DNA from: Eledone cirrhosa
Taxonomy: Eukaryota
DNA: 64,000 bases
Assembly (NCBI GenBank): GCA_964016885.1
Contig: OZ024743.1
Span: forward strand, 369,892,001 to 369,956,000
Reading direction: 5' to 3'
The translations under genes were made by a program, and so were the position numbers. This document shows, one piece after another, positions 1 through 64,000 of the stretch; position 1 is the first letter of the stretch; each line of letters begins with the position of its first letter. Below the pieces are notes generated by a model. That model searched no databases. It saw nothing but the letters and a program-made list of their open reading frames with translations, and was not told the DNA's origin.

Positions 1-147
1 TCAAGCAGCGAAGAAAGGGTGTGGGGGAGGGACAGATTCTACACCCCAGTCAGAGTGGTGCTTCAGCCATGCTCCACAGACAAAATGGCATAGGAATTAT
101 ATATTTATAATGTTATACTTATAATTGAAAGGCATTATATATTTATA

Positions 148-487
148 AGGTTAACTTTGCCTTTCATCCTTACGGGGTCGATAAAATAAAGTACCAGTAA
201 TATACTGGGTAATTGCTGGCCTTGTGCCTAAAGTAGAAACAATTATATATTTATAATCTTATACTTATAATTGAAAGGCATTATATATTTATAAGGGCGG
301 TGGATTGGCAGTATCGGTACAGGGTCGCGCGCCATGCTTTGATGCATTGAGTTACGGCCCTTGCCATTCTGAGTTCAAATCCCGCCGAGGTTAACTTTGC
401 CTTTCATCCTTACGGGGTCGATAAAATAAAGTACCAGTAATACACTGGTGTAATAGCTGGCCTTGTGCCAAAAAGGAGAAACAATTA
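148..487 (+). mobile_element. tRNA-derived SINE with Meta-type central domain (partial copy 148-245, fuller copy about 295-487)
   Basis: tRNA-like head (TGGCAGTATCGG ... GAGTTCAAATCC) followed by GCCTTTCATCCTTACGGGGTCGATAAAATAAAGTACCAG, which resembles the MetaSINE/Sauria-SINE core. The same sequence recurs at 9028, 9153, 52681 and 62520. Confidence 0.75.
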
Positions 488-600
488 TATATTTATAATG
501 TTATACTGAAAATGAAAAGAAGAATATAGTCCCCACAAGCTAGCTTGTCAACATACATACTATAGTGCAAAAAAACAAACAAAATATATTCATTAAAATA

Positions 601-1445
601 TCATCATCATCATCTTACATTTGCTTTTCCATGCTTGCATGGGTTGGATGGGTCCCTTTCAACACAGTATATCTCCACTCATTGCAATCCTTTGTTATCT
701 TTTCTGTGAGCTTCAATGATTTGAGATTAGCTCTCACTACTTCCGCCCAGGTCATCCTTGGTCTTCCTCTACTGCAGCTTCCTACCATTGAGATTTCCTG
801 GCACTTCTTCACCCAGCGATCATCATCCATGCACATCCGTACCAGTGCAGTCTTCTCTTCTGCACACATCTAATTCCTCTTATACTCAGTTACTCTCTCA
901 GTTTATCTATGCTACACCAGGGTACATGGTGACTATGGTTTTGACTCATGAAGTGAAGAGCAAGTGAGGCTCCTGAAAGTCTGTGGTGCAAATGAGCTAA
1001 CCATTTGCAACAATAATTTCAGGAAACCAGCCACCTACTTATCTGGCAAACACGTAAGTGAGATTGACTTCTTACTTTTTAGATGGTGAGATAGATGGAC
1101 AATATAGATAGATGGTTATGAATATTAAGTCATTCCTGGGGAAAAATACATTGCTCAACATAAGTTAGCACTTCCTCTTCATTTCATGAGTCATAACCAT
1201 AGCCACCATGTACCCTGGTGTAGCCATCCCAGTGCTGTCCTAGAAACGATCTGTTTCTTCTATACTCAGTCCTGCTTGTGGTGCATAGGTAGAGATAACT
1301 GTCATCATTCTGTTATCTATGACTGTTCTGAGCTTGATAATTCTGTCACTACCTCTACCTCAATTACGTTATCTATCTTCTTCTCAGCTAGTAGTATGTC
1401 TACTCTACCTACCTCATCAACATTTTTTACACAGAAGAGCTTGTA
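601..1445. mobile_element. Scrambled RTE LINE fragments (3' end on -, AP-endonuclease pieces on + and -)
   Basis: Minus ORF 615-869 contains GRPRMTWAEVV next to a (CAT)n tail. Endonuclease-like motifs include ICNNNFRKP and LLAEKKIDNVIEV. Confidence 0.7.
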
Positions 1446-1672
1446 AATATATATAAGTACACAATACTTGACATGAAAGTACACACACGCATGTAGCCTA
1501 AACACAAGAGTTAATACAAAGAAATTTGCTTCAATTAGATTATACTTATGGTATTTGATGTCATCTTCCTGCTTTTCACGGACACAATACTTGAAAGTGG
1601 TTTCTAAATTTTAAATTTAAATCAAACTTCAAAGCCACAAGACCAGAACATTTTGCTCTGAGAGTTCCTAAT

Positions 1673-1710
1673 ACTCTGAGGAAGGGATTTTTAAGGCCTG
1701 AAATATTAGT
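1673..1710 (+). ncRNA. Degenerate minimal hammerhead-ribozyme-like motif
   Basis: act-CTGAGGA-agg...cct-GAAA-ta-TT-agt, with only 3-bp stems I and II. Confidence 0.3.
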
Positions 1711-1850
1711 CCAAAAATAAAAATAAAATAATAATAATAAATACCATGTAACAAATTTTTTCAGTGCTTTTACTGTTCATTTCGCATTGCCTTAACCTAC
1801 TTAAACATATCATTTTCTACATTATAGACATATATATATATACATACATA

Positions 1851-3670
1851 CCTGAAAACTTCAGGTATGGTGGGCCACACCATAGTCTCCCACATTGTAA
1901 TCCAAGTCGTACAAAATGGTGTCATACCCAATGACTGGTGTAGTAGCATCATCATAAACTGCTACAAGGGCAAAGAAGATGCCCTAGATAGAGAAAACTA
2001 TAGAGGATTTATGTTGGTTCACCAGGTTATGAAGGTCACTGAAAGAGTCTTAGCTCAGCAGATTAGAGAATGTGTTAACATAGATGAGATGCAGTTTGGA
2101 TTTGTCTCAAGTAAGAGTACCACAGATGCCTTCTTCCTTGTAAGGCAACTGCAGGAGAAGTACTTAGCTAAGAGTAAGCTCCTATACCTGGCTTTTGTCG
2201 ACAGTAAGAAAACTTTTAACAGAGTCCCCTCTTCCATTATCAGGAGGGCTCTTAGGAAACTAAGAGTTGATGAATGGCTTGTGAGGGCAATTCAAACAAT
2301 GTATAGAAGAACAGCCAGCAAGGTCAGAATCAACAATAACTATAGTGAAGAATTTAGCATGCAGGTTGGTGTCCATCAGGGCTCTTTTCTCAGCCTTCTT
2401 CTGTTTATCATTATTCTGCAGGCAATAACAGAGGAGTTTAAGACCGGCTGCCCATGGGAACTTCTGTATGCTGATCAGCTAATCCTTATAGCCAAATCCA
2501 TATCTGAACAAGAGGTGAAATTCGAAGCCTGGAAGCTAGGCCTAGAATCTAAAGGTCTTAAAGTCAACCTGGCAAAGACTAAAGTCCTAGTAAGTAGAAG
2601 GGATACCAGATGTCCTCTGGGAAATGGCGCTGCTCAGTGTGCAGAAAAGAAGTAGGTGGAAATTCCATTCTATGTACCAAATGCAAGCAATGGGTACACA
2701 AGAGATGTAATGGGATCTCAGGCAGGCTAACAAAAATAATGTAGGTTTTACGTGTGCCAGGAGCACAAAGGCAGTAAGTTGTAAGAACTCTCAGGATACA
2801 ACCACCTTCAAATGCTCAAAGGGCTCAGTTGAAGTGGTAGATAGTTTCTGTTACCTGGGTAACCAAATCAGTAGTGGGGGAGGGTGTTCCGAAAGCACAG
2901 TAACCAGAGTGAGATCGGGTTGGAGAAAATTCAGGGAGCTACCACCGTTATTAATTACAAAAGATTTTTCTCTCAAAATGAAAGGCAGACTGTATGAGGC
3001 ATGTATACGAACAACAATGTTGCACAGCAGCAAGACCTGGGCACTGTGTGCGGAGGACCTGTGAAGATTAGAAAGAAATGAAGCCTCCATACTTTGCTGG
3101 ATGTGCAATAGCAATATACATGAATGGCAAAGTATAAATATACTGCATGAGAAATTAGGCTTAAGAGAGATCAATTGTTGCATGCAGGAGAGGAGATTGC
3201 ATTGGTATGGACATGTGATGTGTATGAAGGATGACAGCTGCCTAATAAGGAGCAGAGCACTCAAAGTCGATGGTAGCCATGGTTTGGGCAGGCCTAGGAA
3301 GACTTGGATTGAGGTAATAAAAGCTGACCTTGCACAATTACACCTCTCAAAGGCAATGTCACAGGACCATGATCTCTGGCGCTATGCAGTTTTACAGAAA
3401 ACTCACCCACTATTATTCTCAGGATGAGGCTTATACCTAGTAGGCAACACCTTCCTCAACCTTCTATCCCACCCTCATTTACCTCAAGTAGTTGTGTAGG
3501 TGTCATGACAAAAAGTGGCCAGTCCACACTGTAATGTGGTTGAAGGTAGGAAGAGCACCCAGCTGTAGAAGCCATGTTAAAATCTGCCCTGGGTGAGCTA
3601 AACATGGTCCTCTTGCCTGTTTTTTCCCTAAGGGTCAATCCGTTCAACCCATGAATGATGGATGCTAATT
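1851..3670 (+). mobile_element. RTE-clade LINE, 5'-truncated, degraded RT plus 3' UTR
   Basis: ORFs 1867-2655, 2834-3064 and 3101-3427 carry QFGF, GVHQGS, LLYAD, FCYLG and RRLHWYGHV motifs, with stops and frameshifts. Confidence 0.92.
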
Positions 3671-3750
3671 GACCAGGTTGATGATATATATATATATTTA
3701 TGGGAGTATATGTATGAAGTATGTATGTATATGTATGATATATGTATGTA

Positions 3751-6580
3751 TGAAGAAGGATTCAGGCTTCTAGAATTCTGCGACGCCAATGACATGTCGA
3801 TATGCAACACAAACTTCAAAAAACCCGACAACCACCTGATCACCTATAGATCAGGGGAGCATTCTAGGCAGATAGATTTTATCCTCATCAGAGAATGTGA
3901 CAGATAGACAGCTGTAAACACAAAAGCCTTCCCTCGTGAGGAATGTACCTCCCAATATAGCTTAGTTGTCAGCGACCTCACGGTCAGAACTAGACGAACG
4001 TGGAAACAGAGGCCAACCTGGAGAAGAAAGATCTGGAAGCTGAAAGACCCCTCAGCCAGTAACAGATTTAAAGATATTTTACTCAACGCCTACGACAGTA
4101 AAGAAGAACAGATAGAAACATTCAATGTAGAAGAGCACTGGGAGTTCCTAAAAAAATAACTTACTAAAGGCGACGGATGAGATCTGTGGCTGGAGTAAGA
4201 CCACAGGCAGGAGGAGAGTGACTTGGTGGTGGAACAATAAGGTAGATGAGGCAGTTAAGGCCAAGAGATAAGCATAGAAAGAATGGAAGACCGGGGGAAG
4301 CAGGGTACATTACATAGAGATCAGGAGGGAAGCTAGGCGACAAGTATACTTAGCTAGGAGGGAAGCAGAGGATAGAAAATTCATGCATGTTTTGCAACAT
4401 GCGGACCAGAAACAAGAGGTGTTCAAGATTGCGAGACAGTGTGTCAGAGAGAAATGTGATGTCATTGGAGAGAAGTGTATCTGGAATGATAAAGGTGAGC
4501 TTGCCCTCACAAGTGCTGAGAAGAAAGATGCATGATAGATTACTAAATGAGGAGAATGCATGGGAAGAAGACACCTACCCCAAGTAAACCCTATAGAAGG
4601 GCCAGCAGTACAAGTCAGCAGCAGCATAGTAAGTAAGGCAATCAAAGATATGAAGATGGGGAAGGCAACCGGTCCATCGGGTATAGTTGCTGAGATGCTG
4701 AAGGTATCTGGGTCTGTAGGTCACACTATAACCACACGTATTGTTAACCAGGTAATACTAGAAGGTGTCATACCAAAGGATTGGTGCAGTAACATCATTG
4801 TCAACTGCTACAAAGGTAAAGGTGATGCACTAGATAGAGGAAACTATAGAGGTATAAAGCTGATGGACTAGGTCATGAAAGTAACAGAAAGAGTTATAGC
4901 ACAGTTGATTAGGGACCGGGTGAAACTAGATGCGATGCAATTTGGGTTTGTACCAGGAAGAGGTACCACTGATGCCCTCTTCCTTGTGAGGCAATTACAG
5001 GAAAAGTACCTAGCTAAAAAAACCCACTCTACCTGGCATTCGTCAATCTCGAGAAAGCCTTTCCACATGCTATAATCTAGTGGGCTCTTAGAAAACTAGG
5101 AGTAGATGAATGGCTTGTGAAAGCTGTACAAGCCATGTATAGGGGAGCAGTCAGCAAAGTTAGGATTAGCAATGAGTATAGCGAGGAATTTAGCGTACAG
5201 GTCGGTGTCCACCAGGGCTCTGTTCTTAGCCCTCTCCTGTTCATCATAGTCCTGCAGGCAATAACGGAGGAGTTTAAGACCGGATGCCCATGGGAACTCC
5301 TGTATGCAGATGACCTCGCACTTATAGCTGAATCTATGGTAGAACTAGAGAAGAAATTCCAAACTTGGAATCAGGGACTAGAAAGGAAGGGTTTCAAAGT
5401 CAACCTGACAAAGACTAAGGTCCTTGTAAGTAGTTGAGAAAACAGAACCCAGATCCCCTCAGGGAAATGGCTTTGCTCAGTATGTAGGAAAGGTGTAGGT
5501 AGGAACTCCATTCTCTGCCCCAAATGCAAACAATGTGTACACAAGAGATGTAGCGGGATCTCAGGAAGTTTAGTTAAGAATGTAGGCTTCACATGTAGCA
5601 GCTGCGCTGGGACAGCAAGCAGCAAACAGCCTCAGGAAACAAGTACCACCAATCTCGGGTGGGGGGGGGGGAGCTCTGTAGAAACAGTAGACAGCTTCTG
5701 CTACCTAGGTGACCGAATTAGCAGCAGAGGTGGGTGTTTAGAAAGTACAATAACTAGGGTAAGAACGGGATGAAAGAAGTTCAGGGAGCTAGTGCCACTG
5801 CTAGCTGCAAAAGGCTTTTCCCTCAAAATGAAAGGCAGACTGTATGATGCGTGTATACGAACAGCAATGTTACATAGTAGTGAGACCTGGGAACTGAAGG
5901 TGGAAGACTTATGTAGATTAGAAAGAAACAAAACTTGCATGCTCCAATGGATGTGTAATAGTAATATACGTGAATGGCAAAGCATAAATGAATTGAGAGA
6001 GAGACTGAACATCAGAGGAATCAAATGCTGTGTGCAGGACAGGCGGTTGCGTTGGTATGGACATGTGATGCGTATGAAGGATGACAGCTGCATAAAAAGG
6101 TGCAGAGCACTAGAAGTCAATGGAAACCGCGGAGTGGGGAGACCCAAGAAGACCTGGGATGAGGTGATAAAAGCCGACCTTACCCAATTACACCTCTCAA
6201 AGGTGATGACACATGACCGTGACCTCTGGCGTCACGCAGTAATACAGAGTACCTGACCTCCCATGGGTACAAGCCGAAGCTGAAGCATATATGCCCCCAC
6301 ACCCTCCCACTGCAAAATAGTCATGGAGGTGCCATGGCAAAAAAGCACCCAGCCTACACTGTAAAGTGGACGTGTAGGCGCCACGGTAAAAAGCACCCAG
6401 CACTCACTGCAAATGAGGTTGGTGTTAGGAAGGGCATCCAGCTGTAGAAATCAAGCCAAAATCAGTTCCTGTATAAGCAAGGTATGGTCAGCCGACCAGA
6501 CACTGCCCACAACAGGACAACCCGTCTAACCCATGCTAGCATGGAAAAATGGACGTAAAACGGTGATGATGATGATGATG
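3751..6580 (+). mobile_element. RTE-clade LINE (endonuclease end, RT, 3' UTR, (GAT)n tail), disrupted
   Basis: QIDFILIR, NYRGIKL, QFGFVPGRGTTDA, LLYADD and RRLRWYGHV motifs. Ends in CCATGCTAGCATGG and (GAT)n. Confidence 0.95.
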
Positions 6581-6689
6581 ATATTACGTGCATGGTATAT
6601 GTTTATGCACGCAAATATTTATATAGATGTATGTCATAATCATGATATGTGCATGTATATATATATATGTATATTATACTGGTACCACA

Positions 6690-7045
6690 TACATCCAGCC
6701 CTCTCTGTAAAGTGATCGTGTAGGTGTCACAACAAAAAGCACCCAGCCCACACTGTAAAATGGACGTGTAAATGTGGTTGGCATTAGGAAGGGCATTCAG
6801 CCGTAGAAAACCAGCCCCAAAACGTTCAGCCCACACTGTAAAGTGGACGTATAAAAGACACGGCAAAAAGCACCCAGCACACACTATAAACGTGGTCGGT
6901 GTTAGGAATGCCATCCATGTGTAGAAAACCAGCCAGAAACTCTCCTATATGAGCGAGACAACTTGTTTCTAAATGGGACAAATCCGTCTAACCCATGCTA
7001 GCGTAGAAGATAGACATTAATCGATGATGATGATGATGATGATAT
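6690..7045 (+). mobile_element. RTE 3' UTR-only fragment with internal short tandem repeats
   Basis: Repeated CACCCAGCCCACACTGTAAA units, plus the RTE tail CCGTCTAACCCATGCTAGC and (GAT)n. Confidence 0.75.
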
Positions 7046-7089
7046 ATATATATATATGCATGGAAACAGTATATATATATGTATATATG

Positions 7090-8980
7090 TAGGCATGGAA
7101 ACAATGGAAGAACGGGGGAAGCAGGGTTCTTTACATAGCGACCAAGAGGGAAGCTAGGTGACAAGTACACTTAGCTAGAAGGGAAGCAGAGGACAAATAA
7201 TTCAAGCATATTTAGCAGCATGAGGACCAGAAACGGGAGGTGTTCAGGATTGTGAGGCAGTGTGTTAGTGAAAATTGCGATGTCATTGGTGAGAAGTGTG
7301 TCTGGGATGATAAAGGTGCATTTGCCCTCACAGATGCTGAGAAGAAAGAAGCATGGAAGAGTCATTATATAAGATTAATGAATGAAGAGAATGCATGGGA
7401 GGAGTAAGAGACCCTACCCCAAGTGGACGCCATTGAGGGCCCAGCAGTATAAGTCAGCAGCAGTGTAGTTAGTAAAACAATTAAGGATATGAAGGCTGGG
7501 AAAGCAGCCAGTCTATCAAGTATAGTTGCTTAGATGATGGGTCAGTAGCACATACCATAAACCATAAAACTAGGAGTAGATAAGTGGCTTGTGAAGGCTG
7601 TACTAACCATGAATAAAAGAGCAGTCAGCAAAGTCAGGATTAACAATGACTATAGCGAGGAATTTAGCATACAAGTTGGCATCCACCAGTTCTCTGTCCT
7701 TAGCCTGCTCCTGTTTATTATTGTATTGCAAGCTATAACAGAGGAGTTTAAGACCAGCCGCCCATGGGAACTTCTGTATGCGGATGATCTTATGCGGTAG
7801 AACTAGAGAAGAAATTGAAAACATAGAAGCAGGGCCTAGCAAGAAGGGGTTTTAATGTCAACCTGACAAAGACTAAGGTCCTAGTAGGTAGAAGAGAAAA
7901 CAGAACCTAGATCCCCTTGGGGAAATGGCCTTGCTTAGTATGTGGAAAAGGTGTAGGTAGAAACTCCATCCTCTGCCCCATATGAAAACTATGAGTACAC
8001 AAGAAATGTAGTGGGATCTCAGGAAGTTTAGCTAAGAATGTAGGCTTTAGATGTAGCAGTTGCACTGGGACAGCAAGCAGCAAACAACCACAAGAAACAA
8101 GCACTAATAAATTCTGGGAGGGCTCTGTAGAAACAGTAGACAGCTTCTGCTCCCTAGGTGACTGAATTAGCAACGGTGTTCTGAAAATACAGGAGCCAGA
8201 GTAAGAATGGGATGCAAGAAATTCAGGGATCAACTACCACTGCTGGCTGCAAAAGGCTTTTCCCTCAAAATGAAAGGCAGACTGTATGATGTGAGCATAC
8301 AGACAGCAATGTTGCATGGTAGTGAGACCTGGGCGCTGTGTGCAGAAGACTTGTGTAGATAGGGAAGAAATGAATCTTGCCTGCTCCGATTGATGCGTAA
8401 TAGTAATATACGAGAACAGTAAAGCATAAACAAACTTACAGAGAAACTAGGTATAAGAAGAATCAAATGGTGTGTGCAGGAGAGATTACATTGGTATGGA
8501 CATGTTCATAAAAAGATGCAGGATGCTCAAAGTCAATGGAAGCCTTGGAGTGAGGAGACCCCAGGAAGACTTGGGATGAGGTGATAAAAGCCAGCCTTGC
8601 TCAACAATTGCACCTCTCACATGTGATGACACAGGACTGAGATCTCTGGCAATATACAGTAATACAGAAGACCCGACTTCCCACAGGCACAAGCTGAAGC
8701 ATATATACAGTATGCCCCCAACAGGCTGAAGTAAATGCATTCAGTGAAGCCCCCAGCTCACACTGTAAAGTGGTTGTGATGATGACATTGCAAAAATTGC
8801 CCAGCCCACACTGTAAATGAGGTTGGCATTAGGAAGGGATTCCAGCTGTAGAAACCAAGCCAGAATCAGTTCTGTATGAGTAACACATGGTCACCTGACC
8901 TAGCATTGCCCACACCAGGACAACTCGTCTAACCCATGCCAGCATGGAAAAATAGACATAAAATGGTGGCGATAATGATG
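7090..8980 (+). mobile_element. RTE-clade LINE, internally deleted and degraded
   Basis: Similar to 4270-6580. LLYADD near 7780 and the same 3' tail. Confidence 0.9.
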
Positions 8981-9027
8981 ATATGTGTATATACACACAA
9001 ATATATATATATCATCATCATTATTAT

Positions 9028-9352
9028 GGGCGGTGAGTTCAAATCCCGCCGAGGTTGACTTTGCCTTTCATCCTTACGGGGTCGATAAAATAAAGTACCA
9101 GTAATGCACTGGGTTATTGCTGGCCTTGTGCCTAAAGTAGAAACAATTATTATGGGTGGTGGATTGGCAGTATCGGTAGAGGGTCGCATGCCATGCTTTG
9201 CAGCAAAGAGTTACGGCAACCTTATGGTCTGAGTTCAAATCCCGCGAGGTTAACTTTGCCTTTCATTCTTACGGGGTCGGTCGATAAAATAAAGTACCAG
9301 TAATACACTGGGATAATTGCTGGCCTTGTTCCAAAAGTAGAAACAATTATTA
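9028..9352 (+). mobile_element. Two tandem Meta-type SINE copies
   Basis: Same head and core sequence as 295-487. Confidence 0.8.
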
Positions 9353-9441
9353 TGATATATATATATATATATTATGTTGGTACCACATAATATATATCAC
9401 ATACACAGGGGAAAAAACTATATATTTTCGCCTCTTTCAAG

Positions 9442-9522
9442 TTCCAGCAGAGAGCACTGTCCTGATGAGAACCAGAGCTCAAAATGCACATAAACAGTTG
9501 TCCCCTGCTGCTTCTGCTGGAA
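9442..9522 (+). ncRNA. Decayed type I hammerhead ribozyme with long stem I
   Basis: TTCCAGCAGA (9442) pairs with TCTGCTGGAA (ending 9522). CTGATGA at 9462-9468, stem II ga..c/g.tc, AAAA in place of GAAA, and tgcacaTA followed by aacag pairing with ctgtc. Confidence 0.55.
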
Positions 9523-10143
9523 TCCACTAGACGGGGTGGTCTTTCAATATTCAAAGCTGGGCTAACAGAATGTTTATGTATTAAACATATCATGTATCTT
9601 TAGATATATGAAATTGATATACATGTATGTATACAGCTATACTGAAGCTAAATTTTAATTTATAAAATAGTTTAGACAAGTTGATAACACAACCATATAA
9701 GGCAAATATATCATTTTCCACATTATATATATATATCATAATAATTGTTTCTACTTTTGGCACAAGGCTAATTTCATCGTCTTATTGTCTAATCAACCAA
9801 CGAGAGTAATTGTTGCTCAAAAGCATCTGCCACTTTGTTTCCACGTTTATTTATCGTTTCCTTTCGAATCTTCCTCCAGTATTTCGTCGTTTATCATCAA
9901 AAATATTTTTCTCGTTTTGGTAAGTTATATTGTTAATTTATATATGACTTTTTAAATTTATATTAACTATTAAAAGTCTGTAATTATTTTTATACATCTT
10001 ACAATAATATTTATAAGATCATTTATAAAATAACAATTATATAATCTAATTACATTGCAACAATAATTTATTATTAATATATATCATGTTTAACGAGTTA
10101 TTACAAGCGTTGCCTTAAAAAAATATTAAATTAGACCTGAAAA

Positions 10144-10543
10144 ATGCGCAAGCTCATAAGAGCCACAGAATGTTATAATAAACCTTCAAAAGTGTGGGAC
10201 TAGAGTTGTTGCTCAAAAATATTGTAATCATTATCTATGCGTACTCTGTGGCATCCTTTTATGAAAAAAAAAGAGACACGATAATTATTTAAGTGAATTT
10301 ATAATATAGAATTCGGTTTAAGTGCATTTCGTATTAATCATTACTAAACATCTAATATGAGATATTGAACATTAGCTTAAATAGTTATCGTGTCGTCTTG
10401 AGTTCGTTATGAGTCTCTTTTTTATAAAAGGATGCCACAGAGTGTACGATAGATAATGATTACAATATTTTTGAGCAACAACTCTAGTCCCACACTTTTG
10501 AAGGTTTATTATAACATTCTGTGGCTCTTTTGAGCTTGCGCAT
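10144..10543. repeat. Inverted repeat (arms about 150-165 bp) with a degenerate hammerhead-like motif in the spacer
   Basis: 10144-10292 is the reverse complement of about 10376-10543. The minus strand at 10316-10349 reads gttta-GTAATGA-ttaatac-GAAA-tgca-ct-taaac. Confidence 0.8.
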
Positions 10544-11127
10544 ATATGTGTAATAGGTAAACAGAAATAAGAACACAATCGGTACAATATATGGAAGGAA
10601 TATATTAATTGAACGCGTGAAGTAGTAGGGAGAGGGTCTTGACGTTTCGGAGGCTAGAACGAGAAAGGCGGAATCGGTAAAGATGTTTTTAGAGAAAAAT
10701 AACAGGTCCATTCATGTTGCTATCACTTAGAAAACTGTTGATGTTGGCGTTTCGTGTATGATATACTTTTTTAAAAAAGTGCATGATGGACGCTTCTACC
10801 TGAAAGGGGAAAAAAAAGAAACGTTTTGCATATAGAGCTATACGTGTGTGTATGCGTATGTGCGTGTGTGTGTGTATATATATATGTGTGTTTATTTATT
10901 GTGTATTGAATTTATGTGTTATATATGTGTATATATGTAGTTGAATGTATTTAACTTATTGTACACTAATTATTGTTATCCTAAAAATATTCCTTTCACC
11001 TCTGTTAATACAGTTTGTTTAGGCTATTATTTTAACCAGCAGAAAAACCGCCCATGGGCATATGTAGTGTGCATATTGCTATTATACGCAAATATATTTA
11101 TGTAAATTGAAAAGTAAATTGACAATA

Positions 11128-11805
11128 TCTTCTTCTTCGCCCACTTATTTCTGAGGGGGTTGTGGGGGCAGAGTCCTTCTCAAACACTCCTTCCAGCGAG
11201 TCGGTCAGAAGCAAACATCTCTAACTGATCCAGCTGGATCCCAAAGTGCAACCAGCCAAGCTCATGGATGTTATCCAAATATCTTGCCCAGGGTCTACCT
11301 CTGGGTCCCTTGACGGTTGGTTTTGCCTGTAAAATGTGTCCAGCGATTCTTTACTGAGACATTCTAACTACATGCTCATAATGTCAGAGTTGTGATCTCT
11401 CAATTCAGAGAAGTAGTGGCTCTACCAGGAGTGACTGTCTGGTCTCTGAGTTATGCACTTTATCGAGTAACGTTACTCCAAAGACCCTTCGGAGGAATCC
11501 CATTTCTGCCGCTTTTATTTGCAATTGTATTCTTTTGGTCATTACTCAAGATTCATGATCCTCGGTAAGAGTTGGCAGGAATACCAGGAAGACAACGAGC
11601 TTGGCTTTTGCACCTACCCCTTCATCTGATTGCTGATTGCTGAGGCTGGCGCTTTACTGCATCAGCTTTAGCAATTCTTGCACTCAATTTAGCCTCCTGC
11701 ATTCCATCACTCATGAGCACAGCTCCACAATACTTGAACTTCTCTAACTGCTTCAGTAGAACTCCATTCACATGTATATAAATTTGAGGGACTTCTGTCC
11801 GCTCG
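11128..11805 (-). mobile_element. Second RTE-group LINE family, 3' fragment
   Basis: LKQLEKFKYCG...ARIAKA motif and a (GAA)n tail at 11128. Homologous to 30580-31010. Confidence 0.8.
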
Positions 11806-11959
11806 TCCATCACACAATGTGTATGTGTGTTTGTGTGAATGTATGCGTGTGTAAAAGGAAGCAAAGGGATACACACATATATGTCTCTAACTTAAAACAG
11901 TGACACACACATGTCTCTAATTTAAGAACACTGACAACCTCGCACGCACATACACACAC

Positions 11960-12632
11960 TGTCCTATTACCACTTAAGAGGTTTGGCCCGGGCAAACATC
12001 CTCTAAATTTTAGAACTGTCTGGTTGTCCAGAATTGATGGGAAAATACTTAACGGTCTTACTCTGTGCTCCTGGTTAAGAGGCAGGTGCCTTACCTGGGA
12101 CGTCACCGTTAGTGGCTCTTTTGCTTCTTCCCACATCCTGGGCAGCATACACAGCTGAACGGAACAAAATCCTAAAATACTATGTTCTGTTAGCTAACTA
12201 CATTATCCAGCCTGTGGCGTTCGAGACGTTTGGAGGAGTCGGGCTACTGATTGCGAGGTTCTTATCTTCACTGGCGGCTCGCCAAACAGAGGTAACTGGT
12301 GATGCTCGAGAGGGCACTTGGTTATTCCAGCATCTCAGCCTCACCATCACCCCAGGTAACGCTGCAAGCGTGCTGGCTTGCCTAAACAATTATTAGAGAG
12401 GTTCCCAGTGCTCCTCGCTATATTGCTATCTTTTGCTCTGGTAGCGTCTCGTTTCTCTACTCTTTCGCCTGCATATTGTTCTGTGTGGTCTAAGATGTGG
12501 GTATTACATGCTTGTGTATTTTTTCTCTTTCTTTTTTCCTTTCCCTTTCCTTTGTATATATTATATTTGTTAGTGTTTTCGTTCTGTAAGCATTATATTA
12601 AATTTTTATATAAATGAGTTTAAAAAAAAAAA
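11960..12632 (+). mobile_element. CRE-clade non-LTR retrotransposon 3' end (restriction-like endonuclease domain) with poly(A)
   Basis: RGRCLTWDVTV...AERNKILKY...PVAFETFG...TGDAREGTWLFQHLSL...GNAASVL is the typical CRE C-terminus. Poly(A) near 12621. Confidence 0.75.
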
Positions 12633-12786
12633 GAGTTAAACTGTGTTGTTAATAAATAAATAAAAAGTTGTTCTTTTAACCCTCCTATTTCCAATTCACC
12701 AAACGCTATCATGACTGTATGTGTGTGTTTGTGTAAATGTATATGTATGTATGTGTTTGTGTGAAAGTATGTGTATTTGTGTGAAT

Positions 12787-13100
12787 GGGGAGTCACAGTT
12801 AGTGACTCTTGCTTCTTCCCACATCCTGGATGCAGCGGTAAGGGTGACAGCTACAGGATATATATTATATTTGTTTGTGTTTTCGTTCTGTAAGCATTAT
12901 ATTAAATTTTTATACAAATGAGTTTAAAAAAAAAAAGTTAAACTGTGTTGTTAATGAATAAATAAAACGTTAAACTTGTTTTACCTTCCCATTTCCAATT
13001 CACCGAACGCTATCATGACTGTATGTGTGTGTTTGTGTAAATGTATATGTGTGAATGTACGTATGTGTTTGTGTGAGAGTATGTGTATTTATCTGAATGT
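12787..13100 (+). repeat. Deleted second CRE 3' end plus duplicated downstream flank
   Basis: GTCACAGTTAGTGACTCTTGCTTCTTCCCACATCCTGG matches about 12102-12140. 12860-13095 repeats about 12557-12785. Confidence 0.7.
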
Positions 13101-13938
13101 ATGTCCGTGAGGGTGTATTTTTATAAGTTTGTGTTTGCGCGATTATAGTTATATACTCATAATAGTTATATACTCGTACATATAGATGTATGTATGTGCA
13201 CAATCATACGTGTCAGCGTGTAGAAAATCATAATCGCTCTCTATCTCCCTCATCACAAACTCTTTCATTCTATATATATATATTGTAGTTGAAGTAGTGG
13301 TGGTGGCAGCGATATACCGGAAGTGTAGAAATTTGAAACTTTGAAAAGAAGTTAATTTTAAATCATTTATATTTATGAAATTTAGTTACGAAATTTAGTA
13401 CATAAATTATGTAATATTCATTCATTATTTATTCAAAGTAATCCAACTTATTTTACTAACTGGATTAAAAGAAATAAACCATACGCAGTCCCGAAATCAA
13501 TTAAATAATTTAATGTAATTTAATCCTGGTTATTTTATTCTTCTTTATATGCTCTGTAATATTGCAAAGCTACTGTGATTGAAAATTTACCGATTGGATT
13601 AAACTCTGAACTGTCTTTTACCCATCTTGCTGTGGACTATAAAATCACATTTGAGTTTTGAATTATTCTTTGCCTTATATGGTTGTGTTATCATCTCGTC
13701 TAAACTTATATGGTTGTGTTATCATCTCGTCTAAACTCTTTTTTTATATTATATATATATATGAAGAGTGAGAAAAAGAAAACATGTAGATGTGTGCTGT
13801 TTTCAAGAGATGAGACAGCCTGACTCCTCACAAGCAATCAGCATAGATATAAGTCTTTCTAGCTGAGAAGTGGTTAGATAAGGTAATTGGGGTAGTTAGA
13901 AAAAATAACCGAATTATCAAACTCAGAATGGTCATGGG

Positions 13939-14385
13939 AAAGGGCCTTGTTTCAGGGTGGTAGATACCAGGGGACACGACCCCACCAATTTTTCAGGAAT
14001 GGGGACAAACCATCTTTTGTCCACCGCCTACTTTTTCCCAATTAAAAAACAAAGAAAATCCCACTAACAAGTCATACATATGTATAATACATATTTTTAC
14101 ATGTTTATTTATGTGCATATATTTATATGAATATATATTTGCTAATAATTTGAATGAGAATTGTATAACATTTTTATATGTATTTGTCTCAGTAAGTGAA
14201 TATAGATAAATAAACAATTCATTGTTTATCAAACTCACAATGGAAATGCAAATAATTCTATTTTCTACTCTTGAATTTCAGCTGTTTCCGTAGTATAAAA
14301 TATTCTCAATTGTTAAAGTTTCTGTCAACATATTCATTGATCACGACACTTATAAAAACCATCACCTTTTTCAAGTGAGATTTTT

Positions 14386-14462
<77 letters not shown>

Positions 14463-14471
14463 GTGTATATA

Positions 14472-14536
<65 letters not shown>

Positions 14537-17500
14537 CTTATTACTTTTTCTTGAGATCAATTTACATTTAGGACATTTTAAGAATTAATATAAATATTAT
14601 ATTCATAATATAAAACAAACATTTTAGAGATTTGTTGTAGAGTTAAATCTTAATAAATATTCTCTTTTTGAGAAAGAGGTTTTTCGAAGATAGTTCAATC
14701 GTCAAAACACATACACACTCATATATACAGGCCCACTGAGAGAGGTCAGCTGGGGCAGCACCCCGAGGCCCATGAGTTTAAGCGGCCCACAAGCCAGACA
14801 AGGAAAAAAATATGAGGGTGTACCTTAAATAAACTTAAAAGAAACAGAGTGCAGTATTTGCCGGTCGTGGATACTGCAATAGCAAATTTGAAAGATTCTT
14901 TAAGGAACGAAATACTTTTTTATAGAAATTATCATAGTGTATCATCTCACGAAGATCATCGTAAAAATATTCGGTGAAATGCAGCCAGAAGTCCGTCGCA
15001 TGTTTCCAAATATTGAGCTTTTGCTCAGGCTACTTTTAGTGTGTAGTGACCTACGTTCCTTGGGCTCATATATACATTCTCCGTGCGTTATTTGGCTCAG
15101 CTCAACCAATTGTCGCCAGCGGAGGAGAATGTATCTCTACATGCCCCGCAGGAAAAATTCCCGCGTCAGCCCAGAAATCTCTCTCTCTTGCAGCTTGCCG
15201 ACGCCAAGGTAAAGACCACTTATTCTTTTGCTCCGTAATCACAAACAATATGTAACGACAAAATATTACTACGGGCCTGGCCAAACGCCTCAGCCAGTCG
15301 ACCGTATTTTCTCTTGTAATCTTAATTGATTTATTTCATTTCTCTTGGCATGGCAGCTTAATCCACCTCTTAACCTTTGTTAATAAATAATGTAAAAACA
15401 AGCTAAAGTCGTTGTCGATATTCCTATCAAATCCTTCATCTAAGGTGGTTCCTTGTGGCACCATTACAATTCCTTATTGCTAAAGAGGTGATTATAAATA
15501 TTGCCAAATTGGTGACCCTCGACGGAGGAGTATTTAAGTATGAAATACTCCTTTAAAATATTAAAAAAAAATTTAATTAGCAGTGTTTCAAAAAATGAAA
15601 ATATATTTCAACACGAACACGAGGAAATTACTATCAAAATGGCTATCACCTCTACCAACAACAGCAGCAGCAACGACAACATCTTGGAAAGAAAAAAATT
15701 AGGTGTATTTTCAAAATTATAGTCCGGAAACATTTTTCTTTCGATACAGCTTCCTTCAATACCAACAAGCAAACACCAAACTCACGTGGTGACTTACGGC
15801 TCCTCAACGCTCGACTTCGCTTTGATAGCAACAACAACAACAACAACAACAATTCTACTAGCTTCCCAAAGAAAAGAAAAGGCGAACTTTTTGTTAAAAA
15901 ACAATTCTTTCTTTCTTTTTTTTACAGGCAATATTTGGACATTTATTTCTTTTAAACTGAAAATTCATTTTTTTTCTTCTATCATTGTATATATGACTGC
16001 AGGCACACCTTTTCTTTGCTGTATTACATGGCTGCATATGCACACACATTTCTTTGTCACACACCAACATGCTGTTGTCTATGGCATATGATCTCCAAGC
16101 GTCGTAATATTATGCGAGATCCCTTTTAACCTGGTGGAGGTACCAAAACATTCTGTCGACACTTGCAGCTTAATTCACCTGCGCCGCAACACGAGAATGC
16201 TAATTGCAGCTGGATTCAAACAGTTTCGCATCTCGTTGCACACTCATCGTCCTATAGCATAACAACCTCCATCTTGTTACCTTACCCGACTCACTGGGAA
16301 AACAACAAATGGAACTAGACCTATCAGCATTTCTACCATTTCTCCTATGGATCCGCCAGAATTATGGAATGACCACTTCAACTACTACCCACCTACAGAT
16401 TCAACTTGCTTTTTTCTTTTCAAAGCATCTAGCCATATTTTTTCCTGGCTGCCTAGCACTTCCAGCAATTCATCTGGGAGGCCGACAATTTCTTGCCAGC
16501 TCTGCTACAACATTTACCATAGCAGCTCTAGCTATGCAACTCTGGTATAACATTTACCATAACAGCTCTGGTATAACACTTACCATAACAGCTATACAGC
16601 TCTGGTATAACATTTACCATAACAGCGCTGGTAAAGCATGAACAGCACCATCATTGACAACAGCTACTGGTAAACTACCATAACAGCTTCATCCACAACT
16701 CTGGTACAGCACTTGCCATAACAGTTAACATTTAATGCAAGAACAGCAACTTCGCCCATGTCAGACTTTATCCGTTTTCTGTTAGACCCCGAGTGGTCAC
16801 GTATAAATAGCAAAACAGCTAGTCATTTGACACAGCGGCTCAACACGGCCCTTAGCGCCTCATTTTTCTTCTTGCATGCATTCTTTTGTTCAAATTTTTT
16901 TCTTTGATATGCTCTTTCAGCATTTTTCCTGCTGATTCAATTTTATATATCGTCTTACGACTAGGAAGGGGGTATTGTAGTGACTTACGTTCCTTGGGCT
17001 CATATATACATTCTCTGTGCGTTATTTGGCTCAGCTGAGCCAATCGCCGCCAGCGGAGGAGAATGTATCTCTACACGCTCTGCAGGAAAAATTCCTGCGT
17101 CAGCCCAGAAATCTCTCTCTCTCTTGCAGCTTGCCGACGCCAAGGTAAAGACCACTTATTCTTTTGCTCCGTAAGCACAAACAATATGTAACGACAAAAC
17201 ATTACTACGGACCTGACGGGCCTGGCCAAACGCCTCAGCCAGTCGACCGTATTTTCTCTTGTAATCTTAATTGATTTATTTCATTTCTCTTGGCATGCCA
17301 GTCTAATTCACTTCTTAACCTTTGTTAATAAATAATTTAAAAACAAGCTAAAGTCGTTGTCGATATTCCTATCATATCCTTCTTCTAAGGTGGTTCCTCG
17401 TGGCACCATTACAATTCCTTATTGCTAAAGAGGAGATTATAAATATTGCTAAAAGTGTTTCCAACCAGTTCTTGTGAAGCTGAAAGATCTTTTAGCGCTC

Positions 17501-17929
17501 TGCGGAGACTCAAAACTTGGCTGTGATCGACCATGACTCAGCAAAGGTTGAATCATATTCTAATATGCCACGTTCATAGAGATGTTTTGAAAAAGATTAG
17601 TTGTGAAGAAGTTGCTAAATTATTTATTGACAGCAATGATGCGAGATACAATACATTTAGAAAGTTCTAAAAGACAATAAATTTACTTTATATTTTTTTT
17701 TATTCAAACGTCTATGTTTTATTTTTTGTTTATTTGATATAACAAATTCTTTTTAAGCCTTTTTTTTATATCTGAAATTCATTTGAATATATAAAATTTA
17801 ATTAGCATAAAATTTTACTTATGGGATAGGGTCTGGAAAAGGCACTATAAGCAATACTAACATGCGCCTTTAAGAATCAACAAATTTTGGTTTGTCCTCC
17901 TCACATTTTTAAGGCAAACGAGGCCTCTG
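13939..17929 (+). mobile_element. hAT DNA transposon remnant (C-terminal dimerisation domain) interrupted by an LTR element
   Basis: 8-bp TSD GTCATGGG (13931-13938) / GTCATAGG (17930-17937) and imperfect TIRs. Removing the LTR element restores MFPNIELLLRLLLV|FPTSSCEAERSFSALRRLKTWL*STMTQQRLNH in frame. Confidence 0.85.
15042..17453 (+). mobile_element. Non-autonomous Gypsy-type LTR retroelement (LTRs 15042-15508 and 16976-17453)
   Basis: Direct LTRs starting TGTAG, 4-bp TSD AGTG, PBS TGGTGACCCTCGACG (tRNA-Trp-like) at 15510, and PPT AGGAAGGGGG before LTR2. The internal 1.47 kb has no intact ORF. Confidence 0.9.
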
Positions 17930-18864
17930 GTCATAGGCCATAGAAAGACAATGGCTATCTATACTTAAGCACCACAACCAGGATTAAGTAAAGAACAAAA
18001 ATACCATATCTATTTGAAACACTTACATGGTTATGAATACTAAGGCCTTTCCTGGTGATGAATGCACACCCTCCAATATAAGTTAGTTATTAGTGATATC
18101 AATAAAAACTAGGTAATATCAGAAATGCAGGAAATTCCGAAGAAGGAGGTTATGGGGATAAAAAATCTCCGTTAAATATAAGTTTGAACTTATATTTAAC
18201 AGTGAGAACTTTACTGAACAGTAATGTTCTACATGGCATGTACGAGAGGGAGGAGGAGATTGACACATATGACATAGAGGATAATTGGAACCTTCTACAC
18301 GACAACCTACTACAGGCCCCTTACAAGAATTGTAGCTGGAGCAAGGTACCAGTTAGATGAAGGGTGACATGGTTGTAGGACAGTGCAGTAGACAGTCAAT
18401 AAAGCTAAGAGACAGACAGAGCCATTAAAGCTAAGAGACAGACATGGTAAGACTAGAAAATAGGAGTAGTGAAGGACAATATATCAGTTAACTAAAAAAG
18501 AAACTAGACGATAAGCATGTAAAGAAGTTGAGAGCAGGAAGCTTGCCAATGTTATGAGATATGAGGGCCAAAGGCATGAGGTATTCTGCAGGGCAAAGCA
18601 GTGTGCAAAGCAGAATATTGTTGGGTAAAAATGTATTTTGGAATGACAGAATGAAGATCAGAAGAAAGAGGTTTGTAAATTTTATTACGAGAGGTCGGAG
18701 AATGAGTGGAAGGTGTTATTCAATGACTAGTGTAGAAGTATAATCATTTAATTGCAACAAAGGAAAAAGTTTACCAGCTGTCTGTTCTCGCCTAAGTTTA
18801 TAATAGTTGAAATCTAACTGATTTCTAATTGAATAAAATGTTTGTTTTTGTTTTGTCTTGACAG

Positions 18865-19171
18865 GAGAAGGGTTTGTATTTGGTGATGTGGCTTTGATAC
18901 GGGATTGCACACGAACAGCATCAGTACTGGCAGATGAAGAGTGTGATCTTCTGGTTCTGAATAGACTCCTATATAACCGAACAGTACGAGAAGTACTCAA
19001 TCTAGAATGGCAAGAAAAAACACAGTTTGTCCAAAGAAATCCAATGTTCAAAGAATGGTCACCTAAACATTGTAAACAACTTGTTATATCTTTACGAAAG
19101 GAATCATATCAGTTTGGAGCAATAATTGCTCGACAAGGGCAACCCGTACAAAACTTATATTTCATATTAAA
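18865..19171 (+). CDS. Internal exon of a cyclic nucleotide-binding domain protein (CNBD2-like, tandem CNB domains)
   Basis: Polypyrimidine tract plus ACAG acceptor and GTAAGT donor. Encodes GEGFVFGDVALIRDCTRTASVLADEECDLLVL (phosphate-binding cassette) and IIARQGQPVQNLYFILK (start of a second CNB domain). Confidence 0.92.
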
Positions 19172-19779
19172 GTAAGTATACTATGGGTTATGTTGTTTAG
19201 CAATAATTTTTTTCTCTCAAATTTAATGGCCAAAAGAAGTAACTATTAGGCTATGAATTCAGATCATGAATGCTTTACATTTGCTTGATTTGCTCTTGTT
19301 CTCCTGAAACTGGTTGAGTTGTTGTTTTAGAAAAAGATATTGACTATACTTGCATATGTAGACCCAGGTAAAAATCTATATAGAGAGACTAATGTTATAT
19401 CCAGTATAACTGTTTCTTATTTGTTTGATTGAGTGTCGATACAAACATATTGTTATGGCCAATGATTTTTTTTCTATTAGCTTTGTTTATAATTGTTTTA
19501 AAATCATACATAAGAAACATTGCAAAATAAAGATGATGTACGTAGGAGTGGATTGTGTCTAGGTAGCTGGGGAAAGCAATGAACAAGTTTGAGTTTTATT
19601 AGATTTCAGCAAAGAATATTCTGCTCAACTGATCAATATATATAGAAACTGAGGGAATATAGTGGTATTAGTTATTGACATCAACAATATGGCTGAAGGA
19701 AAGTACCTTACTAAATACAAACGAGTCAATTTAACTGATGATACCCCCCCCCCACACACACACCTGAATGTTTGGCCTT

Positions 19780-22700
19780 ATTATCATCATCATCATCATC
19801 ATTACCATTTAGCATTGATTTTCCATGCTGCATGGGTTAGATGGGTCATCCATGCAAGGAGACTAGTCTGGCAAGAATTGGCCATACCATTCCTTTCTCC
19901 AACATGACTGTAAATTTGACCGGAGATTTTAAAGCTGGATACCCTTCCTAACACCAACCACATTAACAGTGTGAAACTGAATGGCACCATTATAAAGAGG
20001 AACAGGCCAGCAGAACCATAGTTTGGGAACCGCAACCACATTTACAGCACGGTACTAGATGGTGCCACTATGGGGATGGACAGACCAGTCGGCCACACTG
20101 AACCCATCTCACAGTAGAACAATAGTTTTGGAGCCCAATACAGGATGGCACGGCTACGAGGAAGAACAGGCCAGTTGGCTGCACCAAACCCTACTCACAG
20201 AAGAACCATAGTCTGTGAACCACAACCACGTTTACAGCCCAGTACTGGATGGTACCGTTATGAGGAGAGACAGGATAGTTGGCTGTGCCGAACCCCTTTC
20301 ACAGCGGAACCACAGTCTGGGAGCCTGGAACTGGATGTTACCACTATGAGGAAGGACAGGCCAAATGGCTGCGTTGAAACCTTCTCACAGCGGAACCACA
20401 ATTCAAGAGCTGCAAACACCTTTGCAGTGCAGAACTGGATGGCACTGCTATGAGGAGAGACAGGCCAGTTGGCCATGCTGAACCCATTTCATAGTGGAAT
20501 CACAGTTTGGGAGCCTGGGACTGGATTGCACCACTATAAAGAGGGACAGGCAAGTTGGCCGCGCCAAACTCTTTTTGCAGAAGAACCATAGTTTTGGTAC
20601 CACAACCACATTTACTGTGTGGCTGCAACGAACCCTTCACACTGTGGAATCACAGTTTGGGAGCCTGTAACTTGATGGTACCGCTATCAGGAGGGAGAGG
20701 CCATTTAGCCCTTTAGCTATGCTGAACCCATCACACAGTGGACCCCTAATTCAGGTTTCGCATGGCACTGCTATGAGGAGGAACAGGGCAGTTGACCACT
20801 CTAAACGCTTCTCACAGTGGAGTCACAGATCGGGAGCCTGGACTGGGTGGTATTGCTATTGCTATAAGGAGGGACAGGCCAGTTGACTGTGCTGAGCCTT
20901 TTACACAGCAGAACCGCTGGCTGCACTGAACTCTTCTCACAGCGGACCCATACTTTATAAGGAAGGTTGGGCCAGTTGGCTGCATCAAGCCTTACTCATA
21001 AGTTACTGGGTGGGCCTGCTATCACCGTGTTTGCGGTGTGGGGCTGGGTGGCACCGTTATGAGCCGAATCTAGGGTTGAGTTGTCAACATGGGTCTTTTG
21101 ACGTACATTGTTGCACCAGAGGATTAAGTGCTGTGTCATCCTCATTGGCAGATTCAGTTGAGTCAGGTCTGCCTTTATCATTTCATCTCATGTCTTCCTG
21201 TGTCTTCCTCTTTTTGGGCATCCTGTACCTCTTTAAACAGCTTTCATCCTTCATGTGCCTCACATGACCATACCACTGCAGTCTTCTCTCCCGTACACAG
21301 CATTTGATCACTCTTATGCCCAGTTTCACCCTTAATATATTTACACTTTGCCGTTCATGTACACTTCTCTTACACAGCCATCTGATCATGCCGGCTTCAT
21401 TTCTTCCTAATCTCCGTAGGTGCTTGGCATGCAGAGCCCATGTTTTGCTACCATGTAGCATTACTGAGTGCATGCAGGCATCATGCAGCCTGCCTTTTAT
21501 CTTGAGTGAGAGACCTTTTCTAGTTGGTAGTGGCAGTAGCTCTCTGAACTTTTTCTATCCTGCTTTTACTATGGCAACTGTGCTTTCTGCACAACACCTC
21601 CACAGCTGATTTGGCCACCAAGATAGCAGAAGCTATCAACTATTTCTATGGGGTATTCAGTGCAATTGAAGTGACATGCTATCTGAGAGTCTTTGCTTAC
21701 TACCTCTGTGCAGGGTTCACATATGAAGTCCATTTTTTTGCTAATCTGCCTGCTTTCCTACTACACCTCTTGTTAAACCCACTCTTTGCATTTGGGACAC
21801 TGGATAGAATTTTTGCCTACTCTTTTCCTGCATACCGTGCAGGGCCTTTTCCCAGAGGGTATCAGAGCTCTGTTTCCTCTACTGCTCACAAGGATTTTGG
21901 TCTTAGTCAGATTGACTTTGAGGCCTTTTATTTCTAAGTTGTGCCTTCGTGTCTGAAATTTCTTCTCTAATTCTGTCGAAGAATCGACTAAGAGATTCAG
22001 GTCATTGGCGTATAGTAGTTCCAAAGGGCAACCAGTCTTAAATTCCTCTGTTATAGCCTGTAGAACAATAATGAAGAGGAAGGGGCTAAGGATGGAACCC
22101 TGGTAAACTGCCACCTGTACGCTGAATTCCACACTGTATTCATTGTTGATTTTAACTTTGCTGGTGGCCCCTCTGTACATGGCCTGTACTGCTCTTATGA
22201 GCCACTCATCTACACCTTGTTCTCTGAAGTCCCACCATATTATGGGTCAAGGAACTCTGTGTTAAAAGGTTTCTCTAGTGCACAAATGCTAGGTAAAGTG
22301 GCTTGCTTTTAATCAAGTACTTCTCCTGCAATTGCTTCACATGGAATAAGGCATCAGTGGTGCTGTTCCCAGCACAGATCCAAACTGTATCTCATCTAAG
22401 TGTATATAATCTCTTATCAGTAGTTCTATGACTCTTTCTGTAACTTTCATGACCTGGTCAGTCAGCTTTATGCCTCTGTAGTTACTTCTCTCTGGAGCAT
22501 CTCCTTTACCCTTGTAGCAATTGACGATGATTTTGTTATTCCAATCTCTGGGAATGACACCATTCTGTATTACTTAGTTTACAATAATGGGGGTTAGGGT
22601 GTGTCCAACCATCACAGATGATTTCAACATCTCAGCAATTACATCCAATGGTCCGGCTGTTTTACCCGTCTTCATGCTCTTAATTGCCTTACTTACTAGG

Positions 22701-22820
22701 TTGCTGTTACACGTACAGCTGGACCTTCTGTTGGGTGTGCTTTGGGCAGGTTGTATACTTCCCAAGTGTTTTCTTCGTTCATCAGCCTCATATAGTGGCA
22801 TTTCCAAGCAGCTTTCTTTT
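19780..22820 (-). mobile_element. RTE-clade LINE with an expanded minisatellite in its 3' UTR
   Basis: Minus ORFs 21773-22180 and 21183-21473 carry RT motifs. (CAT)n tail at about 19783-19802. Confidence 0.9.
19975..21065. repeat. Degenerate minisatellite with about 70-95 bp units
   Basis: Recurring CCACTATGAGGAGGGACAGGCCAGTTGGC...GAACC...TCACAG...GGAACCACAGTTTGGGAGCC, roughly a dozen copies. Confidence 0.85.
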
Positions 22821-22829
22821 CAGTGTCAG

Positions 22830-23110
22830 TGAATGCAAGTGTAACTCCATTCCGGAACATGTCAGAAATATATCAGGATGCAGTGTGGAATCATTCAAAT
22901 TGCAGCTGGATAGATACTTAAGCACCATTAGAGATAAACCCCATCTCCCAGGATATACACAACGAGCACAAACTGACTCAAACTCGCTCCTACACATGTC
23001 AAAATTAAACAGAGAATCCAACCTGGCAACCACACCAGACTCTGAGGGTGGAGTCTTCGACTTGTCCTGAGCATGGACTCAAACTCAAATGAAATGAAAT
23101 GAAATGAAAT
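22830..23110 (+). mobile_element. CR1/L2-group LINE 3' terminal fragment
   Basis: NSIPEHVRNISGCSVESFKLQLDRYLSTIRDKP...SNSL motif followed by a (GAAAT)n tail. Confidence 0.7.
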
Positions 23111-23269
23111 ATATATTGAGTATGGCCATTGCACGATATAACATTATTAATAATTATCAATTAATGCTATCGTGCAATGCCTGTGCATGAAGATTTTTAT
23201 AAAGTGAGGAAAGACTGTGCACTGAGCCAATCCCATGCTCTGAGCGACAGTAGCTAAACCCGAAAAGAA

Positions 23270-23640
23270 GAGAACATCAACATCATTGGTAACTACTGAG
23301 CCGCAGGTTTTATGTTGGAGTTATCCCAGTTTCATGAGTTGTCTTCTCATAGAAGAATACCCTGACAAAGGCTAGGGATCCTTCACTCCCAGTGGTTTAA
23401 CCACGCGATCAGGTAGCCAGCCCGATTATTTCTATGTCCCTGTGCATAAACATACACATACATACATGTATATACATATTTACAGATTTTTGGATGGCCG
23501 TTGACTCTTATGAGTTCTTCCGCCCTTTGTCAGGCTTTGCTTTTTGTCCGGCAGGGTGTCCAAAATCTTCGACGACCTGATCATGCAACAGGTTCTAGTG
23601 GGTTACATGGTACCAGTAGCACTCAAGAGTGACCCGACAG
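23270..23640 (-). mobile_element. Probable RTE/RTEX 5' UTR fragment
   Basis: Minus-strand CCCTAGCCTTTGTCAGG...GAGAAGACAACTC and AAAGCCTGACAAAGGGCGGAAG...AGAGTCAACGGCCA resemble RTE-group leaders (recalled similarity, not aligned). Confidence 0.4.
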
Positions 23641-23676
23641 AACATATATACATACATACACACATATATATATATA

Positions 23677-24917
23677 TTAGGTTGTCTCACATGAAATGTC
23701 GTATTTGAAATGGAAAGAATAAAATTGTTTTTAAGTGTTTAATTTATTCAAAATATGATCCTTGTTTACATATGACCTTCGCCCAACGTTCCTCTAAGGC
23801 ATATATTCCATCTTCAAAGAATTGATTATCTTTTGTACTGATAAACTGTCCGAATGCTTCAATTACCTCTTCTCTATTTAAGAATGTTTTAATGCGTATA
23901 AAAAGCTGAAAAGGCTTAAATAAGTGATAATCAGTAGGAGAGATATCAAGGGAATAGGGAGGATGTTGCAAAATTTCATAATTCAGACTTTGCAACTTGT
24001 GGACCGTAGCTTGAGAGGTGTGAGGCCGTGCATTATCCTGAAGCAAAATTGGGCCATCTCTATTCACTAGTCTGGGATGTTTCTTCTTCAATATTTCATG
24101 TATACGATCAATTTCCTGACAATATGATGTTGCTGTTACAATATTGCCTTGTTGCAAAAATGAATAATGAATAATCCCCTTTGCAGACCACCATACAGTG
24201 ACCATCAACTTCTTAGGGTGCAATGGTGGTTTCGGGTAGTGTTTCGGTGACTCTTCTGCATCTAACCACTGTCCAGTCCTTCTGCTGTTATCGAAGAGTA
24301 TCCATTTCTCATCACACGTAATGAGTCGATGCAAAAATGGATCTCTTTCGAGCCGAGAAACCAACATTGAGCACACTATAAGACGCCTGTTTCTTTGAAT
24401 CTCATTAAGTTGATGTGGAACAAACCTGTCCATCTTTTTGACTTTTCCAATTTTCTTCAGGTGTCGAGAAACAGTTGAGCGAGATTTCTGGAGCTCAGAT
24501 GAGATTTTTTTGAAACCGTTGTTCTCTGATTTTGTTTAACCAAAGCATTCAATTCATCATGGCGAATTACTGATATGGGTCTCCCTCTCGGTTCATTTTT
24601 AAGGCTCTCATTTCCTGAACGAAATCTTTGAAACCATCTCTGAACAGTTCTGGTGTCAACAGAATCGTTACCAAAAGCTCGCTTAATGTTTCGTAGGGCT
24701 TCTGAGGCCGAGTGACCCATCTTGTATTCGTACAAGAAAACCACTCGGTATTGTTCAGTTGTCAACATTGTCATAGGATTGTGGGTAGCGATTTTGAATG
24801 GTAATATTGTCTGGAATAAAAGATAGTTAAGATTAAACACAAGCTTACACATAATCGAGCTTATAAATGGCTGATAAAGAAACTTATTAAAAATACATTT
24901 CATGTGAGACAACCTAA
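23677..24917 (-). mobile_element. Full-length mariner (DD34D) element, 1241 bp, transposase with one frameshift
   Basis: TIRs TTAGGTTGTCTCACATGAAATGT with TA flanks. HTH region TVQRWFQRFRSG and catalytic motifs TCDEKW, QDNARPH and YSLDISPTDYHLF. ORFs 24457-24936 and 23744-24433 are out of frame. Confidence 0.96.
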
Positions 24918-24971
24918 TATATATACACACACACACATATGTGTGTGTATGTGCGTGTATGTGTCTGTGTA

Positions 24972-25007
<36 letters not shown>

Positions 25008-25503
25008 TTGGTGTGTGCGTGTGTCCGTGTCCGTGTGTGTGTTATGTATATATTAAATGACAATATTGATTAGAGCAGTGTTGTAAGTATTCACAAGAGC
25101 CTTCCAGTTTTGCTTCCTGACTCCATTTTCTGTAGATATTGACCTACAGATATTCCAACTTGGCATCATTCAAATCATTCACACCAGCTAGAGAAGGCTA
25201 TGGACTCTGCTCATTCTAGTCTGGCTAATTTAAAATAAACGAAAACAAAACAAACAACAACAATAGTAGAGTTCACAGCTTTGTTTCTAATCTCAACTGT
25301 AGCTATTTCATTTCATATACATCCTATAATAACTGTAAGGTCGACAACATTGTTTCCATTCTTAACTGTAGCTATTTTATTTCATATATATCATATATGA
25401 GGATTGAATCTGACAGCAAGAAAGAGCAATTAAATCGGCCTCAAATCGTTACGTGCCGTTTTAAAAAGAGAAGGGTACATTAGACAATGTAATCTTAGAT
25501 ACA

Positions 25504-25765
25504 TTAACTCTTTAAATTCCTAACCATCTAAAACTGGCCCTGATTCTATGATATAAAACTTTATTTCAAATTGCTTATATTTATCTAAAAATCTGCTATC
25601 ATAATTTGATGTAACAACTTTCGTTATATTATGCTCGAAACATCAGTTTCAAAATGAGAAAGTTAGTTATTTTACTAAATCCTTTCGAATAGTTGATTCT
25701 TTTCAAAATCATTTCAAAATAATAGACATTATCTTATATTAGAAATATGGCAATAGAAAGATTAA
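25504..25765. mobile_element. Possible degraded TTAA-flanked (piggyBac-type) MITE
   Basis: TTAACTCTTT at one end and AAAGATTAA at the other. Confidence 0.3.
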
Positions 25766-25814
25766 GTATGAAAAAAAAAAAAAAAAAAAAAATAGGCTTA
25801 TCACAACTAGAACA

Positions 25815-26745
25815 TCATCATCATCATCATCATCATCACCGTTTTACGTCCGTTCTTCTACGCTAGCATGGGTTAGATGGGTTGTCCTGTTGTGGGCGCT
25901 GTTGGGTTGGGTGACCTTGTCTTGCTCATACGGGAACTGATTTTAGTTTTAGCTTGATTTCTACAGCTGGATACCCTTCCTAACTCCAACCTCATTTACA
26001 GTGAGTGTTGGGTACTTTTTTTCCATGGCGCCTACACGACCACTTTACAGTGTGGGCTGGGTGCTTTTTTGTTGTGACACCTCTACGACCACTTTGCTGT
26101 GGGATGTGATGGGAGCCTATTGTCTATATGATTCAGCTTCGGCTTGTTGCTGTGTCATGGTCCTGTGTCATCGCTGATGAGAGGTGCAATTGGGCAAGGT
26201 CCGCTTTTATCACCCTGTCCCAGGTCTTTCTGGGTCCCCCCACTCCATGGCTTCCATCAACTTTTAATGCTCTGCACCTTTTTATGCAGCTGTCATCCTT
26301 CATACGCATCACATGTCCATACCAACGCATCCGCCTCTCCTGCACACAGCATGTGATTCCTCTGTTGCCCAGTCTCTCTCTCAGCTCGTTTATGTTTTGC
26401 CGTTCACGTATATTACTATTACAGATCCATCGGAGCAGGGAGGGTTCGTTTCTTTCTAATCTACGCAAGTCTTCTGCACACAGCACCCAGGTCTCACTAC
26501 CATGTAACATCGCTGTTCCTATGCATGCATCATACAGTCTGCCTTTCATTTTGAGGGAAAAGCCTTTTGCAGCTAGCAGTGGTAGTAGCTCCCTGAACTT
26601 CTTCCATCCCGTTTTTACCCTGGTTACTGTACTTTCAGAACACCCACCTCCGCTAGTAATTTGGTCACCTAGGTAGCAGAAGCTGTCTACTGTTTCTAAA
26701 GAGCCCTCCCAGAGTTTGGTCGTGCTTGTTTCCTGTGGCTGTTGT
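25815..26745 (-). mobile_element. RTE LINE 3' fragment
   Basis: ORF 26133-26549 is the RT C-terminus, with a (CAT)n tail at 25815. Confidence 0.92.
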
Positions 26746-26827
26746 GATTATAAGTTTGATAAATAATGGATAATATATGGCTAATCAAAATGTATTTCTT
26801 TATTTAACATTATTACTTTATTTTCAG

Positions 26828-26926
26828 AGGGGAAGTAGAAATCTCAATGGATTTATCACTTCATAAATCTCAACAGCCAGAGTTATGGACCGAAATAGAA
26901 TCGAATTTTGCAGAACTAATATCAAG
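26828..26926 (+). CDS. Next exon (99 bp) of the CNB-domain gene
   Basis: TTTTCAG acceptor and AG|GTAAG donor. The phase-2 join with 19171 gives NLYFILK-GEVEISMDLSLHKSQQPELWTEIESNFAELIS, completing the canonical CNB 'lyfIlkGeVeI' strand. Confidence 0.9.
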
Positions 26927-27283
26927 GTAAGAAATAAGTGAAGAAATACTAACGGGATACATTGATAATTTGATAAAGAGTGACTTAAATCTGTTTACTT
27001 GTATGCAGCTTGTTTTTCTTATCTCAGTGTTTTGGGCCTCCTTATCTATCTCCCACTTTAAAGCAAGTCTACACAAGCATCCCTTAAGTCGATGATAAAT
27101 GAGTTGTCAGACATACATACTTAATCAAATGAAATGCAAACACGTTGACATATATGCAAATACATATATCCACTTGGCTATGTGTATATTTGATATTCAC
27201 ACCCACGCCTACATTTTCTTTCTCTTTCATACAGATATATATAGATACATACATGTATACATACATGCATATGTATGTGTGTG

Positions 27284-27363
<80 letters not shown>

Positions 27364-27443
27364 GATAAGCAGAACAAGCAAAATTCAACCAATTTTTTAA
27401 AATAAATTAAAAAATATAATTTAAATATTTACCTATTCTTTTG

Positions 27444-27525
27444 GCCCTGACCGATCGGTTTCGCTTTGTAAAACACCAGAAATCCAATGGATTTCTAATG
27501 GAAAATCAAAGTTCATCAGAGAAGC
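27444..27525 (-). ncRNA. Type I hammerhead ribozyme, family B (GUC site)
   Basis: gcttct-CTGATGA-actttg[long hairpin]caaagc-GAAA-ccgatcgg-TC/agggc, with palindromic stem III ACCGATCGGT. Confidence 0.8.
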
Positions 27526-28055
27526 ATTTTCCTTTCCTAGGGCTAAAGACCCAGGAATGATAAAATATATTGTTATCCGCCAGCTGGCACGGATCTAATA
27601 AGGTCGAAAAGTGACCCCTACGTGAACTGCCCGAGGTAAAAGCGGGAAAAACATAGACGTGTTGTCTATCTCGTTACTAAAAATAGCAGCTAAATAGAAA
27701 CAACAGATTTGTTCTCTACATAACGGAGAATAATAAAAGAAGTTAATATACCCAAGGGTACTAAGTACCCCTGGAAATATATAGGTTGTCTATGATTTAA
27801 GGTTGTTCTATAGTATTAATTTGACATACCAGAACTATAATATTAAGATAAGCAGAACAAGCAAAATTCAACCAATTTTTTTAAATAAATTAAAAAATAT
27901 AATTTAAATATTTACCTATTCTTTTGGCCCTGACCCCGCTTTTACCTCGGGCAGTTCACGTACGGGTCACTTTTCGACCTTATTAGATCCGTGCTAGCTG
28001 GCGGATAACACTATATTTTATCGTTCCTGGGTCTTTAGCCCTAGGAAAGGAAAAT

Positions 28056-28137
28056 GCTTCTCTGATGAACTTTGATTTTCCATTAGAAATCCATTGGATT
28101 TCTGGTGTTTTACAAAGCGAAACCGATCGGTAAGGGC
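28056..28137 (+). ncRNA. Type I hammerhead ribozyme, family B (GUA site)
   Basis: CTGATGA at 28062-28068, GAAA at 28119-28122, then ccgatcggTA/agggc. Confidence 0.78.
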
Positions 28138-28619
28138 GAAAAGGATAGGTAAATATTTAAATTATATTTTTTAATTTATTTTAAAAAATTGGTTGAATTT
28201 TGCTTGTTCTGGTTATCTTAATATTATAGTTCTGGTATGTCAAATTAATACCATAGAACAACCTTAAATCATAGACAACCTATATATTTCCAGGGGTACT
28301 TAGTACCCTAGGGTATATTAACTTCTTTTATATATATATATATATATACACACACAATAATAGAAAAAAATCAAGCTTACCAACTTACATTCATTCCTTC
28401 TACGCCAGTTTCAATATGGTTATAATGGTACATATATTTACAGAACAACTGGAAATTGTTAGTTAAAATTAACTACACTGTACATGTTACCTACAACTCT
28501 TATATTCTCATGAAATTATAAAGAACAAAAATAAGGTTTACCAACTTGACAAGGTTTCGAAAACAAAACCAATATCAAAAGAGTTAGCATAGAGCAAGCA
28601 GTTAGATTAAAAAAGCATT

Positions 28620-30110
28620 GGGTATGACACCATTTTACGAACTTGGTTTACAGTGTGGGAGACTATAGTGTGGCCCGCCATACTTCATGCTTTCAGCATC
28701 TCACCAACTATTCCTGAGGGACCAGCTGTCCTTCCTGACTTCATATCTTTGATTGACTTACTTACTATACTACTGCTGAATTGTACAGCCGGTCTCTCTG
28801 TTGGATCGACAAGTGACAAACTTACTTCTTCCCATGCATTCTCCTCATTCAGTAATTATTCATAGTGGCACTTCCATGCCACCTTCTTATCAGCATCAGT
28901 GAGGGCAAGTTCGCTGAAATCATTTCAGACATACTTCTCCCTACCAACATCACAATTTTCCTTGACACTGTCTTGCAATCCTGAACAGCTTACCCCTTTG
29001 ATCGTCATGTTGCAAAACATGCTTAATTTTTTTTTGTTTTCTGCTTCCCTTCTTGCAAGGTATACTTATCGCTTAGTTTCTCTCCTAGCCTTCTGGTAGA
29101 TTTCTCTGCTACCCCTATTTTGCCAATCCTTCCGTGCCTGTATTTTGGCCTTAATTGTCTCATCTACCTTACTATTCCACCACCAAGTCACACTCTGTCT
29201 CCCTAAAGACCTACTCCAACCACAGATTTCATCTGTCGCCTTCAGTAGGTTTCCTTTGAGGAACTCCCACTGCTCCTCTATATTGTATATCTCTATTTGC
29301 TGCTCCTTACTGTTGAAGGCGTCAGCCAACATACTTCTAAATTTATTACTGGTTGATGGGTCTTTTAACTTCCTTATTCTTCTCCTCCAGGTTGTCTTCT
29401 ATTGCTGGGTTCTTCTGGCCCTGACAATAATGTCGCTAACTAGTAAGTTATGTTGGGAGGTGTATTCTTCACTAGGGAGGGACTTTGTGTTCCTAACAGT
29501 CAGTCTGTCTCGACTTCTGGTATGAATGAAATCTATTTGGCTGGCATGATCACCTGATCTATAGGCGATTAGGTGGTTGTCTCTTTTTTTTTGAAGTTCT
29601 TGTTACAGATAAATAGGCCATTTGTGTTGCAGAATTCCAGCAGTCTGAAACATTCCTCATTTCTAGTGCTGAACCCATAACCCCTATGGTTGCCGTCAAA
29701 ACACTCGCAGTGTTACTCAAAGTGCCTGCTAAAGTCACCTGCAATGAGTATGAGGTTGCTATCATTTATTTGAGAGGTAGTGTGCATTAGGGACTCATAA
29801 AATCTGTCATTTAATACGTCTGGCAGATCAGATTGAGGTGCACAAGCAGATATAATTGTCATGGTTATTATATTTAGTACATGGTTATTATATTTAGTAC
29901 AAGTTTAATTATTCTGTCATTTACTCTATTTAGAGCAATTACTTTGTTTACCCATTTTTATGCTCCCAAAATTCCTACTCCACCCAGCCTGTCGTCATTT
30001 TCCCCTCAGAAAAATGTGTAGCATCGTTTTTTGTCCACAAGAAATCTAGCTGACATACCCCTCCATCTAGTCTCTTGTAGACAGCACACACGATTAGGTG
30101 GAGGGGTATG
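28620..30110 (-). mobile_element. RTE LINE 5' portion (AP endonuclease and linker), degraded
   Basis: TWWWNSKVDE and QIDFI motifs on the minus strand. Confidence 0.85.
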
Positions 30111-30129
30111 TCAGCTAAATTTCTCGTAT

Positions 30130-31010
30130 GCAAAAAAACGATTCTACAAAGGAATGGCGATCCCAATCTAAATACAAATGAAGAGGCCTTATTAGACTTC
30201 TGTTCTAGCAATGGATTCTCTATTATGAACACCTTCTTCCAGCACAGAGACATTCACAAATATACATGGTATAAGGGGAATCAGGGACAGAAATCAATAA
30301 TTGATTTTGTTATTGTCTCTGATCTCTTTGCTTCTGAGCTGGATGTTCATGGTAAGAGAGGGGCTGAGCTGTCAACTGATCATTATCTAGTTATCTGCAA
30401 CTCGAGACAACCTAAAGCCAAAGATGCCCACAAAACTGGTAAGTCCAGGATGACCTAGAGGATAAAGTGGGAAGCATTGGTGGATAAGGAAGTCAGGACC
30501 AGATATGCAGTAATGCATCAGCTTCATCATTTGGTAATCAGAAGAAGGTAGGAAGATATAAAAGCCAAACTCACTATCTTCAATTCGGTATCGTGCCAAC
30601 CCATACCTATGGTCATGAATCTTTGGTTATGACCGAAAGCATACGATCATGAAAACAAGAGGCTGAAATGGGATCCCTCCGAAGGGTCTTAGAAGTAATG
30701 TTACTCAACAGAGTGCATAGCTCGGAGATCACAAAGTCACTCCAGGTAGAGCTGCTACTTCTCTGAATTGAGAAATAACAGCCCCGATACTATGGACATG
30801 TGGTTAGAATGTCTCAGGAAAGAATCGTTGGACAGATTTTATGGGCAAAACCAGCCGGCAAGAGACTCAGTAGATCCTGTGCAAGATGGCTGGATAACAT
30901 CAATGAGCTTGGCTTGCCTTACTTGGGGATCCAGCCGGATCAGTTGGAGATGGTTGCTTCTGACAGACTCGCTGGAAGGAGTATTTGTGGATTCTTCCCC
31001 CATTACCCTT
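30130..31010 (+). mobile_element. Second-family RTE LINE, internally deleted
   Basis: IMNTFFQHRDIHKYTWY...SIIDFVIV...STDHYLV (endonuclease) joined to the RT C-terminus. Confidence 0.82.
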
Positions 31011-31012
31011 TC

Positions 31013-31245
31013 AAAAGCATTTTGAAGACCTTATGCTATTGTTTTAAAGTAGTGACTATATCACTTACTTCTTTTTTCAACAAACAAACAAAGGGAGATA
31101 AGCTGACATATCTCTGTTTCATACTGAGGAATACCAACAGTATGAAACAGATCTGTCAGCTTATCTCCCTTTGTTTGTTGAAAAAAGAAGTACGTGACAT
31201 AGTCACTACTTTAAAAGAATAGCATAAGGTCTTCAAAATGCTTTT
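31013..31245. repeat. Near-perfect palindrome (arms about 110 bp) centred on a hammerhead core (family C)
   Basis: Arms 31013-31126 and 31138-31245. The plus strand reads CTGAGGA(31124)-atac caaca gtat-GAAA-cagatctg-TC. Confidence 0.85.
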
Positions 31246-31322
31246 AATTAAGCATACAGTGTATTACCAAATACACTATATATACATTCATATATACATC
31301 GCTATTTCAGAGCTCCAATTCT

Positions 31323-33291
<1,969 letters not shown>

Positions 33292-33402
33292 TTGAAATAG
33301 GATGAAACGAAATTTCATTTCTCACTCTTAGTACGGCACTTACTTAAATGTAAGTATGTATGTATACGTACATACATATAGGTATACAGACGTACAGTAG
33401 TA

Positions 33403-33450
<48 letters not shown>

Positions 33451-33603
33451 TACATACAGGTACACATATATATGTACGTATCAGTTTAGCGGACGTTTAT
33501 TATAACGCCCGCTTTGTCCGCTTGTAAACAAACGGACAGCCTGATTTATGCCGTACGGTGTTAAGGCAACCACGTCACCTTTTTGTTCAACACTGACACA
33601 GGA

Positions 33604-33646
33604 ACGATGTACTAGTTTCAAGCTTCTTAGCTATCATCAGCACCGT
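33604..33646 (-). ncRNA. Minimal type I hammerhead ribozyme, family A
   Basis: ACGGTG-CTGATGA-tAGCT aaga AGCTt-GAAA-ctag-TA/CATCGT. Confidence 0.85.
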
Positions 33647-33881
33647 ATACCCTTCTGAAAGATGGTTGAACGTTCGAAAGTATATACTTTCCTTATGAAA
33701 ATTAACGGCTGAGCAGCCTAATTTGCATATCGAGTGAGTTCAGTCGGCCAGGCGCACCGAAAACGATAAGTTGAAATAGGATGAAACGAAATTTCATTTC
33801 TCACTCTTAGTACGGCACTTACTTAAATGTAAGTATGTATGTATACGTACATACATGTATGTATACAGACGTACAGTAGTA

Positions 33882-33975
<94 letters not shown>

Positions 33976-34130
33976 TACATACAGGTACACATATATATAT
34001 GTACGTATCAGTTTAGCGGACGTTTATTATAACGCCCGCTTTGTCCGTTTGTAAACAAACGGACAGCCTGATTTATGCCGTACGGTGTTAAGGCAACCAC
34101 GTCACCTTTTTGTTCAACACTGACACAGGA

Positions 34131-34173
34131 ACGATGTACTAGTTTCAAGCTTCTTAGCTATCATCAGCACCGT
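34131..34173 (-). ncRNA. Minimal type I hammerhead ribozyme, family A (tandem copy)
   Basis: Identical to 33604-33646 and 527 nt away. Confidence 0.85.
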
Positions 34174-34408
34174 ATACCCTTCTGAAAGATGGTTGAACGT
34201 TCGAAAGTATATACTTTCCTTATGAAAATTAACGGCTGAGCAGCCTAATTTGCATATCGAGTGAGTTCAGTCGGCCAGGCGCACCGAAAACGATAAGTTG
34301 AAATAGGATGAAACGAAATTTCATTTCTCACTCTTAGTACGGCACTTACTTAAATGTAAGTATGTATGTATACGTACATACATGTATGTATACAGACGTA
34401 CAGTAGTA

Positions 34409-34526
<118 letters not shown>

Positions 34527-34703
34527 TACATACAGGTACACATATATATATGTACGTATTTCGTTTCATCCTATTTCAACTTATCGATTTCGGTGCGCCT
34601 GACCGACTGAACTCACTCGATATGCAAATTAGGCTGCTCAGCCGTTAATTTTCATAAGGAAAGTATATACTTTCGAACGTTCAACCATCTGGCAGAAGGG
34701 TAT

Positions 34704-34746
34704 ACGGTGCTGATGATAGCTAAGAAGCTTGAAACTAGTACATCGT
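34704..34746 (+). ncRNA. Minimal type I hammerhead ribozyme, family A (inverted copy)
   Basis: acggtgCTGATGAtagctaagaagcttGAAActagTAcatcgt. Confidence 0.85.
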
Positions 34747-34901
34747 TCCTGTGTCAGTGTTGAACAAAAAGGTGACGTGGTTGCCTTAACACCGTACGGC
34801 ATAAATCAGGCTGTCCGTTTGTTTACAAACGGACAAAGCGGGCGTTATAATAAACGTCCGCTAAACTGATACGTACATATATATATGTGTACCTGTATGT
34901 A

Positions 34902-35043
<142 letters not shown>

Positions 35044-35093
35044 TACTACTGTACGTCTGTATACATATATGTATGTACGTATACATACATACT

Positions 35094-35148
<55 letters not shown>

Positions 35149-35150
<2 letters not shown>

Positions 35151-35545
35151 TCATCATCATCATCACCGTTTTACATCCTTTCTTCCACGCTAGCATGGGT
35201 TAGACGTGTTGTCCTGTTGTGGGCAGTGTCCAGTTGGCTGACCTTGTCTTGCTCATACGGGAACTGATTCTGGCTTGATCTCTACAGCTGGATACTCTTC
35301 CTAACACCAACCTCATTTACAGTGAGTGCTGGGTGCATTTTTTCCATGGCGCCCACTTTACAGTGTGGGCTGGGTGCTTTTTTGCCGTGGCACCTCCACG
35401 ACCACTTTGCAGTGGGAGGGTGTGGGGCCATATTGTCTATATGCTTCAGCTTCGGCTTGTACCCGTGGGAAGTCTGGTCTTCTGTATTACTGCGTTATAC
35501 CAGAGGACACAGTCGTGTATCATCGCCCTTGAGAGGTGCAGTTGG
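35149..35545 (-). mobile_element. RTE LINE 3' end
   Basis: (CAT)n tail and a 3' UTR matching 6200-6580. Confidence 0.88.
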
Positions 35546-35549
35546 CTTT

Positions 35550-35618
<69 letters not shown>

Positions 35619-36783
35619 AACTCACAGCCTTTCGATTTATCTATCTATGTAAGGTTAGTTACAAAATATCAGATAAGGAATATATTTACCTACATGTATA
35701 TCATGAGCCGTTGTCAAAAGCAATGAGAATTTTATTCAAAATCAATAGTAAATTGAGTTCTATGACCTTATTTGGAGGTAGCTGAAGAACAAACCAATCA
35801 AATGGTTTTATGCCATATGATGTTAAGATGAAATATAACTCACTTTAGTTGGGGTCATGACCCTTTGAAAGGAATGGTTGAATGGTGTTAAACATAGAAT
35901 TACTATAAAGAACCTATGAGGAAAAAGGGATTGTTATATTGATAGTGGAATGTAGATGGTGGAGTGACGTTTAAAAAGGAATGTAAAAATTAAATGTTGA
36001 GTTGTGTTGTATGGAATTTTTAGGTGAATATAAAATATAGAGATAACTAGGATGAATATAGATAGGTAAAGTAATGGTCATAACAAGGAAGGATAGTATA
36101 TTAAAAGATGAAAATTATAATAAGATAATAAAATATAATAATATAATAATATAATATAATGTAATATAATATAGTACAGTATGGTACATTGTATATAGTA
36201 TAATATAGCGTATGATGCATCAAAAAATATAAAATAGTAAATATTTTCAAGTGTGTCTATGTGTAAGTAATCAAACTCAGATAAATGCATGTTGACAAAT
36301 AGTCAAAACGCATAATTTTATTAGATCACAAAAGTACATATATTCACATATATAGATAGAGATGTAATTACATTGATACTCCATTAAAAACATGCATACG
36401 CATACATAGATATAAACATATACATACACATACATACACGCACACAAACATATATACACACTTATACATACATATATACATGTACACACACATACATGTA
36501 CATACACATATACACACACATACACATATACACACATATATATATATATACATATATATATATTCTCTTATCATACATACATACATAGATACATGTATAC
36601 CCATGCAATTACAGGTGGTTATATACCTTGATGCCCTTAGTCAGTAACGCATGAATCTATGGAAGCTAAACAATTAAAAGGTTAAAAAATAAAAAAATAA
36701 ACAGGAAGGCGTATAATTAGGGGAAGGGGATACTAATAAATGGTACGTTATATAGAATTATAGTGAGTTACTATTTAGAATGT

Positions 36784-39410
36784 TTAATTAGGTTTATAGT
36801 ACTTAAATGTTTTTCGTATACGGTGATTACAAGCTATAATCTGTTCTTGTCTTTCATTCAATAATTCGTCGTTGGATTTAGTAATTTCGAAGATCTCCCC
36901 GGAACATAATCTGCATTCTCTCCTGTTCCCAAGATATGGAGTTCTTTGCAGAATGGTATCCCACGATAGCTTGAAATCTATTTTTTTCTTTTTAAAGTTA
37001 TTTACTGCTTCAGCTAAAGATGTGGTGTTAGCTAGTTTAGTATTGTTAAAGCTGTGTGCGTAATATCTTTTCTGAAATGTGTTCGATGTAGATCCTATAT
37101 ATGATTTTTTGGAGTCAGTAGTAGACACAGTGCATTTATATATTACATTATTAATCAAACAGTTGCCATTTAAGGGGCAAACGCTTCTATTTCTGCAATT
37201 ACAACCATACGTAAGATGGTTGTTGGGGGGTACCTACATAATTCACATTAATCATTGAGCTATTCTTATTGTAATTAGTGTTAGCGAGAGAATGAATGCT
37301 GCTTTGTGGGTGATTTAGTGCTGGGATTGTATTGTGATTTTGTGTTATGTTGTTTTTGTGTTGGTGATTTGGGTGGTTGTGTTTTCCAGGTTGAAGGATT
37401 GTATTATTTGTCCTTTTAAAAGGTGCAGTCTTATTTAAATTATGTTGTGGTGGTGTGGTCATATTATTTTTAAATTTATAAATGTTGTAGTTGCTTATTT
37501 TTTGCTGGAGATTGTTTGATGTAGAGTATGAGAATTTAACAGTATACCTGTTAAATATTTGGTGGTATCTGTGGTTTGGTGGAAAATGTTTATGTAGAAT
37601 TTCGAAGAATTTTGGGGAGATTTTCCCAATAGTTTGCAGGTTGAAGGGTGCGTTGTACCATGTTATGTTTCTTTTACGGTTTTTAGTTAAGTTCTTATTC
37701 CCACTTATATTAATGTGCTGTGTTCTAGAAGAGTATTTGTATTTGTGGAATTTGGTAAATTGCAGTGGTTGTATTTAGCGTTATTATTGGGTAGATTATG
37801 AGAGGTTGAATGTTTGGTAGTCATATGTGAGTTGTTACATTGGTCATAGATCGTGTAGTAATAGTTGTTGTGGTTATTCGGTTGTTTTGGTGTGATAGGA
37901 ATGACCCCATTAGGCATTTGTTTCGATGGTATTTTTTGGTGTTTGTAGTTTTTGCTAGGTTTTGTAGTATGGTCCATAGTAGTGTTGGGGATATATGAAT
38001 TTTTTTTATTTATATCCACTTCTAGTTAGGGCTTCGTTGTAGAAGGGTGTATTTTTATAAAATATATCCTCATTGGGAGATAATTTAGAAAGTCTAAGAG
38101 ATATGTTATATAGTAAGTTTTTGAGTATAGAGCCAGGGTGGTTAGAGCGTGAATGTACATAGTGTAGATTCTGGCTGGGTTTGTGGCAAGGTTGATAAAT
38201 ATTCGTAGAGAGGTCTAATGTAACGTCAAGGAAGTTAGCTACTTTTGAGGTGTTTTCAAAGGTGATGTTAAGGTTGTAATAGACCTTGATGAATTTTCTA
38301 ATTTGTTTTTTGTTTTTCTCTATATTAGAATTGCTAAAATTGTTAGATATCAATAGAAAATCATCCCGATAAAGACCACCTTTGAGGTGGGGGAAAAGAG
38401 GAATGAATATTATAGAGGAGAAATAGTCCAACGAGGTCTGTAACTTGAGCAGAGTCCATGGATCCCATCGTTATATCGAATACGTTGTTATATGTGTTTC
38501 TTGTCCAGTGTTCTTCTTGGAAGTTTAGTAAGGTTTTTCTAGCGTGAGTTATGATGTTGATTTCCTCAGTAAATAAATGCGATCTATTTCTGGCGAAGAT
38601 CAGTGCTTTGTTTAAGAGAATTGGAGAAATCGAAGAATAGTAAGAATCGATGTCGAATTGTATGAATGAAGCTGAGTTTTTATTCTCGATGTTAGTGAAC
38701 CATTCAATAACCTGGGAAGTGTTATCCCATAATGGAAGTGTTACAAATTTTCTAATTTGCTGAATGATTCGATCAATAATTTTCTTGCTGATAGTACCGA
38801 TATCAGATTTTAATGGGCATATCAGTCTAATAGATGGGTTCGAATTAAAGTCAGATTTGTGGTCCTTCAGGTTGAAAGTGCGGGCTTTTAGGTGTGAAAG
38901 GCTCCGTCCTATCTTCAATATGGAGTTTTTTTTACTATATCACATGATATGTTGTTCAAGGATGTCAGTGCGGTGGTGCTGGTTTTCTTATAGTTTTTTC
39001 TAAGTTCTTTATAAACGAACTGGTTATATTTATCGATGTCCATATGGTATAGATTACCAGTTTTGTCAGAATGGACATGGATCTTGTTTGAATTTTTCAG
39101 TTGCAGAAGGGTAGAGTCTAATCCCTTTTGGAATTCAGATTTGTGTTTCCTGAACTTTATGTCTTTAATTATGTTCAGTAGGGCGCTGTCAAAATTTTCA
39201 AGTTGAATATTAGGAGGATTTTTGTATGTGTTGAATCCATAGCGGTACTTCTTTTCATTTGTATTGGTTTTGTTGTCAAAATGATAGGCTATCCAACGCA
39301 TTCTCCTAATAAACTGGTTAGTTTTTTGTATGAGCAGGTGTAGATATTTGTCTTTAGGTGGAATCGGAATATTCTTCAACGAAGAACCCAAATATTGTTT
39401 TTCCTTTGTG
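36784..39410 (-). pseudogene. PLE reverse transcriptase / GIY-YIG endonuclease ORF, fragmented
   Basis: ORF pieces 38915-39391, 38361-38918, 38006-38431 and 36784-37158, separated by frameshifts and an Asn/His/Thr-rich linker. Confidence 0.9.
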
Positions 39411-39720
39411 ATGCAGGAATTAGATAAAAGAAGAGCTCAACTAAATATTATAATCACAGAAGTGGAGACAATTATGAAAAAATATATTGAAGGAGCAAGA
39501 TGCACAGAAATATCCACGGTTAGTTGTGGGGTCTAGTCTGCATGAAGAACTCAATGTAATCCATATGTTGAAAATGTTGTAGGTTAAAATAAATCCCGGA
39601 AAACAATAAAACATCAAAAGGAAAACAGAGTCATGATATAAGTAAAAACAATGAAATAAAAATTCAAGTCATTAGAAATATACTTCACTGCTTTACGATC
39701 ATTTCTAGGTGATAATAATA

Positions 39721-39815
39721 CATCGTACGCATATTTCGTTATCGATCTATGTAGGGTTAGTTACAAAATATCAGATAAGGAATATATTTACCTACATCTA
39801 TATCATCAGCCGTTG
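39721..39815 (-). ncRNA. Hammerhead-like motif in the PLE pseudo-LTR (long stem II, damaged stem I)
   Basis: caacgg-CTGATGA-tatagATGTAGG...CCTACATagatcgataac-GAAA-tatgcg-TA-cgatg. Confidence 0.55.
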
Positions 39816-40024
39816 TCAAAAGCAATGAGAATTTTATTCAAAATCAATAGTAAATAGTAAATTATATCATGATTCTGTTTTCCTTTTGATGTTTTATTGT
39901 TTTCCGGGATTTGTTTTAACCTACAACATTTTCAACATATGAATTACATTGAGTTCTTCATGCAGACTAGAACCCACAACTAACCGTGGATATCTCTGTG
40001 TATATATAGATATATACATATACA

Positions 40025-40071
<47 letters not shown>

Positions 40072-40481
40072 TAATCTAGCTGTCGTCTGTTCTACAGTGT
40101 GGATGTCATTCACTTCGCACAGAAGTTTTGTTCAAATTTATTGAGGAAATTTTGTGAGTTCAAACTTAATTTTGATACAATTGTGTAGCTTGACCCTCCG
40201 TCTGAACTGTCAGGCGGTGGGTCAGCTCATCTTTACCCCTCCTAGAGGTGAAAAACCTGTTTTAAAAAATTTTGTGTAAAAAATTTCAATCGTCTAACAG
40301 AAATGTTAAACGCAGCGAACGAAAATAGTGGTGGGGGGACAGCGGTAAGAGTTGTAAGCTCGCACGCTTTAGTCCTCCCTTCCTTCCCAACTAACGTCAT
40401 AGAGAAGGAAGGAAAAATGAAAATAAAAACGGACGAATCTGCGGAGGAAAAATCAAATGACGAAAACAACGAAAAAAAAAA

Positions 40482-42179
40482 TTGGAAAAATTGCATGACA
40501 ATACTAATAACACAAACACAGACACAACAAACAAAAAAATAACAGTTGAAAATAACATCATATCAGAAAACAAAGCAGACGACAAGATTTCTTTTGCACA
40601 GAAAACAAAGAAATCTTTGACTTATATAGCGGAAAACATTTCAGATGTGGTACGAAGGATCACGGACGCAAAACAATACATAAGTGAAGGTGAGAATGGT
40701 ATTTTATTGGTAAAAATGCCTCAAGAATTCACGAAAGACATTGAAAGCCGAACGGTCAAGTTTCGGACCATCAACAACAGTACAAAAAAACCTGAACAGC
40801 CTTCTCAAGCAGATATCAAAACAGTACTCGCAGAAGTACTGAATGAAACAACTTTCATAAGAAAAGACAGACTGTATGGAAGCCTAGCAATTATCATGAA
40901 GAACGAATCGGCGGCAAAAAAATGTGCTTTGTCACCGATTCGTTCAAAAAATTTCACCTTTTATCCATCTTATATGGGAAAAAAAACTCAACGCATATGG
41001 CTGGATGCAATGATGCCAGGTGTGGACTACTGCTGGCTCATAGCTGGCTTCATCGATCCAGTGAATGACAACGTGATTTCCATTGGGAAAACCACAGGCA
41101 ATGCGTTCAGTGGAACAGGTATAGAGCTGGTAGTACAAATGAAGCCTGAACGCATCGCCCAAATACCCGACAGAATCCTATTAGAGGACCACGGGTATAT
41201 AAACATTAGCGTGGAGGGGAGAAGGCCGTCCTGCCATATCTGTGCAGGCAGAGGGCACCTGAAGGCCGCTTGTCCACAACTCAACAAAAAGAAAACTCTG
41301 CTACCAACACCAGCTCCACCACCACCACCACAACAGATAAACAAACAACAAAACTCAGTCCCACCCAACCCGTCCCTCAGTAACACCACAACACCACCAC
41401 AACACAAACAGTCACAACACATTACCCCAAAACAAAATACAGGCCCACCCAACCTCTCACTCAATAAAACAACACAACCACCGCAGACACAACACACAAC
41501 ACAGTCTAACATAGTGACATCCATCTCCCCCACAAAGAAAACCAACACGGAAACATTACCAGCAAACATACCTCTTCCCTCCAACACTGAAGATAACCCA
41601 ACGAATTCGGAGGAAGAAACGGAGTCCTTCAGACAGATTAAAAGGAAAAAAAGAAAACATGTGCAAAACACACAAGGACAAACAACCCCCACCCAAATCG
41701 CAACACAATCTAACAAAACAGAAAACACCCCTCCAGCAACAAACAAAACCAAACCTGCCCCTCCCCTCTTCGAAACACTCACACCATCGGAAAAAAAGAC
41801 ATTACACTATACTTACATCAACAGAAACAATAATAAATTAAATGAACTCATATACAATAATCCTTCGGTACAAACCGAAGGTGTAAACTTTGTTTCATCA
41901 GAAAACCACCCACATTTAAAACTAATAAAAATCCCAATGAACCTCTACCAAAAACTAAAAAAGGATTTTAAGGAGGACGTAGGACCACCCTCTGTCAAAC
42001 CCATAAACCGCGTCCTACTAAAAAGCTTTCCCCCTCCCCTTCCCCTCCCCAACACAACTCCAAACACCCCAACCCCACCACACACCGACGACCCCACACC
42101 ACCACAAGACACCCCTTCACCCAACACCCCCGACCCCATGGAAGTCGTGCAACCCGAACCCCGGGAAGCGGAAAGGTAG
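40482..42179 (+). CDS. LINE ORF1 protein with CCHC zinc knuckle; probable true start at ATG 40303 with a frameshift in the A-run 40472-40481
   Basis: CHICAGRGHLKAAC knuckle, Pro/Thr-rich tail and KRKKRK basic patch. Confidence 0.85.
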   Translation: MEKLHDNTNNTNTDTTNKKITVENNIISENKADDKISFAQKTKKSLTYIAENISDVVRRITDAKQYISEGENGILLVKMPQEFTKDIESRTVKFRTINNSTKKPEQPSQADIKTVLAEVLNETTFIRKDRLYGSLAIIMKNESAAKKCALSPIRSKNFTFYPSYMGKKTQRIWLDAMMPGVDYCWLIAGFIDPVNDNVISIGKTTGNAFSGTGIELVVQMKPERIAQIPDRILLEDHGYINISVEGRRPSCHICAGRGHLKAACPQLNKKKTLLPTPAPPPPPQQINKQQNSVPPNPSLSNTTTPPQHKQSQHITPKQNTGPPNLSLNKTTQPPQTQHTTQSNIVTSISPTKKTNTETLPANIPLPSNTEDNPTNSEEETESFRQIKRKKRKHVQNTQGQTTPTQIATQSNKTENTPPATNKTKPAPPLFETLTPSEKKTLHYTYINRNNNKLNELIYNNPSVQTEGVNFVSSENHPHLKLIKIPMNLYQKLKKDFKEDVGPPSVKPINRVLLKSFPPPLPLPNTTPNTPTPPHTDDPTPPQDTPSPNTPDPMEVVQPEPREAER

Positions 42180-42212
42180 GTCTCTACACTCTCCTTTGGC
42201 TCTGCCGCCCAC

Positions 42213-45200
42213 ATGGATGTGTTAAGAGTAGGATGTTTGAATGCACGTGGCCTGGGCTCAACTTGGAAGCAAGCAAAGCTTCTAAATGACCTCAGGTCAT
42301 GTAGTATAAATGTAATGGTTATCTGTGAGACTCGAATCAGCGTCATGCGGCAGCTGGCCCCCACCTTCGATGACTTTGAGGTGCATGCATCTCTCTGTCA
42401 ACCTGGAGGTGGGGGTGGGGTTGTCGTGCTGCTGCAAAAACACCTGGGTCTTGCCGTACAGGTTGTGCACTCGGACCCGGAGGGTCGTTTGTTGGTGCTA
42501 GACGTTGGCAGTAGTGAAAGTGCGGCCTTGAGACTGGTCGCCGTCTACTCCCCTTTCGGAGCTGAACGGCCCGACTTCTTCCAGCGTTTGGAGACTTTTC
42601 TGGGAACGTCGCGTTCCCTGCTTCTAGCGGGGGATTGGAATGACATCCTGGATGCACGTTGGGACTATGCAGGAGCATGTCCTAATAGAGGGGGGTGTAA
42701 CAGCCTCAAGGGGTTACTCGACCGTTTTAACTTGGTCGATAGATATCGACTAGATTTTCCAACTGTGCCTACCTGGACTTGGAGAAACCACAGTGGTCAA
42801 TCTAGATCGTACTTAGATAGATTCTTAGTTAGAAGTAAGGATAGGGACATATTAAGCTGTCCAGAAATGCGCACGGTTGGCTACACGGATCACAAATTAG
42901 TGACCTGCGTGGTCAATCTCGAGAAAACACATAGACAGGGTCCCGGTTACTGGAAACTTAATTTGTCTTTACCGGCAAAAGAGACTTACAGAAACCGGAT
43001 TAGCAGATTAGTTAAGGAGAGGTTGACGGGTGCAATCGTCAACAACCGATGGTGGGCATCTCTCAAAAGAGAGATTAGAACAGAATCAATAAGTTATAGC
43101 AAGATGTTAGCTGCCAATAGGAATAGAAACGAGAAAGAATTAACAGGTAAATTAGAAGAGGCAATCAAGAGCGAAGATGTGGCCAGAGTGCTGGCATCGA
43201 GGACGGCCTTGAACCAGTTTTTCGATGCAAAGCATGAAGGCTGCGTCATTCGAAGTAAAATACGTGCTCTAGGTAATGAGGGGGCCAAAGCCGTTGGATG
43301 GGCCCGCGTGACAGAAGCTAAAAGTGGAAATCGATCCACCATCCGGTCGTTGCAAGACGAAGATGGACGAGTGATCCGGGAGCCTAAGCAGATGTGCGAG
43401 GCCTTTCAAAAGCACTTTGCCCGATTGTTCGGGGGAGGCGAGGGTCCGGGCCGGGGCGTGGATTTCGGTCCATACCTCGACGGCCTGCCGCGTCTCTCGA
43501 ACAAAGAGGCAGAGTCCTGCGAGGGACCAATCTCGGCTGATGAGATCGGAGATGCGCTGAGCCAATGCAGCAGACGCAAATCTCCAGGTCTCGATGGTAT
43601 ACCTTACGAACTTTATTTAGCAATGCCGGTCTTCTTCTCCGAACTCCTCGAAGCGGTCTACTGCAATTGGCAGCAGAACGGGAGAATTCCTTGTTCTGTA
43701 GCCAAGGGCGTAGTCACGCTGGTGAGGAAGGACGAGAACAAGGGGGATAGTATAAATAATTTTCGGCCCATAACCCTGCTAAACACAGAGTTAAAGATTT
43801 TGGCCAAGGTGTTAGCAAAGAGGTTGGCGCTTGTCGTGGGTGGCCTGGTGGGAGATGCGCAGACATGTGCTATCCCATCCAGGTCCATTCACGATAACCT
43901 CCACCTCATGCGATACATCATAGAGAGGGTTGGCAACAAACCCGGCTTCGGTGGGGCCCTGATCAACTTGGATCAGTCTAAGGCCTTCGATAGGGTCGAC
44001 CATGGTTACCTGGATGCGGTGCTAGCGGCGGCTGGGTTCGGTCCTGTTTTCAGAGGCTGGATCACTGCCCTACATAGCAACCACATCTGTTCTAGGATCA
44101 AGGTGAACGGCTACCTTTCGAAGCCGTTCGAAATCACACGATCCATTCGACAGGGGTGCCCTCTCTCCTCCCTTCTGTACGTATTGACTCTCGAGCCTTT
44201 ACTGAGGAAGTTGGAGTTGTTGCAGGGTATCCCCCTGGAACCAGGATTGAGCAAAGCGGTGTCGGCCTACGCCGATGACGTAACAGTAATGGTATCAACC
44301 GACTCGGAGATCGAGGCGATCGGTACCTTACTGGAGGAGTACGAAAGGTTGTCAGGAGCGAAACTGAACCGGGAAAAATCCATCGGGCTGCAACTCGGAA
44401 CGTGGAGAGGCAAACCGATGCCTCCTGACGGTGTCGTCGGACACTGGACGGAGGGCCCGGTAAAGTTGCTTGGGGTCTGGTTTGGACCGGACCTCCAGGT
44501 GGAAAAGAACTGGAACGAGGTTACGAACAAGGTGTTTGCACTAACCCAGAAATGGGCCAAGTGTAAGCTGTCCCTAAAAGGCCGGGCGGAGGTGGCGAAC
44601 ATTCACATAGCGTCCGTCACTTACTACCGCCTGACTGTCGTGCCTTGCCCTAAGGAAACACTCACCACCATGGAACGCATGCTCTTCCAATTTCTTTGGA
44701 AGAAGCGTCCTCCTATGGTGAGAAGATCCATCTGCTGCCAACAACCTTCGAAAGGAGGGCTGGGGATGCCGTGGTTGATGATGCGTAGGCACGCATTAAG
44801 GCTACGGCACCTACAGGTATTCCTCACTGGTCAACCGGTGTGGGCTCCGTTCGTGAAACGAGCCTTTCCGAGACTCGTCTCACTCACCGAGCTACAGTCC
44901 TGGGTCAAGCAAAGATCCGGAAAACTGGGAGACTGGCACACTGAGTGTGCTCAGGCGCTCAGGGCTCTCTGGCAAGCGGGCCGGGCCATCGGTGGAGAAT
45001 CCACCTCATCATTCTATAGAGGGCTGGTGGCTAGCAGGGGCGATGACACCCTTGGAGAGTCGCTGGACATGGAAGAAGACGAACTGGCCAGCCTGTTCGG
45101 TAGGACTTTCGGCCCAGGACCAATGGACAACTTCCAGAAGTCACTGGCCTGGCAGTGCTACCGAGGGGCTCTACCCGTTCGAGAGAGGCTCTACAGACAC

Positions 45201-45650
45201 GGGCGCCCGGGCAGGGATCCCTCAAAAAAGATTTGCCCTAGATGCGTGCGTCACGAAGAAACCGTGGCGCACGCATTGGTGCAATGTCCGGGCGTGGCTG
45301 ACCTGTGGGGCTACGCCGAACAACTGCTGTCGCGGGTGGCGCCGATTAAATTGACCGCCGAGTCCGTGATGACAATCAAACCGCCTCCCCTCTTCACAAA
45401 GGAAGCAAAGGCGGTTTTTCTGTGCGTAATAGCCATGTTGAAAGAGGTTGTTTGGTGGACACGATTGAAAGGTCTGAGGTCAGGCAACTTCCTCTCTGGC
45501 CATAGTCTGGTCTACTTCTTCCGATATCACTTCGGAAGAAGGATAAGAATGGAGAGAGAGGTGCTTGGCCACAGGCAGTTTTATGAAAGGTGGGTGATAG
45601 TGGCGAGAATGGCTCGTGTAAATGGGCCTTCTCTGTATACCATCCTGTAG
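42213..45650 (+). CDS. LINE ORF2: AP endonuclease, reverse transcriptase and C-terminal Cys/His domain, intact 1145 aa
   Basis: LNARGL, GDWN, YLDRF, TDHK, GYWKLN, SPGLDG, FRPITLLN, DQSKAFDRVDH, QGCPLS, AYADD and CPRC..EETVAHALVQC motifs. Confidence 0.97.
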   Translation: MDVLRVGCLNARGLGSTWKQAKLLNDLRSCSINVMVICETRISVMRQLAPTFDDFEVHASLCQPGGGGGVVVLLQKHLGLAVQVVHSDPEGRLLVLDVGSSESAALRLVAVYSPFGAERPDFFQRLETFLGTSRSLLLAGDWNDILDARWDYAGACPNRGGCNSLKGLLDRFNLVDRYRLDFPTVPTWTWRNHSGQSRSYLDRFLVRSKDRDILSCPEMRTVGYTDHKLVTCVVNLEKTHRQGPGYWKLNLSLPAKETYRNRISRLVKERLTGAIVNNRWWASLKREIRTESISYSKMLAANRNRNEKELTGKLEEAIKSEDVARVLASRTALNQFFDAKHEGCVIRSKIRALGNEGAKAVGWARVTEAKSGNRSTIRSLQDEDGRVIREPKQMCEAFQKHFARLFGGGEGPGRGVDFGPYLDGLPRLSNKEAESCEGPISADEIGDALSQCSRRKSPGLDGIPYELYLAMPVFFSELLEAVYCNWQQNGRIPCSVAKGVVTLVRKDENKGDSINNFRPITLLNTELKILAKVLAKRLALVVGGLVGDAQTCAIPSRSIHDNLHLMRYIIERVGNKPGFGGALINLDQSKAFDRVDHGYLDAVLAAAGFGPVFRGWITALHSNHICSRIKVNGYLSKPFEITRSIRQGCPLSSLLYVLTLEPLLRKLELLQGIPLEPGLSKAVSAYADDVTVMVSTDSEIEAIGTLLEEYERLSGAKLNREKSIGLQLGTWRGKPMPPDGVVGHWTEGPVKLLGVWFGPDLQVEKNWNEVTNKVFALTQKWAKCKLSLKGRAEVANIHIASVTYYRLTVVPCPKETLTTMERMLFQFLWKKRPPMVRRSICCQQPSKGGLGMPWLMMRRHALRLRHLQVFLTGQPVWAPFVKRAFPRLVSLTELQSWVKQRSGKLGDWHTECAQALRALWQAGRAIGGESTSSFYRGLVASRGDDTLGESLDMEEDELASLFGRTFGPGPMDNFQKSLAWQCYRGALPVRERLYRHGRPGRDPSKKICPRCVRHEETVAHALVQCPGVADLWGYAEQLLSRVAPIKLTAESVMTIKPPPLFTKEAKAVFLCVIAMLKEVVWWTRLKGLRSGNFLSGHSLVYFFRYHFGRRIRMEREVLGHRQFYERWVIVARMARVNGPSLYTIL

Positions 45651-45864
45651 GTAAAGAAGTAAAGGAGAGGGGAGCACCTTCTCCATGTGCTCCCCGGGCA
45701 AAGGATTGCACACTTATTCGGGGGTGTGTGCAACCCCCATCACGTCCCCTCCCTTTTGAGGTTATTTTCGATTATTTTCATGTTACACCCTTTTTACTCG
45801 ATTATATGTAAACTCCCCCTTTGTATTTGTCCCTTCTTTTTATGCCTTTATGGTAAATAAAGAA

Positions 45865-45914
<50 letters not shown>

Positions 45915-46989
45915 ATGGAAAAAATGAAATTTCATTTCTCACTCTTAGTACGGCTGATACTTAAATATAAGTATGTATACGTACATACATATATGTATAC
46001 AGACGTACAGTAGTATGTATATACATACATACATGCACACATATATATGTACGTATAGGTTTACCGAACATTTATTATAATGTTCGGTTTGTTTGTAAAC
46101 AAACAGCCCGAATTAAGCCGTACAATGTTCAGCAACCATCGTTGCCCCTTTGTTCAACACTGACAAAGGAACGATGAACTAGTTTCTAGCTTATTAGATG
46201 TCATCAGCACCGTATACCTTCCTGTCAGTCGATTGAACGTTTGAAAGTATATACTTTCCTTATGCATATTAACGGCTGAGCAGCCTAATTTGCATATCGA
46301 GTGAGTTAGTCGGCTGGGCGTACCGAAAACGATAAATGGAAAAAATGAAATTTCATTTCTCACTCTTAATGTTACTGATACTTAAATATAAGTATGTATA
46401 CGTACATACATATCTGTATACAGACGTACAGTAGTATGTATATACATACATACATGCACACATATATATGTACGTATGGGTTTACCGAACATTTATTATA
46501 ATGTTCGGTTTGTTTGTAAACAAACAGCCCGAATTAAGCCGTATACATTAAGTACGTATTAAGTACTTATGCATACTTATATTTAAGTATCAGCCGTACT
46601 AAGAGTGAGAAATGAAATTTCATTTTTTTCCATTTATCGATTTCGACTAACTCACTCGATATGCAAATTAGGCTGCTCAGCCGTTAATATGCATAAGGAA
46701 AGTATATACTTTCAAACATTCAATCGACTGACAGGAAGGTATACGGTGCTGATGACAGCTAATAAGCTAGAAACTAGTTCATCGTTCCTTTGTCAGTGTT
46801 GAACAAAAGGGCAACGATGGTTGCCGAACACTGTACGGCTTAATTCGGGCTGTTTGTTTACAAACAAACCGAACATTATAATAAATGTTCCGTAAACCTA
46901 TACGTACATATATATATATGTGTGCATGTATGCATGTTTATACATACTACTGTACGTCTGTATACATATATGTATGTACGTATACATAT
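45915..46989 (-). mobile_element. Family A hammerhead repeat, insertion 2 (421-bp unit, partial tandem copy and inverted copy)
   Basis: Unit 45915-46335, partial copy to about 46544, inverted copy about 46572-46989. HHRs at 46171-46213 (-) and 46743-46785 (+), both with a GUU site. Confidence 0.88.
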
Positions 46990-48165
46990 GGTAGAACTAG
47001 AGAAGAAATTCCAAACTTGGAAGCAGGGACTAGAAAGAAAGGGTCTCAAAGACTAAGGTCCTTGTAAGTAGTTGAGAAAACAAAACCCAGAGCCCCTCAG
47101 GGAAATGGCCTTGCTCAGTATGTAGGAAAGGTGTAGGTAGGAACTCCATTCTCTGCCCCAAATGCAAACAATGGGTACACAAGAGATGTAGCGGGATCTC
47201 AGGAAGCTTAACTAAGAATGTAGGCTTCACATGTAGCAGCTGTGCTGGGACAGCAAGCAGCAGACAACCACAGGAAACAAGTACCACCAATCTCTGGGAG
47301 GGCTCTGTAGAAACAGTAGACAGCTTCTGTTACCTAGGTGACCGAATTAGCAGCGGATGTGGGTATTCAGAAAGTACAATAACCAGGGTAAGAACGGGAT
47401 GGAAGAAGTTCGGTGAGCTACTGCCACTGCTAGCTGCAAAAGGCGTTTCCCTCAAAATGAAAGGCAGACTGTATGATGCGTGTATACGAAAAGCAATGTT
47501 ACATGGTAGTGAAACCTGGGCGCTGAATGTGGAAGACTTACGTAGATTAGAAAGAAACGAAGCCTGCATGCTCCGATGGATGTGTAATAGTAATATACGC
47601 GAACGGCAAAGCATAAATGAATTGAGAGAGAGACTGGGCATAAGAGGAATCAAATGCTGTGTGCAGGAGAGGCGGTTACGTTGGTATGGACATGTGATGT
47701 GTATGAAGGATGACAGCTGCATAAAAAGGTGCAGAGCACTAAAAGTAGATGGGAGCCATGGAGTGGGGAGACCCAAGAAGACCTGGGACGAGGTGATAAA
47801 AGACGACCTTACCCAATTACACCTCTCAAAGGCGATGACACACGACCGTGACCTCTGGCGTCACGCAGTATACAGAATACCCGACCCACCACAGGTACAA
47901 GCCGAAGCTGAAGCATATAGACAATTTTCCCCCACCCCCTCCCACTGCAAAGTGGTCGTGGAGGTGCCATGTCAAAAAAGCACCCGCCCACACTGTAAAG
48001 TGGACGTGTAGGCGCCACGGAAAAAAAGCACCCAGCACTCACTCTAAATGAGGTTGGTGTTAGGAAGGGCATCCAGCTGTAGAAATCAAGCCAGAATCAG
48101 TTCCCGTCCCACCAAAGCAAGCAGGGAAAAGCGGACTTAAAATGATGATGATGATGATGATGATT
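46989..48165 (+). mobile_element. RTE LINE 3' fragment
   Basis: ORF 47457-48011 and a (GAT)n tail. Confidence 0.92.
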
Positions 48166-48189
48166 ATATATATATATATATATATACAT

Positions 48190-48652
48190 ACACTAATGGC
48201 CCGTCCGTCTGGCGTACGGCTAGGTATACATGCCCCCACCACTCTATTGCAAAGATACTACACACCGTCCCGTGTCACATTGTCCTTCTGACTCAATCTC
48301 TCTCTCTGAATAACTAACACTTTAATTGTATCTCTCTCTGTCTAACGGCCTCTCTCTCTCTCTCTTTTCCCCTCTCTCTGTAGATGTGTGTGCGTGTGTT
48401 TGTGTATGTGTATGTGTGTTTATGTATGTGTGTATGTGGGTGTGTGTGTTACTTATGCGAGCGACGAAAGAAAAAGTATGTGGGATACATACATTATTAT
48501 ATTTGTCAGGGTTGCCTTTTGATGTATGTATTACCTCAAAAGGCAACCCTGACAAATATAATAATGTATGTATCCCACATACTTTTTCTTTCGTATGTAT
48601 TACCTGCTGTCATATAGAGAGTGAAGAGAGACAGAGAGTAAAGCAGTTACAT

Positions 48653-48695
<43 letters not shown>

Positions 48696-49090
48696 GGCGC
48701 TCAGCTTTATAATATTACAGAGTGAAGAGCGACAGAGAGAGTAAAGCTAAGAAAATATAGGGAGGTGTGTAGGATACATACGTGTTGACCGAATTTACGT
48801 ACGACGCTCATCTCTACGGAAAGTAAAAGAGTGTTGTCATATAGAGAGTGAAGAGAGACAGAGTAAATCAGTTAAATTATAGAGTGTGAAAGAGAGAGAG
48901 AGAGACGACGACGTTCAGCTTTATAATATTTGAGAGTGAAGAGCGACAGAGAGAGTAAAGCAGTTAAATTATACAGAGGGGTAATGATCTATTATAGAGA
49001 GAGGGAAAAGCGACGGAGAGAGTAAAGCTAAGAAACTATATAGAGAGGTGTATAGGATACACACGACACTCAGCTTTATAATATTACTAG
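48190..49090 (+). mobile_element. Non-autonomous Helitron/Helentron-like element with internal palindrome and repeated 3' modules
   Basis: Starts ACTAATGGCCCGTCCG and ends CAGCTTTATAATATTACTAG. The terminal motif also occurs near 48702 and 48916. Confidence 0.55.
48464..48594. repeat. Perfect inverted duplication with arms of about 59 bp
   Basis: 48464-48522 is the reverse complement of 48536-48594. Confidence 0.9.
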
Positions 49091-50182
49091 CATTAAAGCC
49101 CGGCGTTGCTCGGGGTCATTAAGTTACCAAAGTTAGGTTGCACCACCCATTTTATGGCAGCACTTTTTTGTCTGCCAGGCACTGGGTGAATGAATTGCAG
49201 ACCTGGAAGCAGGAGCTGTGCCAGCAGTGACAATTGTAGTTTCGCCTATGGATATTATCTCTGTGCAAAAAAGTGTTGAAATTTATTGCTTCACAGTACT
49301 TGCGCAACACGCGCGTAGACGATGCCAGCCGAACAACAGAGCTGCGATGGAGTTGTTCTGCATGGTTGTCTGTGTTTTCTAAATTTAAGATAGTAGGGAG
49401 AGTTAGCTGTTATTTCTAGCAGGTTTAGTGACCTCATAGAGGATATGTGTTTTCTAAATTTAAGACAGTAGGGAGTGGTGTGATATGGGGGAGATTTAGC
49501 TGCTGTTTCTAGCAGGTTTAGTGACCTCATAGAAGATATGTTTTCTAAATTTAACACAGTAGGGAGGGGTGTAATATGGGGGAGAGTTAGCTGCTGTTTC
49601 TAGCAGGTTAAGTAACCTCATAGAGGATATGTGTTTTCTAAATTTAAGACAGTAGGGAGTGGTGTGATATGGGGGAGAGTTAGCTGCTGTTTCTAGCAGG
49701 TTTAGTGATCTCATAGAAGATATGTTTTCTAAATTTAAGACAGTAGGGAGGGGTGTGGTATGGGGGAGAGTTAGCTGCTGTTTCTAGCAGGTTTAGTGAC
49801 CTCATAGCGGATATTATTGTTTATCATTATCTATAAAAGGCAGATTGTTGTTGTTGTTGAAGTGAGTGTGTTGAGAGAGTAAAACGGACAGTATCACCAT
49901 CAAGCTTGGAAAGAGAAAGTAGCAGAGAGTATGAAGTTGTATAGATTTTGAATGGTAGTGGAAAGAGTTTAGCAGTTTAAATGACAGAAAAATCGTAAAA
50001 TATTGAGTTTTATCTATTTTTTGCGTAATTGTGGGTGAAATTGAAAAATGAGATGTGCCAAGACGCAATCGAAACTATTTCGAATACTGAATTGTAAATT
50101 TCAATTGAAGAAATTTTATATCGTAGATTTCTATAAGAAAGGAGCATGACCACACACTGAGCTTTATAGATTATGATAGATA
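49086..50182 (+). mobile_element. Second non-autonomous Helitron-like element containing a minisatellite
   Basis: Starts ACTAGCATTAAAGCCCGGCGTTGCTCGGG (5' hairpin) and ends GAGCTTTATAGATTATGATAGAT, resembling Lep1/DINE-type termini. Confidence 0.6.
49371..49812. repeat. Minisatellite with about 91-bp unit, 5 copies
   Basis: TGTTTTCTAAATTTAAGACAGTAGGGAG...GCTGTTTCTAGCAGGTTTAGTGACCTCATAG repeated. Confidence 0.92.
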
Positions 50183-50186
50183 TATG

Positions 50187-50517
50187 GAGGCACATGGCTT
50201 AGTGGTTAGAGCGTTGGCCTTGCAATCGAAAGGTTGTGAGTTCAATTCTCAGACCGGGTGATGTGTTGTTTCCTTGAGCAAGACACTTTATTTCACATTG
50301 TTCCAGTTTACTCAGCTGTAGAAAGGAGATGATAGGGGTCCATATCTTTCCACTGCAAAGTGGCCGTGGAGGTGCCACGGCAAAAAAGCACCCAGCACTC
50401 ACTGTAAATGAGGTTAGTGTTAGGAAGGGCATCCAGCTGTAGAAATCAAGCCAGAATCAGTTCCCGTCCCACCCTCGCAAGCAAGGAAAAAGCGGACGTA
50501 AAATGAAATGATGATGA

Positions 50518-50520
<3 letters not shown>
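50187..50520 (+). mobile_element. tRNA-derived SINE with CORE/V-like centre and RTE-derived tail
   Basis: A box TGGCTTAGTGG, B box GAGTTCAATTC, CCTTGAGCAAGACACTT, then a 3' part nearly identical to the RTE 3' UTR at 47940-48160 with (GAT)n. Confidence 0.8.
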
Positions 50521-50562
<42 letters not shown>

Positions 50563-50656
50563 CTCGCCCACTGCAAAGTGGTCGTGGAGGTGTCACGAAA
50601 AAAAAAAAGCACCCAGCACTCACTATAAATGAGGTTGGTGTTAAGAACATCCAGCT

Positions 50657-50870
50657 GTTGGTGGGGGTTGTGGGGTTGGTGGTGGTTGTGGTGTTGGAGG
50701 TTGTGGTGTTGGTGGAGGTTGTGGTGTTGGTGGGGGCTGTGGTGCTTGTAGTGTTGGTGGGGTTTGTGGTGGTGGTGGTGGTGGTAGGGGCTGTGGTGGT
50801 GGTGGTGGTCGTGGTGGTAGGGGCCGCGGTGGTGGTGGTGGTGGTGGGGGGGGGGGGGGGGGGGGGGGGG
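50657..50870 (+). repeat. (GGT)n-rich tract ending in a poly-G run
   Basis: Visible directly in the sequence. Confidence 0.9.
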
Positions 50871-50904
50871 TCATGTACCAACCTGTCCCTGGTAAGCAGT
50901 ACAG

Positions 50905-51623
50905 TTAACCACATATCTATGTGTATGGTAAACGCCTTGGAGTGGTTGATCAGTTTGTCTACCTGGGAAGCACTGTCAATCGATACAGCAATATTGATAA
51001 TGAAAATACACTCAGGATTAGGAAAGCAAGTGATTCTTTCGGAAAGCTAGAAAGAAGCCTCTGGTATCAGCAAGACATATGCAAGAAGACAAAGGTAAAG
51101 GTGTACAAGGCATGTGTGCTCTCTTCTCTCCTTGAAAGACGTTGACATCTCTGCTTATACATGGGAAAGTGTATGTGCTGATCGTAATAAATGGAGAAAA
51201 ACTGTACATGAGGGGAAAGTTACTTTTGAAGCATCTCAAATGGCATACGAGAAAGTAAAAAGGGATGTGAGGAAAGGCATTATTGTTGCATTTCCAGAGA
51301 GTGAAAGTCCTCCTATAGCACTAACATGCAGCGTCTGTGCGAGACTCTGCCTCAGCAAAGCTTGACTCGAAAGTCATCTTTGCTGTCATAAAGTCAGACC
51401 ATTGGTTGACTACCAGGCTGCTATCGAAGATACTGCTCATCATACATGTCAAGTACGTGGAAGAGAGTGTAGATCAGCAGGAGGGCTCAAACGACATGCA
51501 AAAGTACATGAAATCTAACCACACCCAGCTACTGACAGTGAATGTTTTGGTTGCCAACTCTGTGCAAGACATTTTAGATCATTGGCTGGGCTAAAAAGCC
51601 ACTTTCGATTGCAGCACCATTAA
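50905..51623 (+). mobile_element. BovB-like RTE 3' fragment with C-terminal C2H2 zinc fingers
   Basis: VDQFVYLGS...RIRKASDSFGKL...TKVKVYKACVLSSLL, then CSVCARLCLSKA*LESH, CQVRGRECRSAGGLKRHAKVH and CQLCARHFRSLAGLKSHFRLQH. Confidence 0.75.
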
Positions 51624-51674
51624 TTATTAATATATATGTGTGTGTATATGTATGTGTGTGTGTGTATGTATATC

Positions 51675-51720
<46 letters not shown>

Positions 51721-51723
<3 letters not shown>

Positions 51724-52620
51724 GGAAAAAATGAAACGAAATTTCATTTCCCACTCTTAGTACGGCTGTTACTTAAATATAAGTATGTATACGTACATAC
51801 ATATATGTATACAGACGTACAGTAGTATATATATATATATACATACATGCACACACATATATATATATGTACGTATGGATTCACCGAACATTTATTATAA
51901 TGCTCGGTGTGTTTGTAAACAAACATCCGGTATTAAGCCGTAGTGTCCAGCAACCATCGTTGCTCGTTTGTTCAACACTGACAAAGGAACGCTGTACTAG
52001 CTTCAAGCTTATTAGCTATCGGCAGCAACGTATACCTTCCTGCGAAGATTGTTGAACGTATATACTTACCTTATGCATGTTAACGGCTGAGTAGCCCAAT
52101 TTGCATATCGAGTGGGTTAATCGGCCGGGTGCTCCGAAAATGATAAACGGAAAAAATGAAACGAAATTTCATTTCCCACTCTTAGTACGGCTGTTACTTA
52201 AATATAAGTATGTATACTAAGAGTGGGAAATGAAATTTCGTTTCATTTTTTCGTTTATCGTTTTCGGTGCACCCGGCCGTTTAACCCACTCGATATGCAA
52301 ATTGGGCTACTCAGCTGTTAACATACATAAGGTAAGTATATACGTTCAACAATCTGGCAGGAAGGTATATGTTGCTGACGATAGCTAATAAGCTTGAAAC
52401 TAGTACAGCGTTCCTTTATATGTGTTGAACAAACGAGCAACGATGGTTGCTGGACACTACGGATTAATACCGGATGTTTGTTTATAAACACACCGAGCAT
52501 TATAATAAATGTTCGGTGAATCCATACGTACATATCTATATATGTGCATGTATGTATATATATATATAAATACTACTGTACGTCTGTATACATATATGTA
52601 TGTACATGTACATACTTATA
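51721..52620 (-). mobile_element. Family A hammerhead repeat, insertion 3 (425-bp unit, partial tandem copy and inverted copy)
   Basis: Unit 51721-52145, partial copy to about 52215, inverted copy about 52214-52620. HHR at 51989-52031 (-) has a mutated core (CTGCCGA/GAAG). HHR at 52369-52411 (+) is intact (CTGACGA/GAAA/GTA). Confidence 0.88.
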
Positions 52621-52636
52621 TATATATATATATATA

Positions 52637-52682
<46 letters not shown>

Positions 52683-52746
52683 AAATAAAGTACCAGTAAT
52701 GCCCTGGGTAATTGCTGGCCTTGTGCCAAAAGTAGAAACAATTATT

Positions 52747-55700
52747 GTCATTCGACGCACATGTATGAAGACGTACAAGTCTGCGGGGGAAAAGGTTCGT
52801 AACTTTAAGCTGTTTTAAAGTATCATTTTTTGTATTTTCTTGTCGTTAACGAAACATAAGGTTGCTTGGTTTCAAGGAAGGGAGACCTCTCAATATTCAG
52901 ATTTAGTTTTAAAAACTTCGAAAAAAAAATCCCCCCCCCCTCCCCCCCCCCCCCACACACACACAAAAAATATTGAAAATTTCGACCTTGAAACGGTAAA
53001 CAACGTTCAGGTCAAAAGTTCAAAAGCAGCCATTGTAGATATCACCACAACTACGACTGCTACAGACATGTCTGTCGACCATTCCACTGAATGTGAAGGC
53101 AAAACTCAAAAGCTACCATCACAACCGCTCCCTTCTGTGTTAGCAACAGTATCATCTGAAAACGACATCACCACCACCACCACCACAACAACAACAACAA
53201 CAACTCAGAACAACAACGACAATAACACCGACAGCTTCAATGTAAACACGGATGGCGGTGGCAACAGCAACAACAACAGCAACAACAAGAGCAACAGAGG
53301 CACCAGCTTTGCTGCAGCAGCAGCAAAAACAAAGCGCTTATTGAATATTGATATTAGCGATAAAGACGAACAGTTTGTCCCAGGCGTGGAGGTTAATTAA
53401 ACGGGAGAAGTCCTGGGAAAACCTGACCATCCCGGACGTGGCAATAGCGGCCATGCAAATGAGGACGGTGTACTTTTGATGCATTTCAGTGCAGACACGC
53501 AAAGTGGAACTTGTCAGCCAAGCAGAGGTCGAGGCTGCTTTGGAGTGCATCGGATGTCACATAGAGCATAAAGCAAGGGCCAAACAGTTAGGTACCAGCT
53601 TGGTACAGTTCAAAACCGAGGCCCTTGCTATTAAGCACTCGGTGACCCCCTGCAGAACGGAACGCATTATCATGCACCCGTCCTACATGGGTAAAAGGAT
53701 AGTAAAGGTCCACATTCCCAGTATCCTACCAGGAATGAACATATGGTGGCTCCTGGGATGCGTAATCGAGGAGGGAACAGACAATACCCTCCTGGATATT
53801 ATCAAATGGACAGAGACAGAAGACTGGTCCGGAATGGATTTGGAGAGTCTTCTCCAAATGAAACCAGAGGACATGAACAACATCCCGGATTTTGCCCGCC
53901 TGCAGGACGGGGCAACAATCCAACTAATTACTGAGGTAAAAGGCCGCACTGCTTCGTATGCGGGGAAGCAACGCATATGCAAGCCTTCTGCCTTCAGCGC
54001 AAAAATGCAGGGGGTCGCAAACCTCCTTTGTTACCAACGCCAGTATCAGCACGGAAAGCTGCACCGCCATCACCAAAAATAACACCAACAAAAACACAGA
54101 CACCAACATCAAAAACAGCCGAACCACCACCAACACCGAAACCAATCCAAGGGGAAAACGAGGAAAGCTCTCCCACTCCCCCAACCCCTCCAATTATACA
54201 CATAGACAAAATAATAAACGCACACACAGACACAGAGACACTCACAGCCAAAGATCCTTTGTCTTCCAGCAGCTAAGATGAGGAAGACCCAAAAGTGCAA
54301 AAAAAAACAGAGAAAACTCACCAAAAATGTTTGCGGACTGGGGTCACCCTGGAAGCAGGGTCGCCTGCTCAACGACCTCAGGTCGCTGGAAATCGATGTG
54401 ATCGCCGTCAGCGAGACCAGAATTTCCGATACGCGCGCACTAGCCACCATTTTCGACGACTATCAGATCTTCGCATCTGTTAGCAGGGCGGGAATGGGAG
54501 GTGGGGTGGCAGTATTGTTTAGGAAAGGACTGGATCTCGAGGTAAGGTCGATCTTCCGGGACCCGGACGGTAAGTTGGTGGTCTTAGATGTGAGGAGTAG
54601 CGAAGGTGGGGCCTTTAGACTGCTGGCTGTCTACGCTCCTACAGGGGCCGGACTTCTTTAGGCGCCTGGAGACCTTTCTGGGTACGTCTCGCCCTTTACT
54701 GTTAGCGGGGGACTGGAACGGCATCTTAGACGCACGCTGGGATTGTGTGGGAGTAGCTGATAGGAGCGGGGGGTGCAAAAGCCTCAAGCGCCTAACCAGC
54801 CAGTTTCAACTGTCTGACAGGTATCGACTAGATTTCCCCAATACGCCAGTACGGACATGGACAAACCGCATGGTTCATCAAGATCATATATAGACAGGAT
54901 CTTCATTAGGAAAATAGATAGAAATAGTGTAGGCTGCCCACTTTTTAAAACGGTCGTCTATTCAGATCACAAATTTGTGATCTGTATGGTCGAGCTAGAT
55001 AAAACGCGTAGGTTGGGACTGGGTTACTGGAAGCTGAACATGTCATTTCCGGCACGCAAGGCTTACAGGGACTGAGTCAACAATTTTGCTAACCAAAAGT
55101 TGACAGGGGGTATCATCAACAACAGATGGTGGGGGGCTCACAAAAAAGAGATTAGAGTAACTTCGATAGAGTTCAGCAAAGAACTAGCGTTAGAGAAAAA
55201 TAGAAAGGAGGGGAGCTGGTAGATAAGTTAGATGAGGCTATTTGTAGTGGCATTGCAACTGACGTGCTAGCGGCGAGAATGGCATTAGACCATTTCTTCA
55301 ATGCGAAACATGAAGGTTGCATTGTAAGAGCTAAGGTGCGTGCGCTGAGAAACGAGGGAACCAAAGCTGTTCGATGGGCCCACGTGGCGGAGGTACAGCG
55401 TGGTAATAAAACCACAATTTGGTCTTTGGCGGACCGAGACGGACACGAGATAAGTGATTCCAAGCGGATGTGTGAGGCCTTTCGCCAGCACTTTGCTCGA
55501 TTGTTCGGGGAGAGTGGCGAGTCAGAGAGAGTAGCGGATTTCAGTCCCTACCTTGACGGCTTGCGGCGCATCTCGACGGTCTATGCTGAGCACTGCGAAA
55601 GGCCGATTACTTCAGCCGAAATTCAGGACGCCCTTGTCGGCTGCATGAGGCGCAAGTCACCCGGTTTGGATGGCCTGCCCTACGAGCTTTATGTAAATAT

Positions 55701-57997
55701 GCCAGACTTGTTCTCCGATCTGCTCGAAGCACTCTACTGCAACTGGCAGCAGAATGGGAGTATTCCCAGTTCTGTGAGCAGAGGAGTGGTGACGCTGATA
55801 AGGAAAGACGAGAACAAGAGGGATACATTATACAACTTCAGGCCCATAACTCTGCTCACTCAACACAGAGTTTAAGATTTTGGCTAAGGTGTTAGCAAAG
55901 AGATTGGCGCTTGTCGTCGAGGATTTGGTTGGGAAGGCACAAATGCGCGCAATCCCATCCAGATCCATACACGACAATCTCCACCACATGCGATACATCA
56001 TAGAGAGGGTAGGGTGTAAACCTGGCTTCGGTGGGGCACTGATCAATTTAGATCAATCGAAATTATTCGATAGGGTCGACCATCGGTATCTGGAGTTTGT
56101 CCTCAAAGCTGCTGGCTTCGGCCCTGTCTTCAGAAGCTGGATCGCTGCAATGCACAGCGGAACACGCTCGGTGGTCAAGGTTAATGTCCACCTCTCGGAA
56201 CCATTTCGGCTCTCCTAATCGGTCAGTCAAGTGTGCCTTCTCTTTTCCCTTCTGTTCGTATTGACTCTCGAGCCTTTACTGCGGAAGCTGGAACTGCTGC
56301 AGGGTATCACGCTCGAACCGGGACGTGGAAAGGTGGTGTCGGCTTATGCGGACGACATCACCGTGATGGTGTCGGACACCTCAGAAATCGAGGTGGTCGG
56401 CACCTTATTGAAGGAATATGAAAGGTTGACAGGAGCCAAACTTAACCCGGAAAAGTCGGTGGGCTTGCAGCTCGGACCTGGAGAGGCAAGCCCATGCCAT
56501 CCAACAGCGTCGTGGGGCGCTGGACCGACGGACCGGTAAAGTTGCTCGGGGTTTGGTTCGGACCAGATCTCCAGGTGGAAAAGAATTGGGACGAGGTAAC
56601 GAGCAGAGTAGCCAGTCTCACCCAAAAATGGGCTAGGAAGAAGCTATCACTGAAAGGTCGCACGGAGGTGGCGAATGCGTACATCGCATCCGTCATCTAC
56701 TACCGGCTGACCGTTGTGCCCTGCCCCCGTCAGCGCCTCATCAAGTTGGAACGGCTCCTCTTCAAATTCTTGTGGAGGGGACAAGTTCCGTAGGTGAGGC
56801 GGTTCATCTGCTGCCAGCACCCTCTACGTGGAGGGCTGAGCATGCCGTGGCTAATGATGCGCAGAAATGCGTTGAGGCTGCGACATCTCCAGATATTCTG
56901 CCTAAACGGTGAACAGGTGTGGTCGCCGTTTATCAGACGGGCCTATCCGCAGCTCGTTTCTTTGACTGAGCTGCAGTCTTGGGTCAAGAAGAGACCAAGA
57001 CCGGGTGACTGGCACCTGGAATGTTGCCAGGCACTCACTGCCCTCTACCAAGCGGGCAATGCGTTCAGTAGAACTTCCATTCTCGAGTTCTATAGAGGAT
57101 TAGTGGTGGGCAAGTGAGATTACTGGTGGGCAAGTGCGATGCACTCGGAGAAACTTTGGGCCTCGACGAAGAGGACTTTCGAGCCGGGAACGATAGACAA
57201 TTTCCAGAAATCCCTCGCTTGGCAGTGCTACCGGGGAGCACTGCCGGTTCGGGATAAACTCTACAGGCACGGAAGTGCTGTCAGACGGACCTGCCCAAGA
57301 TGCGCACAGAACGACGAAACCGTTCTGCAGGCACTTGTCCAATGTCCGTGCATTACTGACTTGTGGAGTTATGTCGAACAGCTACTGTCGCGTGTGGAAC
57401 GAATCCGGCTATTGGCCGAGTCCATAGTGAAGATCGACCCGCCGCCTTCCTTAGGTCAGGAAGAGCAGGAAATTTTCCTCTGTTTGGTGGCCGTTGCGAA
57501 AGAGGTTATATGGTGGACCAGATTAAAAGGACTGAAGACAGACACTTTTCTCTTCGGCCAATCCCTCATCAACTTCTTCAAGTTTCACCTGGAAAGGAAG
57601 GTGAGGGTGGAGAGAGAAGTGCTTCCCCCCAGTACATTTGCTAAAAGGTGGATGAATGTGGCGAGAATGGCCCGTGTGAATTGGCCTACTCTGACCATGC
57701 GCCTATAGGCTAGCTAACTTGAGGAGAGGGGAGCTCTCCCTGGGTGCCCTAGAAGCGCAGGGTGGTTCAGGATTGGTGGGGTACCTGAGTCACCCCAGGA
57801 TCGTCCACCCCCTATCGGGGAATTTATTTTGTTATATTTATGCATAGTTTATTTTATATTTGTTATATCTTCATTGTTAAATTAGTCTTGCCATTGTGCA
57901 CTTTTACTCGACCTTATTGTAAACCCCCACTGTCCCTGTCTTTGTATTGTTCCCTACATGTCGGCCCTTGTGGCTAATAAATGAAATCATTAATCTA
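52747..57997 (+). mobile_element. Second Tx1/L1-group LINE, near full length but disrupted
   Basis: Fragmented ORF1 (52840-54276) and ORF2 (about 54330-57708), homologous to 40482-45650. AATAAA near 57976. Confidence 0.93.
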
Positions 57998-58479
57998 CTG
58001 GGTAATTGCTGGCCTTGTGCCAAAAGTAGAAACAATTATTATTATTATTATTATTATTATCATTTTTTTTTTTGCAATGGCCTTACTCGATAACAAGGGG
58101 GCAGCCATCATATATGTATGTATGTATGTACTTCTGGTTTTATAATTTTATAAATTTTTATCAATAGAGAGAGAGAGTCAGTTTCTAACATAGATACAAG
58201 ACTATCTCATTGGGATTTGCACAACATCAAATAGGTATATATGTATGCATTTCTGCATGCATGCATGTGTGTGCAGGTATGGATGCTATTGTATGTGTGG
58301 ATGTGGATGTTTTGAGTTATATGTATGCATGTGCATATGCTTGGTATTTGTACATGTGTACATGCAGTTATCAGATACAGAATTTTTTGAATGTTTTACA
58401 ATTTTATTTTATGTTTTACAAATTTTTGGAATGTTTTACAAATTTTTAGTGTTACATTAATGGATTGTAATTTCCTAAC

Positions 58480-61400
58480 TAGTCATGTTCTTTCTGTTTC
58501 TGTGAAGCCCAGCTTCTCAAGATTTGTACTGAGTTACTAACATATCCCAGTACTCCAATAATTACAGGTATAAATCTGAAGGTAGAGTCAGGATGGAGTA
58601 TCTAGAGATTTCTCATTAGTTCTGCATAGATATTCTCCTTTTCGCTAATCTTTAATATTATATTGGCATCTGCTGGGCAGCTAACTTCCACTACTATGCA
58701 TGCCATCTTTTCCTTGTCCCATTATCATTATATCTGGTCTGTTATGCTTGCATTTTATTAGGGTTTTGACTGGAATATTTCACCAGTACTCTTTCATATT
58801 ATGTATGTGTATGTCTTCCACATTGCTGTAGCTTTTAATGTGTTTATTGTCGGGGATATATTTTCTACAGATTGCATTGTACAGTGTTTTGGCTACTACA
58901 TCATGCCTCATAGATAAATAGTGCCATGATGACATCTTTGGATAGCTGGTTATGACATAGGTGACATCTTTGATGTTAATTTTGCAGAGTCTGCACTTGC
59001 TGTCACATCTAGTTGTTTTGCCTGCATCCCTATGACTTTTGTGTTGATTTCCTGTTCTTGGATTGCAAAAGCATATCCTTCAAAGTGGGAGTCAATATAG
59101 TGGTTGTTGGTCCAAGATAGACTACTTTCTTTATCTATATTACTCTCACTCTGGAGATTCCTGGCAACATATCCATGCATGATTCTTTGCTGATAAGCAT
59201 GCAGTTTTTCATTCATGGATTCGCTGCGGTATTGCTGGGCAATTTCCCTGGGTGTGAGTTTTTGATTATCATACAGGGAGCATCTTTCAAGGAGTTCTTT
59301 CCCAACTCTCATGATCTTATCTGTCTAATGCAGTCAGACTTGTTCATTAGATGGGCTTCTATGCTTAGAGGTTCATAAATGCGACATTCAAATGCTGTCT
59401 GGACTGATGTTAGGCCTCTGCCTCCCTGCTTACGTTTCAAGTAAAGGCGGTCTATCTCACTGTTGATGTGGAAGTTTCCAGTGTTGTTTAGGATTTTTAG
59501 GGTTTTAACATCAATTGCTCAGATTTCGTCTATCGTCCAATCGAGTATTCCAAACGTTATTAGGAGATGCACAGCAAATACATTGTGAACCACTATTTTA
59601 TTGTGCACAGAGAGTTCCGATGACCATATTTTTCCTAATCGGGTGTTATATTCCCTGTTTATGCGTTCCTTATTACAAATACCATTATAGGATATATTCT
59701 CATCTATCCCCAGCTATCTGTAGCAGTCCTCATCAGATATTGGTGAAACAGTCAAGCCATTGATAAACATGTTGCTAGATTGGGTTGTAGTTCTTCCTCA
59801 CGTTACAATCATATATGAACATTTATCTTGGCCAAACTCCATTCCTATATCCTTTGAGAATATTGTAACCAGGTCAAAATTTTTCTTCATCCCATTTATG
59901 TTCTTGGCATAGAGTTTCAGGTCATCCACAAAGAAATTATGGGTTAAGTTCGTATTTCTGTCCTGCTGTGAGCCAATTATATATCCTTCACATTTCTTGG
60001 GCAGAAAGGACAAGGAGTTTAATGACAGAATAAATAGTAGTACAGAGAGACTGTCTCCTTGAAATATACCCCTGTGATATTCTATTTTATCAGTGAAAAT
60101 AGAGTCCTCCTCTGTTTTTAACTTTAGGATAGTAGCCCAAGAAGAAGACAGCTTTTCTATGGCTCTGATAATAATGCCTGGGACTTGTTGGAGGGCCTGT
60201 AGTTCAGCTAGACTGTAGCCATATTCCTCCTAAGTTGTTGCACCTTCGACATCGCAGTTTTGTAAATTAGGAGTCGTTCAGCACACCCCAAATAGCTTTC
60301 TTTCTAGCTGCTTGTTCATCTGTGATGATGTTATTATTTTCACAGTGATCTTGGAGAAATAGGTTCAGGTAAGCTGTATACTTCTTATACATCAGGTTCT
60401 GGCATGCAATTGGTTGTTTTTTTTTTGCTAAGTGGATGTCTTTGTTCTTGGGGACCAGTATTGTTCATGCTAATCTCAACCATTCTGGTATATGTGTATC
60501 TCCCTTGAGAGCTCATTGGTAGAGGTTAATAAGATACCTCTGATAGAATATCACTCTTTTGTACCAGTAGCCGACAATCAAATCTCTTCCTGGTGTTTTC
60601 CTATCACAGTCTCACGGGTATCCTCATTTATTTTGTATATTTTTGTTGTAGTGTAGGAGCAATTGTTCTTTTGGATTTCTTTCAGTCACACTGCATCTCA
60701 GTCGAAATTCTTCTTTTCACCAGAAGGAATTTGTCTTTCTGGGATGGGGCCCCAGTGACATTTATTTCTTTGCCCTTCATATCTCTATAGACAGATGTTT
60801 GGTTTCGTCTGAATCTTTTATTAAGCACTTTTCTTTCATCTACCCTCTTCTGGTATCAACGTTTCTCGCTGACAGCTCTCAATTCTTGTTTGAGGGTGAT
60901 CAGCTTATATTGAAGAGTTCTGGTTCTACTGTGACCAAACATCGTTTCTATTTTATTTTTCACTCTTTCTTGGTGAGGAGTGAAGTTTTTTGTTTGCAAG
61001 TAAGGAGCAATGTCACATATCCTATGGTTTTTCGTAGGTCAGCAATCTTTTTTTCTATTTTGGTTTATATATGATGGTATTTTTGGTGGTGTTTTGTTCT
61101 TTTTAATGTCTCTGCTATCACCAAGATAATGCTTCACTGTCATTGCTAGGGTATATAAACAGCCGTTGATTTGCCAAAATGTTGGGGTTTTAATCTGCTG
61201 TAAATATTCATCCACTATTTCGTCAATAGCACCTACGATTTCATTATTTGGTTTTATTCTGTTTAATATTGTTGTTTTATTACATTCAGGAAGAGAAATA
61301 TTTATACATAAATTAATTTCTCCCTGGAAGATTTCGTTGAAGGAAAATTTCAATTGTTTATACTTTTGATTATTATTATCAATAGTGTTTTCCACAGCAG

Positions 61401-61900
61401 TCGAGGCAGACTCAGATGATACACGTGGTGTCAAATTTCTTACCGGTATAATTGTTTCAAGGGACTGTTTAATCTGACTGCTAGAAAGTCTAGTAGCATG
61501 GTGACCTGTAGCATGTGGTGTTGATTGTATGTTATTATTACGTTCAACGAACGTCGCTTGTTGGCGTAATTGTTTGACTGTGAAGTCATTTAGCTCCGGA
61601 TGTATTTCGTCCCAGTATACCTTCATTCTGTTCATATAGCCAACTGAGGGATTTTTTTGCCATTCTATAACAATCAAATAAATCATCATTAAGTTCGTAA
61701 CTCCAAGAGAAATGCAATTTATAATTTCGGTTTCTTCTGTAGCTACAACTAACTAAATTTTGTTTACCTTTCTCATTGCTTTTTTTCGGTAACTTGTTTG
61801 TGTTCGGTAAATTGTTGTTGTGGTGTCCGGCCATGCTGTTTGTAGCAAATCCTTGTACAATGAATTATGTATTTAGTTGGATATTTCTACGAATTCGAAT
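58480..61900 (-). mobile_element. R4/Dong-like non-LTR retrotransposon with restriction-like endonuclease, degraded
   Basis: GIFQGDSLS, HNFFVDDLKLYA, GMEFGQDKC, AIQEQEINTK, RHDVVAK, HNRPDI..EVSCP and PVIIGVLG motifs on the minus strand. Confidence 0.85.
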
Positions 61901-62519
61901 AAAAGGTGACTTCAGTAGATATAGTTAGAAGAATATCGAGTTATTCAACATGGCTGGAGATAGTATTCATATTAAATTTAATGAATAGTCTCCCACGTCA
62001 AAATGTGCTACTTATCGCGTTGACTGTCTTTACATGTATGTATATATGTATGTATGTAAGTATGTGTGTGTGTGTGCGTGTATGTATTTATGAATGTATG
62101 AGTGTATGTTATAATTGTAGAATAGGCAGAGAAGGGAGATAGTACGTTTGTGTATCTGAGATGTAGTGCATTACTGTGTGGGTCTTTGCCAATCAACTAA
62201 GCTGCCTCCTTTTGATTGTGATCTTGATTGTTTGTGTGTATCAACGACATTGCTATAGATATGTCAACAGTATTTAATTAGTACCATATAAAGGAAAGTC
62301 TAGTGGAAACCAGAGAAACAAGATGTTGGGTCTTTTTCGACCAGAAGTTTGGTCCAAGTTCTTGCAGCAGAGTGAAAGTTATTAAAGTCCACAAAGACCC
62401 AGATAAGAGTCAAACTGGGCAGTATGTTGGTCTTATCCCCGCTTCTTCCCACAAAATGTGGGAATGCTTGGTACTTTATAGTAATTTCTAATTTAGGAAT
62501 ATGACCAACAATTTTTGAG

Positions 62520-62675
62520 ATGGGGAAAGTCAATTAAATCGACCCCCAGTGTATTACTGGTACTTTATTTTATTGACCCCGTTAGGATGAAAGGCAAAGC
62601 TAACGTAAAAGGACATAATTATATACCACAAAGCATGTTGTCTGACACTACTGATACTGTCAATCCACTGCCCCA
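62520..62675 (-). mobile_element. Degraded Meta-type SINE
   Basis: Reverse complement of GCCTTTCATCCTAACGGGGTCAATAAAATAAAGTACCAG. Confidence 0.7.
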
Positions 62676-62879
62676 GCTTTAGAAAGGTTGTATTGGACTT
62701 AATTCTCTAAGCAGGTCATAGAAACTAGAGTTTCTAGACATGTTTCACCACCACAGCTGTAGAATCCACATCAATCCCATGGTGATTCATTGGTTATGAA
62801 ATTGGTTATGAATTGTTAGGGATAAGGTCATATTTTGGGAAAGAAAAATAAGTTTTAAAATATTTTATTTTTATTATTA

Positions 62880-64000
62880 TTATTATTAGTTACTAGGTTT
62901 GAAGTAGTGGAACGAGAATCTATGGTAATGTGGACACGTGTAGAAGATCTCCGATTTCCTATTTAGTAGGCTAAGGTTAGAGTGAATAATATTTTTAGAC
63001 TCAAGGATGCAAAGGTTACAAAATTTGTTAGGTGGTCTATATGAAGGGGCCTTAGCTATCACTTCCCATTTTAAGGTGTATGGTATGTTACTTGATTTTA
63101 ATGAGTGTATGTGGATAGTGAGTTTACGTTGCTAAGTTTAGGGTTTATGAACGAATGAAGGTGTGAATTATATCAGGTCTTAAAGCTATTCGATGTTGAG
63201 CCGATATATACTTTCGAGATGTGATTAGCGGTTACTGTACCGGAGTAGACAATGTCTTTAATTAGGCAGTTCTTATTTAATGGGCATGTCTTGTTAGGCC
63301 TACAATTACAATTGTTTTGGTAACTAGTATACTGGTTAACGGTGTATGCATTTGAGTGGTTGTTTCTGTTTCTACTTCTAGTATTATTATTGGTATTATT
63401 AGTGTGACTTGATGTATGGTCTTGTACTGTGTAATTGTTCAGGTTATTTCTATGCTGGACATTATTACTTTGGTGTAATTTGAAGTACTTTTTAATCTTT
63501 CTCTTGTTGGTGCTGGCTATATGGTCTGTTATGTTAGGTGCAGTGGAGTAGGATATTTTAATTGTGTTTTTGTTAAATAGGTTAGTTGGGAAGATTTTGT
63601 CTAGAGTAGAGAGGAAAGCTTTAGGTATGTTTGTTGATACATTTAAGTTGAACGAAGGGTTAAAAAATGTGCTACTTCTTCTTCTATTCTTCTTATGGTT
63701 GTTATTCATACTACTGTTTAGTATGGTGTTAGGTTCCTTCTTATCCATATTTTTCTTTCTGTATCTCGGCTCTGTAAAACACATGAAAATTTGCACTGAG
63801 CCTTTTGTCATACCGGTAACCGGCTAGTTATTAGTAATATCCTACATACTTATAGTTATATCAAACGTATATAAATATAGATATTCTTATTACTATATAT
63901 ATACATATATATAATTCGTTTTTGAATTTGTTTTGTAAGATTTCTTGTTTGAAAATGTTTGTTGAAACAGGTATTGTTATACTTTGGGAGGGTCATGTTG
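62880..64000 (-). mobile_element. Second Penelope-like element, C-terminal part (GIY-YIG), probably continuing beyond the window
   Basis: FFNPSFN...KISYST..CNCRPNKTCPLNKNCLIKDIVY...YIGSTSNSFKT. Confidence 0.85.

What the first reader, a model, noticed from the sequence alone, without database searches (positions are those of the whole stretch)
27359..28328. Family B: unrelated 483-bp hammerhead repeat with extended stem II; tandem arm ends at the cleavage site
Seen: the same tandem-plus-inverted layout in (TA)n as family A, but with different sequence. The HHR has a 10-nt palindromic stem III (ACCGATCGGT) and a long stem II containing AGAAATCC/GGATTTCT. The partial tandem copy switches to the inverted arm at about 27935, within 4 nt of the predicted GUC cleavage site (27931/27932). 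The inverted arm reads through the unit junction. Inference: reverse transcription of a ribozyme-processed multimeric or circular RNA, followed by a template switch.
Basis: partly seen in the sequence, partly recalled or inferred. Interest (0 to 1): 0.75.

Follow-up and report, generated by a model that had tools for sequence, protein, structure and literature searches.

The report
Two-primer insertion of a ribozyme repeat
This is one copy of a small non-coding repeat carrying a predicted self-cutting RNA; across its family the two mirror-image arms end at two fixed points, one each, which likely records a Penelope-type enzyme copying a likely circular RNA from both cut DNA strands, while this copy's stop at the cutting site is not shared by most other copies.

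Summary
The layout is real: a 483-nt type I hammerhead unit, a partial tandem copy ending 3-4 nt past the predicted cut, and an inverted arm, in (TA)n. The reading 'arm ends at the cleavage site, then template switch' fails: in 105 family loci only 4 of 151 arms stop within 5 nt of the cut (4.7 expected; 16 vs 8.4 within 10 nt), and neither arm here can template the other. The firm rule is at the outer ends: 153 of 162 arms end at one of two sites 107 nt apart (S1, S2), and inverted copies carry one of each (50 of 50 typed; 43 of 44 in a young sister family). A young Hydra-type Penelope element of this genome shows the same pairing and shares the hairpin beside S2. Insertion-private variants fill every unit of both arms, pointing to one circular RNA template (inferred). 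Ribozyme core is conserved and stems covary over five families; cleavage and RNA untested. Verdict: non-LTR retrozyme, likely moved by Penelope twin priming. The scan noted this two-site pairing before on other repeats of this genome.

The parts
27235..27358 (.). Left (TA)n / (TATG)n target tract
   Evidence: sequence
27357..27935 (-). S1 arm: 577-nt cDNA arm, outer end at start site S1 (monomer position 92, 3-4 nt overlap with TA), one full monomer plus 94 nt
27449..27931 (-). One cut-to-cut monomer, 483 nt, predicted highly structured (z -5.1 vs shuffles); no coding frame of 120 aa or more
27444..27525 (-). Type I hammerhead, copy 1: weak bulged stem I, core CUGAUGA (27519-27513), long stem II (5 bp, internal loop, 12 bp), GAAA, palindromic stem III (27459-27450), GUC cut 27449/27448
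   Evidence: cleavage not tested
27712..27730 (-). Hairpin H3 (CUCC...GAG) just 3' of S2, shared with sister families and with the autonomous Hydra-type element; predicted protein-binding element
27746..27835 (-). Hairpins H1 (3' of S1) and H2 (5' of S2) inside the S1-S2 interval
27932..27935 (.). Head-to-head junction: S1 arm stops at monomer 480 (3-4 nt past the cut 27932/27931), S2 arm stops at monomer 286; 1 nt shared
27935..28331 (+). S2 arm: 397-nt cDNA arm, monomer 286-483 then 1-199, outer end at start site S2
28056..28137 (+). Type I hammerhead, copy 2, GUA cut 28132/28133
28225..28331 (+). Penelope-type 'tail' (S1-S2 interval, 107 nt) present at this end only
   Evidence: tail as defined in PMC11167929
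28330..28348 (.). Right (TA)n target tract

Best explanation
This is a dispersed copy of a non-coding hammerhead repeat (non-LTR retrozyme) whose two head-to-head arms end at two fixed sites, one each, and it was likely inserted by a Hydra-type Penelope reverse transcriptase that cut both strands of a (TA)n tract and primed two cDNAs on what was likely one circular RNA. Shown: layout, fixed ends S1/S2, their pairing, scattered inner breakpoints, precise read-through of the cut, identity of units within an insertion, ribozyme covariation, shared layout and H3 hairpin with an autonomous element. Inferred: tandem transcripts self-cleave (probably as a dimer through the palindromic stem III) and are ligated to circles; a protein dimer binds the hairpins 3' of S1 and S2; each nicked strand pairs 3-4 nt of TA with one site and is extended round the circle; both cDNAs stop at mostly random points and their 3' ends are joined, giving the inversion. 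Odds: two-strand priming at S1 and S2 about 0.9; Hydra-type donor about 0.8; circle as template about 0.65.
For: Ends: 153 of 162 B arms and 105 of 107 B2 arms end at S1 or S2, only 1 of 162 at the unit's longest TA run. Pairing: 50 S1+S2, 0 S1+S1, 0 S2+S2 among 59 B junctions (9 with one end untyped); 43 S1+S2, 1 S1+S1 among 46 B2 junctions (2 untyped; sample anchored on S1). PLE-X (ORF with RWR, SDKT, CxCx5C, GIY-YIG = Hydra marks of PMC8557442) ends at two sites 84 nt apart, S1+S2 in 11 of 19 loci, S1+S1 in 1, the rest single-ended or untyped. A matrix from three non-coding families ranks PLE-X's S2 first and S1 second in 4,340 nt (1 of 60 shuffles scores as high). Two B arms are joined head-to-head to Penelope coding arms (L083/L092, L055/L139). 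Two start sites bounding the tail, both-strand extension and a predicted dimer were shown in vitro for one Penelope element (PMC11167929). Circle: no indel at 149 of 149 B2 and 104 of 105 B cut junctions; variants fixed in all units and mostly both arms (L172 12/12 and 13/13, L191 11/11, L198 6/6, L221 4/4, 3/3, 3/3; 24 fixed events against 2 partly shared ones); arms overlap on the monomer in 51 of 59 and 36 of 46 junctions; fixed variants are skewed to sense-strand A>G (9 of 18 vs 6 of 78 unit-private changes in B2, P=1e-4; 25 of 114 vs 25 of 292 in B, P=6e-4). Ribozyme: core differs 1.5% vs 5.2% elsewhere; 13 of 24 pairs change on both sides over 12 sequences of five families, far above slid controls.
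Against: No RNA, cleavage or circle was observed. No autonomous element whose terminal repeat aligns with B over its length was found; the donor is assigned by shared layout and one short hairpin chosen after I had seen PLE-X. Identical units also follow from a linear transcript of an already uniform array. The excess of stops after a full turn is weak and post hoc (15 vs 7.3, P=0.008 among seven windows). The window ribozyme has a bulged G-U-rich stem I and an A.C mismatch at 10.1-11.1, and its free-energy fold does not form the active shape; 8 of 9 retrozyme dimers failed to cleave in Li et al. 2026. The two chimeras could be separate insertions with loss of the TA between them. B shows a real, small excess of stops within 10 nt of the cut (16 vs 8.4). 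The A>G skew has no ADAR neighbour bias, is not significant for private variants of B, and selection for G-U pairs would give it too. The window's two arms differ at three sublineage-marking sites around the cut, unexplained.
Confidence: 0.7

Rival explanations
1. Same two-strand priming by a Penelope enzyme, but on uncleaved linear multimer transcripts of genomic arrays (one long RNA or two RNAs); the ribozyme would act elsewhere in the cycle.
For: Unprocessed RNA was the main substrate in vitro and ribozyme mutants inserted normally (PMC11167929). Precise read-through of the cut and overlapping arms fit. B/Penelope chimeras imply two RNAs at times.
Against: New variants would be passed on as mosaics; the shared markers 172G, 233T, 436T of B2 are fixed in all 9 multi-pass loci that carry them, and private variants fill up to 13 of 13 units. 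Core conservation shows cleavage matters to spread.
Confidence: 0.2
2. One reading: reverse transcription runs to a ribozyme-cut 5' end and then switches template or folds back, making the inverted arm.
For: This copy stops 3-4 nt from the cut; B has 16 vs 8.4 stops within 10 nt; a few junctions are symmetric at palindromes (L042, L044 at stem III, L019 at stem II). Self-priming at palindromes was proposed for rotifer Penelope (PMC3846280).
Against: No excess within 5 nt, none in B2; symmetric junctions 6 of 50 and 1 of 43, not above chance; neither arm contains the other in 41 of 93 loci, this one included; it does not explain the S1+S2 rule.
Confidence: 0.05
3. A satellite or MITE-like DNA repeat amplified by unequal crossing-over and fold-back repair, the ribozyme being incidental.
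For: Tandem uniform units and AT-rich context; local amplification is proposed in Li et al. 2026.
Against: Fixed strand-specific outer ends shared with an autonomous retroelement, 5'-truncation-like length spread, longer arrays in the younger family (mean run 548 vs 253 nt), strand-skewed variants.
Confidence: 0.05

Closest known systems
Metazoan non-LTR retrozymes (Cervera and de la Pena 2020, PMC7229834: passages and Discussion read; Li et al. 2026, 10.64898/2026.07.22.740005: parts 1-3 of 5 read, supplements closed)
   Same: Non-coding tandem units with one type I hammerhead each, low GC, dispersed, proposed circle template and Penelope donor.
   Different: Unit 483 nt (their range about 150-450, up to 972 in Li); stem II of about 50 nt that Rfam misses; head-to-head arms and fixed paired ends are not described in the parts read ('inverted' 0 hits in PMC7229834); this locus has under two full tandem ribozymes, so Li's 'active' rule would skip it.
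EN+ Penelope-like insertions, Hydra clade (Craig et al. 2021, PMC8557442: passages read; Arkhipova et al. 2013, PMC3846280: passages read)
   Same: Partial tandem plus inverted 5'-truncated copy, tail at one end only, (TA)n target, hammerhead near the end.
   Different: No ORF; tail 107 nt rather than 30-40; the papers call the tail optional or often one-sided, here it is a near-strict one-of-each rule; junctions are mostly asymmetric, not palindromic.
Poseidon of Anolis in vitro (Frangieh et al. 2024, PMC11167929: parts 1-2 of 4 read)
   Same: Two internal start sites that bound the tail; both DNA strands cut and extended; binding region 3' of the start sites.
   Different: They saw no strand difference in start site and no homology to the target; here the two strands take different sites and 3-4 nt of TA overlap is seen; template is non-coding.
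L1 twin priming (recalled, no call)
   Same: Two target strands prime two cDNAs that are joined head-to-head.
   Different: L1's second priming site is not fixed and arms barely overlap; here both sites are fixed and arms overlap on the monomer in 87 of 105 junctions.

Membership tests
Non-LTR retrozyme | Short non-coding unit in tandem or partial tandem copies, dispersed | tested here: met
   483-nt unit, arms up to 1,605 nt in B and over 5,700 nt in B2; 249 exact matches of a 23-mer on many contigs; no ORF of 120 aa or more
Non-LTR retrozyme | One type I hammerhead per unit | tested here: met
   Core motifs, three stems, covariation over five families, core conservation; not detected by Rfam
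Non-LTR retrozyme | No LTR, PBS or PPT | tested here: met
   Ends abut (TA)n directly at S1/S2; no dedicated PBS search was run, judged from the end sequences
Non-LTR retrozyme | Self-cleavage of the RNA | not testable with these tools
   Needs in vitro transcription
Non-LTR retrozyme | Expressed linear and circular monomer RNA | tested here: inconclusive
   Only indirect genomic signs of a monomer template
Non-LTR retrozyme | Two consecutive full ribozyme units ('active' rule of Li et al.) | tested here: not met
   Not met by this locus (one full ribozyme per arm); met by other B loci such as L021, L028 and by B2 arrays, so it bears on this copy's activity, not the family
Penelope-mobilised non-autonomous element | Tandem plus inverted layout with one-sided tail | tested here: met
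   50 of 50 and 43 of 44 typed junctions
Penelope-mobilised non-autonomous element | Co-existing autonomous Penelope with the same target and end layout | tested here: met
   PLE-X, 97-99% identical copies, long open frames, same S1/S2 layout and H3
Penelope-mobilised non-autonomous element | Sequence descent from the terminal repeat of a named autonomous family | tested here: inconclusive
   No end-to-end alignment with PLE-X or other Penelope copies among 222 fetched loci and the window; the genome was not searched exhaustively
Autonomous Penelope-like element | RT plus GIY-YIG ORF | tested here: not met
   No ORF in the unit

The most novel reading that the evidence does not exclude
A Hydra-type Penelope RT dimer binds one ribozyme-made RNA circle at two hairpins and copies it round and round from both cut DNA strands, one subunit always at S1 and the other at S2, writing A-to-I edits of that single circle into every unit of both arms; a family of at least five long-stem-II retrozymes has kept only this docking signal and the ribozyme.
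Probability: 0.3. Interest if true: 0.72.

Novelty: new variant of a known kind. Interest (0 to 1): 0.5.

Why it matters
How animal retrozyme circles get back into the genome, and why Penelope insertions carry inverted arms and a one-sided tail, are open questions in the papers read. The one-of-each end rule, the uniform units and the shared hairpin give a concrete mechanism and name the reagents to test it: a young non-coding family (B2, about 99.5% identical copies) and a young autonomous Hydra-type element. The long stem II also shows a ribozyme form that Rfam misses.

Tried and rejected
Breakpoint-at-cut rule: rejected. Fold-back or template switch as general route: rejected. 'The window's two arms come from two different subfamily RNAs': considered, dropped after because both arms share 159C, 182T, 325C, 344C and differ only in a 13-nt patch. 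Between-arm divergence higher than within-arm: not found (198 of 6,919 vs 192 of 8,278). Relation to family A: none detected. Rfam hammerhead models: no hit. Pfam on PLE-X frames: no meaningful hit; clade assigned from motifs in PMC8557442, no tree built. Search for a parent Penelope with a B-like terminal repeat: none among fetched loci. Sequencing runs: no RNA holder listed; three contig sets of one sample only show many related copies. Junction microhomology (mostly 0-4 nt) was not tested against chance. Target-site duplication cannot be read in (TA)n. Stops near S1 or S2: 32 vs 20.3, P=0.01, post hoc, weak. Literature searches for twin priming in Penelope, rolling circle with inversion since 2023, Penelope structure since 2024, retrozyme with ADAR and extended stem II (no listed paper holds the phrase) gave no paper describing these points; subscription papers and bioRxiv supplements were not visible. 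Rows dropped: duplicates L016, L024, L029; repeat arms of L015; edge arm of L147; L157 and L172 censored; L067 dropped only; homopolymer positions excluded.

Full report
Observation. The region holds a 483-nt unit (27359-27841), a 94-nt partial tandem copy (to 27935) and an inverted arm (27935-28331), between TA tracts. I numbered the monomer from the predicted cut (position 1 = 27931, minus strand). In these terms both arms point their RNA 3' ends outward: the left arm ends at position 92 (S1) and runs back 577 nt to 480; the right arm ends at 199 (S2) and runs back 397 nt to 286. Family A is not detectably related.

Family sample. The own genome (3.0 Gb) gave 2,293 first-look candidates, 40 scored, 249 exact matches to a 23-mer near S1, of which the first 100 were listed, and 94 to a ribozyme 20-mer. 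I analysed 105 B loci: 27, 64 and 14. A sister family B2 (457-nt unit, 319 of 443 aligned positions identical to B, copies mostly 98-100% identical) turned up in L133; I analysed 64 B2 loci picked by their S1 end from the first 100 of 128 listed matches. Three further relatives, B3-B5, were seen in flanks.

Is it a ribozyme? Over 12 sequences of five families the core letters CUGA, GA, AA and the U before the cut are invariant; 88.7% of cells pair, 13 of 24 pairs change on both sides, against at most 6 in slid controls (related sequences, so not a probability). Within B the core differs at 22 of 1,426 cells against 2,709 of 52,045 elsewhere, and the cut base is A in 120, C in 20, other in 5. 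The palindrome gives a weak hairpin (-0.9) but a strong self-duplex (-16.6 kcal/mol), as in dimeric hammerheads (PMC4209133, PMC3088659, passages read). Against high activity: bulged stem I, A.C at 10.1-11.1, and a free fold 5.7 kcal/mol better than the active shape. Rfam misses it. Cleavage is untested.

With delayed entry for how each locus was picked, arms stop within 5 nt of the cut 4 times against 4.7 expected in B (151 arms) and 5 against 3.2 in B2 (108); within 10 nt, 16 against 8.4 (P=0.013) in B and 7 against 6.1 in B2. About nine in ten B arms stop elsewhere. Arms cross the cut 134 and 156 times, without indels in 104 of 105 and 149 of 149 readable junctions. The window arm itself carries 3 templated bases beyond the cut. 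A switch onto the new cDNA cannot make this locus, since the cDNA ends at 92 while the inverted arm continues to 199; neither arm contains the other in 23 of 50 B and 18 of 43 B2 loci, and symmetric junctions are not above chance.

The rule that holds. Outer ends fall at S1 or S2 in 153 of 162 B arms and 105 of 107 B2 arms, and only once at the unit's longest TA run, so they are not just the best match to the target. Of 59 head-to-head B junctions 50 are S1+S2, none S1+S1 or S2+S2, 9 have one untyped end; of 46 in B2, 43 are S1+S2, 1 is S1+S1, 2 untyped. The S1-S2 interval is the Penelope 'tail', which in vitro lies between two RT start sites used by a protein that cuts and extends both strands and is predicted to be a dimer (PMC11167929, parts 1-2 read). 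A one-sided tail and inverted arm are known for Penelope elements (PMC8557442, PMC3846280, passages read); a strict one-of-each rule in a non-coding retrozyme was not found in my searches.

The likely donor. A young autonomous element (PLE-X; 40 scored copies 97-99% identical) has frames up to 680 aa with RWR, SDKT, a CxCx5C linker and GIY-YIG, the marks given for the (TA)n-targeting Hydra clade (no tree built). It carries its own hammerhead and ends at two sites 84 nt apart, S1+S2 in 11 of 19 loci, S1+S1 in one whose flanks are also duplicated, the rest single or untyped. B, B2, B4 and PLE-X fold alike: start site, hairpin, hairpin, start site, hairpin. A matrix of the last hairpin from B, B3 and B4 ranks PLE-X S2 first and S1 second in 4,340 nt; 1 of 60 shuffles reaches the top score, and the motif was chosen after seeing PLE-X. 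In L083/L092 a B arm ending at S2 is joined head-to-head to a PLE-X-like arm ending at its S1; L055/L139 joins a B S1 arm to another Penelope; separate insertions are not excluded. No parent with an alignable terminal repeat was found.

The template. In 47 multi-pass B2 loci, variants are either fixed in every unit, usually in both arms (24 events, up to 13 of 13 units), or sit in a single unit; only 2 are shared by part of an array. Arms overlap on the monomer in 87 of 105 junctions. Within-arm and between-arm differences are alike in B. This is what one circle copied by two active sites gives; a linear transcript of a uniform array gives it too but needs an earlier single-unit bottleneck. 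Fixed variants are skewed to sense-strand A>G (B2 9 of 18 vs 6 of 78, P=1e-4; B 25 of 114 vs 25 of 292, P=6e-4; A>G over T>C P=0.012 and 0.021), which marks an RNA-level process: A-to-I editing or selection for G-U pairs; there is no neighbour bias and the skew is not significant for B's private variants. Stops after a full turn are about twofold high but post hoc. Cervera and de la Pena proposed exactly such circle-templated tandem cDNA and Penelope as donor without showing it; Li et al. support descent from Penelope ends by phylogeny.

Unexplained. The window's S2 arm shares lineage alleles with the S1 arm but matches another sublineage at positions 483, 6 and 12: conversion, a recombined RNA or an assembly error.

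Earlier notes of this scan (read after my reading was written down) report the same two-site, twin-primed layout in other repeats of this genome; they are not support. This family itself gave no look-alike note, and no note held the words of the editing idea.

Verdict. Real feature; new variant of a known kind (non-LTR retrozyme with a long-stem-II hammerhead, Penelope-type paired ends). First reading partly supported. Interest 0.5.

Noticed in passing
window 35617-39900 (-): Broken Hydra-like Penelope element (frameshifts and stops; 52% identical to PLE-X over 164 aa; GIY-YIG at 36784-37233) with its own hammerhead-like motif with a very long stem II near 39809, ending in (TA)n.
   Followed up: partly
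window 40461-45650 (+): LINE with open 572-aa and 1,156-aa frames (AP endonuclease, RT, zf-RVT).
   Followed up: no
window 33289-35039, 45906-46943, 51718-52572: Family A hammerhead repeats with the same tandem-plus-inverted layout; ends not typed here.
   Followed up: partly
L133:7641-8288; L157; L172; L191: Family B2, a very young 457-nt sister retrozyme with arrays over 5.7 kb and a perfect 5-bp stem I; best candidate for bench tests.
   Followed up: yes
L211:4372-5018; L219:1120-2790; L051:2400-3001; L040:1-700: Families B3, B4 (485-nt tandem) and B5 with related long-stem-II hammerheads.
   Followed up: partly
L092:6300-9125; L139:5300-6830; L179; L056: Insertions whose second arm is a different element (Penelope coding arm or another repeat ending in TA).
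   Followed up: partly
window 28132-28144: Three sublineage-marking differences between the two arms cluster in 13 nt around the cut.
   Followed up: partly
L197: The only S1+S1 insertion in B2; one arm is exactly two units (914 nt).
   Followed up: no
window 23744-24535 (-): Mariner-type transposase fragment.
   Followed up: no
window 48463-48595: Near-perfect hairpin of about 60 bp, possibly a small two-armed insertion.
   Followed up: no
L139:840-4570: A second, different Penelope-like element with long open frames next to the chimeric B copy.
   Followed up: no
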